A stretch of 64,000 nt of DNA from Mytilus edulis (lineage: Eukaryota): NCBI RefSeq assembly GCF_963676685.1, contig NC_092345.1:101680001-101744000 (forward strand), written 5' to 3'. Shown piece after piece: positions 1 through 64,000 of the stretch. Each line of letters opens with the position of its first letter. Position 1 is the stretch's first letter. The position numbers were made by a program, and so were the translations under genes. The notes beneath the pieces are model-generated. The model saw only the letters and a program-made list of their open reading frames with translations. It was not told the DNA's origin and searched no databases.

Positions 1-64
1 AAGACTTCCTCAAACCATGATAACAATGGTGAAGCTGTTCTAGCACTAAACAATCTATCCATAT
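1..64 (-). CDS. DNHD1: Dynein HC exon, runs off window (IWIDCLVLEQLHHCYHGLRKS)
   Basis: TTACAG acceptor, phase 0, open to the window edge. Confidence 0.85.
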   Translation of the reverse strand, partial: MWIDCLVLEQLHHCYHGLRKS

Positions 65-3000
65 CTGTAATAACAATTTAATGTTAGCAAAATTAACAAT
101 CTATCCATATCTGTAATAACAATTTAATGTAAGTAAAACAGTCTATCAAAATCTGCAATACAGTAACAATAAATATTATTAAAGTCATAAGAAACGAGTA
201 ACCGGTGAAAAATAATGTTCTTCCAATTCTTGAACCAATGCATACAAACATCATTAACTTAGTCTTCTGTGCACGAATTTATCATTTTTTTCGTGTAAAT
301 TTCGTATAATCGTTTTTTTTTTTTTCAATCGGTCAGTGTTGTTGTGAAAATATGGCAGGTAATTAAAGTTCGTGTTTAAGCCGAAGTTTAACGATTGTCA
401 CCTGTTTGTCAACAATAGACAAAAATCAACAAAAAAGCATGGAAATTGAGCACGTGTTTAACATGTAAATTGAGATAATAGTTTATTTTAAGTACATCCA
501 TGCGTATTGCGATCACCGGATTTTTACGAGATGGGTCACACTGAGGTCACTTTGCATACGGAAAATATGTCGGAGGAATTGCTTCCTGGAAGGAAGCAAT
601 TAAAATAAAGTAAACTTCTTCTAAATATGAATAAATTAAAGAATTTTCTTCAGAAAAAAGTATATGTACATAAGTTTTGTAATGAAAACTATCCATTGAG
701 TTATAAAAAAAACATATGCATTATTTTTTTTAATTTGAGGTTTCTTATGACTTTAAAAACAGACAACAAATCAGTTTACTTTATATTAATGATATCAGCA
801 AAAGAAATCTGAACTTTGGTAAACAACAAATAATATTTCTATATCTCATTTAAGGAGGTAGACATAGGTTAAGGGAAATAACTCTTAAAATCATCAGTAC
901 GTTTATGTCAACCATTTTTTAAGAATATATTCTAAGCTTCTAGGTTACATAGATTATTTTCAATCTGTTTCAGGTAAATGCTTAAAATACATGGATGAAC
1001 TTGACTTTTACAAACGCTTAACTGATTTAAAGAGTTATCTCCCTGAACCAAGGTCTACCCCCTTAAAATATCAATATAAGTTATCTGAAATAAATAGGAG
1101 TTTATTTTACAATATAACAAAAAATACAATATCATTGTAAACCAATATTTCATAATACACATGTACCAACTATAGTCACAAAAATTAAAAAATGCAATGA
1201 ATTGTCACTGATAGATGTTTGTTAGTTATACTTAAATGATCTCCTGAGGCCTGATGTAACAACATCATTTCATTATACAATTTAAACCCTCATACTTCTA
1301 TACTTGTGCATGAATCCCTACCTGTCCTGCCATCCAGCCTGGTTTACTGTCCATTAAAGGTAGCTCATCTATTCCTTGTTTATCAAAATTATTAATAAAT
1401 AAGCTTAATTCCTTGGTTGTGGCTTTCCCAGACATTCTTAACCTTTCCATGGAAACCAGTAACTGAAGCAATTGATAGTGTTGTTCAAACATCATCATAG
1501 ACACATATTTAAAGATGGCTGCCGATGAAGCATCTGCTAACTCTTGTGCTCTGGCTTGAGGTGCTCCTGTGTTACAAAACAATATTACCAATGTGACATA
1601 ACTTTGACCAATATAGTACTGATGATTTTACAATGGTTCCTACGTACTGTAGAATCTGAACATCTTGTTATAGCAGTAGTAAATGATAAATAGAAGCAAT
1701 GTTTCGAAAAAAATAAAGTTTACCAATAAAAAACAATCTTAATCTACATAAAAATTATGTTTTTAAAATATATTTGTTTTTTTGATAATGCAGACCAATA
1801 ATTACAATATCTCTAGTTATCATATAAAATGTTAAATAATTTCCGGGTCAAAGGTTATAGTTTACTTACCCACACTTCCCTTGCCCCTGTCCCTACTTTT
1901 CATCACACAACTGAATATCTCCACGAATACACTGAATGGTAGATAATAATAAGGATGTAGCACACACATCTTCTTTATCATGTTGTATAAAACAGTGATG
2001 TGTGTGATCATTATACGATAGTGTGCAAATTTCTCCTCCAAGTGGTCTCCCATGAAACGAGTTTCTTCTAGTATTTGCTTGTTCTTATGAATTTCCTCAT
2101 GGCAAGCTAGCAGAGAATTCAGCATGGTCTGATCTTCCAGCAGTGGTCCATCTAAGTTTAAGGTCTTCTCTCGAATCAGTTCCTGTATAGAAAATAGAGC
2201 ATATAAATATCTATATATAATTATTTTGCAAGTATGATGTGTCTTTTGGTTTCTTGTGGAGAGTTGTCTCATTGACAATCATACCATATCTTCTTTTTAT
2301 ATGGCAAGATGTTTGATAGTTACCTTGTGCATGTTGTGGGACATATTATTTAAAAAAAAATGTTCTTGTAAAGAGTTCAATTTTTAAGACAAAAAGGATA
2401 ACAAAAACTATAAATCTCCTTTAATTTCTGTCAAATAGTAAATATCTGGGATTTTTTTTTGCTTTGTTTGCTAATGGCAATTCACCACAAAATTTACCAT
2501 ACATGAACATTTCACTTTGAAAGTATAACAATAATGAACACAATAGAGATCTAAATGAATCTTCTCCAACAAACCTGACCCTAAAATAATCTGAAAAATA
2601 TAAGCCTTCTACAACCATAGGCAGGAATTAACAACTTACATGTTCTTTAGCTAGCCTTTGTCTGTGTAAGATAATGTCATTTTCATTGGATCGTTTTTGT
2701 CCCTCAAATTCTTTCTTCTCTACTTTCATTGTTTCACTGAGTAGGTGGTTCATTATAGCTTCATCACTGAGGGCCATGTTTATTACACACATTCTGTGTA
2801 TTGGGATACTGTGTAATCCATCACCTACAATATCATATTTATGTGGTAATTAATAAAATTCTAACTGCTGTTTTGAGACTGAAAAATTCTTCTTGTCACT
2901 GAAATTTTTTACTGGTCACTTTTAGCATTCAAATACAATACAGTTTTTTTATACAATTGGAGTGTATGTTTAAGCAAGGATTTGTATAGATCTTTCTATA

Positions 3001-6000
3001 CATATCCTTGGTTTAAGGTAGTCTTACTAAATTACAAACATTTTTTTTTTGCTAATTTGAGAAAAATGTGATTCATATAATGCTTTTTTAAAACTATAAT
3101 ATAAAGTATGCCTATAGACCTTTTTTTTCAAGCTACAGGTTTTGCGAAATGGTCAAATGTTGAATAAATTATACACGAACAAGAACACAACTTTAGTGTG
3201 ATAGAAAGATCATTACAAGATAGAATTTTAAGATAAAATATCTTAGATAACATTTAAGATAAAATATCTAAATGTAAGTTATCTCCCCTTATAAACAATG
3301 TTGAAAAATTTGAATCATACAAATGTTCTAAATTTAAAAAAAAATATGATGTAACAATAAGATAAAACACATAATTTTCTTTCTTTAGATGATGTCTTCA
3401 GAATGAGTTACATTCCTCACTAAAAATTTGAATACTTTATTACAGTTCTATATATATAGCTAGATTGTTGAAGACATCCTATTCATTAATACAGTTGTAA
3501 AATACTAATACTAATAAGTTATCTCCCCTTCCTATTATATTTACCTTTGAGGAAGAGTGGAACAGATGTACTAAGATATAGTTTGAAGTTTGGATGATAT
3601 CTGAACTCATATGTTCCAACTTTGATGATTTTATTTCCTTCTTTGTCAACAAAGAAATGCTTCAGCAATAATCCTCTAAATACTGGATCTAAGGATTTTC
3701 TCTCAATATGTGTAATCAGAATTGTTATACCTATAAACAACAAATAAGAATCCATTATAATGTATTAAGACTTTCTCTTTATATTTCTGGTTCTTTTGTT
3801 TGGTCATATTAGTTTTGTTAACATTATGATTGACATTCTAACAGTTTAAAGGATCAAATATTTACAATTCATGTTGAATAACAAATGTATATAAATTTAT
3901 ACACAAAATAAATAAAATACTGCAAAAAGTACTTTAGTTGACAATATGGGGGTTGTTTTATTTTGACCAGGAGTAACTGTTGTACTTTTTAAGATGTCAC
4001 AAACAAAAGTTGAGTTCTAAAAAATCTCTACTCACCATGTACAATGGCATTTATAAGTTTACTGTCCAGTGAGGGATCATCAGCTTCTATTATCCACAAA
4101 TTACTGTCTGGACGATCTAAGTTCTGTTCAGTATGGAGACTGAAGTTTTCCCAACTATTAGTAACAGAGGTCACAGGTCGAAGTTCTTCACTGTTCCATG
4201 TGTTACGTGAATGTCTTCCCATTGTACTGCAATCATAATAAATTAAACTTTTGTCAAATCAAGTGGGTAATGCCAGAGAAAATGCTTGGAGGAGTAATAT
4301 TAAAATAATGCTTCATAAAATTAGTGAATCAGAAACGCATTTCTGGATTTACCTTCATCAGGAACTCTCAAAAGCTAAAATTACCAGACAAGGATTAAAA
4401 ATTACTTTAATACATTTGGAGCTTTAAGGCCAAAAAGAGACATAAGAATAAAGAGGGGCCAACAGTCAACTTTGCCAGTGAGTGTCAGAATAAAGAGGGG
4501 CTAACAGTCAACTTTGCCAGTGAGCGTCAGAATAAAGAGGGGCCAACAGTCAACTTTACCAGTGAGCGTCAGAATAAAGAGGGGTCAACTTTGCCATTGA
4601 GATTCAGAATAAAGAGGGGCCAACAGTCAACTTTGCCAGTGAGCGTCAGAAGAAAGAAGGGCCAACAGTCAACTTTACCAGTGAGTGTCAGAAGAAAGAG
4701 GGGCCAACAGTCAACTTTACCCCACATTCAACTTTGCCAGTAACAGTCAACTTTACCAGTGAGCGTCAGAATAAAGAGGGGCCAACAGTCAACTTTACCA
4801 GTGAGTGTCAGAATAAAGAGGGGCCAACAGTCAACTTTGCCAGTAAGCGTCAGAATAAAGAGGGGCCAACAGTCAACTTTGCCAGTGAGCGTCAGAAGAA
4901 AGAGGGGTCAACAGTCAACTTTACCAGTGAGCGTCAGAATAAAGAGGGGCCAACAGTCAACTTTACCAGTGAGCGTCAGAATAAAGAGAAGTCAACTTTG
5001 CCAGTGAGCTTCAGAATAAAGAGGGGCCAAAAGTCAACTTTGCCAGTGAGCGTCAGAAGAAAGAGGGGCCAACAGTCAACTTTGCCAGTGAGCATCAGAA
5101 TAAAGAGGGGCCAACAGTCAACTTTGCCAGTGAGCGTCAGAAGAAAGAGGGGCCAACAGTCAACTTTGCCAGTGAGCGTCAGAATAAAGAGGGGCCAACA
5201 GTCAACTTTACCAGTGAGCGTCAGAATAAAGAGGGGCCAACAGTCAACTTTACCAGTGAGCGTCAGAATAAAGAGGGGCCAACAGTCAACTTTGCCAGTG
5301 AGAGTCAGGATATTAGTTTTTAACTACAGATGCTTTTTATATAGCATAATTGATGACTACAAAATATTAACTACTTGTACATCTTTGAAGGTAAACCAGC
5401 CAACTAAACAATATCACACTAATTAAATGTAAGTTTACACATCAAGATAAGTCATATGAGAAAATATCAGGTTAATAAAAAGATAAATGGTAAACTGACT
5501 GAGTGTCAATGAGAGTGAGTGATAAGTAATAATGCTAAAGCTTAAAGCCTTAGAAATAATCATTCAAAACTGATTTCTGAAGGTAGATGCAGTATACTGC
5601 TGCATTGCTTCTTATAAATATTAAATTTGATTAGCTGAAAACTACTGAATTATAATACCACTACAAGAAAGAGAGCGATCAGCTGACTTACGACTCGTCT
5701 GATTGAAAATGAACTCTAACACTGTCATCTCTGAAATACATAACTTTTCAAATTGTATTTAATCTGCAAACTTATTTTATCTGCAAACTTATTCAATCTA
5801 CTATGTATTTCTCATACTTCATCAACTTCTGTCTCATTTATGAATTAAAAAAAAAAAAATTGTTTCTAAAATAATCTGGAATTCAGGGGATGGGGTAATC
5901 AACAATCTACACACTTTTTAGTGACATAATTTTAGAACAAATAGATAGGTAATTTAACTTTTTCACTTCTTGAAAATCAACCAACAATCAATCTTACTAT

Positions 6001-9000
6001 TAAAGTTTTGGGTTCATACAGAAATAAATCCCCAAAAATAATGAAATATTCCAAAAATTAAAACTATGATCAAAATTTTAATAAAATTTGAAATATATTA
6101 TACATTTATTCTTTTAGGAAAATATTAGCAAAATCTTCATTGAAATGACTTAGGCATTTATCTACCTCAGAGCTGTCATTAGTTTTAAAATATTTGAAAT
6201 CTAATCATTCTTAAAAAGGTAGGAGATCCTTAGGCAAATATATTTTTCAGGTTAGGTGAAATATTCTATCACTATATTAAAACCATTTCATGATTCTTGA
6301 AAAGGTTACCTAAAAATCTAGGTAGAAAATAAAATAATGCAAATCAAGTTACTTTTAATGGTTGCTAAATCATCTGGTCTATTTAAATAGCAATGAAGGT
6401 AAAACTTATACATCCAGGACCAAAATAAAAGACCTACATCTTTCTCAACTTCAGACCCTAAAAGAACTTTTACATTTGTTATCAAAACCTTTGACAAAAT
6501 GGATTGATAATAAATGTAGGGTGAGATCTTACCTCTTAGTATAATCTGTAGTAGTAAGAGTATTGGTAGATGCTGTACGGTCATCAGTATACACATCAGA
6601 GTAAGTCAGAGTTGTTCCACGACTAGGTGGTAACTGACCAGAACTACTCTTACTTCTGTTGGATTCAAGAGGAATTCCTTAAATAATAAATATCATTTTA
6701 TAAAATCAGTCAAAAATACTTAAGGAATTATTGTAATATTTTTCTGTCTATGAATAACATCAAAAATGTGGTGCACAATAAATAACCTGCGTAGCAGATT
6801 ATTTTACAGTGTGAACCACATTTTTTATGTTATTTGGAATAGAAATAAAAAATATTACAGTTATTTCTTATAATTTAAATCTAAATTCCATTTTAAACCA
6901 GAGTAAACCATGAAAAAACGTTGATGACGTCACGTCACATTACTAAATTATGTCTACAAGATGATAAACAAAACAACGTCAGCCAATCAGAAGATGTGTT
7001 ACATCCAAAATTAAATTATTTCTTAATAGAACAATAATTCACAAAGCAAACCATTTCAAGGACAGCTATAATTCTTTTTGTGGAAAGATTTTCTGAATCA
7101 AAATAACCTTAAACTTACCAAAATATATTTTACAATTGAGAATGGAAATAGGGAATGTGTCAAAGAGACATCAACTTGACAAAAAAACAGAAAAAATAAT
7201 CTTTCACCATCTATCTGGCTTTTTACAAGAACAAATAAATAAAACTGACAATTGAAAAGATAAATAATTATTAATTCTAATGTTTTGGCAGAATCTAAAT
7301 TTGAAAAAATCAGGAAATAATTTTGCACTCACCATCTAATTCATCAGGAGTACTCTCTTGTACATCTTTCTCTGTAAATACGTTTTTACTATTCTGAACT
7401 GTCTTTACCCATAATTCAGCCTGATTGTCTGGATCAATCAACATTGGCCAGCAGTGCTTACGATTGTGACAACTCACTCTCATCAAAAGTGCATTCTGTA
7501 TGGAATGTAGGTCAGTTGGTAGATTGGACAGACGCCAATTACTCAACTCATCAAAATCACTGAGAATCTCTTGTAGAGTAAAATTATTCCTATTCATTAA
7601 TGTGCTCTGCTCGTCCTCATCATCAGAATCTTCGAACTCAATAGTTTGTGTCTGATCATACTCAAAACTTTCTTGTTTCTTCAGTTCTGATTTGTAATAT
7701 TTACTGGTATCGTAGACAGCAGGTGGGTATTTATATGTCTTTATTTCTGGTAGTGATGGCATGTCCAGAGTACTCTCACTACCTACACTACTTTCTGTAA
7801 CAGTACGTGACATACTACTCGTTGTGTCAAACTCTTTATGTCCATCAAACAAACCCTCTAAGTTGGAACTTAATGGGAAAACATCTTCTCCAAGTTTCTT
7901 TGTCATTTTGTAAATTCCATGTTTTGATCTGTCCTGCCAATCATGCAGAAGTTCTGCTCGCCATTTATCCTCCAGAGGGCCATGATAACAGACACAAGCT
8001 GCTGTAATCAGAGCATCACCAGGTGATGTGAGCACATTACGACGGGCCTTTCTCAGCTCTGATTTCCACAAGTAATGCTGCATAGACATATGTTCCATCA
8101 GATTCACAGCTCTGGCTATCTTTCTCTCTATGGCCTATAACAAATATCTCAGTGCTAATAACATATATAAAAATATCAATAAAATATGATGTATTTTCAC
8201 TTTTTCACTAAAAATATGGAGATTTTGGTTTCAAGAATATCACATAACAATATTGAACTCTTGTTCTCAATTTAGCTGTATTTTTTTTTTTGACAATCCT
8301 GCATACCATCTGGTATCTACTTTTAAAAGGGAACGCTAACAGCACAAAAATAACGGAGTTGGTTTTGGCAGTTCTTTATTTCTTTTTTTTAAATATCAAA
8401 TTATGTAAAATATCTCATCTAATGATGAACAAATATCAGCTGCCTCTAAACCTCATCTTGTTTACTGCAGCAATTTGAAAGCCTGAATACTTCAATAATT
8501 GAAACATAATTTGTCAGTCCCCAAATCCTTTTTAGCAATCAAATATTGGTACAAATCTGTCAGTTTGTCTACATGTTCATTCCATGATTCTAAACATCAC
8601 TATGAACTGCATTTCCCAAAAGTAAAATAAAAATCATTCTTGCAGTAAACTTTACTATATCCCAATTGAATTTCTTCCCCATTGATAAATATCTTGGTAT
8701 CCCTCAAATATACAACATTACTGTTTAGAAACCCAAGAATTCAATGTGACGTTTTGCAGGCGTGGGTAAGGAACTTCTATTGTAACATCATTCTATTATG
8801 TTGTTGGTACTTTATATCTCAATGTGCTACTGCAATACAATTATACAGCTTACAACTTTAGTTTCATTTACAATATTATGGTGCCATGACCAGGAAACTA
8901 ATTTCCGAATTACTGACTAACCTGCATATGCCTCTCTATTGTCTTTGCTCTCTTGACAGCAGCTTTGTGTGATGTAATCACCCTCTCTAGGGCACTCTTT

Positions 9001-12000
9001 ATTCTGTTAGCTTCCACTCTCAACTGTCCAAGCTTAGCTTGGGCCTAAAACAATAAAGCTGTTATTATTATTTTGCAATACAAAGACAAAAACTACTGTC
9101 AGTTTTTTCTAAATATGTCAGGTAAAAATAGTCAAGCTTTGAGAAAATAATGTCTTTATGGAATTTTTATCTCCCAAATTTTAACCAAAACAAATCAATT
9201 TTGTTATTTTGTAAGTTAACAGATTTTTTTTTACCATTATGTGAGATTAAATGATTAAAAATATCATCTTTCAGACTTTGCCCAGTGAACAGATCTAACA
9301 AACAAAAAAGTATTTTGTGCATACTTAGCAATTGTTTAACAAACCTGAGTAAATTTATCCTCATGTTCCAGTAAATTACGTAATCTTGGCTGCATGTTAC
9401 GATGTATGTGTGCATATTTATATACAGCATGTACCCAGATACAAACATTAGTCGCTGACAGACTGACTTGTTTGACTAAGTCAGGATCAAACAGAGGATT
9501 AAAGACAAAAGTCTTCAGTTCTTCAAAGATGTCATCTGGGATGTGGTCCTTGTCAAAGAACATCATCTCTTCCATAAAGTTATCTCTAATCAATAATAAC
9601 TTAGCATTCTCCCAACTGTAAATAAATATATATAAATATAAATGTCATATTAGACATAAAAGGTAAGCAACATTTAAAGACTTCCGGACTACTGTATTGA
9701 TGCACAATTCACAGTAAGTGAAAATAATTGGCATATAGGCAATCATACCACATCTTCTTGTTATAAAGAGGAAATATAAAATATAACTGTAACCTCTTTC
9801 GATTGAGATATTGTGCACAAATGAAAGTAATGCAAATGTGATTAAATTTGTAGCATTTACAAATGGTATTCTTAAAAGTATATGGTGGGAGATTTTTAGA
9901 GCAAATGGTCATAATTTTATTTTTGATTTTAGCTTGGAAGTGAAAAATATAGACCTTATTCATACTATAAACCATATTGATCTCATAAAGAAATGCCGGT
10001 TAGGACCTTTAAGAATCATCATGTAAATCAGGAAGGAGAAAATGAGTATGAGAATTGAAATTTGATGATAAAATTAAACAAAATCATTAAATAAGAGAAA
10101 TAACTGTTTTCCTTTCTGACATCTAATCAATACTTATATGACTTCCAGTAACTTTGGAAAAAAGCTTTAATGACAAATTATAAAATGTCCAGCTACTCAC
10201 TATGGATAATAGAGAAAATCTTTGATTATAAAATAAATACTTACTCTTGTGGTACTTTGAATAACAAACATAAAGCTTTGACAACAAATTTGACAAGTTC
10301 TGGTGGTTCTCTGAAAGACTTGACTTCCTCCAGATCATTTCTATTGATCACATTAAGGGCTGTCAGAGCTGCTTGGTAGTTGGGGTTCACCTGTTCAAAT
10401 TCAAAAATTACATGTAAATTGTTTTGTCTGGGTTGTTTCTAAGTAAAGTTATACTGATTCTGTTGTAAGTTAGTTTTAGGAGATAACTGTATTGTATTTT
10501 AAACTCTGACAGCATCAATTGGTGATTTGGTGGTCGCAAAAGTAACAGGTAAACAGGTATTTGCGACCATCAAATCACCAATTGATGCCGTCATAGCTTA
10601 AAATACAATATTGTTATCTCCGTTCTAATGAAACTGACAGAAAAGATGTCAAATCATACATTTAAACTGAACTTTAAAAACAATGTTGCATTAGAATATC
10701 AAATGATATCTTTAATAATTAATTGATATTCATGTAGATATGCCTTTCTATCAATAGCAAAAATATGGAAAAATAAAAGAAGAATAAGATGAAACTGGGT
10801 TAAAACTATACATAATTATAAATAAACTCAGATGGTTGATTCTCTTTTTTGTGCCACCTCTGCCTTGGATTGCAGCATTCAAGATTTGGTCCAAAGTGTG
10901 ATCCCATGTTATGGTACTGTATATCCATTTCAAGTCTTGTGTTTGAGTCAAATTCCAACTATATGTGCATAATTTCAACTAACTCAAATCACACTAATTT
11001 ATATAATAACCACAGATTAATTTGGATCAACTAATATAACTGTGGTTTTGTAATAAAGCCATATTAAATGTGCAGGCAATATGCATTCAGCCAAAGCTCA
11101 CTGAATTCAAATGTCTATTTTTTTTAAATACTCTACAAATTGTGGAACCAATATACCAGTGACATCATATTCTAGCAAAATAAACTACACACAAAAAGTT
11201 ATAATTTTACCCTATACTGTGTCGCAGTGAAATATTCAACAGACTCCGAACTAGGAGATCTCTTGAAGAACGACTGAAGAAAAAGATTTACATGGTACTA
11301 GGTATAACTTAAATATGATATAGTTTTTATTTGCCTGTAAGTCCATAAATGTACAGTATTTCTCATATTGTGTCCATTTAAAATTGTACATTATTTTTGT
11401 ATTTCTGCTGAATATGTCAGATATCCAGAAAGCATGAAAATGTTGCACAGAAACAACAATACAGTTTGAAAAAAGTAAAGCATAGATATATGTTCCTTTG
11501 CTTATCATCAAGAGGTTTAGGTTCACTATTTTAAGGAAAAATTTTGCAAAATAAGAGAAAGCAAAAGAATCGGGATATCACTTTCAGGGCAAAATAATTG
11601 AAAAAATCAGATTATATACAAATATGACACTAGCAGTTATAAATAGATAAATATCAGATACAATGTAAACAAGTGCTTACCCTATCAAAATCTGTTTGTG
11701 CCTCTTTTCTCAGTTGTTCTAGAGGTCCCTGTAAAGCTTCAATTTTCTGTTCTTGGTCTTTACATCTATCCAAGGCCTACAATATTTTAACATAGAATCT
11801 TTATTTATTGTTCCACTTTCCTACATCATTACTTCTATTAGTAACACAGTGAGGTTCACATATTCTAAGTCTTTCTTTCTTTCTTTCTTTAAATTAACAT
11901 TAAATTATTATATAGTTTCTAGATTTTGGGATAAAATACTGCTGTGCTAATGCTAATTATACTGCATACCAAATATCATTGTCACATCATTAGTGGAAAA

Positions 12001-15000
12001 CCTTTAACTCACATTCATCAACACTAACATTGTTTTCAATTGAATTTTTGATTAAAAAAATTATGAATGAATACTCCAAACCACATCCATACTTGTAAGT
12101 ACAGTAAGTATTTATTCTAAACTTGAGTATAAGATATTTACAGCAATATATTGTTCTTTCTGGTCCTCGACTCTGGCCACCAGATCTTTGATTTCATCTG
12201 TAGCAGATTTGTACTTTGGTGTCAGTTCTGAAACTTCTCTTTTGTATTCATTTATACTTCCAAATGCTTCATTCACTTTACCTAAAGCTTGCTCGTGTTT
12301 ACCTATATTCTCCTACAAACATTAAAACAAGGTTTAATATGTATACCAGAATCTTATGAGAATATAGGGTTATTCCCGAGTAGAATTTTATATTGCACGA
12401 GCTTGCGAGTGCAATATATGTTCTACGAGGGACAATATTCCCCAATATTCATGCAATAACCCCTTTATTGTATAGCAATATAATATTTAAAAGGAAAAAT
12501 GGGTTTAAACTAAGATTTTGTCGTTGATGACGTCATGAATTTTGAAGATTTATTTGACTAGTGCAATATTAGAATTTATTGCACGCTAACTTTTGGTTAC
12601 TTTCTGTGGGAAATATTATATATTGCTATAGCCATTACAAGAACTCTCATCCTGATATTGGATACATATATTTGCAGGCAGATATCACAATATCTAATCT
12701 GGCATTTTAGTCCAAGCTGTGTTTGCATATTTAACTGCATTCTTTGGAAAATAGGTTTATATCATTCTAAAATATCAGAATTGTTTTCAAAAATATAAGC
12801 TATACAACTTGATATCTATTATAGAATTAGAAGAATAAGAATATTATATCAATGATTATTTTAATTCCTTATCATTTTCATGTGTTCTTTATTTGTATTA
12901 AATAATATCTTATAAATGGCAACACTCACAATTTCCATTTTGACTATATGAGCTGATATTAATCTAAACAGGTGAACAAACTCCATGAAGGTTAAAGGAG
13001 AATAGAATCTCAGTGGCTCCCTCTGGTGGCAAAACTGTCTTTCTATTACAGCCTTAGATGAGAGGTGCATGTAAGCCATAGCATGGGCTGTCAGTGAAAT
13101 CTGGTCCAACATTCTTGTAGGATGCCATGGTATAGGTACCTGATGATGAAAGATAAAATTCTTGTAAAATTTTAGTCAGCAACAAAATAGAGCAGTCAAA
13201 TGTTGTATACTTGAATAAAAAAAGGATGGCACAATGTCATTAGTTACAGTTTATATAGTGGTTGGAACATGAATTGTCTATTATAATGTCATTAGTTACA
13301 GTTTATATATTGGTTGGAATATTGAATTGCCTATTTGATATAGGTGATTAACATTTCACATTTTCAATCCACACCTCTGCTAATGAACTGTGAGCTCTAA
13401 AACATGTGAAGTATGATCTTACTTTTGACATTATCTCTTTATGACAACATGTCTTTCTGTAACCATGACCTTTTTGTCAAACATCAACTTATTTTACTAG
13501 TTCAACATGGATTTCTGATATATTTGACTCCTGACCATTAATTCATGAATCAGAAATTATCATTTTGATCTTTGACTCCTTACCTTTGTCCTCTGATCCC
13601 TGAGCCACACTTCAGCTATCTTGACATAAGCTTCAAATGTCCATGGCTTGTACAGGTCTACAGAAACTGCATGTTTTACAAGTCCTGGATATTCACTAAG
13701 TTTACTGTGTAAATTATTGAAATTACTGGAGAAACTATTTCCTGAAGAAAAGTAATAGAATTGTTATTGAACTCACGGTTAAATCAAAACTTTATCCAGC
13801 TGATCCTTGTAATAAATATCACATACATATTTTTTATGCAGAATTCTAAATGTTTGAAAACACTGTCATTAATCTCATTATTCTAATATTTGTCCATATC
13901 TTAATAAACTGCTAACAGTTTGCATTGAAATAAAAAATAGTATTTGAAAACAGAATATATCAGGTTTTGAAAATATTAAAACTGTGTTCAAATTCAAAGG
14001 AAATTTAACCAGAATTGAAGGCTACAACTGTTGCCTTTTAGGAATTTCCATATAGTAAATCTCATCCTGAGTTTTAATAAAAGTAAGTCAAATGAAGGTG
14101 ATATCCAGGTGACAGAAATAATTTAATACGTGTTCTCTTTTAAAAAAATGATTTAAGATTTTGTACAGATTTAACAAAGAAAACTGAGACACACAATCAA
14201 ACAGGGTCAATAGATGACTTTATTACCTTTACTACTGAGACAAACAATCACATGAAGGTTATGTCTGACTTTCTTCAGGAATCGTTCAAATGCTTGTTCT
14301 ATCTTATCTACTCTCTTGGTCTGGACCCCACCAGGCATCATATGGGAGACTATAGACTGTATCTCATCTTCATTGTATAGTCCTGGACTTGTACCTAAAT
14401 TATAAACAACAATAAAGTTAATAAGTAATAAGGGAGACTTTAAAATGTATTATATCGGCAGCTTGGCTATTCTTGATAAAAAAAAAAACCAGCACTGTTG
14501 AAAGGCACTTTATCCTGTCATGATTTCAGACAGTAATGTTGTCTAACAAAAAAAAAACTATTTTTAGTTGCTATGACCCTGATATTAGGTCAAAATCATA
14601 TATAATATTACTTTCTTCTATAAAAGGCTGCAATCCCAAAGTGTGTGACCAAGCATCTGAAACCCCAAAAGACTGATTGACTGATGGGATACAATCTGTA
14701 TACTTTTAAATTGTGGTATGGGGTATGAAAATGAACTATGAATATGATTTAAAAAAAACAAAACAGTTGAAACTTATCAACCAAACATGGAAATTTAATC
14801 TAGCCTAAACAAAATAATGTTCCTTGACCCTGAATCCTCAAATACAACCTTTGTTGACATATCTGTATGTAAACTTTTCAATGAACCAGAATGTGTACTT
14901 TAATATGGAACATTACATGCCACAACCATCAACAATTATGTCTATTTAGATGAAAACAAAGATTGTCAATGAAATGTGTATGCATCTTGTTCTCCTGTCC

Positions 15001-18000
15001 CTATCTATTTTCTTAAATAAAAATCTTGGAATCATTTACAAATGCATCACTTGTTATCTTAATATCTTTGTACTAATACAACACAGTATTGGCAGAATTT
15101 TGCCATTGTTTAAAGAAAATTCAACATCAAATATATAAGTATAACAAAATAAGGAAAGATTGTAATATAAAACAAACATATAAACATGCAAAATATGTGA
15201 AATGAAACCGAACTTTGTTTGACTAATAATGATTTGTCTGCACATATGGTATACTTCTCTTTTGATGTATACAGTCCAGGGGAAGTACCTTCATATAAAT
15301 AGAAACACTATACTATAGTTTCTCTATGATTGCTCAAATAAATTCCTTCATTTAATATTATTTTAACACATAATAGGAAATACTTGTCTATTTATATTAT
15401 TTTCTGAAAAGAATTATAAATATTATATCAAAATAACACAAAACAACAACAAATAGAAGCAATTTAAATTTTGATAATTAATGAAATTTATTAGATAAGA
15501 CATTCATTTAAAGATACAAGTTCAATTACTGATCACCATAGAAATAAAATAGACATACCATCAGCCATAACACTGCATATATCTTGGAGACATTCTGATC
15601 CAAGGTCTTCGTGTACCAGTAGAACAGAAGGTTTACCCAGAATTCCACTGTGGTAACATGATCTTTTGATGTGTTCTCTTACTATCAATAAGTTTTTACT
15701 AGGATCAGACTGGGACTTTGGTTCAAATAGCTGTAAAGAAAGAGTAATACAAAATTATACTTTAGAAAATATTTGTAGTAGTTAATACTGTTAATTCAGA
15801 ATGTAATGAATAACTAGATATTAATGTGATATTATGCGAGCAACCGTAAAATTAGTTTTATTAAAGTTAGTAATGTATGTTACTAGAAAAAAATAATATG
15901 CAAGTCTTGAATAAATATTGCAACATTCATCTTTTTAAATTATTTTCTTAAATGGCAATGAATAATGGAAGTAACAAATTCATTTTAATTTACCTGTGAT
16001 ACAATTCCCCAATTGTGTAAACAAACAATAATACCTTCACCAACAAACTATCTACATTTTCTTTCTAGAAAAAATCAAACCAATTCCTGATCACCGTCAG
16101 TACAAATGTACTAATATCATCAACCTGTGTTGTGTTTATCAAATCTTTGACACGACCACATGTATAACTTACCCCTTTACATCTCTTTCTACAGCAGTCT
16201 GAGGGCGCTTTCTGATAAATTATATCTTGGGGTTAAGTATTGCTCAAAGTAATTTTATTTTTTTTCCATTTCTTATGTGACAATTGTATATTTTTATTTT
16301 ACATTTCAATAACTGATGTATCTCACTTGTAGTTCTCATTGCTTTAGAAAACTCATTTAACTCAGAGATTAAATTTTCCTTTTAAAGTGTACAAACTATA
16401 AAGATTTCATTTGTGGTAATTTTTTTTCATGAATTATGCCGAGATATCACAAGAGATGTCTTTAGTTATATACTTTAATGATATCTTACCTTACAGTGAG
16501 CTATATAAGCTGCCAGTCTAGCAAGGGTACACCTTCCAGTAGAATAACTCATACCCAACAGAACAGCATGGCCTCCTTGTATTGCCTGTAAAAAATATCA
16601 AGATTATAACATCATTTCTAATCAAATTTTGAATTCATCAGTACCCTTTAAAGCCTATATATATATAGCATTAATCATTCCCAGCAAGATACTGCAAAGG
16701 TAAAATATTACTATTGCTATTTTACTCAAAAACAGTTAATTACCAAATCTTTGAACTAGTCCTTCTTCCAAGGAAGGGGGGATAACTCTTTCATTTATTT
16801 ATAATTAAGAGACGCAAGAAATGAATAATTAAGAACAGAAAAAACTTATTTTTTATGTTGCGCAAGTACTAATTTTGTGTCATGAATAGATACCCCATAA
16901 ACTTTGTTTTTCTATTGAACTATTAAACTCTCAGACTGTAGTTAGTGTTGTTTTTTTGCTGGGATGTACAATTACTTGTCCACATCCATTCTGTGTGGTT
17001 ATTTTTAGATGTATTTCTATTTGTATACATCTGATGAGTTTAGCCTTTTTAACCTGATTTTTTATAGTTTGTTTTTATGTTGAATTGTTACACCAGTGTC
17101 CCTGGTTAGGAGGGGGGCTTTAAACTGTTTTTACCCTGCCACATTCTGTATGTGCCTGTCCCAATTCAGGAGCAGGTAATTCAGTTGTTGTATTTTGCTG
17201 TGTTACATATTTGATTTCGTTCAATATTTTGTACATAAATTAGGCTGTTAAGTTTTCGTGTTTGAATTTTTTGGCTTATTGTTGATGTGTCATTTGGTCT
17301 CTTGTGGAAAATTGTCTCATTGGTAATCATATATCTTTTTCTTTCTTGATATCAACAGAGGTTTCCATTGACAAAAAAAACAAACTCACATATTTCTAAC
17401 TGCATGTCTGATGGCTTCAGAGAAAAACACTATAGTTTCTGCAAATTACTGCCTAAATGTAAGTCTGATAGCTTCTGAGAAAACATAAAACCTAAATTCT
17501 GTAACTCACCAATACTCTACTAAGCCTAGCTGCATGTCTAATAGCTTCAGAGAAAAACACTAAATCAAGTCTCTGTGAAGTGCCAGCATTATATACATTA
17601 AGACATGTAGATAAGGCCTCAGCTAAACTCTCCTCTGTCCCATCCATATAAGCTGAAAATATTGATTATGTTATATCTATATATTATACATTATCATGCA
17701 AGTAAGTTACTTTCTGTTTCACTTGCTTTGGAAATTACATTTGATTTTACAACAATGGTTGAGCAGTGGTTTTGATCTTGAATTTTGCATAAGTTTTTTT
17801 GCTAAAATTAAAAGAAATCAGCATATCCACTAATTATGGATTTTAAGGTACAATGTAGTGTGATGAATAATATTTGGAATAAAAGAATTCAAATGAAATC
17901 CTATAGATGTATTTCCTGAAATATTGTCTGTGTATCAGTCAAATTAACAGGACATTAATGGAAGATCTTCATAGTAGACACCTTTAGAATGAGAAGAAGA

Positions 18001-21000
18001 TTTTTAACAAGTGATGCATCATTTGACAGAGAACTTGTATTCTAGTGAGATATCAAACTAAAAAACACTACACAACATCAGAAAATTACCTTTTTCAATG
18101 GCCATTCCAAGTGTTTCTGTATGAGTTGTCATATAAAACTTGGAGAAAATAAAATCAACCAAGCTAGTTGATGATCCTTTCAACTGTAAAAAAATTAGAA
18201 TAAAATGGATAATTCATAACTAAAACCTATTTATTTCAAGACCATAAAAGAAATCTGCTCTGTGATAGCTTTATTTGATAACAGAAAAGAAATAAAATGA
18301 TCCAGAAAAGTATCAATAATTTGGCTGTAAATTAACAATCTGCTCAAATTTTAATTCCTTTGTCATTTTTGAAGGATCTAATCCTGTTCATCTTTGTGTA
18401 AATTGGTCTTTGACCTACCTCATCCATACTCATTAAGGGTCCAAAGTAAGCTTCATGTTCCCAATCAGCTAGTAGTCCAGCTTTAAATGTTACAGACTTG
18501 GAGAACTTGAGACTTCCCTGGCTGGACCTGACTTGTTTCAGATTGATCTGACTTCCTATGTTACCAACTCTACTGGTTAAAGGTGCACCAGGTGCTATAA
18601 TAAAATATCAGGAGAGATTCAAAACAACAATGTAAGAAGTTATTATGTATTGAAAGACATTCCATCAATTACTTACAGTAAGCCAGAAAAAATGTGTGCT
18701 TTTTGAAATGTAGGGTTAAAAATATGACAGGCAACAGTGGACTTCTGATATATCTAAAATTTAAAAAATATACTTGACAAAAAATTTAAAGAAATAACAA
18801 AGATTCAATCAAATTTTTGATTGATGTTGTTAAAATATGGAGGTTACTGGACAAAATTTTACTATGAAATGACAGAAATAGGACATCAAGTAATTAGTCC
18901 ATTCATCAAGAAAATACAGAAAAAAATGCATTTATCATAGAGAAGCTTTTTTCCATTTTTCATAACATTCCATGAACGTTTGACAAAGTTATTGATGTCT
19001 AAAAACCATTTCTAACCTCAGATTGAACGTAGATATTGTTGCCGTAGACAACAGAATGTAGGATCACTATGTTATAGCTTCCATATCCCAGCAGAGGCAA
19101 CAAAATGAGAGATATTACAGAAACACTTAACTTTCCAATAACCTATAACCAAATATATATATGCTTCTAGTTTACATGTGATTGTCTGAATCACTTATAA
19201 GGGAGACATACAAAATACAATGCTTCTAAAATAAAATCATTATTCTTATTTTTAAGCTCTAGCAAAACACAACTAACAGAAATAATAAAAGAAGAAGTAT
19301 AGATATCTAAAGAACTACAGAGTATAAGAAAAAGTTTTAATCTACTTTTCTTTCATCACAGTAAGATCTATGTATAGTCAATTTTACTTTCACACATTTG
19401 TTTTCAAGCTCTATGATATTCTAATGAACTGTTAAAATACTGTTAGAACATTTGTTTATTATTTTAGGTAAATTTTACAAAGAAAAAGGAATTTGGGAAG
19501 GACATCAAACTAGGAATTCCAGTAATAACATATGTAAGTAAGGAGGGATAGTTATTATTAAGATTAATTATTTTACAATAAAAAAATTTGTTGACTATAT
19601 CTCATCAATGAGATTCAGTCAAAACATTACCATTAAAAAATGTTATCATGAAAGCAATGAACAACACTGCATCTAAGTTTTTTCGTCAAAGGGAATTAAC
19701 AATTTGTATCCTTTCATTTTATTACAGTTACCTGTTTGATCTGTGGGAGGGGCAACTTTAGTCTTAGCCACACCCATCTGCTCATGCTCAACACTGTCTG
19801 TACCACTTGACTCTGTAGGGGGAGAGGTTAAATGTCAGAGGTTATTAGTATAAAAGTTGGAGGTCAACAAATAAAGGAATGCTTTAAAACCAGTTCTATA
19901 TGATTCTGAATGTATATAATAATAAAAGTTAGATCAAGTTATTAAAAGCAAATACTTGTTAACTTCAAATTGCAGCTTTGGCAATGATCTATGCAATTCC
20001 AATATTACAGAAAATAAGTGTGTGGGGAGATTTCTATTATCCTTAAAAGAGATCCACACATGTGGGTGAGACAAGACTCCTAAAGTGAAGTCTTATTCAT
20101 ATTGTTGGGTGTGAGAGGAAACATTTAATTTTGGTTTTTCATCATGGGCTCAAAACTTATTTGTATGTACTTGAAATGTTAGAATCGGTCAGTTAATTCA
20201 TATGAATAATAGAACTGGTTTCAAACGTTAACATAGAATCTGAAAAAAAGAGGTAATTAAAATCCTTGCCAGAAAAAACAAGTTAAGAATTAACTTTTTC
20301 CATATTCTCTGGAATATCAATACGAAGTTTTCTTTTCATCATCACCACATTATATCAAGGCTAGATGTGAGTAAGATTCTATAACAAAGGTTTTCTAGCA
20401 AAGAGAAAATGAGAATTGAGTTCTATAAATCAGAATAGACAAATATAAGTTCCCCATATAGTTGTAGCCATTCATAATATTCAAACTATTTTCTAAGAAA
20501 ACAGAAATGTATTATATATCATTACAAAATACTGTTCTGAAGTTTCTAATGGCAATGAAGGTACACTAGCAGCTACATTTAAACAGAAATCTTATTGGGT
20601 AGATATATAAAATGTTCAATCTGTAGTGTGTATTGGGTAGATATATAAAATGTTCAATCTGTAGTGTGTCTTTTGATTCTTTAACATCTCTCAATTTAAT
20701 TAAAGAATTTTAGTACTTATATTTGATATAAGTACTTTTATGTGCAAGTTTATTCTCACTATTGGTAAATTTCAAATATATTTTCATGAACTTCAAGTAC
20801 ACTGAAATTCTTTTATAACAATAGCGGTACTGATAATCATTTGTACTTTCACGAAGTAACCGTTCATGAAAACAATTAACTCCAAAAACAGTCTTAATAA
20901 TTCCTCATCTTTTCCATTTCCCAAAAGGATGATGCTAAAAACAAGAGTGTGATATTGAGGTGCATTTCAAAATATCTACCCAAAAGGTTAAATGAAGTTA

Positions 21001-24000
21001 AACAGCTACAATCAGATAAGGGGAGGTAAATCTTACCTTTGTTAGTATTGACTGTTATTCGTGTACTGGCTGGTAAAATGGAATTAAAATGGAGGATTAT
21101 ATATACATGCACATATTAGATCACATAAACAGTAATGTTACTAAATGTATAAACAGCTAATTAAGTAAAAACTATTACAAAGTTAACTTTCTACACACAT
21201 TTTTTAGTTATTTGTTATTTGTTTCTCATGCAAGTAGGTGTTAAAAAACATTACAGATGAAATATACAAGTTGTACATTTGAAGACTGTTCCTTAGGTAG
21301 AAATCTTGAAGCAATGATTCTATTAAATAATTTATTTGTTTCAGAAACCATATTGTAATATCAATGGTGTAAAGGTTTATGTTTGCTAAAGACCCAGTTA
21401 ACCTTGTGAAAAAAATAAAAATATATAAAATTTACTACATACTACTCTGGACATCAAAATATCAATCTACATAAAAGCATAGCTAGTAAATGGGAATAAA
21501 TTGTGTGAATGTTAAAAATACCTGTAAAATAAGAAGATGCTCTGCTTTCTGATTGTTGTTTCGACACTTCTGTAAGTGGTGTTTTTTTAGCTGTAAAACA
21601 TGGATTAGGCATGCAGTTAGGGTTAGATTATGGTGTTAGCTAACAAACAACTATAGTATGGTAAACATTAAGTATTATGAACAAATAAATCAAACATATA
21701 CTGTGGATTCATTCATTTTCGTTGGATACCAATTTTTCGTGGATTTCGTGGTTACAGGTGAACCACAAAATTAAATGTTCCACGAATGACAAATTTGCTA
21801 TAGGCTTGTATGTAGACTGCATCAAAACCACGAAAATAAATATCCATGAACATGCAAGTGTTCCCTAATCCACAAAATTTGGTACCCACGAAAATAAATG
21901 AATCCACAGTAACAGGAAATATAGAAATCCAAAGAGACCCTAAATACCAGCTAAAAATATTTACAAACATATATATTTGCCTATTTAAAACTTTGATTTC
22001 AAGTTTTTCTACTATGTTTTATATGTAGTAAAAGTTGCTACTATGTCATTCATTTACTTTCAAGAGTGCCAATTTATATCAAGGGGACATAAATCAAGCT
22101 AAGATAATCAATCAACCAAATGCATGATTGTGGTAAAGTTTAGCATACAATTTGTTCTTTGTTGTTGTTTATAGAAAAGGTTTATGATGCCATTTGACAG
22201 TCTATAAAAGAGAAACTAACAATGCAAAGGAAAGAAAAAAATTCTCAAAGGTTCATTCAGCAGGTGAGCTAAGAATAAGATTTCTCTGTTTTATACAATA
22301 TAAAAGAATTACCTTAAGTTAGTTACATACTGACAACAATAAGTTAAAAATTATGTTAAATCTAAAATGTTTATTGTCCAATATTAGTTTGTTAAACATT
22401 GCACACAGCCATTCAGAAAATGATGTGAAATGACCACAAAAATACTCTAATGTTTCAAATTGATATGTATCTTCCTTTACCAAGTTCTAAGCATTCTTAA
22501 TATTACAAGGCTACAAAGAAGGATTACATGACTAATATCCCATACATAAGGCCAAGAAATTCTTCTTTGTACACAAATAACTACTGATTTTGCTATAACC
22601 ATAACAAAATAAACAATGCTCATCCTTGAACTATAAAGTACCTCTGGCTGTATCTATTGTTTCTGTTTCTGTCTCGTCCATTGAATCATCTTCACTACTT
22701 TCACTTTCCTCCGACGGGTCTGACTCATACTCCGACTCCGATGTAGGATCAGCATTAGTTGTTCTATTGGTTCCTAACTCTGTATCAGCTCCTAGAAATC
22801 GTCAAAGCAATAATTATTAGGTTAAAGCACTGGACTGATGTTCCCTTGTTTCTTTCCAAATTCTATTAGTTTGATGTAATGCAATTGACAAATAGGAAAG
22901 AAATAGTACATGAACTGTCCAGTAAGTGGAATCAATAATCTCAAGGTACTGAAAAATCTTAATGGTATATACTATGCACATCTGTATATAACAACATAAT
23001 AATGTTACATGTTCTAGATATGTAAAAACAAATAAAAAAATTGTAAGTTAGGATTACAGTTAAAATATCTCATGCTTAAGAACAAAATGAAACCCAGATT
23101 TTGCTTATACCAACCATAGGCCCCAGCAGTATAAACAATGACAGATTTAAAACAAAAAATCCTTAAAAAATGTTCTAAACCTACCTGAAGACCTAGTCCT
23201 AACTATATCTGGAGATCCCCTTGGACCACCTCTTAAGATTGATATAAACCTACCTGAAGCCCTTGATCTTACAGTATCAGGAGTTCCCCTTGGCCCGGGT
23301 GTAGTCTCAGCAGTTCTATGAGTAGATTCTCCTAGAGGTACAGGTGTATCCATGGGTGTGACGAGTTTCTCTGAAGACGTGGTAGTCTGGTCATCGTTCT
23401 CTCTTGTTGTAGATACTTCATCTACAGCAGTTAATTCATTATCTTCCTCCTCGGATTCTGGTTCTGATATAGGTGGAGAGGTTGTGGTCTGGGGAGTACC
23501 ACGTCCCTGTTATATAATATTTAAATGCATATTTAATAGATAATTATTGATGTCAATTTTTGTTCTTTGAGAAAAATTAGTTGATATATTGAATTCAGAA
23601 TTTTACATTTCATCCATTTGCACTTTTCAAAGTAATTAAAAATGTACCTTTCTTCCCATATTGAATTTTGTAGTTTACCAAAAAAAATATTACAAGCCAC
23701 ATTCGATAGTTAAAAATATTAAAAATTTAAAAGTTTTGGCAAGCCTGGAATTTTCAATTTTGTAAAGGAGTAGGTTCAGTAAGACCTCTTTTTGGCCCCA
23801 AAATATAGCAATTCAACAAAATTGTGAAAATGTAATCTTTTAGCTATTTATTGGAAAGAAGAATGGTTCTGCTACACAAATATGGGCTGTTTTTTTAGAA
23901 TACAATGCACATATATCGGGTACTAACATCATTAAGTCGTGCTAAATTAATGAAATCTTCACAATTTTAGCATTTTAGTTAAATTTTAGACGGTTTCCGT

Positions 24001-27000
24001 CTTAAGGGCATACGATACACTTTTGATCCTGTATTTAGAGTTTGATGAAAATTTGCATATAGGCTATTTTTTGACTGATTAAATCAAATATGTAATAAAA
24101 AATATATCTTCATGTGCTACTTTTTGAGTTAAATGAGGTCGAAATTTTGTATATTTGTTCAAAATTCGGATTTGTGGCCGTATTTTCCTTTTCGAAAGAA
24201 TGACATAACTTTTTTTGTTTTAAAAGATAAACACAAATTGTTTTTTGTTATAGCGAACCCTATGATAGTTTTCCATAGATTCACCTGCAAGTTACCTGTA
24301 GATTTAAACTTTTGGCAGTTCTATTGTCCCATCTAACAAATACAACAGGTATTGTTCTCTGTATAGTTTATTCACCAGGACCTTTAAATTTCTTCTAGGA
24401 GAAATATATCACTCATTGATTAATATACCTGAACAAAACATTGAACTGTCAATGATGAAAAAATACTAAGAAAGGACTCACAAAACTGCATGTGGTGTTG
24501 TATTTATTCAATACCAAAAACTCGTTTTTAATGTGTTCAATATTAATAATGATTTAAAAATTAAAAGTTGATTTCTGATCAAATATTCAATAAATATTTT
24601 TGTGTGTTTGATAAATAAAAATTTGAATATTATTATTTTTAAATTAAGGTCTTCATAAACATAGTCTATAAATTAACAACAAAAAAACTATTCAAATTCA
24701 TTGGAAAATACTAAAAAATGTGTCTAAAATAAACTTTTTTTATTAAATCAGATTTTATATTGAACAGATTGAAAATATATTAATGATATATTGAATAAAT
24801 ACAATATTGCATACAGATTATGTGAGTTTATAGAAGTATTTCAATAAAAAAACAGATAATTTTTTGGTCAGGTAAATTAATCAATGAGTGATATATTTCT
24901 CCTCGAAGAAATTTAAAGGTCCTGGTGAATAAACTATACAGAGAACAATACCTGTTGTATCTGTTAGATGGGACAATAGAACTTACAAAAGTTTAAATCG
25001 ACAGGTAACTTGCAGGTGAATCTATGGAAAACTATCATAGGGTTCGCAATAAATAATTTGTAATTTCTGTATTTTATAAGTATTCTAAAAATGTATGCAT
25101 TTTTTATTCGGTAATCACTCATATTTATCAAATGGTCATGAATTGAGGAAAAAACGTCATTTTTTGCTGTATAAATTTCTCAAAATTAAAAAAATTGCAC
25201 TATTTACAGTTTTATAAAATTTGGTCCACATAATCTCCCTGCAAAATGAAACAAAATATCGTTTAAAAAAATAGGAGTCCATGCACTCGTTTTCAAATTA
25301 AATCAGTTTGAATGATAAAAATCAGTCGAAAAAAGGATCTTTTCCCAATATGTCACAGTTTGACGTCGCGAAAATAACATTTTACGTTAGCAACGTCATT
25401 ACCTCCCCTGTAACTGTATTGTATGCCCTTAAATGAAAATGGCCGCATTCGTGTTCATTCATAATATTGAAATGTAAGTTGTTTTTGATGATAATACGTA
25501 ACATATATAAAGGTAGAGGATGAACACTTTCATTTTCGACAAAAATCATTGGAAAAGTGACGATTTTTTGCATATTTGATAGATTTTTCATATTTAAGCT
25601 TGAATCGGAGCGTTTTTAATGGCTTCATCAGTTAAAATCTTTCACATAAACTAATTGAATCAATTGAAATAGACACTTAAGTGTTTAAAAAGTGTCTAAA
25701 ATATTTCGTTAGATGAACCTGAAATTTGAGGCCAAAATCGGCCCTTACCGGACCTACTCCTTTAACTATCTTGATTGGATACATATACTAAGCAAAAATG
25801 TGTTTTGACAATTTTTTGTTTATTAAAACTTACAGTTTGTGAATGAGTTTCTTCAGAAATGGCAGCCATCTCTGATTTGTGATCATCTCTGGGTAAACAG
25901 AAATATTTCAGAGCTGTCTCCTCTAAAGACTTTGAAAACCAGTTGGAATCTATAAAATATCAAGAATTAATATGATCTTATCTATATTGTATCAAAACGT
26001 TACATCTATATATACAATAGTTAAGTATGTATCAATCCATTATATGATATTAGAAATGATGCAGCTATGTACATCAAGAATATATTAATATACTTCATTT
26101 AAATATTACTTCAAAAAAATATATATCTGTATGGCCTCGGTCATACTTACATTGACATGAAGTATGAATATTACAAATAACCTTGAACTCACAATAAAAA
26201 ATTAGTTTGTCTTTTAGCAGCCTATCAAAATTTAAGAATTTACAAAGTTTCTTCTGCATAAAGTAGCAAAACAAAACTTTGAGCTTGAACCCACCATCAG
26301 GAGAAACAAGTCGGTCAGCAAACATCCTAGTACATTCATGACACCAGAGTTGACCTATGACCTTCATCATAGGAGCAGATGACCCTCCCTCTATAACATA
26401 TCCACCGCTGGCTCCACTGACTGTCCGCGACTTGGACTCTGACCATGATGTCTGTCGGGATACTCTACTGCTTCCTGAGGAATAACACAAATCTTTTCTC
26501 AAAATTCTCCATTGCAATTTACATACATACAACAATTCTAGTCAGAAGTGTGCCAAAATGTGTCTATCTTTTTATAAAGCTGTCATGTATATGAACAGTG
26601 TAAAATATTCATAGCTCAAATTTCATCTTAGCTTTTAAAAAAAAACCATTTAAATGATCTTGATCATATTTCTTTCTTTTTTTTTTTTTTTTAAATAATA
26701 TTATATATTTATTCACCAAATATGCTTGTTACACCAAGAAACCAAGCTTTTCTTGATGTATCCTGTTATATTCCACTGGTTACCTAGGTTAGTAATCAGT
26801 TGCTGGTATATAAGTATATATTATAAAAATATGTATAAATTTCTTGAAATACAATTGTATAACATTTTCTACTCTTTTTACAAGTTATTACTGAAAGCAA
26901 TGTCCAAGGAGTTTATCAAATTAATGAAAAAATTATCCTACTTGAATCTCCATCCTTTTTCTTTCTCAACATTTTCCTTGACCTTGACCTTGGTGACATC

Positions 27001-30000
27001 AATAGAATACCATGAACAACTCTGGCCACATCATGCAAGCTAAATAAATAATGGGCATTGGTTGGTGTAGGCCGGAGCTTTTCCTTTATACGACCATACA
27101 AGTCCAGCAATCCTAAAGTCATTGCCTAAAACATATAATTTTTTTTTTATCTATAAACAACATTGTCAATGCTAAATCAATCAAAAAATCTTACAATAAA
27201 GTGAGCGAACAGATTTCAATATAAAGATAAGTATTAAAACCTGTTATTAGTTTTATTATCAACCAGAATGTCTTTTTCTCTAAGTTAAATGGGAACAAAA
27301 GTTTCTTTAAAAGTTCATAAGAAAGTCTTTCCTTTGTGTAAATTTACATACTTTTTGTAAAGGCACAACACTATACACTTTAACAGAATACTTATTCTGG
27401 ACATAGAAATATCTGCTAATTTTTTCAACTTTATAGTTTTATAAATATACAAAGATCTAAGCAATACACAGTTTTATAAGTTTCTACAATAATATAATAA
27501 TAATGAGATGTGGTACGATTGCAGATGAGACAACAGTAAAGAAACTATTGGTAACATACCCTGGCAAATTCAAAATGATGCTCTACACTATATGTGGGAA
27601 ATTCTTCTAGCCAGTTCTGTAATGCTCTACCATGCATACTGAGGAGGGTTTCAGGTGCAGGAGTAAACACGGTTAGATTGACAAAGAGGCGTGTCAGTCT
27701 AGTCGACATCACATGACTTGCTTTCCCTAATCCATATCCTGTATGAATAAATACATTTAGATATACAGATATACTCTAAAAAACATCCTTTTTATGGCAA
27801 CTTAAGAATAAACCAATAGGTCATATGCAAAAAGAAATGAACAAAAAATTCCATGAATCCATTTAGCATTGGAGAACTCTATTTACAAACTTCTTTTTGA
27901 ACAAAACATCCTATGACTTTGTCAATTTCTATTGGCAAAGTTTGGTTGAGTAATTTCTAATTACAGAACATTCCACAAAATGATAAACAAATTAGAATAA
28001 TTCACCTTTTATAAACCTAAAATGCAGAACAACGAAAGATACAATAAAATCCCTTTCCAAAACAGCTGTTTTTCCATTATTCATTATACTGTAGACCAGT
28101 GAATAATACTTGAGCTTTCAAGAGTCAAAAAAGTTTACCTGCTACACTAGGTGGCGTTGTAGAAGCTAAAAACATGGCCTCTTCCATGTCCTGGAATTCC
28201 TTTCTCTGTCTGTCATAACATCCGCGTTGAGTTAATATTTGACGTAACAATTCCAAAGGTGGCTGATACCCTGTATACAGAAAGAAGTATAACATGAAAG
28301 AAAAACATATTGAACTTCAACAAAAATTGGAAAATTCCTTTAAAATGTTTCTATGGTAATTCATTGTAAGAGATTTTTATACAGCTAAATGATAATTAAC
28401 TTCATTGCTTCCTATGACAAGGCTCCAAAAAATTAATCAGTAAATCTCTGGAAGTTTAGTACAATAATGACCATATACTTTAATGAAATAAATAACTACT
28501 AACAAGCTTATAAATGTCACTTACCTCCTTCAACATTGGTAGGTGCTGTATTAAGATCATCTATGTAGAACAGATGTGTATGTTTTCCTCGTCCAGCAGT
28601 TACTCCTGACGTGGGTAGGCTGTTAGCTATCTTATGTTTTAGTTCTAAGATATGTGATACCATTGTATTCTGGAAGATTGAACTGGTCATACCTCTGGAC
28701 ATCAGGATATTGGTACTGGTCTGCTTAGACAACACAGTATTCTACAATACACATAGGAATGAACATAATATGTGACAAACATTTCCATATAACAATTGGC
28801 TTTGTAAGTGTTTATCTTTGTTTTGCAATATGAAATGAAATGATGGACCCTAACATAGGCCATTTACTGTGCCAAAATATTTGTCTATAATCAATTATTA
28901 ATTTAACTTATTCATAATAATTACCTGTATTAGAGTAGTCTTGCCAACACCTGGTAGTCCTGTCAGTAACACAGGGTGTTGAGCATTCAGCATCAGTTCT
29001 ATTAAGTAATTATACTTCTCAACCTACAAAGTAATTCATGTATATTCTGATATTAAAACTTAAAGATTGATTGAACATAACATTCCCTAAATTGTTACCA
29101 AATTCTAAATATTTGACACCTTGATATTAGTTCAATGTATGATTCAAAAGATATCATCCAGAATCAAGATTTTTATCAATTTAAAACTGTTGTGATTCAA
29201 ATCTTCAAACTACGGACTAATAATCAAGAATGGTTGTTCCAAAGTTGGTTATGATCTGAACAGAATGTCCAGAAACTCAAATCATTGAAACAAGGTTGAG
29301 CATTCATTATAATAGAAGTCTGACAAAATCACAAGAAGGCTTTAAAATATATTAGACATTTGAAGTTAAAACATAGGTTATGATTCATTAATATTTTTTT
29401 TTATTGTAAAGTGGATTTTATAATTTGATTGTTTGTTCTTCTGATTCTCGGTGGTAATAGCTATACACTTATTGATTTGTTTGTTTAAAAATCTTGATAT
29501 ATTGTTTCATTTACTTTGTAAGCAAAAAAACAAGTAACTTACATCAGGAGTTATCATATAGCCTCCTGCTAAAATCTTAGACCGTTCTTGCTGTTTCTCT
29601 CCCCATCTCAAGAATGTGCCTGTGGTTTCGTCTAAACAATAGTCAAAGACAGTGGCTGGGAAAGGGATACGAATAGGATGTGTTGCTCTGTACATGGCAT
29701 CATGGGAAAACTTGCTGAATTTATCCTTGAATCTGTCATAAAAAAAACAAATAAATTCGTAGATGTAAAAATAAGTATAAAAATTTCCTAAATTGTGATG
29801 TTTATACAGTAATATGGATTGCAATTTTTTTTCCATTTCACAGCAGAAGAGCTTCTTAAATAAAATCCAACATAATTAATAGAAAATGTCAAACATTTTA
29901 AATCACCTTTCATGTATGTGTCCTCCAAAGCTCCAGATGTAGGAAAATGCAAACATTCCTTTCAGAATTTCCAAATAATTTGGTAAGAGGTGCTCTATTT

Positions 30001-33000
30001 GAGAACTACTGGTCATACGGCTGGTTGCCTGCCGAGACGGTGCCATACTGCTTGGAGTTTTACGATTATCATCTTTAAATAAACAAAGGTAAAACATACT
30101 AATTTTTAAGTAATTTCCTTTCTTCAGATGCAAGACAGATACAAGACATACCCCTTTTAAAGGCATAATATGCATTACTTTATTATTCAATATATTTTAA
30201 ATCAATTTGAACTAGCAACATGTTTGTCTGAGTTAGTAGCATAACTTGTTGCTATATTCGTCTGCTGAAACTATTTGGTGTATTATATTTGTTTCACTGT
30301 TGAATTTGTTTTTGTAATCTTTCCAGTACTACAGCTTGTTAAGTGGCAGAACACTTGGGTACTACTTGTGCTAACCAATCACAATATCCATATTTCATAC
30401 CTTAATTGAGCTATACATGTAGTACATTTTAATTTTTATGATTTATAAAATCTTGTGTTTTCATCACTGATCATAATATGCCGACCTTTACATGTTCATT
30501 TTTATGTCAGGTTTCCACAGACATTTACTCAATACCTTTTTTTTTCATATCTTATGTTTCTACAAGAAAACTAGATCAAAAGATGTCAAAATTTAGTAGT
30601 AGTATTATTAAAGCAAAGATAAAGGATAATAATGGAACTATTTTCATACCATCATGTTCCATTTTATTAAAGTAAAGATAAAGAATAATATTGGAACTAT
30701 TTTCTCACCATCATGTTCCCTTTTATTAAAGCAAAGATAAAGGATGATATTGGAACTATTTTCATACCATCATGTTCCCTTTTATCAAAGCAAAAATAAA
30801 GGATAATAATGGAACTATTTTCATACCATCATGTTCCATTTTATCAAAGCAAAAATAAAGGATAATAATGGAACTATTTTCATACCATCATGTTCCATTT
30901 TATTAAAGCAAAGATAAAGGATAATATTGGAACTATTTTCATACCATCATGTTCCATTTTATTAAAGCAAAAATAAAGGATAATATTGGAACTATTTTCA
31001 TACCATCATGTTCCATTTTATTAAAGCAAAGATAAAGGATAATATTGTAACTATTTTCATACCATCATGTTCCATTGACTTCTGTTTCTTCTCAAAATCA
31101 TCCCTGAGAAACATTTTATCTAATAGAACTGATAAGATCTTTAGGAATGAACTGATCTCCTGTATCCCTGTGTTTACTTCGTCTGATACGGAACCAACAT
31201 CTGTCATTAGAGCTGAACAACATTCATTCTTAAGAAACTTTAATGTTGGAGGAAATATGTCTCTGCCTAACTCTTCCCATACTTTAAATCTAAACAAAAA
31301 ATGCAATGTATATAAATAAAAAACCTTCATAGACTATAAATTTATATCTTAAAATACTTACCCAGAATTTTTTTGTTTTTTCTTTACCATAGACTTTTGA
31401 ACATTAAAGGTTTTTCTTTTATGTCATTTTATTTTGTATTACCTTTTAACTGATCTGATGAACTAAATAAGAAATTAAATGATCAAATAAATGCATTCTA
31501 GTAACATAGAGAAAACATACGCTGCTGAGGTCAGGACCCATCTTGATTTAGCAGTTGTTCTCCAGGATTCAAATAATGAATTCCAATGAACAGTGTCAGA
31601 ACCAAAGTTAATAATAACACAACGAGCCAGAGTTGCTGGAGAGGCATCAGATAGATAATTTGTCTCATAAATCAGTGCTGTAGTGTCTGGAAAGAAAAAT
31701 TACATGTTACTTCAGAAAATACTGACTGTTTTATCAGATCCATAGCAAAATGCATTCAATTAAATATGCATTGGTCTATATATTGTCCATGCAACTAATT
31801 TTTTTCCCTTTGAAAAAATGCACTATTTCGTTACGAGAAATTCCAAATTCCACAAAGGCGGTTTCAAAAATCAGACAAAAAGTCTTTTAATTAATATTAT
31901 AAAACTTAGGTTATAGGCTTATTACTTATTTACAACAATAATAAACTAACAAATAAGATAAACTGATTAAAATAAAAATCATTTAAAGGAAAGGTTTCTA
32001 AATGTAAGTTTAAACTAGATGATGAATAAAATTTCAATTATTTTGGTGAAATGTTATCTACAGAAAAACCACTGCCACATAAAATAAATAATCTGCACTT
32101 TCCTTTTCAATATAAGTTTTCCTAGTACAAATGTAATAAGTTAAAGTTGAGCTGTCAGCCATTTCTCACAAATGATACCCCTGGTATTTGGTAAACAAAA
32201 AAAAACTGGTGAAAGTTTAGTAAAAGTAAATATTTGTTATTGAAATAATAAAGTACCTTAATACTGTCTTTTCTCATATATTTTTTTTATTCAAATATAG
32301 CATAATTCTACATTATATAAAATATATACAACAACTTCTAATATAACTAAAACTAAACTGAATTGTAATAAAATATAAACATTACTAATTTCACTTATTA
32401 CTGTGCAAACCAAGCAGCTATCAGAATATCAGGATATCTGGTTCCACAAATATATCTCAAGAAAAATCTCAAATCTTCATGGATTCAAAAGAACTAATGC
32501 AAGTAAGCTTAATACAATTTTACTCTATTAGCTAAACTCAAATCTACTAAGAAGGTGGAAGTTTGAAAATTTCCTAAAAAAAATATTTTTTCAGTAAATA
32601 ATGAGAACTAAAGAAGAGTATCTCATTAGGTGATAAACACATTAGAATGAAGCTCATAAAAGATGGCTTCCTAATAGTGGCTGAAGCTAAAAATAGCATG
32701 CTATGGTTGATTTACACAATAACTAACTAGTCACTGTACCTTCCAATGGTGGCCACACACGTGCCTGTTTATGTCCGTTACGTTCTAAATATAAAGTCAT
32801 CTTTTTCTCAATAAATATTATATATAAAACCCTAAATCATGTAGGAAACCTCTAATAAAAAATATGTCGGGTAGTCATAACGAAAAGATAGAACTTATGT
32901 TAATTTTTTAATGTTAAACTGAAAAATATTGACAGGCAAAGCATTACATTGCCTAAGACCTAGCATTTAGATTCTATTTGTTTTATCTACATGGTACATT

Positions 33001-36000
33001 TGGAGATGTAAAGTTAATTCCAACTTTAAGCATTCAGGATCAACAAAATTGCCTTCATAAATGCAAATTTACAATTTATATCTGTCCAGTTAGAAATGAT
33101 GGAAAGGAAAAAGTGCCAAATATGATGTAAATGAAATGACAATGGTCAAGGAATGAGACCACAGAAAAAGAAAGGTTTTTGTTCAGTGGAATAAAGCTAT
33201 CAAATAAATTATGAAATGATATTTGTAACGCATGAAGTTTGTCAAGAATGACTGATTTTAACTCTAAAACATTTGATATCACAGATGCAAACAGAATATC
33301 TCTGACAACAAGGACTTTTATCAACAGAACTATCCCTGTCTGCTATTTTTTGTCATAGCTTATGTTCTGCATATCAATCTCACCTTGCAAATTAACACTT
33401 CCCCCATTGGCCACTGATAGTTTATTTTCCTCATCAAATAAAGTATTGATGCTCTCTGTCCAAACAGGGTGCATAACTCCGTCTAATACAATCCACCGTA
33501 CTAACACTGAAGGGAGATCCTGTCCTTTATTTTTTTTGTCCTTTAAACCACTGATGTAATTTCTTACTGCATCAGATAGAAATGATGAGTCCTTTAGGAT
33601 CTTGGGAAATAGTCCACCCTGCCATATCCCATCAGAAAAGGCTCCAAGGAACTACAAGTAAAACATTAAAAACACAGCTAGTACAGAGCAATAATGTCTC
33701 AAATCTTCTCTAAATTCTTGGTCTAAATGGCTTCAAAATTTGAGATAAGGAATATAGTTTTTCCCCTTGTTATCTCTATGGCATGCCAATTGTTTTTTGT
33801 ATTTTTGTGTCATTCAATTAGCCTGGCTCATGAATATATTTTTGGTTAATTCAAACAAATGTACTGCATAAAATTTGCTAACTGAAAAAAATATCTTTTT
33901 ATTAATCAAATGAATGTTCTGTATTTATCATCTAAAACTAAATGATGAACAAGAAAATAAAATAAATATTTTTAACGTCCAACCGGAATGTGTTATTATA
34001 ACCGCCATCTTGTTTACATTGGAAAAAGAAAGTTGTTCAGACAACGTCATCCATCAAAAAAATAAAATAATGTCAACAGCTTTATTGAAAGCCCTCTTGA
34101 CCAATCATATAAATGTATTTCCTAATACTCAAATCATATAAGAATTATTTGTTCATGGATCTTTTTTTTCTTCAAATTAATCGTACAAAACAGTTAGGCT
34201 ATGGTTTTGAAGTTTAACTGGTTATTATCAAACAGTATCGATATTGTAACATACCTATCAGTGATTTGATATTGGTGAATGACAATGGCATGTCTTTTGA
34301 TATTGGTGAATGGCAATGGCATGTCTTTTGATATTGGTGAATGGCAATGGTATGTCTTTTGATATTGGTGAATGACAATGGTATGTCTTTTGATATTGGT
34401 GAATGGCACTGGCATGTCTTTTGATATTGGTGAATGGCAAAATTATGGTATGTCTTTTGATATTAGTGAATTGCAATGGTATGTCTTTTGATATTGGTGA
34501 ATGACAATGGTATGTCTTTTGATATTGGTGAATGACAATGGTATGTCTTTTGATATTGGTGAATTGCAATGGTATGTCTTTTGATATTGGTGAATAACAA
34601 TGGTATGTCTTTTGATATTGGTGAATTGCAATGGTATGTCTTTTGATATTGGTGAATGACAATGGTATGTCTTTTGATATTGGTGAATTGCAATGGTATG
34701 TCTTTTGATATTAGTGAAAGGCAATGGTATGTCTTTTGATATTGGTGAATGGCAATGGTATGTCTTTTGATATTGGTGAATGACAATGGTATGTTTTTTG
34801 ATATTTGTGAATTGCAATGGTATGTCTTTTGATATTGATGAATGACAATGGTGTGTCTTTTGATATTGGTGAATGACAATGGCATGTCTTTTGATATTGG
34901 TGAATGACAATGGTATGTCTTTTGATATTGGTGAATGGCAATGGTATGTCTTTTGATATTGGTGAAAGGCAATGGTATGTCTTTTGATATTAATGGATTA
35001 CAATGGTATGTCTTTTGATATTGGTGAATGACAATGGTATGTCTTTTGATATTGGTGAATTGCAATGGTATGTCTTTTGATATTAGTGAATGGCAATGGT
35101 ATGTCTTTTGATATTGGTGAATGGCAATGGTATGTCTTTTAATATTGGTGAATGACAATGGTATGTCTGTTGATATTGATGAATGGCAATGGTATATCTT
35201 TTGATATTGGTGAATGGTAATGGTATGTCTTTTGATATTGGTGAATGACAATGGTATGTCTTTTGATATTGGTGAATGACAATGGTATGTCTTTTGATAT
35301 TGGTGAATGGTAATGGTATGTCTTTTGATATTGGTGAATGACAATGGTTTGTCTTTTGATATTAGTGAATGGGAATGGTATGTCTTTTGATATTAGTGAA
35401 TGGCAATGGCATGTCTTTTGATATTGGTGAATGACAATGGTATGTCTTTTGATAGTAGTAAATGGCAATGGCATGTCTTTTGATATTGGTGAATGGCAAT
35501 GGCATGTCTTTTAATATTGGTGAATGGCAATGGTATGTCTTTTGATATTGGTGAATGGCAATGGCATGTCTTTTGATATTGGTGAATGGCAATGGCATGT
35601 CTTTTGATATTGGTGAATGGCAATGGTATGTCTTTTGGTATTGGTGAATGGCAATGGCATGTCTTTTGATATTAGTGAATGGGAATGGTATGTCTTTTGA
35701 TATTGGTGAATGACAATGGTATGTCTTTTGATATTGGTGAATGGCAAAATTATGGTATGTCTTTTGATATTGGTGAATGGGAATGGTATGTCTTTTGATA
35801 TTGGTGAATGACAATGGTATGTCTTTTGATATTAGTGAATGGGAATGGTATGTCTTTTGATATTGGTGAATGACAATGGTATGTCTTTTGATATTGATGA
35901 ATGACAATGGTATGTCTTTTGATATTGGTGAATGACAATGGTATGTCTTTTGATATTGGTGAATGACAATGGTATGTCTTTTGATATTGGTGAATGGCAA

Positions 36001-39000
36001 TGGCATGTTTTTTGATATTGGTGAATGGCAAAATTATGGTATGTCTTTTGATATTAGTGAATTGCAATGGTATGTCTTTTGATATTAGTGAATGACAATG
36101 GTATGTCTTTTGATATTGGTGAATGGCAATGGTATGTCTTTTGATATTGGTGAATGGCAATGGTATGTCTTTTGATATTAATGAATTGCAATGGTATGTC
36201 TTTTGATATTGGTGAATGACAATGGTATGTCTTTTGATATTGGTGAATTGCAATGGTATGTCTTTTGATATTAGTGAATGGCAATGGTATGTCTTTTGAT
36301 ATTGGTGAATGGCAATGGTATGTCTTTTGATATTGGTGAATGACAATGGTATGTCTGTTGATATTGATGAATGGCAATGGTATATCTTTTGATATTGGTG
36401 AATGGTAATGGTATGTCTTTTGATATTGGTGAATGGTAATGGTATGTCTTTTGATATTGGTGAATGACAATGGTTTGTCTTTTGATATTAGTGAATGGGA
36501 ATGGTATGTCTTTTGATATTAGTGAATGGCAATGGCATGTCTTTTGATATTGGTGAATGACAATGGTATGTCTTTTGATAGTAGTAAATGGCAATGGTAT
36601 GTCTTTTGATATTGGTGAATGGCAATGGCAAGTCTTTTGATATTGGTGAATGGCAATGGCATGTCTTTTGATATTGGTGAATGGCAATGGTATGTCTTTT
36701 GGTATTGGTGAATGGCAATGGCATGTCTTTTGATATTAGTGAATGGGAATGATATGTCTTTTGATATTGGTGAATGACAATGGTATGTCTTTTGATATTG
36801 GTGAATGGCAAAATTATGGTATGTCTTTTGATATTGGTGAATGGGAATGGTATGTCTTTTGATATTGGTGAATGACAATGGTATGTCTTTTGATATTAGT
36901 GAATGGGAATGGTATGTCTTTTGATATTGGTGAATGACAATGGTATGTCTTTTGATATTAGTGAATGGCAATGGCATGTCTTTTGATATTGGTGAATGAC
37001 AATGGCATGTCTTTTGATATTGGTGAATGGCAATGGTATGTCTTTTGATATTGGTGAATGGCAATGGCATGTCTTTTGATATTGGTGAATGGCAATGGCA
37101 TGTCTTTTGATATTGGTGAATGGCAATGGTATGTCTTTTGGTATTGGTGAATGGCAATGGCATGTCTTTTGATATTAGTGAATGTGAATGGTATGTCTTT
37201 TGATATTGGTGAATGACAATGGTATGTCTTTTGATATTGGTGAATGGCAAAATTATGGTATGTCTTTTGATATTGGTGAATGGGAATGGTATGTCTTTTG
37301 ATATTGGTGAATGACAATGGTATGTCTTTTGATATTAGTGAATGGGAATGGTATGTCTTTTGATATTGGTGAATGACAATGGTATGTCTTTTGATATTGA
37401 TGAATGACAATGGTATGTCTTTTGATATTGGTGAATGGCAATAGTATGTCTTTTGATATTGGTGAATGGCAATGGCATGTCTTTTGAAATTGGTGAATGG
37501 CAATGGCATGTCTTTTGATATTGGTGAATGGCAATGGTATGTCTTTTGGTATTGGTGAATGGCAATGGCATGTCTTTTGATATTAGTGAATGGGAATGGT
37601 ATGTCTTTTGATATTGGTGAATGACAATGGTATGTCTTTTGATATTGGTACATGGCAAAATTATGGTATGTCTTTTGATATTGGTGAATGGGAATGGTAT
37701 GTCTTTTGATATTGGTGAATGACAATGGTATGTCTTTTGATATTAGTGAATGGGAATGGTATGTCTTTTGATATTGGTGAATGACAATGGTATGTCTTTT
37801 GATATTGATGAATGACAATGGTATGTCTTTTGATATTGGTGAATGACAATGGTATGTCTTTTGATATTGGTGAATGACAATGGTATGTCTTTTGATATTG
37901 GTGAATGGCAATGGCATGTTTTTTGATATTGGTGAATGGCAAAATTATGGTATGTCTTTTGATATTAGTGAATTGCAATGGTATGTCTTTTGATATTAGT
38001 GAATGACAATGGTATGTCTTTTGATATTGGTGAATGACAATGGTATGTCTTTTGATATTGGTGAATTGCAATGGTATGTCTTTTGATATTGGTGAATGAC
38101 AATGGTATGTCTTTTGATATTGGTGAATTGCAATGGTATGTCTTTTGATATTAGTGAAAGGCAATGGTATGTCTTTTGATATTGGTGAATGACAATGGTA
38201 TGTCTTTTGATATTGGTGAATGGCAATGGTATGTCTTTTATATTGGTGAATGGCAATGGCATGTCTTTTGATATTGGTGAATGGCAATGGTATGTCTTTT
38301 GATATTGGTGAATGGCAATGGTATGTCTTTTGATATTGGTGAATGACAATGGCATGTCTTTTGATATTGATGAATGACAATGGTATGTCTTTTGATATTG
38401 GTGAATGACAATGGCATGTCTTTTGATATTGGTGAATGACAATGGTATGTCTTTTGATATTGGTGAATGGCAATGGTATGTCTTTTGATATTGGTGAATG
38501 GCAATGGTATGTCTTTTGATATTAATGAATTGCAATAGTATGTCTTTTGATATTGGTGAATGACAATGGTATGTCTTTTGATATTGGTGAATTGCAATGG
38601 TATGTCTTTTGATATTAGTGAATGGCAATGGTATGTCTTTTGATATTGGTGAATGGCAATGGTATGTCTTTTGATATTGGTGAATGACAATGGTATGTCT
38701 GTTGATATTGATGAATGGCAATGGTATATCTTTTGATATTGGTGAATGGTAATGGTATGTCTTTTGATATTGGTGAATGGTAATGGTATGTCTTTTGATA
38801 TTGGTGAATGACAATGGTTTGTCTTTTGATATTAGTGAATGGGAATGGTATGTCTTTTGATATTAGTGAATGGCAATGGCATGTCTTTTGATATTGGTGA
38901 ATGACAATGGTATGTCTTTTGATAGTAGTAAATGGCAATGGCATGTCTTTTGATATTGGTGAATGGCAATGGCATGTCTTTTGATATTGGTGAATGGCAA

Positions 39001-42000
39001 TGGTATGTCTTTTGATATTGGTGAATGGCAATGGCATGTCTTTTGATATTGGTGAATGGCAATGGCATGTCTTTTGATATTGGTGAATGGCAATGGTATG
39101 TCTTTTGGTATTGGTGAATGGCAATGGCATGTCTTTTGATATTAGTGAATGGGAATGGTATGTCTTTTGATATTGGTGAATGACAATGGTATGTCTTTTG
39201 ATATTGGTGAATGGCAAAATTATGGTATGTCTTTTGATATTGGTGAATGGGAATGGTATGTCTTTTGATATTGGTGAATGACAATGGTATGTCTTTTGAT
39301 ATTAGTGAATGGGAATGGTATGTCTTTTGATATTGGTGAATGACAATGGTATGTCTTTTGATATTGATGAATGACAATGGTATGTCTTTTGATATTGGTG
39401 AATGACAATGGTATGTCTTTTGATATTGGTGAATGACAATGGTATGTCTAACAACCAAGTAATGTTCTTACCTCCTGAGGGGAGACTGCAGTTGGATTCA
39501 AGGTAACAACATCAACTTTAGGATATTCTGCTACTTCCCTTATTTTATGAATTGCTAAATCTTGAATGGCCTCAGTCACTTTTCCTATGACATTTGTCAT
39601 CCTCTTTAACTTCCTGAAATTAGTCTTGTCTGCTTTGGGTTCCGGGGCTGATAAGGCTGACAGAAACTGCAGAAAATATCAATCATAAAATAAGTAGCTA
39701 GCAGACTTAAAATTTAGAGAGTTTACCTTCATTAAATTTACATTTTAAATTTATTTATGTAAAAAATGCCCCCAAATATTATGAAAAGGAAAGATGAAAT
39801 AGTACTAATTATTTTTCAGTCTTACATGCCAGAAAATTAATATGCATCCCTGAATTATATTTTTGATAAATATCAAACTAAACAAAAGATTTAAAAGATC
39901 CTTAAATTGCAGTAGACTTCCTCGGACACCTCTGAACTGACAGATGAAAATTTGTATTAGAAATGAAAAGCTTAAAAAACAATAAAGCAAAACCTAAGGC
40001 TATATTTTACCATGCAGATATAAGAATACAGTTCAACAGAAAGATCATTCAGAATAAAGATATACCAATACAATACACTAGAATGGAAACAGAATATAAA
40101 CAGCAACTAGTTAGAAAGAGAAAGTAAAAAGCATCTAGCCAGTAATTCTACAGCATGAAGCATCTGCATACAAATACAAAAAAGCTATAAAAAAACTGGT
40201 ATGGGCCAACCACATTTCAAACATTAGGTATTCTACAATTTCATGACATTTCCATATGCATTTTATTCAAAAATTTTGAAAATCTAAAAGGGTTTAGATT
40301 TTATTGTTTTGGGGCAATCTGAGACACTTTAACATAGTAATTTTCTTTTGTGCAGAAAAAAACCCAGGAATGCTTAAGATATTGAAATAAGAAAATGTTA
40401 AATGATTGCTAACTAAACCAACGTCACCAAAACACCAAAGGACACTTAGGACTACAGGTCACCTCACTGTCTTCAACAATCAGCTAAAGACCAAGCCCAT
40501 GTTGTAAGATATAAAAGGTACCGGGATGACAGTGGAACAATTCAAGTAATTTCAAATAATGGCAAAAAATGTCTACTACAATCATACATTGCCATAGATA
40601 TCAGGTTTAACTTTACAAGCAGAAGAAAAAAAAATTTACAACTTTTGAATTACAAATACTTTTTTTAATGCAGTTGCCACTTCTGGATTGTCTCCAGTTT
40701 AAATGTCAACAATTTTCAGCCACTCTCACTAATTAATAAGTATGAAATTAGAATGTAAGTTATATTGGGAAATTTATTTATCACTCTTTTTTTTGTGAGA
40801 TGCCTTCAACTAAACTTATCAAATGATTGGAAATACCATAATCATGGATGGAGCGAAAGACCTTGATAACTAAGAGGTAATGAAAATAAATACCAATCAA
40901 TCGCACAAATACTCTGGGATAAAAATTGTTAAAAAATAAAATCTGAATCAAAGAATATTTGGAATAACTATAGCTCAATGCAGACACTACCAAACAAGAT
41001 TTATTAGGAACATTGTTATAACAACAATTCAGCTAAAACAATTCTGAATTTATACTGTAAAGCTAAAAGAACAGATATTAAAGAGTTTATAATAGCTAGC
41101 AGCAAGCTACAACACACATTATAAAATTAGTATCAGAATTGATCACATGGTCAGTCATGTGACAACTTACTTCCTCATCAAGTTCACCAACTTTATCTAA
41201 GGTTTCCTGTTACATAGAAAATAACAGTCATTTTATTCAGTTGTTTAAGTATTAAATCCTAAATATACCTACAGTATTGCATCTTACATGCATGTTTATT
41301 TAAAGTAGTTTTTATTAAACTGTCATTTTACTAGCAACTAGAACATATGTACAGGACATGGGTTAAATCTGAAATATTGGTTTGTTATATATTGAGATAA
41401 TAAAAACAAAAAGATATCAAAGTCAAATTGGAGAACATTTTTCAATGTGTAAAAACTTAACAACTTTAAAATAACTATTATTAACTTCTACTACTACAAG
41501 CTTTGTGACATTAATTTGTAGTTATATGTAACTCTTGTGTCAGTGGAAAAAAATTCTTAAAGTGAGCATGTTTAATTAAGAGATTGACTCAACATATCAT
41601 ATCTAAACTAAAATGTTTTTATGAATAAAAAAAATGATTTTAGGATCCAACCAAAGACTAAGTAAATAAAAATATTCTGTTACTCTTCTTCATGTAGATA
41701 ATTATGTCATAACAAAAAAAAAACATCAACTCTCCTTTATGTATTGAAAGTATTTACAAAATTTGTCATCTTTAAAATCCTTAAATAAATTTAAATTTAT
41801 CAGTAGCATTGATTCTATAGACAGTAACACAGATATTAATATAAAGAATTCTAAGTATATCAATATGATTTTATGTTGGTCTGATATTACTATACTTTCA
41901 CCCCCCCCCTTTCCCCCCCCCCCCCCCCCCCCCCTTTTTTTCTTCTTCACAAATCACAAAGCAAAATCGGTGATAATGTTATAATGATATTATTCATGCT

Positions 42001-45000
42001 AGTGATCTGTGTAAATAGTTAATTTCATGCTATCGATGAAAACGAGTCTACTATATATGTACAAAAAGGTCACATGTCTATCATGTGACAACTTACTTCA
42101 TCACCCATTTCATCCTCACTACTGCCACTTTCATTTTCCTATACATTAAAAAGTTTGAAACAATGATCAAAAGTGAAATGAATCACCTGAAGAAATTGTC
42201 TCCTTACTATTAAACTCAAAATTAAACTTTAAAAATAAAAAATAAAACTTAACATTCACAAAAATGTTGCACTCCCTAAGCTTTAGCCTGAATGTCAAGA
42301 TAGGGTGTCAGATGTTGAGTAAAATAAATTTTGCTCCAGTATATATTGTTCTGCCATTAATGTTACCTGTTTTTTTATGTTATTTATAAAAAAATTGATC
42401 TTTTAGGGTTTCGTTTTTAATTATACACTGGATAAATGAGTATACAAGAAAACATTATATTTTTATATTTTGTTTAAGATGCTCACAAGTTTAGAAGTTT
42501 CTTATTTCCCTTATCTTTTTAATTCTTGTAGAATGTTTTACAAACCTTTAGCTTTTTCTTCTGATGGAAGATAAGGTCTCTGTCCGTAGCTAACTCATCT
42601 TTGGAATGATCTGGAGCAAACAGGAGATAATTGAGCCTGTTGATAGCTCTGGATAAGGTTTGAGTAGCTGTTGATTTACCACTACCAGATGGTCCAGAAA
42701 GGATAATACCCTTTCTCATCTCTATAGCAGAGTTCATATGTAACATCTGAAATATAGGTTTTATGGAAGAAATCTAGTACTATTTTTTCATGCAAATCCA
42801 ATTCATTAATTGTCATATAGAGTTCAAACTAACAAAAATGTATTGCTTATGAAAAATTTAAGCACTACAGTTTTCATTCACAAAATAGTCATCTGGAAAA
42901 TTTTTAGTAAATTGAGATTTGAGACATTTAAAAAATATCCATTGCAATTGAAAACTATATCATTGTATAAACAATATATTACTTACCCTAGCTATCATCT
43001 CTTTAGTAAGAACCATATTATCTTCCTTGAACTGTTCCTTCAGAGATTTGACCAGTTCATGGTTATAGACGTGTTCTGATGTTCCTCTTGAACTGGCACA
43101 CATTGGGAACGTATCTCTAAGATGGTTCATAAACACAGTTCTATCATCCTCGTCCTCCAGACTAGGAGATATGACAGCCTTCAGAGAGTATACCATGCAG
43201 TGCTCCTCTAATGATTTATCTACATCACGAGAGGAATCAGAGCTAGGAGTCTCACCAATCTCTCCTTCTGAAAAAGTCAAAAGCAACATAAAGAATTTAA
43301 AACATTATAAGATTTTATGGTAAAACCTGAAATTTAGCATAAAATGGAATGAATTATACAAATATAAACTTCGAATGTAAATACATTCTTTTGATTTTAA
43401 ACATTACACTTTCTCAACAGCAAGGTTAAGTGCAAATGGAAAGCAACAGTTGTTAAAAATCAACTAAGTTATTTAACAGACTGTACATACTATGGGTCAA
43501 CAATGTTTTTTCATACATGACTGAGGTCCTCAATTAAATTAAAACTGCTAAAATATGTGTGTACTCCTCTGGTCTGTAAACATTTCCAAATAAAAAAAAA
43601 ATGTTAATGCCCGCTGCACATATCATTCTCCATCTCATTTTATATTTTTTGACAAAATAACCATACCTCTGAGTTCTTCAATAAATCTTTCATCCCTCAG
43701 TTTTGCAGTAGCAACTTCTGCTAAGTTTTTGATGTCCTTTAATCCAAACTGATACTGGGTTTTTCTTGGAAGCTGCAATACACAACATTGACATTATGAA
43801 TACGATCAAAGGAGATGTTAGGTGTTCCAAAATTCAGACAGCAATGCAACAACAGAATTAACCCAAAAGACAAGAAGTTAATCAAGTTTTAAAGTCGTAC
43901 ATGAAAAATCAACATTTACAGCCGATTTCATTGAGTGTGTAGCCATAGGTAATATCTTTGGTTAGCTTGCTTGTTAGCTGAACCGTGAAGTCATTATAAA
44001 GTCAGGTATACTACCGTTCTTTTGAAGTAGCCTAGTCCAACAGACAGATAGATCAGTTATCTGCTGGACTAGTCCACTCTTAAAGGAGGGTAGTTTGCTT
44101 GACATAACAATGACTTCGCGGTTCAGCTAACAAGAAAGTTAACCAAAGATATTACCTATGGCTACACACTCAATGAAATTGGCTGTGAATGTTTAATAAG
44201 CATTGAGCTGTCAAATTGATAGGAACTGGGTTTTCTGTATTTTGATAGGCACTTTCTGGATCTTTTGACATGCCATATTTTATGCCTATTTTTCAGTCTA
44301 TCAAGAATCATAACTCCTGAAGGGCAAAAAGGTGAAATAGTCAATATCAAACTTGACCACCATTTTGTCATCAGTAACAGCATATTAAAATTTAAATAGT
44401 ATTGGCTGAAAGGTTCATTAGTAATTACACAGAAAATGTCATTTTCAATAAGATCAAGGACCATAACACTTGAGTCGTAATAGTGAAAATTATCAGTATT
44501 AAACTTGACCTCAATTTTGTAATCATAAACAAGCAATCATAATCTAAAAATCTTAGATAGCATGATTCATAAGTTGTTGAACGAATGGTTATAACATAAG
44601 AAAGTGCTAAGAAACCTATAAATATCTTAGAAAGCATGAAGGACTTTGTCTTGCATAATCATGTCAAGGAAGGCATTAGGGTATCTTTTTTGGAATAATT
44701 ATGCCTTACAAATTGTGTTCATTATGATATTTACCTGATTTTTTAACATCTTGAGTATAAATGTGATTTTTCTGGCCAGAGGTTTATATTCCTGGAAACC
44801 ATGACAACACAAAGTTGTTTCTGTTATCATGTAAAAGTCTGGTACTATAAGAGCACAAGGTCTCAACAGATTCTGTAATAGAAACAAACAAACATTAAAG
44901 AATATGTTATCAAGAAGTTAAAAGTGAGAGGAGTGTTTTATCGTACATGCCTCATTCCAAAACGCAACAGACAGTCTTCCTAAGAGATATAAGTTTCTAT

Positions 45001-48000
45001 ATTAAAATAATATATAATTGTGTAATTTTTTATGTATCCTACCTTAAATACTTCTGGTATATCCACATAAGCTGGATTGCTTGTATTTATGGACATAAAA
45101 CATGAAAAGTTAGCACTGGCTTGGATAAGCTTCCCATTGAACATGATGTTACCAAGCATCTGCTGCTCATATTCTGTTTCCTGGAGAAGCTTGCTATAAT
45201 CTGGTGCTGTTGACCTTTTGTTTTTACTTTTAACATGTTCTGAAATAAAGCAGGAGCAAATATAAGGTTAGTTATAAATAAGCAAACATATATATGTGAC
45301 TCAAACACCTGTTTTAACTTTAAAAAGAAAATGATTGAATTCTATAGTGTCAATACAGTTCAGAAGAAATGAAATTTTTGGTTTAGAATACTCCTTTTTA
45401 ATATACATGTATTTCTTCTGTTATGGAATTCTTTATTTTATTGTTTTTCAAAAAAATTTCCAAAATCATTTTCCAATGAGCAAACTTAAAGCCCATAGAA
45501 AAGGTAAAGTAAATTTAAAATTATTGTGAGGTTTTTATTAATGCAATGATGTGGCTGGAAGAGTATGGCAATATTAAGAACTCAGATTTTATATCTGATA
45601 CATATAGATATGTATGCTGCTTTTCCCCTAAATCACAATAAGATACCTCACATTTAGTCCATTCTTTGAAATTCCCAATAATAAATGCAAGTAATAATTT
45701 CGTTAAATGTTTAATTTTTTTTCCAATGTTGAAGTCCATTCAAAAGGTATAATGACTTAAGTATGAGTAGTAATAGAGCTAGCTACAAGAGTATTTAACT
45801 CAGCATATATTATTTTTAGGAGTGAAACATTTTGGTTATAGAAACAAAATAAAACAAAACTAAACAATAAAGACATATCAATGAAACAACTTACAGACAT
45901 GAATGCCACATAAGATAAAGTCAATGAAACAGCAATTAGTAAACAAAATGGACATTTACAGCTGGTCGATTGTTATTATATATTCTGTGCAGTTTTTAGA
46001 TGTGCATCAATAAAAACAAAAGTGAAGGAAACAATAAGGTTATGGTAATTCAGGGTTGGTTCTTACCTAATATTTCATCTAGAAATAAATATAACTTCTT
46101 GTCAATCAAATCCCAAACACAATATGGATACAAATGTGTTTGAAAAAATCGTAATATGAAATTTCACTGGATTATAATCCATACACAGTAAAATAAAACT
46201 CTTCTTGGTATAGGTAGTGTATATATTTAGCCATACCTGTCAACCTCTGAAAATGAAAAGTCAGGTCATGACCTGCATTGAGAAAAAAAATCTCAGGTCA
46301 TAACGCGTACGACATTTTGCGGGCTCAATTGAAGAACAAAAATATGTTTACATATAATTTATATAGTCAATATGTATATGAAACAGTAAGAACATGTATA
46401 CAAGTTTATTTCAGACTATTGTTATATTCCATAGTAGCAGACTTGGCATTCTTTAAAAGAACTGCACTTGGTTTCAGTTCATAGCAATGCAAATGTGTAT
46501 TCATTTTACAAGAAAGAAGAGCACACAGTGTATCCTTATTAAGATCAGCCCTAAACTCTGTAGCTATTTTCTTTACTAAAGAAAATGCCCTCTCACTGTC
46601 TGCATTGCTGTTTGGCAAAACCAGTAATGTTTTAGCAAGTTTTGACAAAACAAAAAATCTTGGCTTGTTAAGAAAAATGTCATGCAACTTGGACATTTCT
46701 CCCCAAAATGTACCAATGTCAGTTTCAGGGGAAGTGCAAAGTGGAAGTTCATCTAATGGGGTCAACTGATAGTCACTGAACTCATCTTGTAGCTGTGTTG
46801 TCTCTTCATATCGTTACGTAGCTCAGGTAAACAGTCCTACATTTTGACTTTTGGTTACATTGAAAAAGACCGATAAAACCGAAGGTCGTATTACTTCTAA
46901 ATACCGGAAACAATTCGGTAAGAAATCCGGGTGAAACGGGTAATGTTAGAAATTCCCGGGACCCGCCGGGTAAAGAAAAACTCCCGGGTGAGAGGTGAAA
47001 ATAACGGGTGTCACCCGCAAAAAACGGGTGAGTTGACAGGTATGATTTAGCTTTAAGGTGGTACCTAACACTACAGGGAGATAACTCTGTAAAATCAGCT
47101 AAACGTTTTAATTACGTTGTGTTGTAAAGGGAATATTAAGCATCCCAATGATCAAAATTAGTGTTTGTCAAACTGCTATGTAACCAGTGTAATTTTTCAG
47201 ATAAATTGGTTGGTTCAAATGTTTCTAAATTTTTATATTTTTGTCGAAAAGTCATAGTAAATACTTTGAAAAAAAATTTAAATGAGCCAAATTAATTTAA
47301 GTTAAGGTATTGGTACCACCTTAAATAAAGGAAACCAAATATCTTGCTTGATAGCTAATATTCCAAATAATCCATTTGCTATGATAGGTCCAGAGCTAGT
47401 AGTTCAGAAATTCTACAAATCCTAAACTGATGACAGCATCTCTTTTGATAATATACATTTACGTGGAAGTAAAACAAAACACTGTTGATGGCTAAAACTT
47501 TCCTACCAAACAATATTTGGTTACATGCCCACAATTTTTGCAAAAATTCCCTTTAATCAATAATAGACTTTCAAGATATAAATTAGTATTATACCATAGA
47601 ACAATGGTGGTGGTCTGTTATTCTTGTATAAATCTGATTCTTTGATCTCTATTTCTTTCTCTATTGAATGTCTTCTTCTTCTGTCTTTCTCTGAAACCCA
47701 GGCATCTTCAAAGTATGTCACAAGACCTTTCTCCTGTGGAAAATAAAATCTAAACATTAAACGACAAATACTATATAGATGATTGTTTTATATTTCTGTA
47801 AGATACATTTGTAAGAAATATGTTCATCAGACAACATACATGAAAAACTTAAATGGCACATACTAAGCATAAAATAAAACTCATGCTAACCTCAATCTAA
47901 TTGATTTAAAAAGTGAGTTTATGTTAAAAGACTGTTGTGGTAAACATGAAGTTTAACCAAAGTCATTCAGGCATGTGTTGTACTTTATATCTTAAACATG

Positions 48001-51000
48001 AAGTTTAACCAAAGTCATGCAGGCATGTGTTGTACTTTATATCTTTATATCATTCCACTAAACATGAAGTTTAATCAAAGTCATGCAGGCATGTGTTGTA
48101 CTTTATATCTTTATATCATTCAGGCATGTGAGAAATGATTTGAAGGCAAAAAAATTTAAAAATAAAAAATATATGGGACTTCCTTATATTTATTTCTCAT
48201 ATAATATATCATATCCCTTAACTTTGTTAACTTTATGTACCACACCAATTCTGTCTCTCACTTGAATAATAGTAAAACAGTGCCTACACTGGAACTGACA
48301 TCATGTGTTCACATATTGAACTCCACAGTCGTAAAACAGTATTATAATACTTATTACTATGGTAGACTTCTAGGCATCGAATGATACAGTTTTAGGTCTT
48401 ATTACGGTATATGGTTAGGAGTGTAGGCCAGGGATCAAATATTCAAGGTACTTACATTGAATCCATGAGGCACAGTATTTTGTCGTTCTGTTTTCATAGA
48501 AGCTGTAGGCAGGGGATGAAGTGTTGTCAAAGAATTTCTGCGTATAACTTTGTCACCAATGCCTGCTTTCTGTAAGTATCAGACAGTATGGATAAAAAAT
48601 CTCGTAAATATGTGATAATTTGAGATTAAAAAAAGTTTGCTGGAGATATTAATTTATTTTATATATTTTATCTTATACTATATATTATTCATTTAATTCT
48701 ATCAACACAACTATTCTAAGAATGTTTTGTTTTGTTTTGTTTTGGAAAAGCAGTTATGTTTCTTAGATAAAATAACAGTATGTTGCATGAGCAAAAAGAG
48801 CTTGATCTCACTGAATCAATTGTAGGCCATTAACTATTGACAACATATTATATATGGTAAGAGATCATTTTACTACAATCAAATTGTACACAAAAAAATA
48901 ATAAGGATTTTCTGTGCAACTTGTAGAAGATTTATGATGTTTTAATTCCCTACAAATATATAAGAAAGTCATACAGTTTGAGAAGCTGTTCACTGTAAAA
49001 GCAAGCTAGCTAGCATTATGGTGATTTTGTAGGCTAAATATATCATTTATCTATCAGCGCAGAAGTATTTGTAACAAAATCTATGTGTGATAATATCTCA
49101 TAGCATGAATTTAACACTGCTGATATTGTCTATTTGTGAACTCGCAAATCAGTTTTGTCATATCATGCATAAGGCCAATTAATATTAATGTTTTTAAATT
49201 TCCTTTATTGGTTTTTATCTTTATCACCCTTACCTTTATTTTTAAGTCCATTCCCCTTTTTTAAATCATTTACAAGAGAAAAAATTGAACTGTAAACCAT
49301 TTTAAGTGACCGATACTATTAAGATTGTTACAGGAACATTTAACTATGATAGCTGTGAACATATTGAAATCTAAATTGTCCAGAACAAACATTAACAATT
49401 CTTAGGTGTAGTTACCTCATTGTTACTTCTAATTATTAATTTCAAAATTTCACTTGCAATAACACAGGTTCAATGGTTTCTGAAGAAAAATTTACTGTCG
49501 GAAGTGTAAAGTAAAAAATGTCAAAATAAGCTGACTTTAATATTCCTTGGCCTAAGCAGTAATGCTCAATCTGGCTGTTCTAAATAAGGGAGATAACTTG
49601 CAATAAAGCTGATATCCTACAATAAAACACTGACATACCACTGAATACATCTGTAAATCAAATCAGTTATAAATGTTATAAGGGGAGATAACAAAGGTTA
49701 GTCAATATCCAGGAATATACAATGTTTAAGAAAAAAATGGATATATTAAAAAATATAAAAACTGCTACAAAAAAGACTAACATAGGAAAAAAATTAGTTC
49801 TGATTTATATCAGACAATGGCATAAATATTATGGAAGCAAAAAGGAAACTGAATAAATTAAAAAACAAAATGGTTATGCATTTCAACATGTTAAATCATT
49901 AAAAGGATATAAAAAATAAGCTTAATATATATGCTTAAAAAATATGTATTACAGTAAAACTTAATCTCAATGTGATGGACATGTAATATCATCAAGGATG
50001 AAGAATAACCACAATTCTTATCAGTAATTAACTAATTTTCTTTTAAATGTGGGTATACAATACAAAGAAGTTTAATTCAATCAGGGAATTACTGCCTGGC
50101 AGATTAAAATATTGCTTACATGATACAACTAAACATTTTATTATAAGTTCTTGACCAAATATCAATTTGTCATTCCGAAAAAGCTGAGTAATATGTTATA
50201 AAATGTACGGAAGACAATGTGGATAGACTGAGCAAAGGGACAAGGGTCTTATCCTACCAATACAATGAGTGGAGTTAAAATATTTTTAAATTATAATTAG
50301 TATTACAGGTATTCCAAGTTTTACTGTAATTTCTTTGTTAGTAGAAACATATTTTATCGAAGCAGTAAAAGTGGATATTTGAGCACTTACTTTATCAAAT
50401 CTTGGTTGACCTCTAATCTTGTACTGGTTTTCACTACAGACTTGTAATGTCTTCAGGGCCGTCCTGATGTAGTCAAAGTGTTGAGCTGTTACAGACATTA
50501 ACCCTGTCATATACAAAATATAAGTGTTGAGCTGTTACAGACATCAACCCTGTCATATACAAAATATAAATTAGTTGCTGCATATCAAGTTATTGTGTGC
50601 TTGTTTGTCTTGAAAGACAAAATGCTGTTATATACTGAAAACACAATAATCTTCAAATGAATAACAAATGTATTCTTATTTTTAATTTAGGAATTTTTTA
50701 TTTTCTATACCTTGAAAACCATCTGACTATAACTGGTTGAGGGATAATTATTTTTCCATGACTGTATTATGCCTTACCTCTAGTTAGTCTGTCTATGTCA
50801 TCAAACAAGACGCCAGTCCCTGACTGTACCATGCCTTACCTCTAGTTAGTCTGTCTGTGTTATCAAACAAGACGCCAGTCCCTGACTGTACCATGCCTTA
50901 CCTCTAGTTAGTCTGTCTGTGTCATCAAACAAGACACCAGTCCCTGACTGTACCATGCCTTACCTCTAGTTAGTCTGTCTGTGTCATCAAACAAGACGCC

Positions 51001-54000
51001 AGTCCCTGACTGTACCATGCCTTACCTCTAGTTAGTCTGTCTGTGTCATCAAACAAGACGCCAGTCCCTGACTGTACCATGCCCATCATATATTGAGTCA
51101 TCATTGGCAGTGTTATGTCTTCATTACAATTGACAGTTACAAGATTTCTACCAAATAACTACAAAATATTTGAATGGTCATTTTTTAGGCATGATTTCAA
51201 ACAATATGAAAGAAATTTATCAACACAAGTGCACACCCTGAAATGTCTGACCTAGACCTCAGTAAAGCTAATGATCATGATTGAAAAAAAAAATATATTT
51301 TCAAATGTTTGCTCCAGATGCAATCTTTTCTGTCAAAGCAGGCAAAACTAAAATGCTATCACTGCCTTTAAAAATAAATAATACTTATGAATCATAACTT
51401 TGCTTAAATAGTTCATTGTGAATTTCAGATATTGCAGATTAAAAGACCTTTACAGTATAACTTCATTAGTTAGAGCATCAAACAGCAATACAATGTCTTG
51501 TTATCAGTTTCCCAGAGTTTATAGGCACTGAACACCAATAAAATAATGTACCTGTATCAGTTTTCCAGAGTTTATAGGCATTGAACAGCAATAAAATAAT
51601 GTACCTTCATCAGTTTTCCAGAGTTTATAGGCATTGAACAGCAATAAAATAATGTACCTTCATCAGTTTTCCAGAGTTTATATGGACATAAAGTTAAGAC
51701 AACATACCTTCATCAGTTTTCCAGAGTTTATATGGACATAAAGTTAAGACAACATACCTTCATCAGTTTTCCAGAGTTTATATGGACATAAAGTAAAGAC
51801 AACATACCTTCATCAGTTTTCCAGAGTTTATATGGACACAAAGTTAAGACAACATACCTTCATCAGTTTTCCAGAGTTTATATGGACACAAAGTTAAGAC
51901 AACATACCTTCATCAGTTTTCCAGAGTTTATATGGACATAAAGTTAAGACAACATACCTTCATCAGTTTTCCAGAGTTTATATGGACACAAAGTTAAGAC
52001 AACATACCTTCATCAGTTTTCCAGAGTTTATATGGACATAAAGTTAAGACAACATACCTTCATCAGTTTTCCAGAGTTTATATGGACACAAAGTTAAGAC
52101 AACATACCTTCATCAGTTTTCCAGAGTTTATATGGACACAAAGTTAAGACAACATACCTTCATCAGTTTTCCAGAGTTTATATGGACATAAAGTTAAGAC
52201 AACATACCTTCATCAGTTTTCCAGAGTTTATATGGACACAAAGTTAAGACAACATACCTTTATCAGTTCCTTAACTGTTTCTGATTTACCAACACTAGCT
52301 GGTCCAATCAGAGTAGCACATTGGAAGTATTTAAGGGCTTGTGTCAAAGATAAGAAGGCTCTGTCAGTCAATGGTGTAAGAACCAGTCTCTGTATTGGAC
52401 CTTGATATTCATAATCATAACTAAACTGGTTCCCTAGTTGTTGGAGATAACACAGACTAAAATGATAATCTGTGGATACAGTCGTCTTAGTCCTGGTCAG
52501 CATTGGTGGTTCTTCTACAAAAAAATACACTTAAGCTTCAAAATTTTATAAACATTTATATGTTGAAAATGCTATCAGTTTACACTGGATCAGTGTTTTT
52601 TTTCTGAACTTATAGTTTACCAGCCATGTTTTCAAATTCCCCATGTGAAATTTCAAGCAAAAGAGGACCTAATGCATTCTGTATTAGTTTTCACTCCTTT
52701 GAATGTTTGTTGGAAGTACTATTCACAGATTCAACCATTTCTAATCAATTATCATATTAATGATGTAAATGTTTTATAAATTTGGTTTATATGAATTCCT
52801 TGTGCAGGGCTATACTTAACAATAAAAGTATCAGATAGACAGACAGAAAAACTGGTGAACAGACAAGATCTTTGAAGTATATGACCCCCTTCATAAGTAA
52901 GCTATGATAAAAAAAAAGTTTTTCAATAAACTGCTTGACTTAATTATCACTAAATAAGTGTAGAACAAACCTATGGTTGCCTCAACTCTTGGTTTGGCAA
53001 GAGTTGTCTTTCTTACTCTACTTCCTTTCCTTCCTACTTGAAATGGTAGTATCTCTACATCTACAGCTTCAGTCTTAGCTCGGAGGACAGTATGGATGTC
53101 CATACGATACCTCAGACTAGCCTGCCATTCAAAGTTGCCTTCATCATCAGTTCCATCAGCAATCATTTCTGCAACAAAATAATGTATTGTATGTAAACAC
53201 ACTGGGAATAAATAGAAATGTAGTGTATAGATGAAGGAGATGACGCTCTATATTGTTCACTTTTTAATTAAGGTAATAATTATTTTCATGGTTTGTTTGC
53301 AGGCTTGTTTTGTCTATTCTCAATGATATAGAACTTCCAGTGAAGCTGCCAAAAAATTAAATAGTCAAATAAATTTGTAAATATGAATACACAAAGGATG
53401 TTAATTATTCTCACTAAATATGAATACAAGTGTTATTTTCTATGTCAAGGTGAAAATGTAAAAACAAGCATTTAAAAATGTATGTATCATATGTATGCTA
53501 CAACAGAAGGCACATCAAAAAGATTTTCATTCAAAGAGCTATAACTCTGTTAAAAGCCACAATGTCTATATGAAATATAAGATTTTTCAACAAGGCTAAT
53601 TAGCTGTTTTTCAGACTACATTAGTCAACTTGAATGCAGCATTTAATTGTTAGAGAATTAATATTAATGATTTTTTTTTTGAAGTGGCCATTATATAGAT
53701 GTCATTAAGGTCTCCTCAACAACTCATGAGAAACAGTTTAGTTTCTGAAAAAATCAGAGAAGATTGTGGAGCAAATGATAAATGTAGACCAGTTTGTGAA
53801 TCTTATATAAACCACAACTTACTATCTAGCATATCTCTCTGATGTAGTGTCTGTTTTATCAGATTACACAATAACACACTCAATCGTTTCATGACATCTT
53901 CTGCAACATTTCCCTTCATACCATACGTCTCTCTAAGGACTTCCACATACTGGTCTAACTTGGAGGTGGTATTCATTCTAGCATCACATAAAGATATATC

Positions 54001-57000
54001 AAATAACATTTTTATAGAAGTGGAGTTCATATCATCATGACATTGTGAAGTTACATTAGAATAACAATTTCATAAACTACCCCAACCAGGACAGTATTCA
54101 TCTTATTATAACACACAAAGTTACATTTAAACAATAATTGAAAACCCTGGTAATATCATATAAATATTTCAAAACAGTATAAATATCATAAATTTACCAA
54201 TTTTAATCATTTTCTGTTAATAGTATAAAAAAAGCAAATATAATAGTTTGCAATAATAACAGAATTAATTTATCATTTAGTGATTTTAGACTTTGTCAAA
54301 TGAAACTATGAAATTTATACATCTATCTTTAATCTCTTTTGAACAATACAAGTAAAGTACATTTAAACAAAAGCAATCTTTATTACTTTTAATTCTAGGA
54401 TGCTTCTATTAAAAATATTAAATGATTTTATGCATTACCTTAAAAATTTCATTTCCTCAATGTCTGCCTTCTCAAAACATTTAGAAACTGATCTTGCCCA
54501 GAGGATAGCTTCAGACACAAGGACACACTGAACAGGGAAACGTAACAGCCAGTGACGGAAGGTCTGTTTAATGTCTGTGGTTATCTCATGTTCTCTAGGA
54601 GTTAATGGTTTATTTAACTTGGCTAACTCCTCTAATAGATGTATTGGCTGTCGAGATCCTGTAGACAATCAGACATTGTGTCAACCTTCATTTTATGTTT
54701 TTCTATTCATTGTAATTTGAGTACATGAACATTTTATTTATATTACTTAATGACTCAGTCTAGATTTGCACAATAAGAAATGTCTGTTTTGGGACATTTT
54801 TTCTCTCTTTCTCATTTACTGAAATATAAGCCTAACTTCTCTGTAAGGTAAAATTTCTAATTCTGGAAAAAAAGTTATACAAAAGGAAATCTTTTGTACT
54901 GGAGACCTTGTCATGATTTTGATGAAACTAATTCCTCTACCATTTTTTTCTTAGTAATTTGTAATTTTGTCATATCATATGTTTTCCTTTTCATTTGCCA
55001 GATTTTATGAGGTGTATCTTGAGCAAAGTATTTCAAATGATATTTACTGGGTTTTTTTTAATGTCTAATCAGGTAAATTCCCTTTACAATAAACAATTTA
55101 ACCCTTGGTCTGATATCTACAGAAAAAAATATATGGAATGGGTTACACAAAAAGTTTTAATTTTACTAGAAGTTAACCATACTGATCCTGGCATAAAAAC
55201 CTCCATTTTGGTTTCTATATAAAATGACATATTTTATAACAATCATTTTTAATACCTTCTTCCATCCTGGCTTGTACACAGCATTGAAGGATAACGGTCA
55301 TGGTATTCTTCATGTTCTGTTCCAGACATTTAAGCCATTTGGTTGCCTTCTGATGTGCCTGTACTCTGACAAAGAATGGTACATCTTCTTCCAATAATCC
55401 CTTCATTCCAGTTAACTCCAATTTGTCAGCTGAAATGATAATAAAACAACTTTTGAAATGTGAAATCCCAATTAATATTAAATTAAAATGATTTTAACTG
55501 TATCTAAATAATCACAATTATCTTTTGACTCTTGTCTTATGTGACTTATATCATCTTACCTACTTTGTCTCATGTGACTTATATAATCTTACCTACTGTG
55601 TCTTATGTGACTTATATCATCTTACCTACTGTGTCTTATGTGACTTATATCATCTTACCTACTGTGTCTTATGTGACTTGTATCATCTTACCTACTGCAG
55701 GGCTTCCAAAAAACATTTGAGCCAGCCGGACATTTTATATTGGATCCCGATTTTAATCCCTTAAGACTAAGTCACAAAAGGCAATTATGGTAATCAGATG
55801 GCCATTCCAATGATAATGACATTAGATTAAAAAACGATTTTAAACTTTACTTTGTTTTGGATGTTTGGATGTAAACTGTTAAATTGGTAGTGTATCATTC
55901 AAAGTGTGCACATCAGCGTGCTCATATCTGCCATAGACTCTTTATTTGTGCAAAATGACATGACAATGGTAAAACATGGACCGTAAACGGATACGTAAAA
56001 TCCGTGTACGTTTGCAAAGCATGACTGAGTGAAGAAGCTCTTTCCACGTTATTTCTTCAACAAAATGCTTGAAATGAACGTTAAGATACAGGTATCAATG
56101 ATAATTTTAGCATTTTGAAGAAATAAAGGATGCATAATTATCATTTCCCACCTTTGCACATGCGCACACGTGTTCTAGTTCATTCGACGTAGTTCTGACG
56201 ATTTTTCATTTAAACCTTTTAAATTTTTTTATCAAATCATGTAGATAAACTAATTTCTTATAATTTTAATCTTTTGGACTAAATCAATGAGCTACAAACC
56301 GCTGAAATGTAAGAAAATAATTGTGAATAGACCAATCAATTTATACGATGTCCGGTACTGAACATAGTTTACCTGTCAACTGAACAGGTAGATATCACCT
56401 GTCCAACAACTAATTAGCCTTGATTAAAATTAGAAAGTATTGAAGTAGAGGTTGTTTTGATAGTAATTAATCATCATGTCACTTTTATGACCGGAAATGT
56501 GTAGATGTTAAAGGCAAAAGGTTGGGTCAAAAAGATCTTGACTTATGTTAAAATGACCGAAAAAGCCTTGAAAACTAAAATGTATATGACCGTTTCATGC
56601 TTTGCCCAGCCGGACTTTTACCGGACATTAATCAAATGTCCAGAATATATAACCGTTTTGGAAGCCCTGACCTACTGTGTCTCATGTGACTTATATCATC
56701 TTACCTACTCGGCTACTGAACTGAAATATATTGTTAATTATTTGATAATTTGTACCTGTTATATAATAAACATTCCTAAATACAAAACTTATTTAGACAA
56801 ACAATCTTTACCATTTAATGCAAAATCCAAATTAGTATTCATGCTTGCTATGCCAGAGGGTAATGCATAACTAAGATCTTGTATTCCAGGGAAAACTTTC
56901 ATAGCACAGTCCTGCAAAGCTTTAGGGTTTCTAGATATACCCAGAACCTCCACTAGTTCTTCATTGCTGATGAAATATAGACGTGGGAACTCCATACGAG

Positions 57001-60000
57001 AGAGTCCCATAAGTGTTTCTAGGTCCTTTAATATTTCTTCTTTAGACTGAATCAAACCAAGAAATAATGTGCGGAGGTTATCTCCCTGTAATAGTCGATA
57101 ACCTTTCTCTCCACGCTTTCTGTTGACAACAGTTAAAACTTTGGAATCATTGGAAACTACTCTCATCCAATCCTACAAATAAAAGACAGTCATTTAATCA
57201 TTGGAAACTACTCTCATCCAATCCTAAAAGACAGTCATTTAAATGCTTAAAAATTTTCATTATACAATACTTTTATTACAAATTATATGTATGAATTTCA
57301 GTGTAATGTAAAAAAACCTTGTTTAAAATCATAGGTATCCACAAATGTTACCGTCGATTGCCATCATCAATGCACATTTTATAGAAAAAGGAAAAATAAA
57401 ACTAAGAGTAAGCATTTCACAAAGGACTGTATGTATACAGACCTCTATAATATTGATAATAATCTCAAGAGGGTAAGTGTCACAAACACTATTCTCCTTT
57501 GAGGCTTTCACAATAAACTCATCTGATGTACCATGTCTGTATAAACAAACATTATATATATATAATTCTACAGAAATTTGCACTGCATGCAAATATTGCA
57601 AATCTATATTCACTAAAATTGAACTTCTGTAATAATAGTAAACTTTGGAAAGAAAATATAAAACATCAACAAGCTCTAATGCATTCAAACAATACTCATA
57701 TGATTTTAAAGATAAATAACTTACTTTGAACTGTTTGTGAACATTCTCAAACTTTGAATTCTGTCCACCAAATTTTTTAAACAAATCAGGCTTTTCAAAT
57801 ACTTTGAGAAGGTATAGCCACTGAAAAAGAATTTATAAATTCTGTAAAGTATCAATTAAATTTGTAAGGGTTCCTACTTTTGCTGTTAGTCGCAGGTTCA
57901 ACAGAAATGGGGGAAAAAAATATTTAAAATTTTCCTCTTTTGATTGTAAGAAGCTTCTGGTCAAGTGTGGTAAAAAAATTCATAAGGGTTCCGTGGAACC
58001 CAGTGTCTCGCCTACTATTTCTGTAAATCGCATGCTCAACAAAAATGAGGAAATAAATCAATAAAATATTCCTGTTGATACTATCTTTTGATTGTAAGAA
58101 GCTTCTGTCCAAAATTGGTAAAAATCCAGGATAGTTTATGAATCTAATAAATGTTTAAAAACTTTTAACTGCAGACTGAATTTAATGTTTACTGGAAGAA
58201 AACAAAATTTCCTTGTAGATACTAGCCTTTGATCATGAACAAGCTGTCCAAGTTTGGTACAAATCCAAAATAGTATAAGAAAGTTATTGAAATTTTAAAA
58301 CCACAGAGTGAATGTGTTGTTTCCTGGCAGAAAATCTAAGTCCATTTATAAGTTAAATACGGAAAAAATGGAATTTTATTTTTACAAAATTTCCTTCTGG
58401 ATACTATCTTATGATCATAAACAAGCTTCTGTCCACGTTTCCTAGAACTCCAAGATGGTTTAAGAAGGTTATTGAAATTTCAAAAACTTTAACCACAGAG
58501 TGAATATTTGTGGCCGCTGCCGCCACCGTCGACAGAATGAAGGATCGTTTAGTCTCGCTTTTTCGACTAAAGTAAAAGGCTTGACAAAAACCAGGATAGT
58601 TTATGGAAGTTATTAAAATTTCAAAAATTTTTAACCACAGAGTAAATATTTGTGGACGCCGCTGCCCACAACAGAATGTAGGATCGCAATGTCTGGCTTT
58701 TGCTACAAAAGTCACAGGCTTAACATTGTCAAGTCAAGCCTCTGGCCTTTTTTAGTCTTGTATTATTTTAATTTTAGTTTCTTGTGTACAATTTGGAAAT
58801 TAGTATGGAATTCATTATCACTGAACTAGTATATATTTGTTTAGGGGCCAGCTGAGGGACGCCTCTGGATGCGGGAATTTCTCGCTACATTGAAGACCTG
58901 TTGGTGACCTTCTGCTGTTGTTTTTTCTATGGTCAGGTTGTTGTCTCTTTGACACAATCCCCATTTCCATTCTCAATTTTATTGACAATAAAATGTGTTT
59001 AAAGTTCTATAATATTTAAAATATTTTCATTAATGTATTTATAGATGATCCTTGATCATCTCAACGAGATTGATTTTCTCCCTTGAGCCGGTATGGCAAA
59101 CGCGAAAAAAGCAATCAAATTAAGATGATGACCAATGATAATCTGTTTATCGCTATTTTGCCTATGACGACAATGTCAATTTCCTTAGCAACGCCACTTG
59201 CCTTCTTTATTTCTAGCGATAATTTTCCATCTCAAGCTAAAAGCATGATATGAAAATTATCTCAAAAAAAAAGATTAAAGGAAAAATGCACAAAATAGCG
59301 ATAATGTTAAATAATACAATTAAGATATTAAACTTTTCAAAAATATTCACTTGCTTCTGACAAAAAAAAATATTTATGCAAATTGGATTAAAGATTTCAA
59401 AGTGGTTAGGTTGCAGAAAGTAGATAAATCTTATTCATCTATCTTTAATCTAAAGGGTGAGCCATAGGTCTTCAATATCCTTTTTCTCCAGGTAAACCAC
59501 TTTCAAATTATTTCATACGTTTCTTAGCCAGATGAAATACATGACAGATATTTATTTTGTTGGCTGTGTACAACAAGCCTATCATATCGTACCTTTTTCT
59601 GACAGGTGAACCAAAGATCTGTAATTTCTTCCACCTGTTGTAGAGAACTGTTCCAGAATTCTACAGAATGTCTCATGTCCCCCAGATAAGGTGACTGCAT
59701 CATTCCCTTTATACTGATACGAGTATCCTACAACAAAGAGTCAATATGTTACTAATATGAGTCCATTTTTCTATCAATTGGATTGAGTCTGTTTTATGTA
59801 TATTTACATACAAAATTGTAGGACAGAAAATCACAGGACAAAAAGTTACCTACAAAAAGTCATGGACAAAAAGTCATGGACAAAAAGTCACAGTTCAGTT
59901 TTGAGATTATTTTTCTTTAAATAGGAAAACACTTGTTCAAATAAAAAAAATTTGTATTTTTCTTGAACTATAATATATACATCAACTTTGTAACTAAAAT

Positions 60001-63000
60001 TTATTCAAAAAATATTAATAATGATCAAATAATTGTTAAAAAAAACAAAATGTCAAAGTAAACGGCTTCATGACGCCAAGAAATATATCCTTTGTATGTT
60101 AAACATTGAATAAATTTTCATTTATCAAGGCTAATTAACAGTTTCACAAGACTTTTTGTCTTTTTGTCCTAGGACATTTTGTCCTATATGATTTGTGAAT
60201 TTATGTCCTGTGACTATCTGTCCATTTACCACATATATAAATATAATATCAAAATATTCAATTAAGCTAACTTTGCTGAAATAAAGAAAGTAATGGTATA
60301 AAATACTTAGGCCAAAAAGCAAACATCATGGAATGACTTAAAAAAACTATTCCTCAATAATAAATATTAACTGACAAACTTAAAAGTGGTATTGCAAGAG
60401 GTTTTGTAATGGGGTATCTTCATGACGAATAAAGGTACAAATTGTTGCCACATGACTTTAATTGTAATTTTTGGTGCATGACAATAAAATGTACACTTTC
60501 TTTTATAAATAATCGGCTTGTTTTGACAAATCACGTTCATTTTTTCAAAATTATGGTAATGATAATTATTAGAGACCTCTGATGAATCATGATAAGGATA
60601 TATAAACAAATCATAGTAAAATTCTAACTAATTTTCCTCTAACAGTAGTCGTATGACAGTTTGACGCCTGATGGTAAAGGGCATTACTACCCTCTTACAA
60701 TGGTGGCATGGCACACTTTTTCTATCTTCATAGTTGAATTTTCTTTACCTGTAACTGATATTTGAGCTCATCTACTTCAATAAGTTTATAGAAATCATCT
60801 TCAGCAACATTCATTCCTTTAGGGGTTCCTGCCAAAGCAGCAGCTCTTTCTTGACGGTACTTCTCTAACTTTGTACGCCGACGTGGACTTGATGGCTTCT
60901 TGGGAGGTTCTAGAATCGAACAAATACTAAAGTTATTTGGAAGATTCAGAACGCTTGTAAAACAAATACCCGTTAATATCAGAGTTACAAAAGAATTACC
61001 CAGTATGTGAAAATACAAGTTAAAATAAAGAAAGATATGGTAAACTAGAAATATTCCAAGTATAATTAGATGATCGTTCCTAAATAAGTTATAGAATATA
61101 CAGAGAAATAAAAGCAATATTAACATCTTGGTATCAATATAACACAATAAACTTTTAAATGATCTGAAGGCAGTTAAATTATTAGAAGTTAGTTCTGTTC
61201 TCTACTAAATGTATTTTATACTTTATTCATAAGTTTCACTTCATATAAAATCTTTTTTTTATTTTCTAAAATGTGAATGGAAATGAAATTGTACTGGGTC
61301 ATTGTCCTGTTACCTTTCCATATTGTATGATTTTTAAAATGGTAATGAATTATTAGTTTAAACACAAATCCATCCCAAATTCATAAATATTAAAAGCCCC
61401 ATTAACAAACGGCATACACAATTAATTGTTGTGAAATTTCTTTTTATATAAATGGAAAAAATAAATATTGCAATACATGGCTTTCATTGGAATGTCTCAA
61501 TTATGATTATAATTACTTATTTCAAAAATAAATACTGAGTTACCAATTCTATAATTGTTCTGCATTTCATAATGAAATTATTGTTGTAATTTTTTGTACC
61601 AAGAGTAGCTATTTGATAAGTCATCTAATGCTAAGTCTCTAACAGCAAGATAAAGTAGTACACTATTTGCATAGTAAGTCAGATTTAAAAAAAATATGAA
61701 CAGACAAACAAAGAATATCAAAGTTAGATTTAGAAAAAAAACAGACAGAAAAAGATAAGAATTTTTTATTGTGAACAAAACAGTGCCATAATAAATTTTA
61801 TCTATAATTTTTTTTCAACAACTTTTTTTTATTTCATGACCAAAAGTAATTCTATATGCCCCAAACATACTCATGAATGTGTTCATACAGAACAACTCTG
61901 GACAAAACTTATCTCATTATCATTTAAACAGCAAAATGAAGGCTTTTTTCAAAAGATTTTTTTAAACATAAACTGTTATAAAAAAAATTGGAAAAATTTA
62001 TCTTGGCACATAAGATAAAGAGTGTTAACAAAATCTGAAACAAAACAACAATGTACATAAAATAATTCTTGTGACAACAATTAAATAACAAATGTTTATG
62101 GGATTATACCTACAACCTGGTAATATTAAAAGGGGTGAGGGATATCACACAATAATTACCAGCAATGCTCTGAAGGTCCAATTCACGTTCAGCTTCTGTT
62201 AGTAACAAAGTAAAACTACACTATGTACAATTACAATTATATTATGTATCTAATACACATTCGTTCTTCATACTTTTGATGGTCATTATTCTTCTATATC
62301 TACTTTTAAACAAAGTACCAGTCATACTGGATTTCCATTTATAGAACTTTTTATTTAAACGTATTAAAACTCTTTGAAAATAAAATCTCCATGCATCCTT
62401 CTTAAGTCTAAAATACATATAAATTGTTGCCAAAATTTTTCGTTTTCAGTGACACTTTAAAGGAATATTTATGTTCAGCATTTTTAGATGAAATGTTACC
62501 AACAAAATTATTTACACTGAGCTGTTTTTCTTGATCCTATACAATAACTATCTACATCTATGTACTTTATTAGTATTACCCAGAAATCTAATATTAACTG
62601 TGCAAATGACAATACTGCTCTATACCAAGCCCCGAACTTTTCAAAACCTCAATCATACCAGAAAACTCTTATTTTTTAGATAAGTAACCTTGATTTTGAT
62701 ATGATAGCCAGTGAATTATTCCTGTATTTTCTTTTATCAGTTAAATATTGTTCACATTTCCCCATCATAGCTGTGCATGCATATTTTGAAAAAGTATGTA
62801 TGCAGTCCCAATACTGATATAGTCTTGAACAATAAACACTGTCATACATATATATTACCAATTTGATACAACATACATGCAATGTTTGCTTTGAGATATA
62901 TATATATATATATACTGACCAGTCTTAAATGCTTTATCTATAGTCCTCAACAACATCTACATATTACTAGGGAAATCAGCAAAAATAGGCAAATTTTAAT

Positions 63001-63744
63001 CCAAAATATGTACAATGATTAAAATGAAAAGCTGAGGTATTTTCTATATACAGCAGAATATCAATTACAAGAATACTGTGAATAATTATAAAACAAATAT
63101 AGACCCTGTATTCATCAATAATAGAAACATCTGTTTAACAACTAAAGATATCAATCATATTAATAGTCTTGAAAGAGTCCTAGAAATGAGAGTTCTATTG
63201 AAATTCTACTTGTGAAATACATCTTTTGCTGAAAACCCTTTCACAACTAGTATCAAAGTTTGCAATTTTGAATTCTGAGAGTGATAAGTTATACCATTTA
63301 AAGTTAATATGTAGTAAAACTTACTTGATAGAAATAGAAATTCTTTATTTGACCAATCATGGATCCTTGTCGTTTTTTAATTTTTCTCAATGTTTTTTTT
63401 TTAACAATAAAATGATAAAATACAATAATATAGAACTTTTTTCACGTATGAACTCATTTTATTGCAAACTAACCATTAAAAAAAATGATATATTCTATTT
63501 TCATAACCACTTCAGAAAAATCAAAATTGTAAACTACTGTTCCCTAGGTGTCTATAATCTCCTGCAACTAAAGACAAGGTTTCCCATGCATGATTTACCA
63601 GTGGTGACTACGTAAAGCAACTATGATATATAGAATAGCCTCCGTGTTGCTGAGTGCATGCACTTTTCTTACCTGTAGGTGGAGTTTGAGCATATCGTAC
63701 AGTATCATTTTGCATTGTGTACCAGTTTGAGGACAACTCTGGTT
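1..63744 (-). CDS. DNHD1: Divergent dynein heavy chain gene (dynein heavy chain domain-containing protein 1-like), multi-exon, partial at both ends
   Basis: About 60 GT-AG exons join in frame. Dynein motifs in order: linker (WLYLLKVF, FPRLYFISNEEL), YDYEYQG..RLVLTPLTDR, AAA1 GPASVGKS, AAA2 GPSGSGKS/WIVLDG/ASPATLARC, AAA3 GLPGVGKT/FYIDDLN/QPPLELLRQ, AAA4, stalk+MTBD (EVKSFREPP), AAA5 (WPMLIDP, YHPNFKLYLST). Strong divergence from canonical DNAH motifs, FPVQCVLVSEAILW and long low-complexity insertions point to the DNHD1 clade. Dynein family call is near-certain; the symbol is less so. Confidence 0.8.
183..752. mobile_element. Non-autonomous DNA transposon (MITE), TTAA target, Kolobok-like
   Basis: TTAA|AGTCATAAGAAAC ... 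GTTTCTTATGACT|TTAA; RR..YY termini. Confidence 0.8.
854..1062. mobile_element. MITE, TTAA target, Kolobok-like
   Basis: TTAA|GGAGGTAGAC..AGGGAAATAACTCT ... AGAGTTATCTCCCT..GTCTACCCCC|TTAA. Confidence 0.78.
1322..1566 (-). CDS. DNHD1: Dynein HC exon (GAPQARAQEL...MFEQH...KPGWM)
   Basis: 245 nt; LFE.H and P.W motifs. Confidence 0.9.
1870..2182 (-). CDS. DNHD1: Dynein HC exon (GPLLEDQTMLNSL...LY...HPYYYLPFSVFVEIF)
   Basis: 313 nt; G.LL.D..L..L and P.YQ.SL..F..F motifs. Confidence 0.93.
2640..2824 (-). CDS. DNHD1: Dynein HC exon (CVINMALSDEAIMNHLL...buttress start)
   Basis: 185 nt; INF......L..QLL pattern. Confidence 0.9.
3545..3730 (-). CDS. DNHD1: Dynein HC exon, AAA5 (SLDPVFRGLL...IKVG...YHPNFKLYLST)
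   Basis: 186 nt; hallmark AAA5 motifs. Confidence 0.95.
4036..4226 (-). CDS. DNHD1: Dynein HC exon, AAA5 (TMGRHSR...LINAIVH)
   Basis: 191 nt, phase 2 to 1; L..AI..G motif. Confidence 0.9.
4445..5308. repeat. 42-bp minisatellite, ~20 copies
   Basis: Unit AGAATAAAGAGGGGCCAACAGTCAACTTTGCCAGTGAGCGTC, with a few shortened units. Confidence 0.95.
5692..5730 (-). CDS. DNHD1: Microexon (DDSVRVHFQSDE)
   Basis: 39 nt, phase 2-2; TATTTCAG acceptor, GTAAGT donor. Confidence 0.65.
6533..6677 (-). CDS. DNHD1: S/T-rich insertion exon in AAA5 (GIPLESNR...TDYTK)
   Basis: 145 nt, phase 1 to 2; required for frame continuity. Confidence 0.85.
6720..7019. mobile_element. Palindrome + IR-module repeat element
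   Basis: Imperfect palindrome 6720-6870, then module bounded by ATAATTTAA..TTAAATTAT containing CGTTGATGACGTCA. Confidence 0.6.
7333..8134 (-). CDS. DNHD1: Dynein HC exon, CC2 end/AAA5 start (GDALITAACVCYHGP...NLPTDLHSIQNA...WPMLIDP)
   Basis: 802 nt; GD.L..A....Y.GP, LP.D..S..N and WPL.IDPQ motifs. Confidence 0.95.
8922..9044 (-). CDS. DNHD1: Dynein HC exon, stalk CC2 (AQAKLGQL...RHMQ)
   Basis: 123 nt, phase 0-0. Confidence 0.9.
9345..9615 (-). CDS. DNHD1: Dynein HC exon, MTBD/CC2 (WENAK...FDKDHIP...VSLSATNVCIWVHA)
   Basis: 271 nt; FDKD.I and S.A...LC.WV.A motifs. Confidence 0.95.
10245..10390 (-). CDS. DNHD1: Dynein HC exon, microtubule-binding domain (VNPNYQAALTAL...DLEEVKSFREPP..V..V..A.C.L)
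   Basis: 146 nt; hallmark MTBD P.L..A..AL....D..E.K....PP. Confidence 0.95.
10479..10696. mobile_element. Palindrome + IR-module repeat element
   Basis: Near-perfect palindrome 10479-10621, then TTCTAATGAAAC..GTTGCATTAGAA module. Confidence 0.65.
11681..11776 (-). CDS. DNHD1: Dynein HC exon, stalk CC1 (ALDRCKDQ...AQTDFDR)
   Basis: 96 nt, phase 0-0. Confidence 0.9.
12142..12312 (-). CDS. DNHD1: Dynein HC exon, stalk coiled coil 1 (ENIGKHEQALGKV...)
   Basis: 171 nt, phase 0-0; heptad pattern. Confidence 0.88.
12356..12630. mobile_element. Palindrome + IR-module repeat element
   Basis: Hairpin TAGAA..TATATTGCAC/GTGCAATATA..TTCTA, then TATAGCAATAT..ATATTGCTATA module containing CGTTGATGACGTCA. 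Confidence 0.6.
12930..13139 (-). CDS. DNHD1: Dynein HC exon (VPIPW...MAYMH...YSPLTFMEFV..F)
   Basis: 210 nt; TP..(Y/F)LE.I..F motif. Confidence 0.9.
13584..13741 (-). CDS. DNHD1: Dynein HC exon (...EYPGLV...VDLYKPWTFEA...)
   Basis: 158 nt; FP.L....ID....WP motif. Confidence 0.92.
14227..14394 (-). CDS. DNHD1: Dynein HC exon, AAA4 (GTSPGLYNEDE...FLKKVRHNLHVIVCLS)
   Basis: 168 nt; matches G..P.L...E and VR.NLH.V..S. Confidence 0.94.
15200..15288 (-). pseudogene. Paralogous copy of the start of exon 14227-14394 (GTSPGLYTSKEKYTICAD); pseudo-exon or alternative exon
   Basis: Same phase-1 AG|GT acceptor; first 7 codons encode identical GTSPGLY with only synonymous changes; no strong donor seen. 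Confidence 0.5.
15559..15730 (-). CDS. DNHD1: Dynein HC exon, AAA4 (LFEPKSQ...SGILGKPSVLL...LQDICSVMAD)
   Basis: 172 nt, phase 0 to 1. Confidence 0.9.
16490..16585 (-). CDS. DNHD1: Dynein HC exon, degenerate AAA4 Walker A (GHAVLLGMSYSTGRCTLARLAA)
   Basis: 96 nt; aligns to GHALLVG.GGSG(K/R)QSL.RLA. Confidence 0.92.
16940..17345. repeat. Interspersed repeat; shorter related copies at ~2240-2300 and, inverted, ~27505-27535
   Basis: Shared end TTTGGT(C/T)TCTTGTGGA..TTGTCTCATTG..AATCATA..ATCTT; resembles abundant mussel repeats. Confidence 0.55.
17510..17652 (-). CDS. DNHD1: Dynein HC exon, AAA4 start (YN...LDLVFFSEAIRHAARLSRVL)
   Basis: 143 nt; matches M.LV.F..A..H..RI.R.L. Confidence 0.94.
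18090..18183 (-). CDS. DNHD1: Dynein HC exon (LKGSSTSLVDFIFSKF...)
   Basis: 94 nt, phase 0 to 1. Confidence 0.85.
18419..18594 (-). CDS. DNHD1: Dynein HC exon (APGAPLTSR...KSVTFKAG...SMDE)
   Basis: 176 nt, phase 1 to 0. Confidence 0.85.
19732..19812 (-). CDS. DNHD1: Small insertion exon (ESSGTDSVEHEQMGVAKTKVAPPTDQT)
   Basis: 81 nt, phase 1-1. Confidence 0.75.
21037..21069 (-). CDS. DNHD1: Microexon (ASTRITVNTNK)
   Basis: 33 nt, phase 1-1; TTTTACCAG acceptor, AG|GTAAG donor. Confidence 0.62.
21522..21590 (-). CDS. DNHD1: Small insertion exon (AKKTPLTEVSKQQSESRASSYFT)
   Basis: 69 nt, phase 1-1; TTTTACAG acceptor, AG|GTAT donor. Confidence 0.68.
21701..21909. mobile_element. MITE with TA target site (Tc1/mariner-like)
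   Basis: TA|CTGTGGATTCATT.ATTTTCGT ... ACGAAAAT.AATGAATCCACAG|TA. Confidence 0.8.
22642..22791 (-). CDS. DNHD1: Acidic insertion exon (GADTELG...SEESESSEDDS...DTAR)
   Basis: 150 nt, phase 1-1. Confidence 0.82.
23254..23506 (-). CDS. DNHD1: S/T/E-rich insertion exon (GRGTPQTT...VRSRAS); alternative in-frame donor at 23185
   Basis: 253 nt, phase 0 to 1; open, purine-rich coding composition. Confidence 0.82.
24006..25428. mobile_element. Nested TTAA-flanked element (Kolobok-like)
   Basis: TTAA|GGGCATACGATACAC ... CTGTATTGTATGCCC|TTAA. Confidence 0.8.
24251..25049. mobile_element. Innermost foldback element with ~180-bp high-identity inverted arms
   Basis: ~24251-24431 is the reverse complement of ~24868-25049; weaker inner symmetry (24477-24513 vs 24789-24828); probable TA duplication. 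Confidence 0.8.
25834..25949 (-). CDS. DNHD1: Dynein HC exon (DSNWFSKSL...ETHSQT)
   Basis: 116 nt, phase 1 to 0; D..WF motif. Confidence 0.88.
26295..26474 (-). CDS. DNHD1: Dynein HC exon (...LWCHECTRMFADRLV)
   Basis: 180 nt; LW.HE..R.F.DRL motif. Confidence 0.94.
26942..27125 (-). CDS. DNHD1: Dynein HC exon (LRPTPTNAHYLFSLHDVARVVHG)
   Basis: 184 nt; matches PTP...HY.FNLRD...V..G. Confidence 0.94.
27560..27738 (-). CDS. DNHD1: Dynein HC exon (GYGLGK...STRLTRLF...EFAR)
   Basis: 179 nt; S.R..R.F arginine-finger region. Confidence 0.9.
28139..28270 (-). CDS. DNHD1: Dynein HC exon (YQPPLELLRQ...GCYDR)
   Basis: 132 nt; hallmark AAA3 Q.P.ELLRQ....G.YD. Confidence 0.95.
28525..28741 (-). CDS. 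DNHD1: Dynein HC exon, AAA3 Walker B (LFYIDDLN)
   Basis: 217 nt, phase 0 to 1. Confidence 0.92.
28925..29023 (-). CDS. DNHD1: Dynein HC exon, AAA3 Walker A (HPVLLTGLPGVGKT)
   Basis: 99 nt, phase 0-0. Confidence 0.94.
29543..29732 (-). CDS. DNHD1: Dynein HC exon (FKDKFSKF...TVFDY...F.RW...ITPD)
   Basis: 190 nt; T.FDY......W motif. Confidence 0.9.
29907..30072 (-). CDS. DNHD1: Dynein HC exon (DDNRK...FAFSYIWSFGG)
   Basis: 166 nt; F.F..IWS.GG motif. Confidence 0.92.
30603..31076. repeat. 59-bp tandem repeat x8 spanning the 5' splice site of exon 31063-31289
   Basis: ACCATCATGTTCC recurs at 30648, 30707, ... 31061. Confidence 0.95.
31063..31289 (-). CDS. DNHD1: Dynein HC exon (FKVWEELG...KSMEHD)
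   Basis: 227 nt, phase 2 to 1, frame-continuous. Confidence 0.88.
31521..31686 (-). CDS. DNHD1: Dynein HC exon (LIYETNYLSDASPATLARC...)
   Basis: 166 nt; matches FE..L..ASPATVSRC. Confidence 0.95.
33384..33651 (-). CDS. DNHD1: Dynein HC exon, AAA2 (FLGAFSDGIWQGG...WIVLDG..HPVWTESINTLFDEENKLSVANG)
   Basis: 268 nt; matches W..FDG..D..W.E.MN.VLD.N..L...NG. Confidence 0.95.
34266..39449. repeat. 31-bp satellite array, ~165 copies, intronic
   Basis: Unit GATATTGGTGAATG(A/G)CAATGG(T/C)ATGTCTTTT, with occasional 35-bp variant (GGCAAAATTATGGT). Confidence 0.98.
39472..39666 (-). CDS. DNHD1: Dynein HC exon, AAA2 (FLSALSAPE...VVTLNPTAVSPQE)
   Basis: 195 nt; .NP.A.....L.G motif. Confidence 0.9.
41171..41206 (-). 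CDS. DNHD1: Acidic microexon, 36 nt (ETLDKVGELDEE)
   Basis: TAACAG|...GAA|GTAAGT, phase 0-0, open frame. Confidence 0.72.
41901..41934. repeat. Poly-C tract (G-run on the transcribed strand)
   Basis: C9-T3-C~22 between the two acidic microexons. Confidence 0.9.
42097..42138 (-). CDS. DNHD1: Acidic microexon, 42 nt (ENESGSSEDEMGDE)
   Basis: TATAG|...GAA|GTAAGT, phase 0-0, open frame. Confidence 0.72.
42546..42746 (-). CDS. DNHD1: Dynein HC exon, AAA2 Walker A (RKGIILSGPSGSGKST)
   Basis: 201 nt, phase 0-0. Confidence 0.93.
42987..43267 (-). CDS. DNHD1: Dynein HC exon (EGEIGE...DRTVFMNHLRDTFP...EMIAR)
   Basis: 281 nt; D...F...L.D.FP motif. Confidence 0.9.
43667..43772 (-). CDS. DNHD1: Dynein HC exon (LPRKTQYQFGLKDIK...)
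   Basis: 106 nt; aligns to L....HYDFGLR. Confidence 0.9.
43911..44193. mobile_element. Palindromic (foldback) MITE-like element
   Basis: AACATTTACAGCCGATTTCATTGAGTGTGTAGCCATAGGTAATATCTTTGGTTA... mirrored at 44110-44193, plus an inner CTAGTCCA..TGGACTAG hairpin. Confidence 0.75.
44735..44872 (-). CDS. DNHD1: Dynein HC exon (NLLRPCALIVPDF...GF...LARKI)
   Basis: 138 nt; matches LFRP.AM..PD...GF....LA.K. Confidence 0.93.
45043..45239 (-). CDS. DNHD1: Dynein HC exon, AAA1 sensor I region (...GNIMFNGKLI...FSCFMSINT...DIPEVFK)
   Basis: 197 nt, phase 1 to 0; aligns to F.G..I.....FITMNP...LP.NLK. Confidence 0.9.
46232..47044 (-). mobile_element. Internally deleted hAT transposon with transposase C-terminal remnant
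   Basis: TIR CATACCTGTCAAC/GTTGACAGGTATG; flanking direct repeat ATTTAGC; CGGGT subterminal repeats. Confidence 0.9.
46406..46800 (-). pseudogene. hAT transposase C-terminal dimerisation-domain fragment
   Basis: FW....L..LAK.LLVLP.SNADSERAFS......R..L motif typical of the hAT dimerisation domain. Confidence 0.85.
47057..47320. mobile_element. MITE, TTAA target, Kolobok-like
   Basis: TTAA|GGTGGTACC ... GGTACCACC|TTAA; shares AGGGAGATAACTCT with element 854-1062. Confidence 0.8.
47595..47733 (-). CDS. DNHD1: Exon in AAA1 insertion (EKGLVTYFEDAW...RPPPLFY)
   Basis: 139 nt, phase 0 to 1, frame-continuous. Confidence 0.85.
47941..48130. repeat. Short tandem duplication, ~3 copies
   Basis: TAAACATGAAGTTTAACCAAAGTCAT.CAGGCATGTGTTGTACTTTATATCT repeated. 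Confidence 0.85.
48456..48569 (-). CDS. DNHD1: Exon in AAA1 insertion (KAGIGDKVIRRNSL...PHGFN)
   Basis: 114 nt, phase 0-0; ACAG acceptor and GTAAGT donor. Confidence 0.82.
49639..49650 (-). CDS. Candidate 12-nt microexon (MYSV), phase 0-0
   Basis: TTTGATTTACAG|ATGTATTCAGTG|GTATGT inside a phase-0 intron. Confidence 0.35.
50391..50503 (-). CDS. DNHD1: Dynein HC exon (GLMSVTAQHF...QPRFDK)
   Basis: 113 nt, phase 1 to 0; LSV.AQ-like motif. Confidence 0.9.
50760..51083. repeat. 62-bp tandem repeat x5 made of the 3' end of exon 51026-51158 plus its GTAA donor
   Basis: Sense unit GGCATGGTACAGTCAGGGACTGGCGTCTTGTTTGATGACACAGACAGACTAACTAGAG|GTAA. Confidence 0.95.
51026..51158 (-). CDS. DNHD1: Dynein HC exon, AAA1 Walker B region (LFGRNLVTVNCNE...GVLFDDTDRL)
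   Basis: 133 nt, phase 0 to 1; aligns to the canonical G....V.NC...G..Q.G.W.CFDEFNRL. Confidence 0.92.
51500..52270. repeat. 50-bp tandem repeat x12 (plus ~3 related 53-bp units) spanning the donor of exon 52258-52514
   Basis: AACATACCTT recurs every 50 bp from 51701 to 52251. Confidence 0.95.
52258..52514 (-). CDS. DNHD1: Dynein HC exon, AAA1 Walker A (YDYEYQG..RLVLTPLTDR...GPASVGKSETVKEL)
   Basis: 257 nt; hallmark dynein AAA1 N-terminal motifs. Confidence 0.95.
52971..53168 (-). CDS. DNHD1: Dynein HC exon (MIADGTDDEGNFEWQASLRY...)
   Basis: 198 nt, phase 1-1; F.W...LRY motif. Confidence 0.9.
53823..53977 (-). CDS. DNHD1: Dynein HC exon (MNTTSKLDQY...LHQRDMLD)
   Basis: 155 nt, phase 2 to 1; H.RD motif. 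Confidence 0.88.
54439..54658 (-). CDS. DNHD1: Dynein HC exon (GSRQPIH...WLLRFPVQCVLVSEAILW...)
   Basis: 220 nt, phase 1 to 2; P.Q..L...I.W motif. Confidence 0.9.
55256..55429 (-). CDS. DNHD1: Dynein HC exon (ADKLELTGMKG...WLKCLEQNMKNTM...)
   Basis: 174 nt, phase 1-1; WL..LE..M motif. Confidence 0.9.
55533..56709. repeat. 33-bp minisatellite (5 copies + 1) split by a hAT MITE
   Basis: Unit TGTGTCTTATGTGACTTATATCATCTTACCTAC; resumes in register after 56669. Confidence 0.9.
55698..56669. mobile_element. Non-autonomous hAT element
   Basis: TIR CAGGGCTTCCAAAA/TTTTGGAAGCCCTG with 8-bp TSD ACCTACTG. Confidence 0.9.
56812..57172 (-). CDS. DNHD1: Dynein HC exon (DWMRVVSND...FPRLYFISNEELVEVL...DFALN)
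   Basis: 361 nt; matches the dynein FPRF(Y)F.S..LLEIL motif. Confidence 0.93.
57725..57820 (-). CDS. DNHD1: Dynein HC exon (WLYLLKVFEKPD...VHKQFK)
   Basis: 96 nt, phase 0-0; W.YL..F linker motif. Confidence 0.9.
57862..58725. repeat. Interspersed repeat with internal tandem subunits (possibly Helentron/HINE-like)
   Basis: Recurring AAGCTTCTGTCCA and TTGAAATTT..AAAACTTTAACCACAGAGTGAAT units; GCC-rich tracts followed by GTCTCGCTTTTTCGACT..AAGGCT. Confidence 0.5.
58735..58985. repeat. Interspersed repeat; inverted fragment at ~7130-7170
   Basis: Ends TGTCTCTTTGACACA.TCCCCATTTCCATTCTCAATT; its reverse complement occurs at 7134-7170. Confidence 0.55.
59041..59304. mobile_element. Palindrome + IR-module repeat element
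   Basis: Imperfect palindrome 59041-59146, then TTATCGCTATTTTG..CAAAATAGCGATAA module. Confidence 0.6.
59593..59727 (-). CDS. DNHD1: Dynein HC exon, linker (DTRISIKGMMQSPYL...DLWFTCQKK)
   Basis: 135 nt, phase 0-0; DHC_N2-like M.SPY..W..L....W..Q pattern. Confidence 0.9.
59821..60223. mobile_element. MITE-like element with modular termini (GGACAAAAAGTCA subrepeats)
   Basis: GGACAGAAAATCACAGGACA vs TGTCCTGTGACTATCTGTCC; inverted subrepeat arrays at both ends. Confidence 0.65.
60749..60909 (-). CDS. DNHD1: Dynein HC exon, linker region (EPPKKPSSPRRR...EVDELKYQLQ)
   Basis: AG/GT boundaries, phase 1 to 0, in frame with the next exon. Confidence 0.85.
62160..62195 (-). CDS. DNHD1: Candidate microexon, 36 nt, phase 1-1 (EAERELDLQSIA)
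   Basis: TTACTAACAG acceptor, G|GTAATT donor, open frame. Confidence 0.55.
63673..63744 (-). CDS. DNHD1: Candidate cassette exon, 72 nt, phase 1-1 (EPELSSNWYTMQNDTVRYAQTPPT)
   Basis: CTATAG acceptor, AG|GTAAGA donor, open frame, phase compatible with exon 60749-60909. Confidence 0.55.
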
Positions 63745-64000
63745 CTATAGGTCAATTAAGAAAGGCGGTAAAATAGATAGGTCATTTATATGCAAGTTAA
63801 ATGGGAACATGAAAATGGGGAAGTGATTTTAGTATACAGATTATAATTAATATTATTTCTTGTTTGTAAATAAGAATTGTCCAAAGGGATCAATATGTTA
63901 AATGTAGTGGGGGATACAATAGGGTGATTCCTTCAAATACGGTACATCATTCATATGCAAGGTTCACACCAAATGAATCACTCTTAAAAAAGATTAAAAT

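Follow-up and report, generated by a model that had tools for sequence, protein, structure and literature searches.

Several described systems resemble parts of the locus that we report here. Tandem duplicated exons can be governed by competing RNA structures, for which docker-selector and bidirectional models have been described (Ivanov and Pervouchine, 2018, PMC6071210). A stem-loop adjoins the donor of MAPT exon 10 (PMC9198270). Stems of this donor-masking type cover the U1 site and lower inclusion. At the DNA level, the dCLEAR or M-box word TCACATGA/TCATGTGA is bound by Mitf in insect V-ATPase genes, with sites mostly near transcription starts (PMC10452791). On its own, MITF favours TCAC half-sites, and the E-boxes favoured by TWIST stand 5 bp apart (bioRxiv 10.64898/2026.02.10.705010); a double E-box with a 5-bp spacer is a TWIST tetramer site (bioRxiv 10.64898/2026.02.10.705010; PMC8431614). 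Our search for literature on intronic splicing motifs in molluscs found no paper. A DNA-bound factor downstream of a weak exon reportedly promotes its inclusion by polymerase pausing, as in the CTCF roadblock behind CD45 exon 5. Neural microexons of the SRRM3/4 type measure 3-27 nt, with a wider limit for microexons of about 51 nt, and carry a UGC close upstream of the 3' splice site.

We analyzed a window of 64 kb of Mytilus edulis DNA. Its minus strand carries an axonemal-type dynein heavy chain gene of the mussel. The initial annotation had proposed two phase-0 acidic microexons of 42 and 36 nt that share an identical donor, and both were recovered on this strand, in the insertion behind the second P-loop of the protein:

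42546..42746, minus strand: upstream exon, 201 nt, with the AAA2 Walker A motif GPSGSGKST (Pfam AAA_5, E 1.4e-5; spliced joints in RNA contigs).
42138-42097, minus strand: ME1, 42-nt phase-0 candidate microexon ENESGSSEDEMGDE with tag acceptor and gtaagt donor (from sequence).
42099-42081, minus strand: 19 bases spanning donor 1, identical to 41155-41173 (sequence comparison).
42069..42089, minus strand: element 1, G-TCACATG-ATAGA-CATGTGA-C, E-box words 5 bp apart (predicted 8-bp hairpin from +8).
41206-41171, minus strand: ME2, 36-nt phase-0 cassette microexon ETLDKVGELDEE with cag acceptor and gtaagt donor (RNA contigs).
41173-41155, minus strand: 19 bases spanning donor 2, identical to 42081-42099 (sequence comparison).
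41136..41168, minus strand: element 2, core TCACATG-ACTGAC-CATGTGA (41162-41143), E-box words 6 bp apart (sequence, predicted folding).
39472..39666, minus strand: downstream exon, 195 nt, end of the AAA2 insertion (PKVDVVTLNP; spliced joints in 4/4 runs).

The upstream exon is 45% identical to snail dynein P0026. From Walker A to the next strand the mussel dynein has 105 or 117 residues, compared with 71 in the snail model and 29 in another dynein. The first two protein searches stopped at 2000 residues, which placed full-length Mytilus isoforms beyond their reach; none of their 7 matches bore ME1 or ME2, neither microexon was present in the 11 inspected of 45 protein representatives, and the downstream exon gave 0 matches. 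All nine loci returned by a metagenome scan with exon alignment were short P-loop matches (41-68% over 22-34 residues), with no orthologue among them.

The two units are strikingly alike around their donors. The identical continuation that the initial annotation had described extends over 19 of 19 bases, followed by the spacers ATAGA (ME1) and ACTGAC (ME2) and then by CATGTGA in both (7/7 identical), so the TCACATG/CATGTGA stem with differing 5- and 6-nt loops is present behind both donors as claimed. Over their first 35 intron bases the two units align better than any of 200 shuffles. Further inside, the bodies of the introns align at chance level (151/200 shuffles as good), and the duplication is thus likely old. 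Earlier described as diverged, the coding sequences remain similar at their 3' ends (12 of the last 16 bases match, p 0.013); anchored at their ends, ME1 and ME2 share 20 of 36 bases (p 0.017), and their acceptors are similar as well. Judged from these alignments, the units likely descend from a single acidic microexon that was duplicated in tandem, together with its donor, long ago. Identity between the copies is 17/17 inside the words and at chance level directly beyond. Differences between the elements fall in 0/17 word columns vs 3/5 spacer columns (post hoc p 0.006): the arms are spared, the spacer carries an indel and a G-C pair has turned into G.U. These spacer-only differences suggest selection. 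The ME1 and ME2 stems are predicted at -10.4 and -12.3 kcal/mol, but 12/200 and 14/200 shuffles fold as well (z -1.7 and -1.5). The paired pattern occurs twice in the window vs in 0/100 shuffles. Elsewhere, the 15-base donor word yielded 13 matches, including the two at ME1 and ME2 and seven in one tandem array, and none outside ME1/ME2 had the same hairpin. The only Rfam match was at chance level (mir-8315, 21.6 bits vs a cut-off of 80).

Splicing was assessed on RNA contigs from four runs (X15, X16, X17 and X18) at depths of 5-7, at which rare forms are lost; evidence was taken only from the parts of the window that these contigs cover. ME2 was included in three runs (joints 42545/41205 and 41171/39666 in X15, X16 and X18), and both microexons were skipped in X17 (joint 42546/39666). 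Hence, the inclusion and skipping that were to be looked for in RNA are both seen, and ME2 is a genuine optional exon, alternatively used. A spliced joint of ME1 was found in 0/4 runs. ME1 was covered by unspliced contigs only, in X15 and X18, in which 1/388 bases differ; the rate in other intron contigs would predict about 4.6 (p 0.057, a weak signal). ME1 reads open and preserves the frame with both splice sites retained. ME1 and ME2 were together in one transcript in 0/4 runs; ME1 without ME2 was seen in none and ME2 without ME1 in three. Mutual exclusion, as initially suggested, does not describe this pattern of ME2 alone or neither exon. Identical elements with opposite outcomes at ME1 and ME2 further indicate that the element is not sufficient.

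Like the exons treated in PMC6071210, these are two similar-sized tandem exons, apparently copied together with flanking intron sequence that bears a stem-loop. Unlike in the docker-selector arrangement described there, each mussel copy has its own partner arm without a shared docker, cross-pairing is predicted at 0.4%, and, unlike mutually exclusive exons, both were skipped in one run and ME1 was never seen. As at MAPT exon 10 in the account of PMC9198270, a hairpin is predicted where an alternative exon meets its intron, and the predicted stem of element 2 extends over donor positions +3 to +8 of ME2. In contrast to MAPT, the ME1 stem leaves its donor free yet ME1 is unused, and the motif belongs to a sequence-fixed genome-wide family. 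A splice-donor VNTR repeats exon end plus donor head to tail and uses the first donor, whereas the mussel copies lie 926 bp apart with their own acceptors and the second is used. ME1 and ME2 also exceed the length of SRRM3/4-type microexons and have no UGC in the 60 nt before their acceptors.

Genome-wide, the strict pattern RTCACATGRYNRYCATGTGAY (RTCACATGRY-N-RYCATGTGAY) was found at 34 sites, compared with 0 for the reversed control; 18 pair sites lie behind GTAAG and 2 behind CTTAC. Besides dynein, nine independent loci were found, six of them with exon evidence and within 25 nt behind donors, compared with at most about one expected at the donor density of this window. Nearest-acceptor exon candidates were left out of these counts (L085, 24 nt; L080, 27 nt; L079, 41 nt; L078, 25 nt). 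In the CLASP gene, the site follows an annotated 33-nt exon that is present in some Mytilus isoforms and absent from others, and that has alternative homologues in scallops and gastropods. A 60-nt exon at another locus was spliced in 4/4 runs, with no skipping in any of them. Further sites follow GPD and Ephrin_rec_like exons (Pfam) and an open exon in a Med12 gene, and one lies in a multigene family. An out-of-sample set comprised 15 new sites, of which five were copies of one dispersed repeat and left out. Of the ten unique strict sites, none followed an evident donor at a distance of up to 30 nt; two came soon after a stop codon, in what by eye are 3' UTRs, and several of the new sites were perfect or near-perfect 21-bp palindromes. 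Looser patterns gave raw counts of 35 degenerate pairs behind GTAAG vs 29 behind CTTAC, the control matches being mostly one minisatellite. Single words were 1.45-fold commoner near AG|GTAAGT than further off (470 vs 324; controls 346 and 309); behind GTAAG they numbered 3028 and 2287 (1568 and 1467 in the controls), counts that are swamped by repeats. TCACATG twice behind GTAAG belonged to one dispersed repeat in 97 of the 100 matches listed first (180 in total), and a hairpin search with its reversed-pattern control was uninformative (319 vs 170).

The composition of the sites bears on whether they are read as sequence or as RNA shape. In both dynein elements the 5' word is the exact 8-mer TCACATGA, and the 3' words, ACATGTGA and CCATGTGA, are one base off. 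Across the family, 76/84 flank letters fit RTCACATGRY, among them 25/28 at spacer positions 2 and 4, which are unpairable in a 5-nt loop. The spacer measures 5 nt in 11/22 unique sites (hand count, p 0.012). Direct repeats with the same 11-bp period follow exon-like donors too, including TCACATGA twice, which is incapable of pairing; by eye, non-pairing direct repeats were found behind donors at 5 loci vs wobble-pairing ones at 4. The preferred spacer, the conserved unpairable positions and the direct repeats favour a pair of putative CLEAR/M-box-type sites whose words are read as sequence, likely at the DNA level. A pure hairpin accounts less well for the genome-wide pattern than do paired E-box/M-box sites, the alternative offered initially. 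With the dCLEAR sites of PMC10452791 the elements share the exact 5' word and an intronic position. They differ from them, as far as that source describes its sites, in being paired at a fixed period, in lying in mid-gene dynein introns and directly behind donors of unrelated genes instead of near starts of lysosomal genes, in the mismatch of their 3' words and in being putative. The TWIST double E-box is matched by CANNTG-N5-CANNTG at ME1 and at the 5-nt-spaced genomic sites, the ME2 spacer being 6 bp, but the TCAC flanks are of the MITF type and disfavoured by other bHLH factors (bioRxiv 10.64898/2026.02.10.705010), and the available text of that preprint and of PMC8431614 contains no splice-donor link. 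ChoRE was considered for its geometry, compared with what we assume to be its consensus; no supporting paper was found. A NOVA-type reading was rejected, as YCAY counts on the sense strand are not raised.

The reading that we prefer, at a probability of roughly one in three (0.35), joins an old duplication and an optional ME2 to a paired-word element that would be read locally and would favour inclusion. Each microexon copy would have kept a member of the genome-wide element, read as sequence; its most likely reader would be a pair of bHLH-ZIP dimers of the MiT/USF type on the DNA. Once bound, the dimers could slow RNA polymerase directly behind the donor, and slowed polymerase would favour inclusion of the short exon. 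By analogy with CTCF at CD45, the proposed DNA-bound factor would sit just downstream of the exon, with a different factor and motif. The 12-residue acidic segment of ME2, in a lineage-specific insertion behind the AAA2 P-loop, may tune a surface charge patch and not the catalytic site. Several observations count against this DNA-based reading: the 6-bp spacer at ME2, a length that poses less difficulty for a hairpin than for a rigid pair of proteins; the imperfect 3' words; the out-of-sample result; the weak orientation bias of degenerate pairs and the modest enrichment of single words; the 60-nt exon without skipping; and the mid-gene position of the mussel sites, in contrast to the start-proximal dCLEAR sites of PMC10452791.

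The strongest competitor, which we consider possible but somewhat unlikely, is a local RNA stem-loop or RNA-binding-protein site behind each donor that would regulate its own exon and not the neighbour. Positions +6 to +25, where the elements lie, are typical for intronic splicing elements. The hairpin of ME2 is predicted at 0.995 and that of ME1 at 0.93-0.99 for 5/7 pairs in span-limited folding, the changes between copies spare the arms, and the two sites in 3' UTRs point the same way. In 11/11 gene loci the outer bases are able to pair on the sense strand (G.U in 6, A.C in 0), a weak hint of RNA that also tells against the DNA reading; four multigene-family paralogues have an A.C outer pair. 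Against an RNA element stand the unexceptional folding, the conserved unpairable spacer positions, an A.C inner pair in 4/11 gene loci, the non-pairing direct repeats that follow donors about as often, the lack of a sense-strand YCAY excess and the fact that the predicted donor-covering stem belongs to ME2, the included exon, and not to ME1.

A neutral origin is a serious rival too, though we rate it as rather unlikely. The near-palindromic 10-mer would be prone to short direct and inverted duplication, and a donor segment would have been copied or homogenised once, leaving ME1 as a dead pseudo-exon and the element inert. This would suit the unspliced ME1, the empty out-of-sample result and the new palindromic sites, and transition decay also yields R/Y conservation. 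The same 11-bp period is present in a minisatellite and in dispersed repeats, and this genome often has tandem repeats that span a donor (loci L007, L037-L039, L065 and L071). A relic is harder to reconcile with the open, in-frame ME1 and its splice sites, the confinement of identity to the words, the six other exon-backed donors and, weakly, the few differences in the unspliced ME1 contigs.

Improbable in our view is that the paired E-boxes serve as enhancer sites on DNA and stand behind donors for reasons unrelated to splicing. The same motif evidence applies as for the bHLH-ZIP reading, and family sites do occur without a nearby exon and, in repeats, beside words that we take to be CCAAT- and ETS-like, but the excess within 25 nt of donors and the same offset in both exon copies would be left unexplained. 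Very improbable is the cross-pairing initially proposed, in which the 5' arm behind ME1 and the 3' arm behind ME2 would pair, loop out ME2 and make the exons mutually exclusive. In its favour, the arms are identical, so that the cross duplex taken by itself is equally stable (-11.8 kcal/mol), competing structures can originate from tandem duplication (PMC6071210) and none of the four runs showed both microexons together. Against it, the cross helix is predicted at only about 0.004 and lies 3.6 kcal/mol above the pair of local hairpins, which would presumably form first during transcription, its ME1-only product is absent where the opposite isoform is present and one run skips both, and the model in PMC6071210 duplicates one arm against a shared docker whereas here the whole hairpin is duplicated.

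Extending the preferred bHLH-ZIP reading, we consider it a speculative and distinctly unlikely prospect that mussels use splice-donor-proximal tandem CLEAR/M-box sites at which a bHLH-ZIP dimer pair would act as a polymerase roadblock and, depending on the tissue, switch short alternative exons such as those of dynein AAA2 and CLASP, linking an MiT/USF factor directly to a microexon programme. The dynein twins would then be duplicated switches that adjust the charge of a surface loop of AAA2 to different cilia or to sperm. As the word is nearly palindromic, a clean test of DNA against RNA is possible, in which the sites are kept and the hairpin is destroyed, or the reverse. Should the element prove neutral, what is left is an ordinary small exon that was duplicated. 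If it is functional, it would offer a short, mutable, genome-wide handle on the regulation of short exons in molluscs. A cassette that adds six acidic residues beside the AAA2 P-loop suggests tissue-tuned dynein motors of the axonemal type.

The window holds one dynein heavy chain gene on the minus strand, with DHC_N2, AAA_6, AAA_7 and MT on separate exons (Pfam). This gene may be DNHD1-like. It has 45 segments co-linear with the snail dynein protein P0026; among solved structures, the best matches of P0026 are DNAH6-type axonemal dyneins. An exon elsewhere in the genome has 100% identity to proteins of Mytilus edulis and M. galloprovincialis, which marks the source as a mussel. The features considered here are as follows.

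42546..42746, minus strand: upstream dynein exon
42138-42097, minus strand: ME1, candidate 42-nt phase-0 microexon; element 1 (TCACATG and CATGTGA, spacer ATAGA) behind its donor
41206-41171, minus strand: ME2, 36-nt phase-0 microexon; element 2 (same words, spacer ACTGAC) behind its donor
39472..39666, minus strand: downstream dynein exon

ME1 and ME2 lie within an insertion that follows the Walker A helix of AAA2. From this helix to the next strand the mussel protein measures 105 residues without ME2 and 117 with it; the snail model has 71 residues there and a further dynein 29. Both small exons, their common donor and both stems are positioned as the initial annotation had claimed, and the paired pattern matches twice in the window as opposed to 0 times in 100 shuffles. 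The units share an identical run of 19 bases, GAA|GTAAGTTGTCACATGA, followed by TAGA (ME1) or CTGAC (ME2) and then by CATGTGA in both. All differences between the elements fall within the spacer (3/5 columns vs 0/17 elsewhere, in the word columns; post hoc p 0.006), bearing out the idea of a kept stem with a changed loop. The proposed divergence of the coding sequences held only in part: whole-exon local alignment is not significant (82/200 shuffles as good), whereas end-anchored identity is (20/36, p 0.017), with 12/16 of the last bases identical (p 0.013). The acceptors resemble each other, and beyond the shared segment the introns do not align (151/200 and 127/200 shuffles score as well). 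The twin-unit feature is real, and we infer from these comparisons that an old tandem duplication gave rise to it.

A 31-bp satellite of ~5 kb (34200-39470) begins ~20 bases past the downstream exon's donor and takes up most of the following intron. The intron three exons upstream carries a 134-bp inverted repeat (86% complementary, 43911-44193), and a 135-residue open frame within an intron (46409-46813, minus strand) presumably resembles the C-terminal part of a hAT transposase. A 33-bp unit with AG-GTAAG and TCACATGA (or TCACATAA) forms a short array and recurs ~1 kb off (55530-55700; 56670-56710), the two places flanking an apparent inserted element.

Splicing was analyzed in contigs of four runs from three studies (X15-X18; contig depth 4.7-7.1), taken as RNA by guess, with GT-AG joints present. 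ME2 is joined to the upstream and downstream exons in X15, X16 and X18, while X17 joins these two exons directly, and ME2 is therefore a real cassette exon. The alternative use suspected for both microexons thus applies to ME2, whereas ME1 is spliced in no contig of the four runs and is covered by two unspliced ones. As contigs drop rare forms, ME1 may be rare or restricted to tissues outside the sampling, and the skip in X17 may reflect either tissue or genotype. In the long fold, intron sequence immediately ahead of ME1 (42149-42200, minus strand) has predicted pairing with ME1 and with its donor (0.5-0.9), which might explain why ME1 is skipped, although such long-range predictions are unreliable.

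Across the 1.37-Gb genome, TCACATG-N4-7-CATGTGA occurs at 170 sites; among 20 fetched, seven represent one dispersed repeat and three a minisatellite. Eighteen sites lie within 20 bases behind GTAAG vs two behind the mirror word CTTAC. The 16 non-dynein sites behind GTAAG form nine loci, six with exon evidence and three that are repeats or without such evidence; chance at the window's donor density would so place ~1 of 65 sites (65 being our estimate of the non-repeat sites). Excluding repeats and the dynein sites, a 5-base spacer was found at 11/22 sites (p 0.012; hand count among 50 matches listed of 170).

Exons with the element behind their donor
L084:4954-4986, plus strand: acidic 33-nt CLASP exon; element at +10; included or skipped in annotated Mytilus isoforms
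L091:5037-5096, minus strand: frame-preserving 60-nt exon of an RRM gene; element at +18; spliced in 4/4 runs
Glycerol-3-phosphate dehydrogenase exon (Pfam); element at +9
Ephrin_rec_like exon (Pfam); element at +25
Open exon in a Med12 gene; element at +6
Conserved 177-nt exon of a multigene family; element at +23

Alternative homologues of the CLASP cassette microexon are annotated in scallops and gastropods. The RRM gene, presumably Musashi-like, has no Pfam match, and no skipping of its 60-nt exon was seen in the four runs. Contig depth at this locus, a poor measure, is 3.6 in X17 vs 53-84 in the other runs, a weak hint that X17, which skips ME2, derives from a different tissue.

Related arrangements recur elsewhere. 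The exact 19-mer of element 1 is found reversed 2 Mb away (L085 near 4956, minus strand), 36 bases behind a candidate 24-nt exon in an ankyrin-repeat gene. In one dispersed repeat family (L018-L024, L102, L103, L106-L108) a strict paired element stands next to a CCAAT-like word; a second family, of ~170 copies, combines GTAAG with two direct TCACATG words. A widespread minisatellite consists of TCAYRTGA words with an 11-bp period and CG, CA or TG centres (L027, L028, L030 and many other sites), and tandem repeats span exon end, donor and TCACATG words at L007, L037-L039, L053-L054, L065 and L071.

Is the element read as sequence or as shape? At 14 independent sites, 76/84 flank letters fit R-TCACATG-RYNRY-CATGTGA-Y, which makes each half a 10-mer that is nearly palindromic. 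At positions 2 and 4 of the spacer 25/28 letters fit, though unpairable in a five-base loop; single words fit at only 56-63% of corresponding positions. The strict consensus has 34 sites vs 0 for the control. Direct repeats of the same 11-base period also stand behind exon-like donors: TCATGTGA twice, able to pair by G.U, behind an EGF exon (Pfam), and TCACATGA twice, unable to pair, behind exons judged by eye. The outward class (236 sites) is nearly all one minisatellite among 50 matches listed, and a degenerate pair search found none behind GTAAG. A CTCF roadblock behind CD45 exon 5 is reportedly a precedent for a DNA-bound factor favouring exon inclusion. According to excerpts of the sources, the element's 8-mer equals the dCLEAR word to which Mitf binds (PMC10452791), half-sites with TCAC are favoured by MITF and a 5-bp spacing by TWIST (bioRxiv 10.64898/2026.02.10.705010), tandem E-box tetramers have been reviewed (PMC8431614) and slower polymerase favours weak exons (PMC9198270). 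Literature listings on the words in introns, on splicing of DNHD1, on microexons in molluscs and those with donor-proximal stems, and on intronic motifs of Mytilus contained no description of the element.

A local RNA element behind each donor is possible, if on balance unlikely. The minimum-energy fold of each 46-base neighbourhood is its hairpin (-10.4 kcal/mol for ME1, -12.3 for ME2), and the outer pair can form at 11/11 sense-oriented gene loci (G.U 6, A.C 0). These stabilities are not exceptional, as 12/200 (ME1) and 14/200 (ME2) shuffles fold as well, and the outer pair is A.C in four paralogues of the family with the 177-nt exon. In a 1.1-kb ensemble the ME2 hairpin has a probability of 0.995 and that of ME1 0.10-0.15, rising to 0.93-0.99 for 5/7 pairs with span limited to 150.

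We consider a neutral relic rather unlikely. Words prone to form palindromes and repeats that span donors are both common in the mussel genome, so a mutational origin of the element is possible. Two counts speak against the donor-linked main reading: those of the degenerate pair are, in raw form, 35 behind GTAAG vs 29 behind CTTAC, with the GT of the donor itself contributing to matches at gap 0, and single words number only 470 near AG|GTAAGT vs 324 further off (controls 346 vs 309).

An enhancer acting independently of splicing appears improbable. An out-of-sample check of the donor-linked main reading failed: among 15 strict sites not seen before, five repeat copies were set aside; 0/10 of the others follow an evident donor within 30 bases and 2/10 lie shortly behind a stop codon. 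These two, L099 (near 3001, plus strand) and L101 (near 3001, minus strand), come after exon-like frames and lie in 3' UTRs by eye; L101 presumably resembles Su(H)/RBPJ.

Fold prediction and RNA contigs both go against the initial annotation's competing pairing, in which the 5' arm behind ME1 pairs with the 3' arm behind ME2 and loops out ME2, and this is highly improbable (cross helix probability 0.004 in the 1.1-kb ensemble, 3.6 kcal/mol worse than both local hairpins together). The mussel pair copies the whole hairpin, unlike the competing structures of duplicated exons in an excerpt of PMC6071210, where one arm is duplicated against a shared docker.

The most likely reading, with a probability of about 0.35, is that of a duplicated small exon accompanied by a paired-word element that is read locally, probably as a site on DNA.
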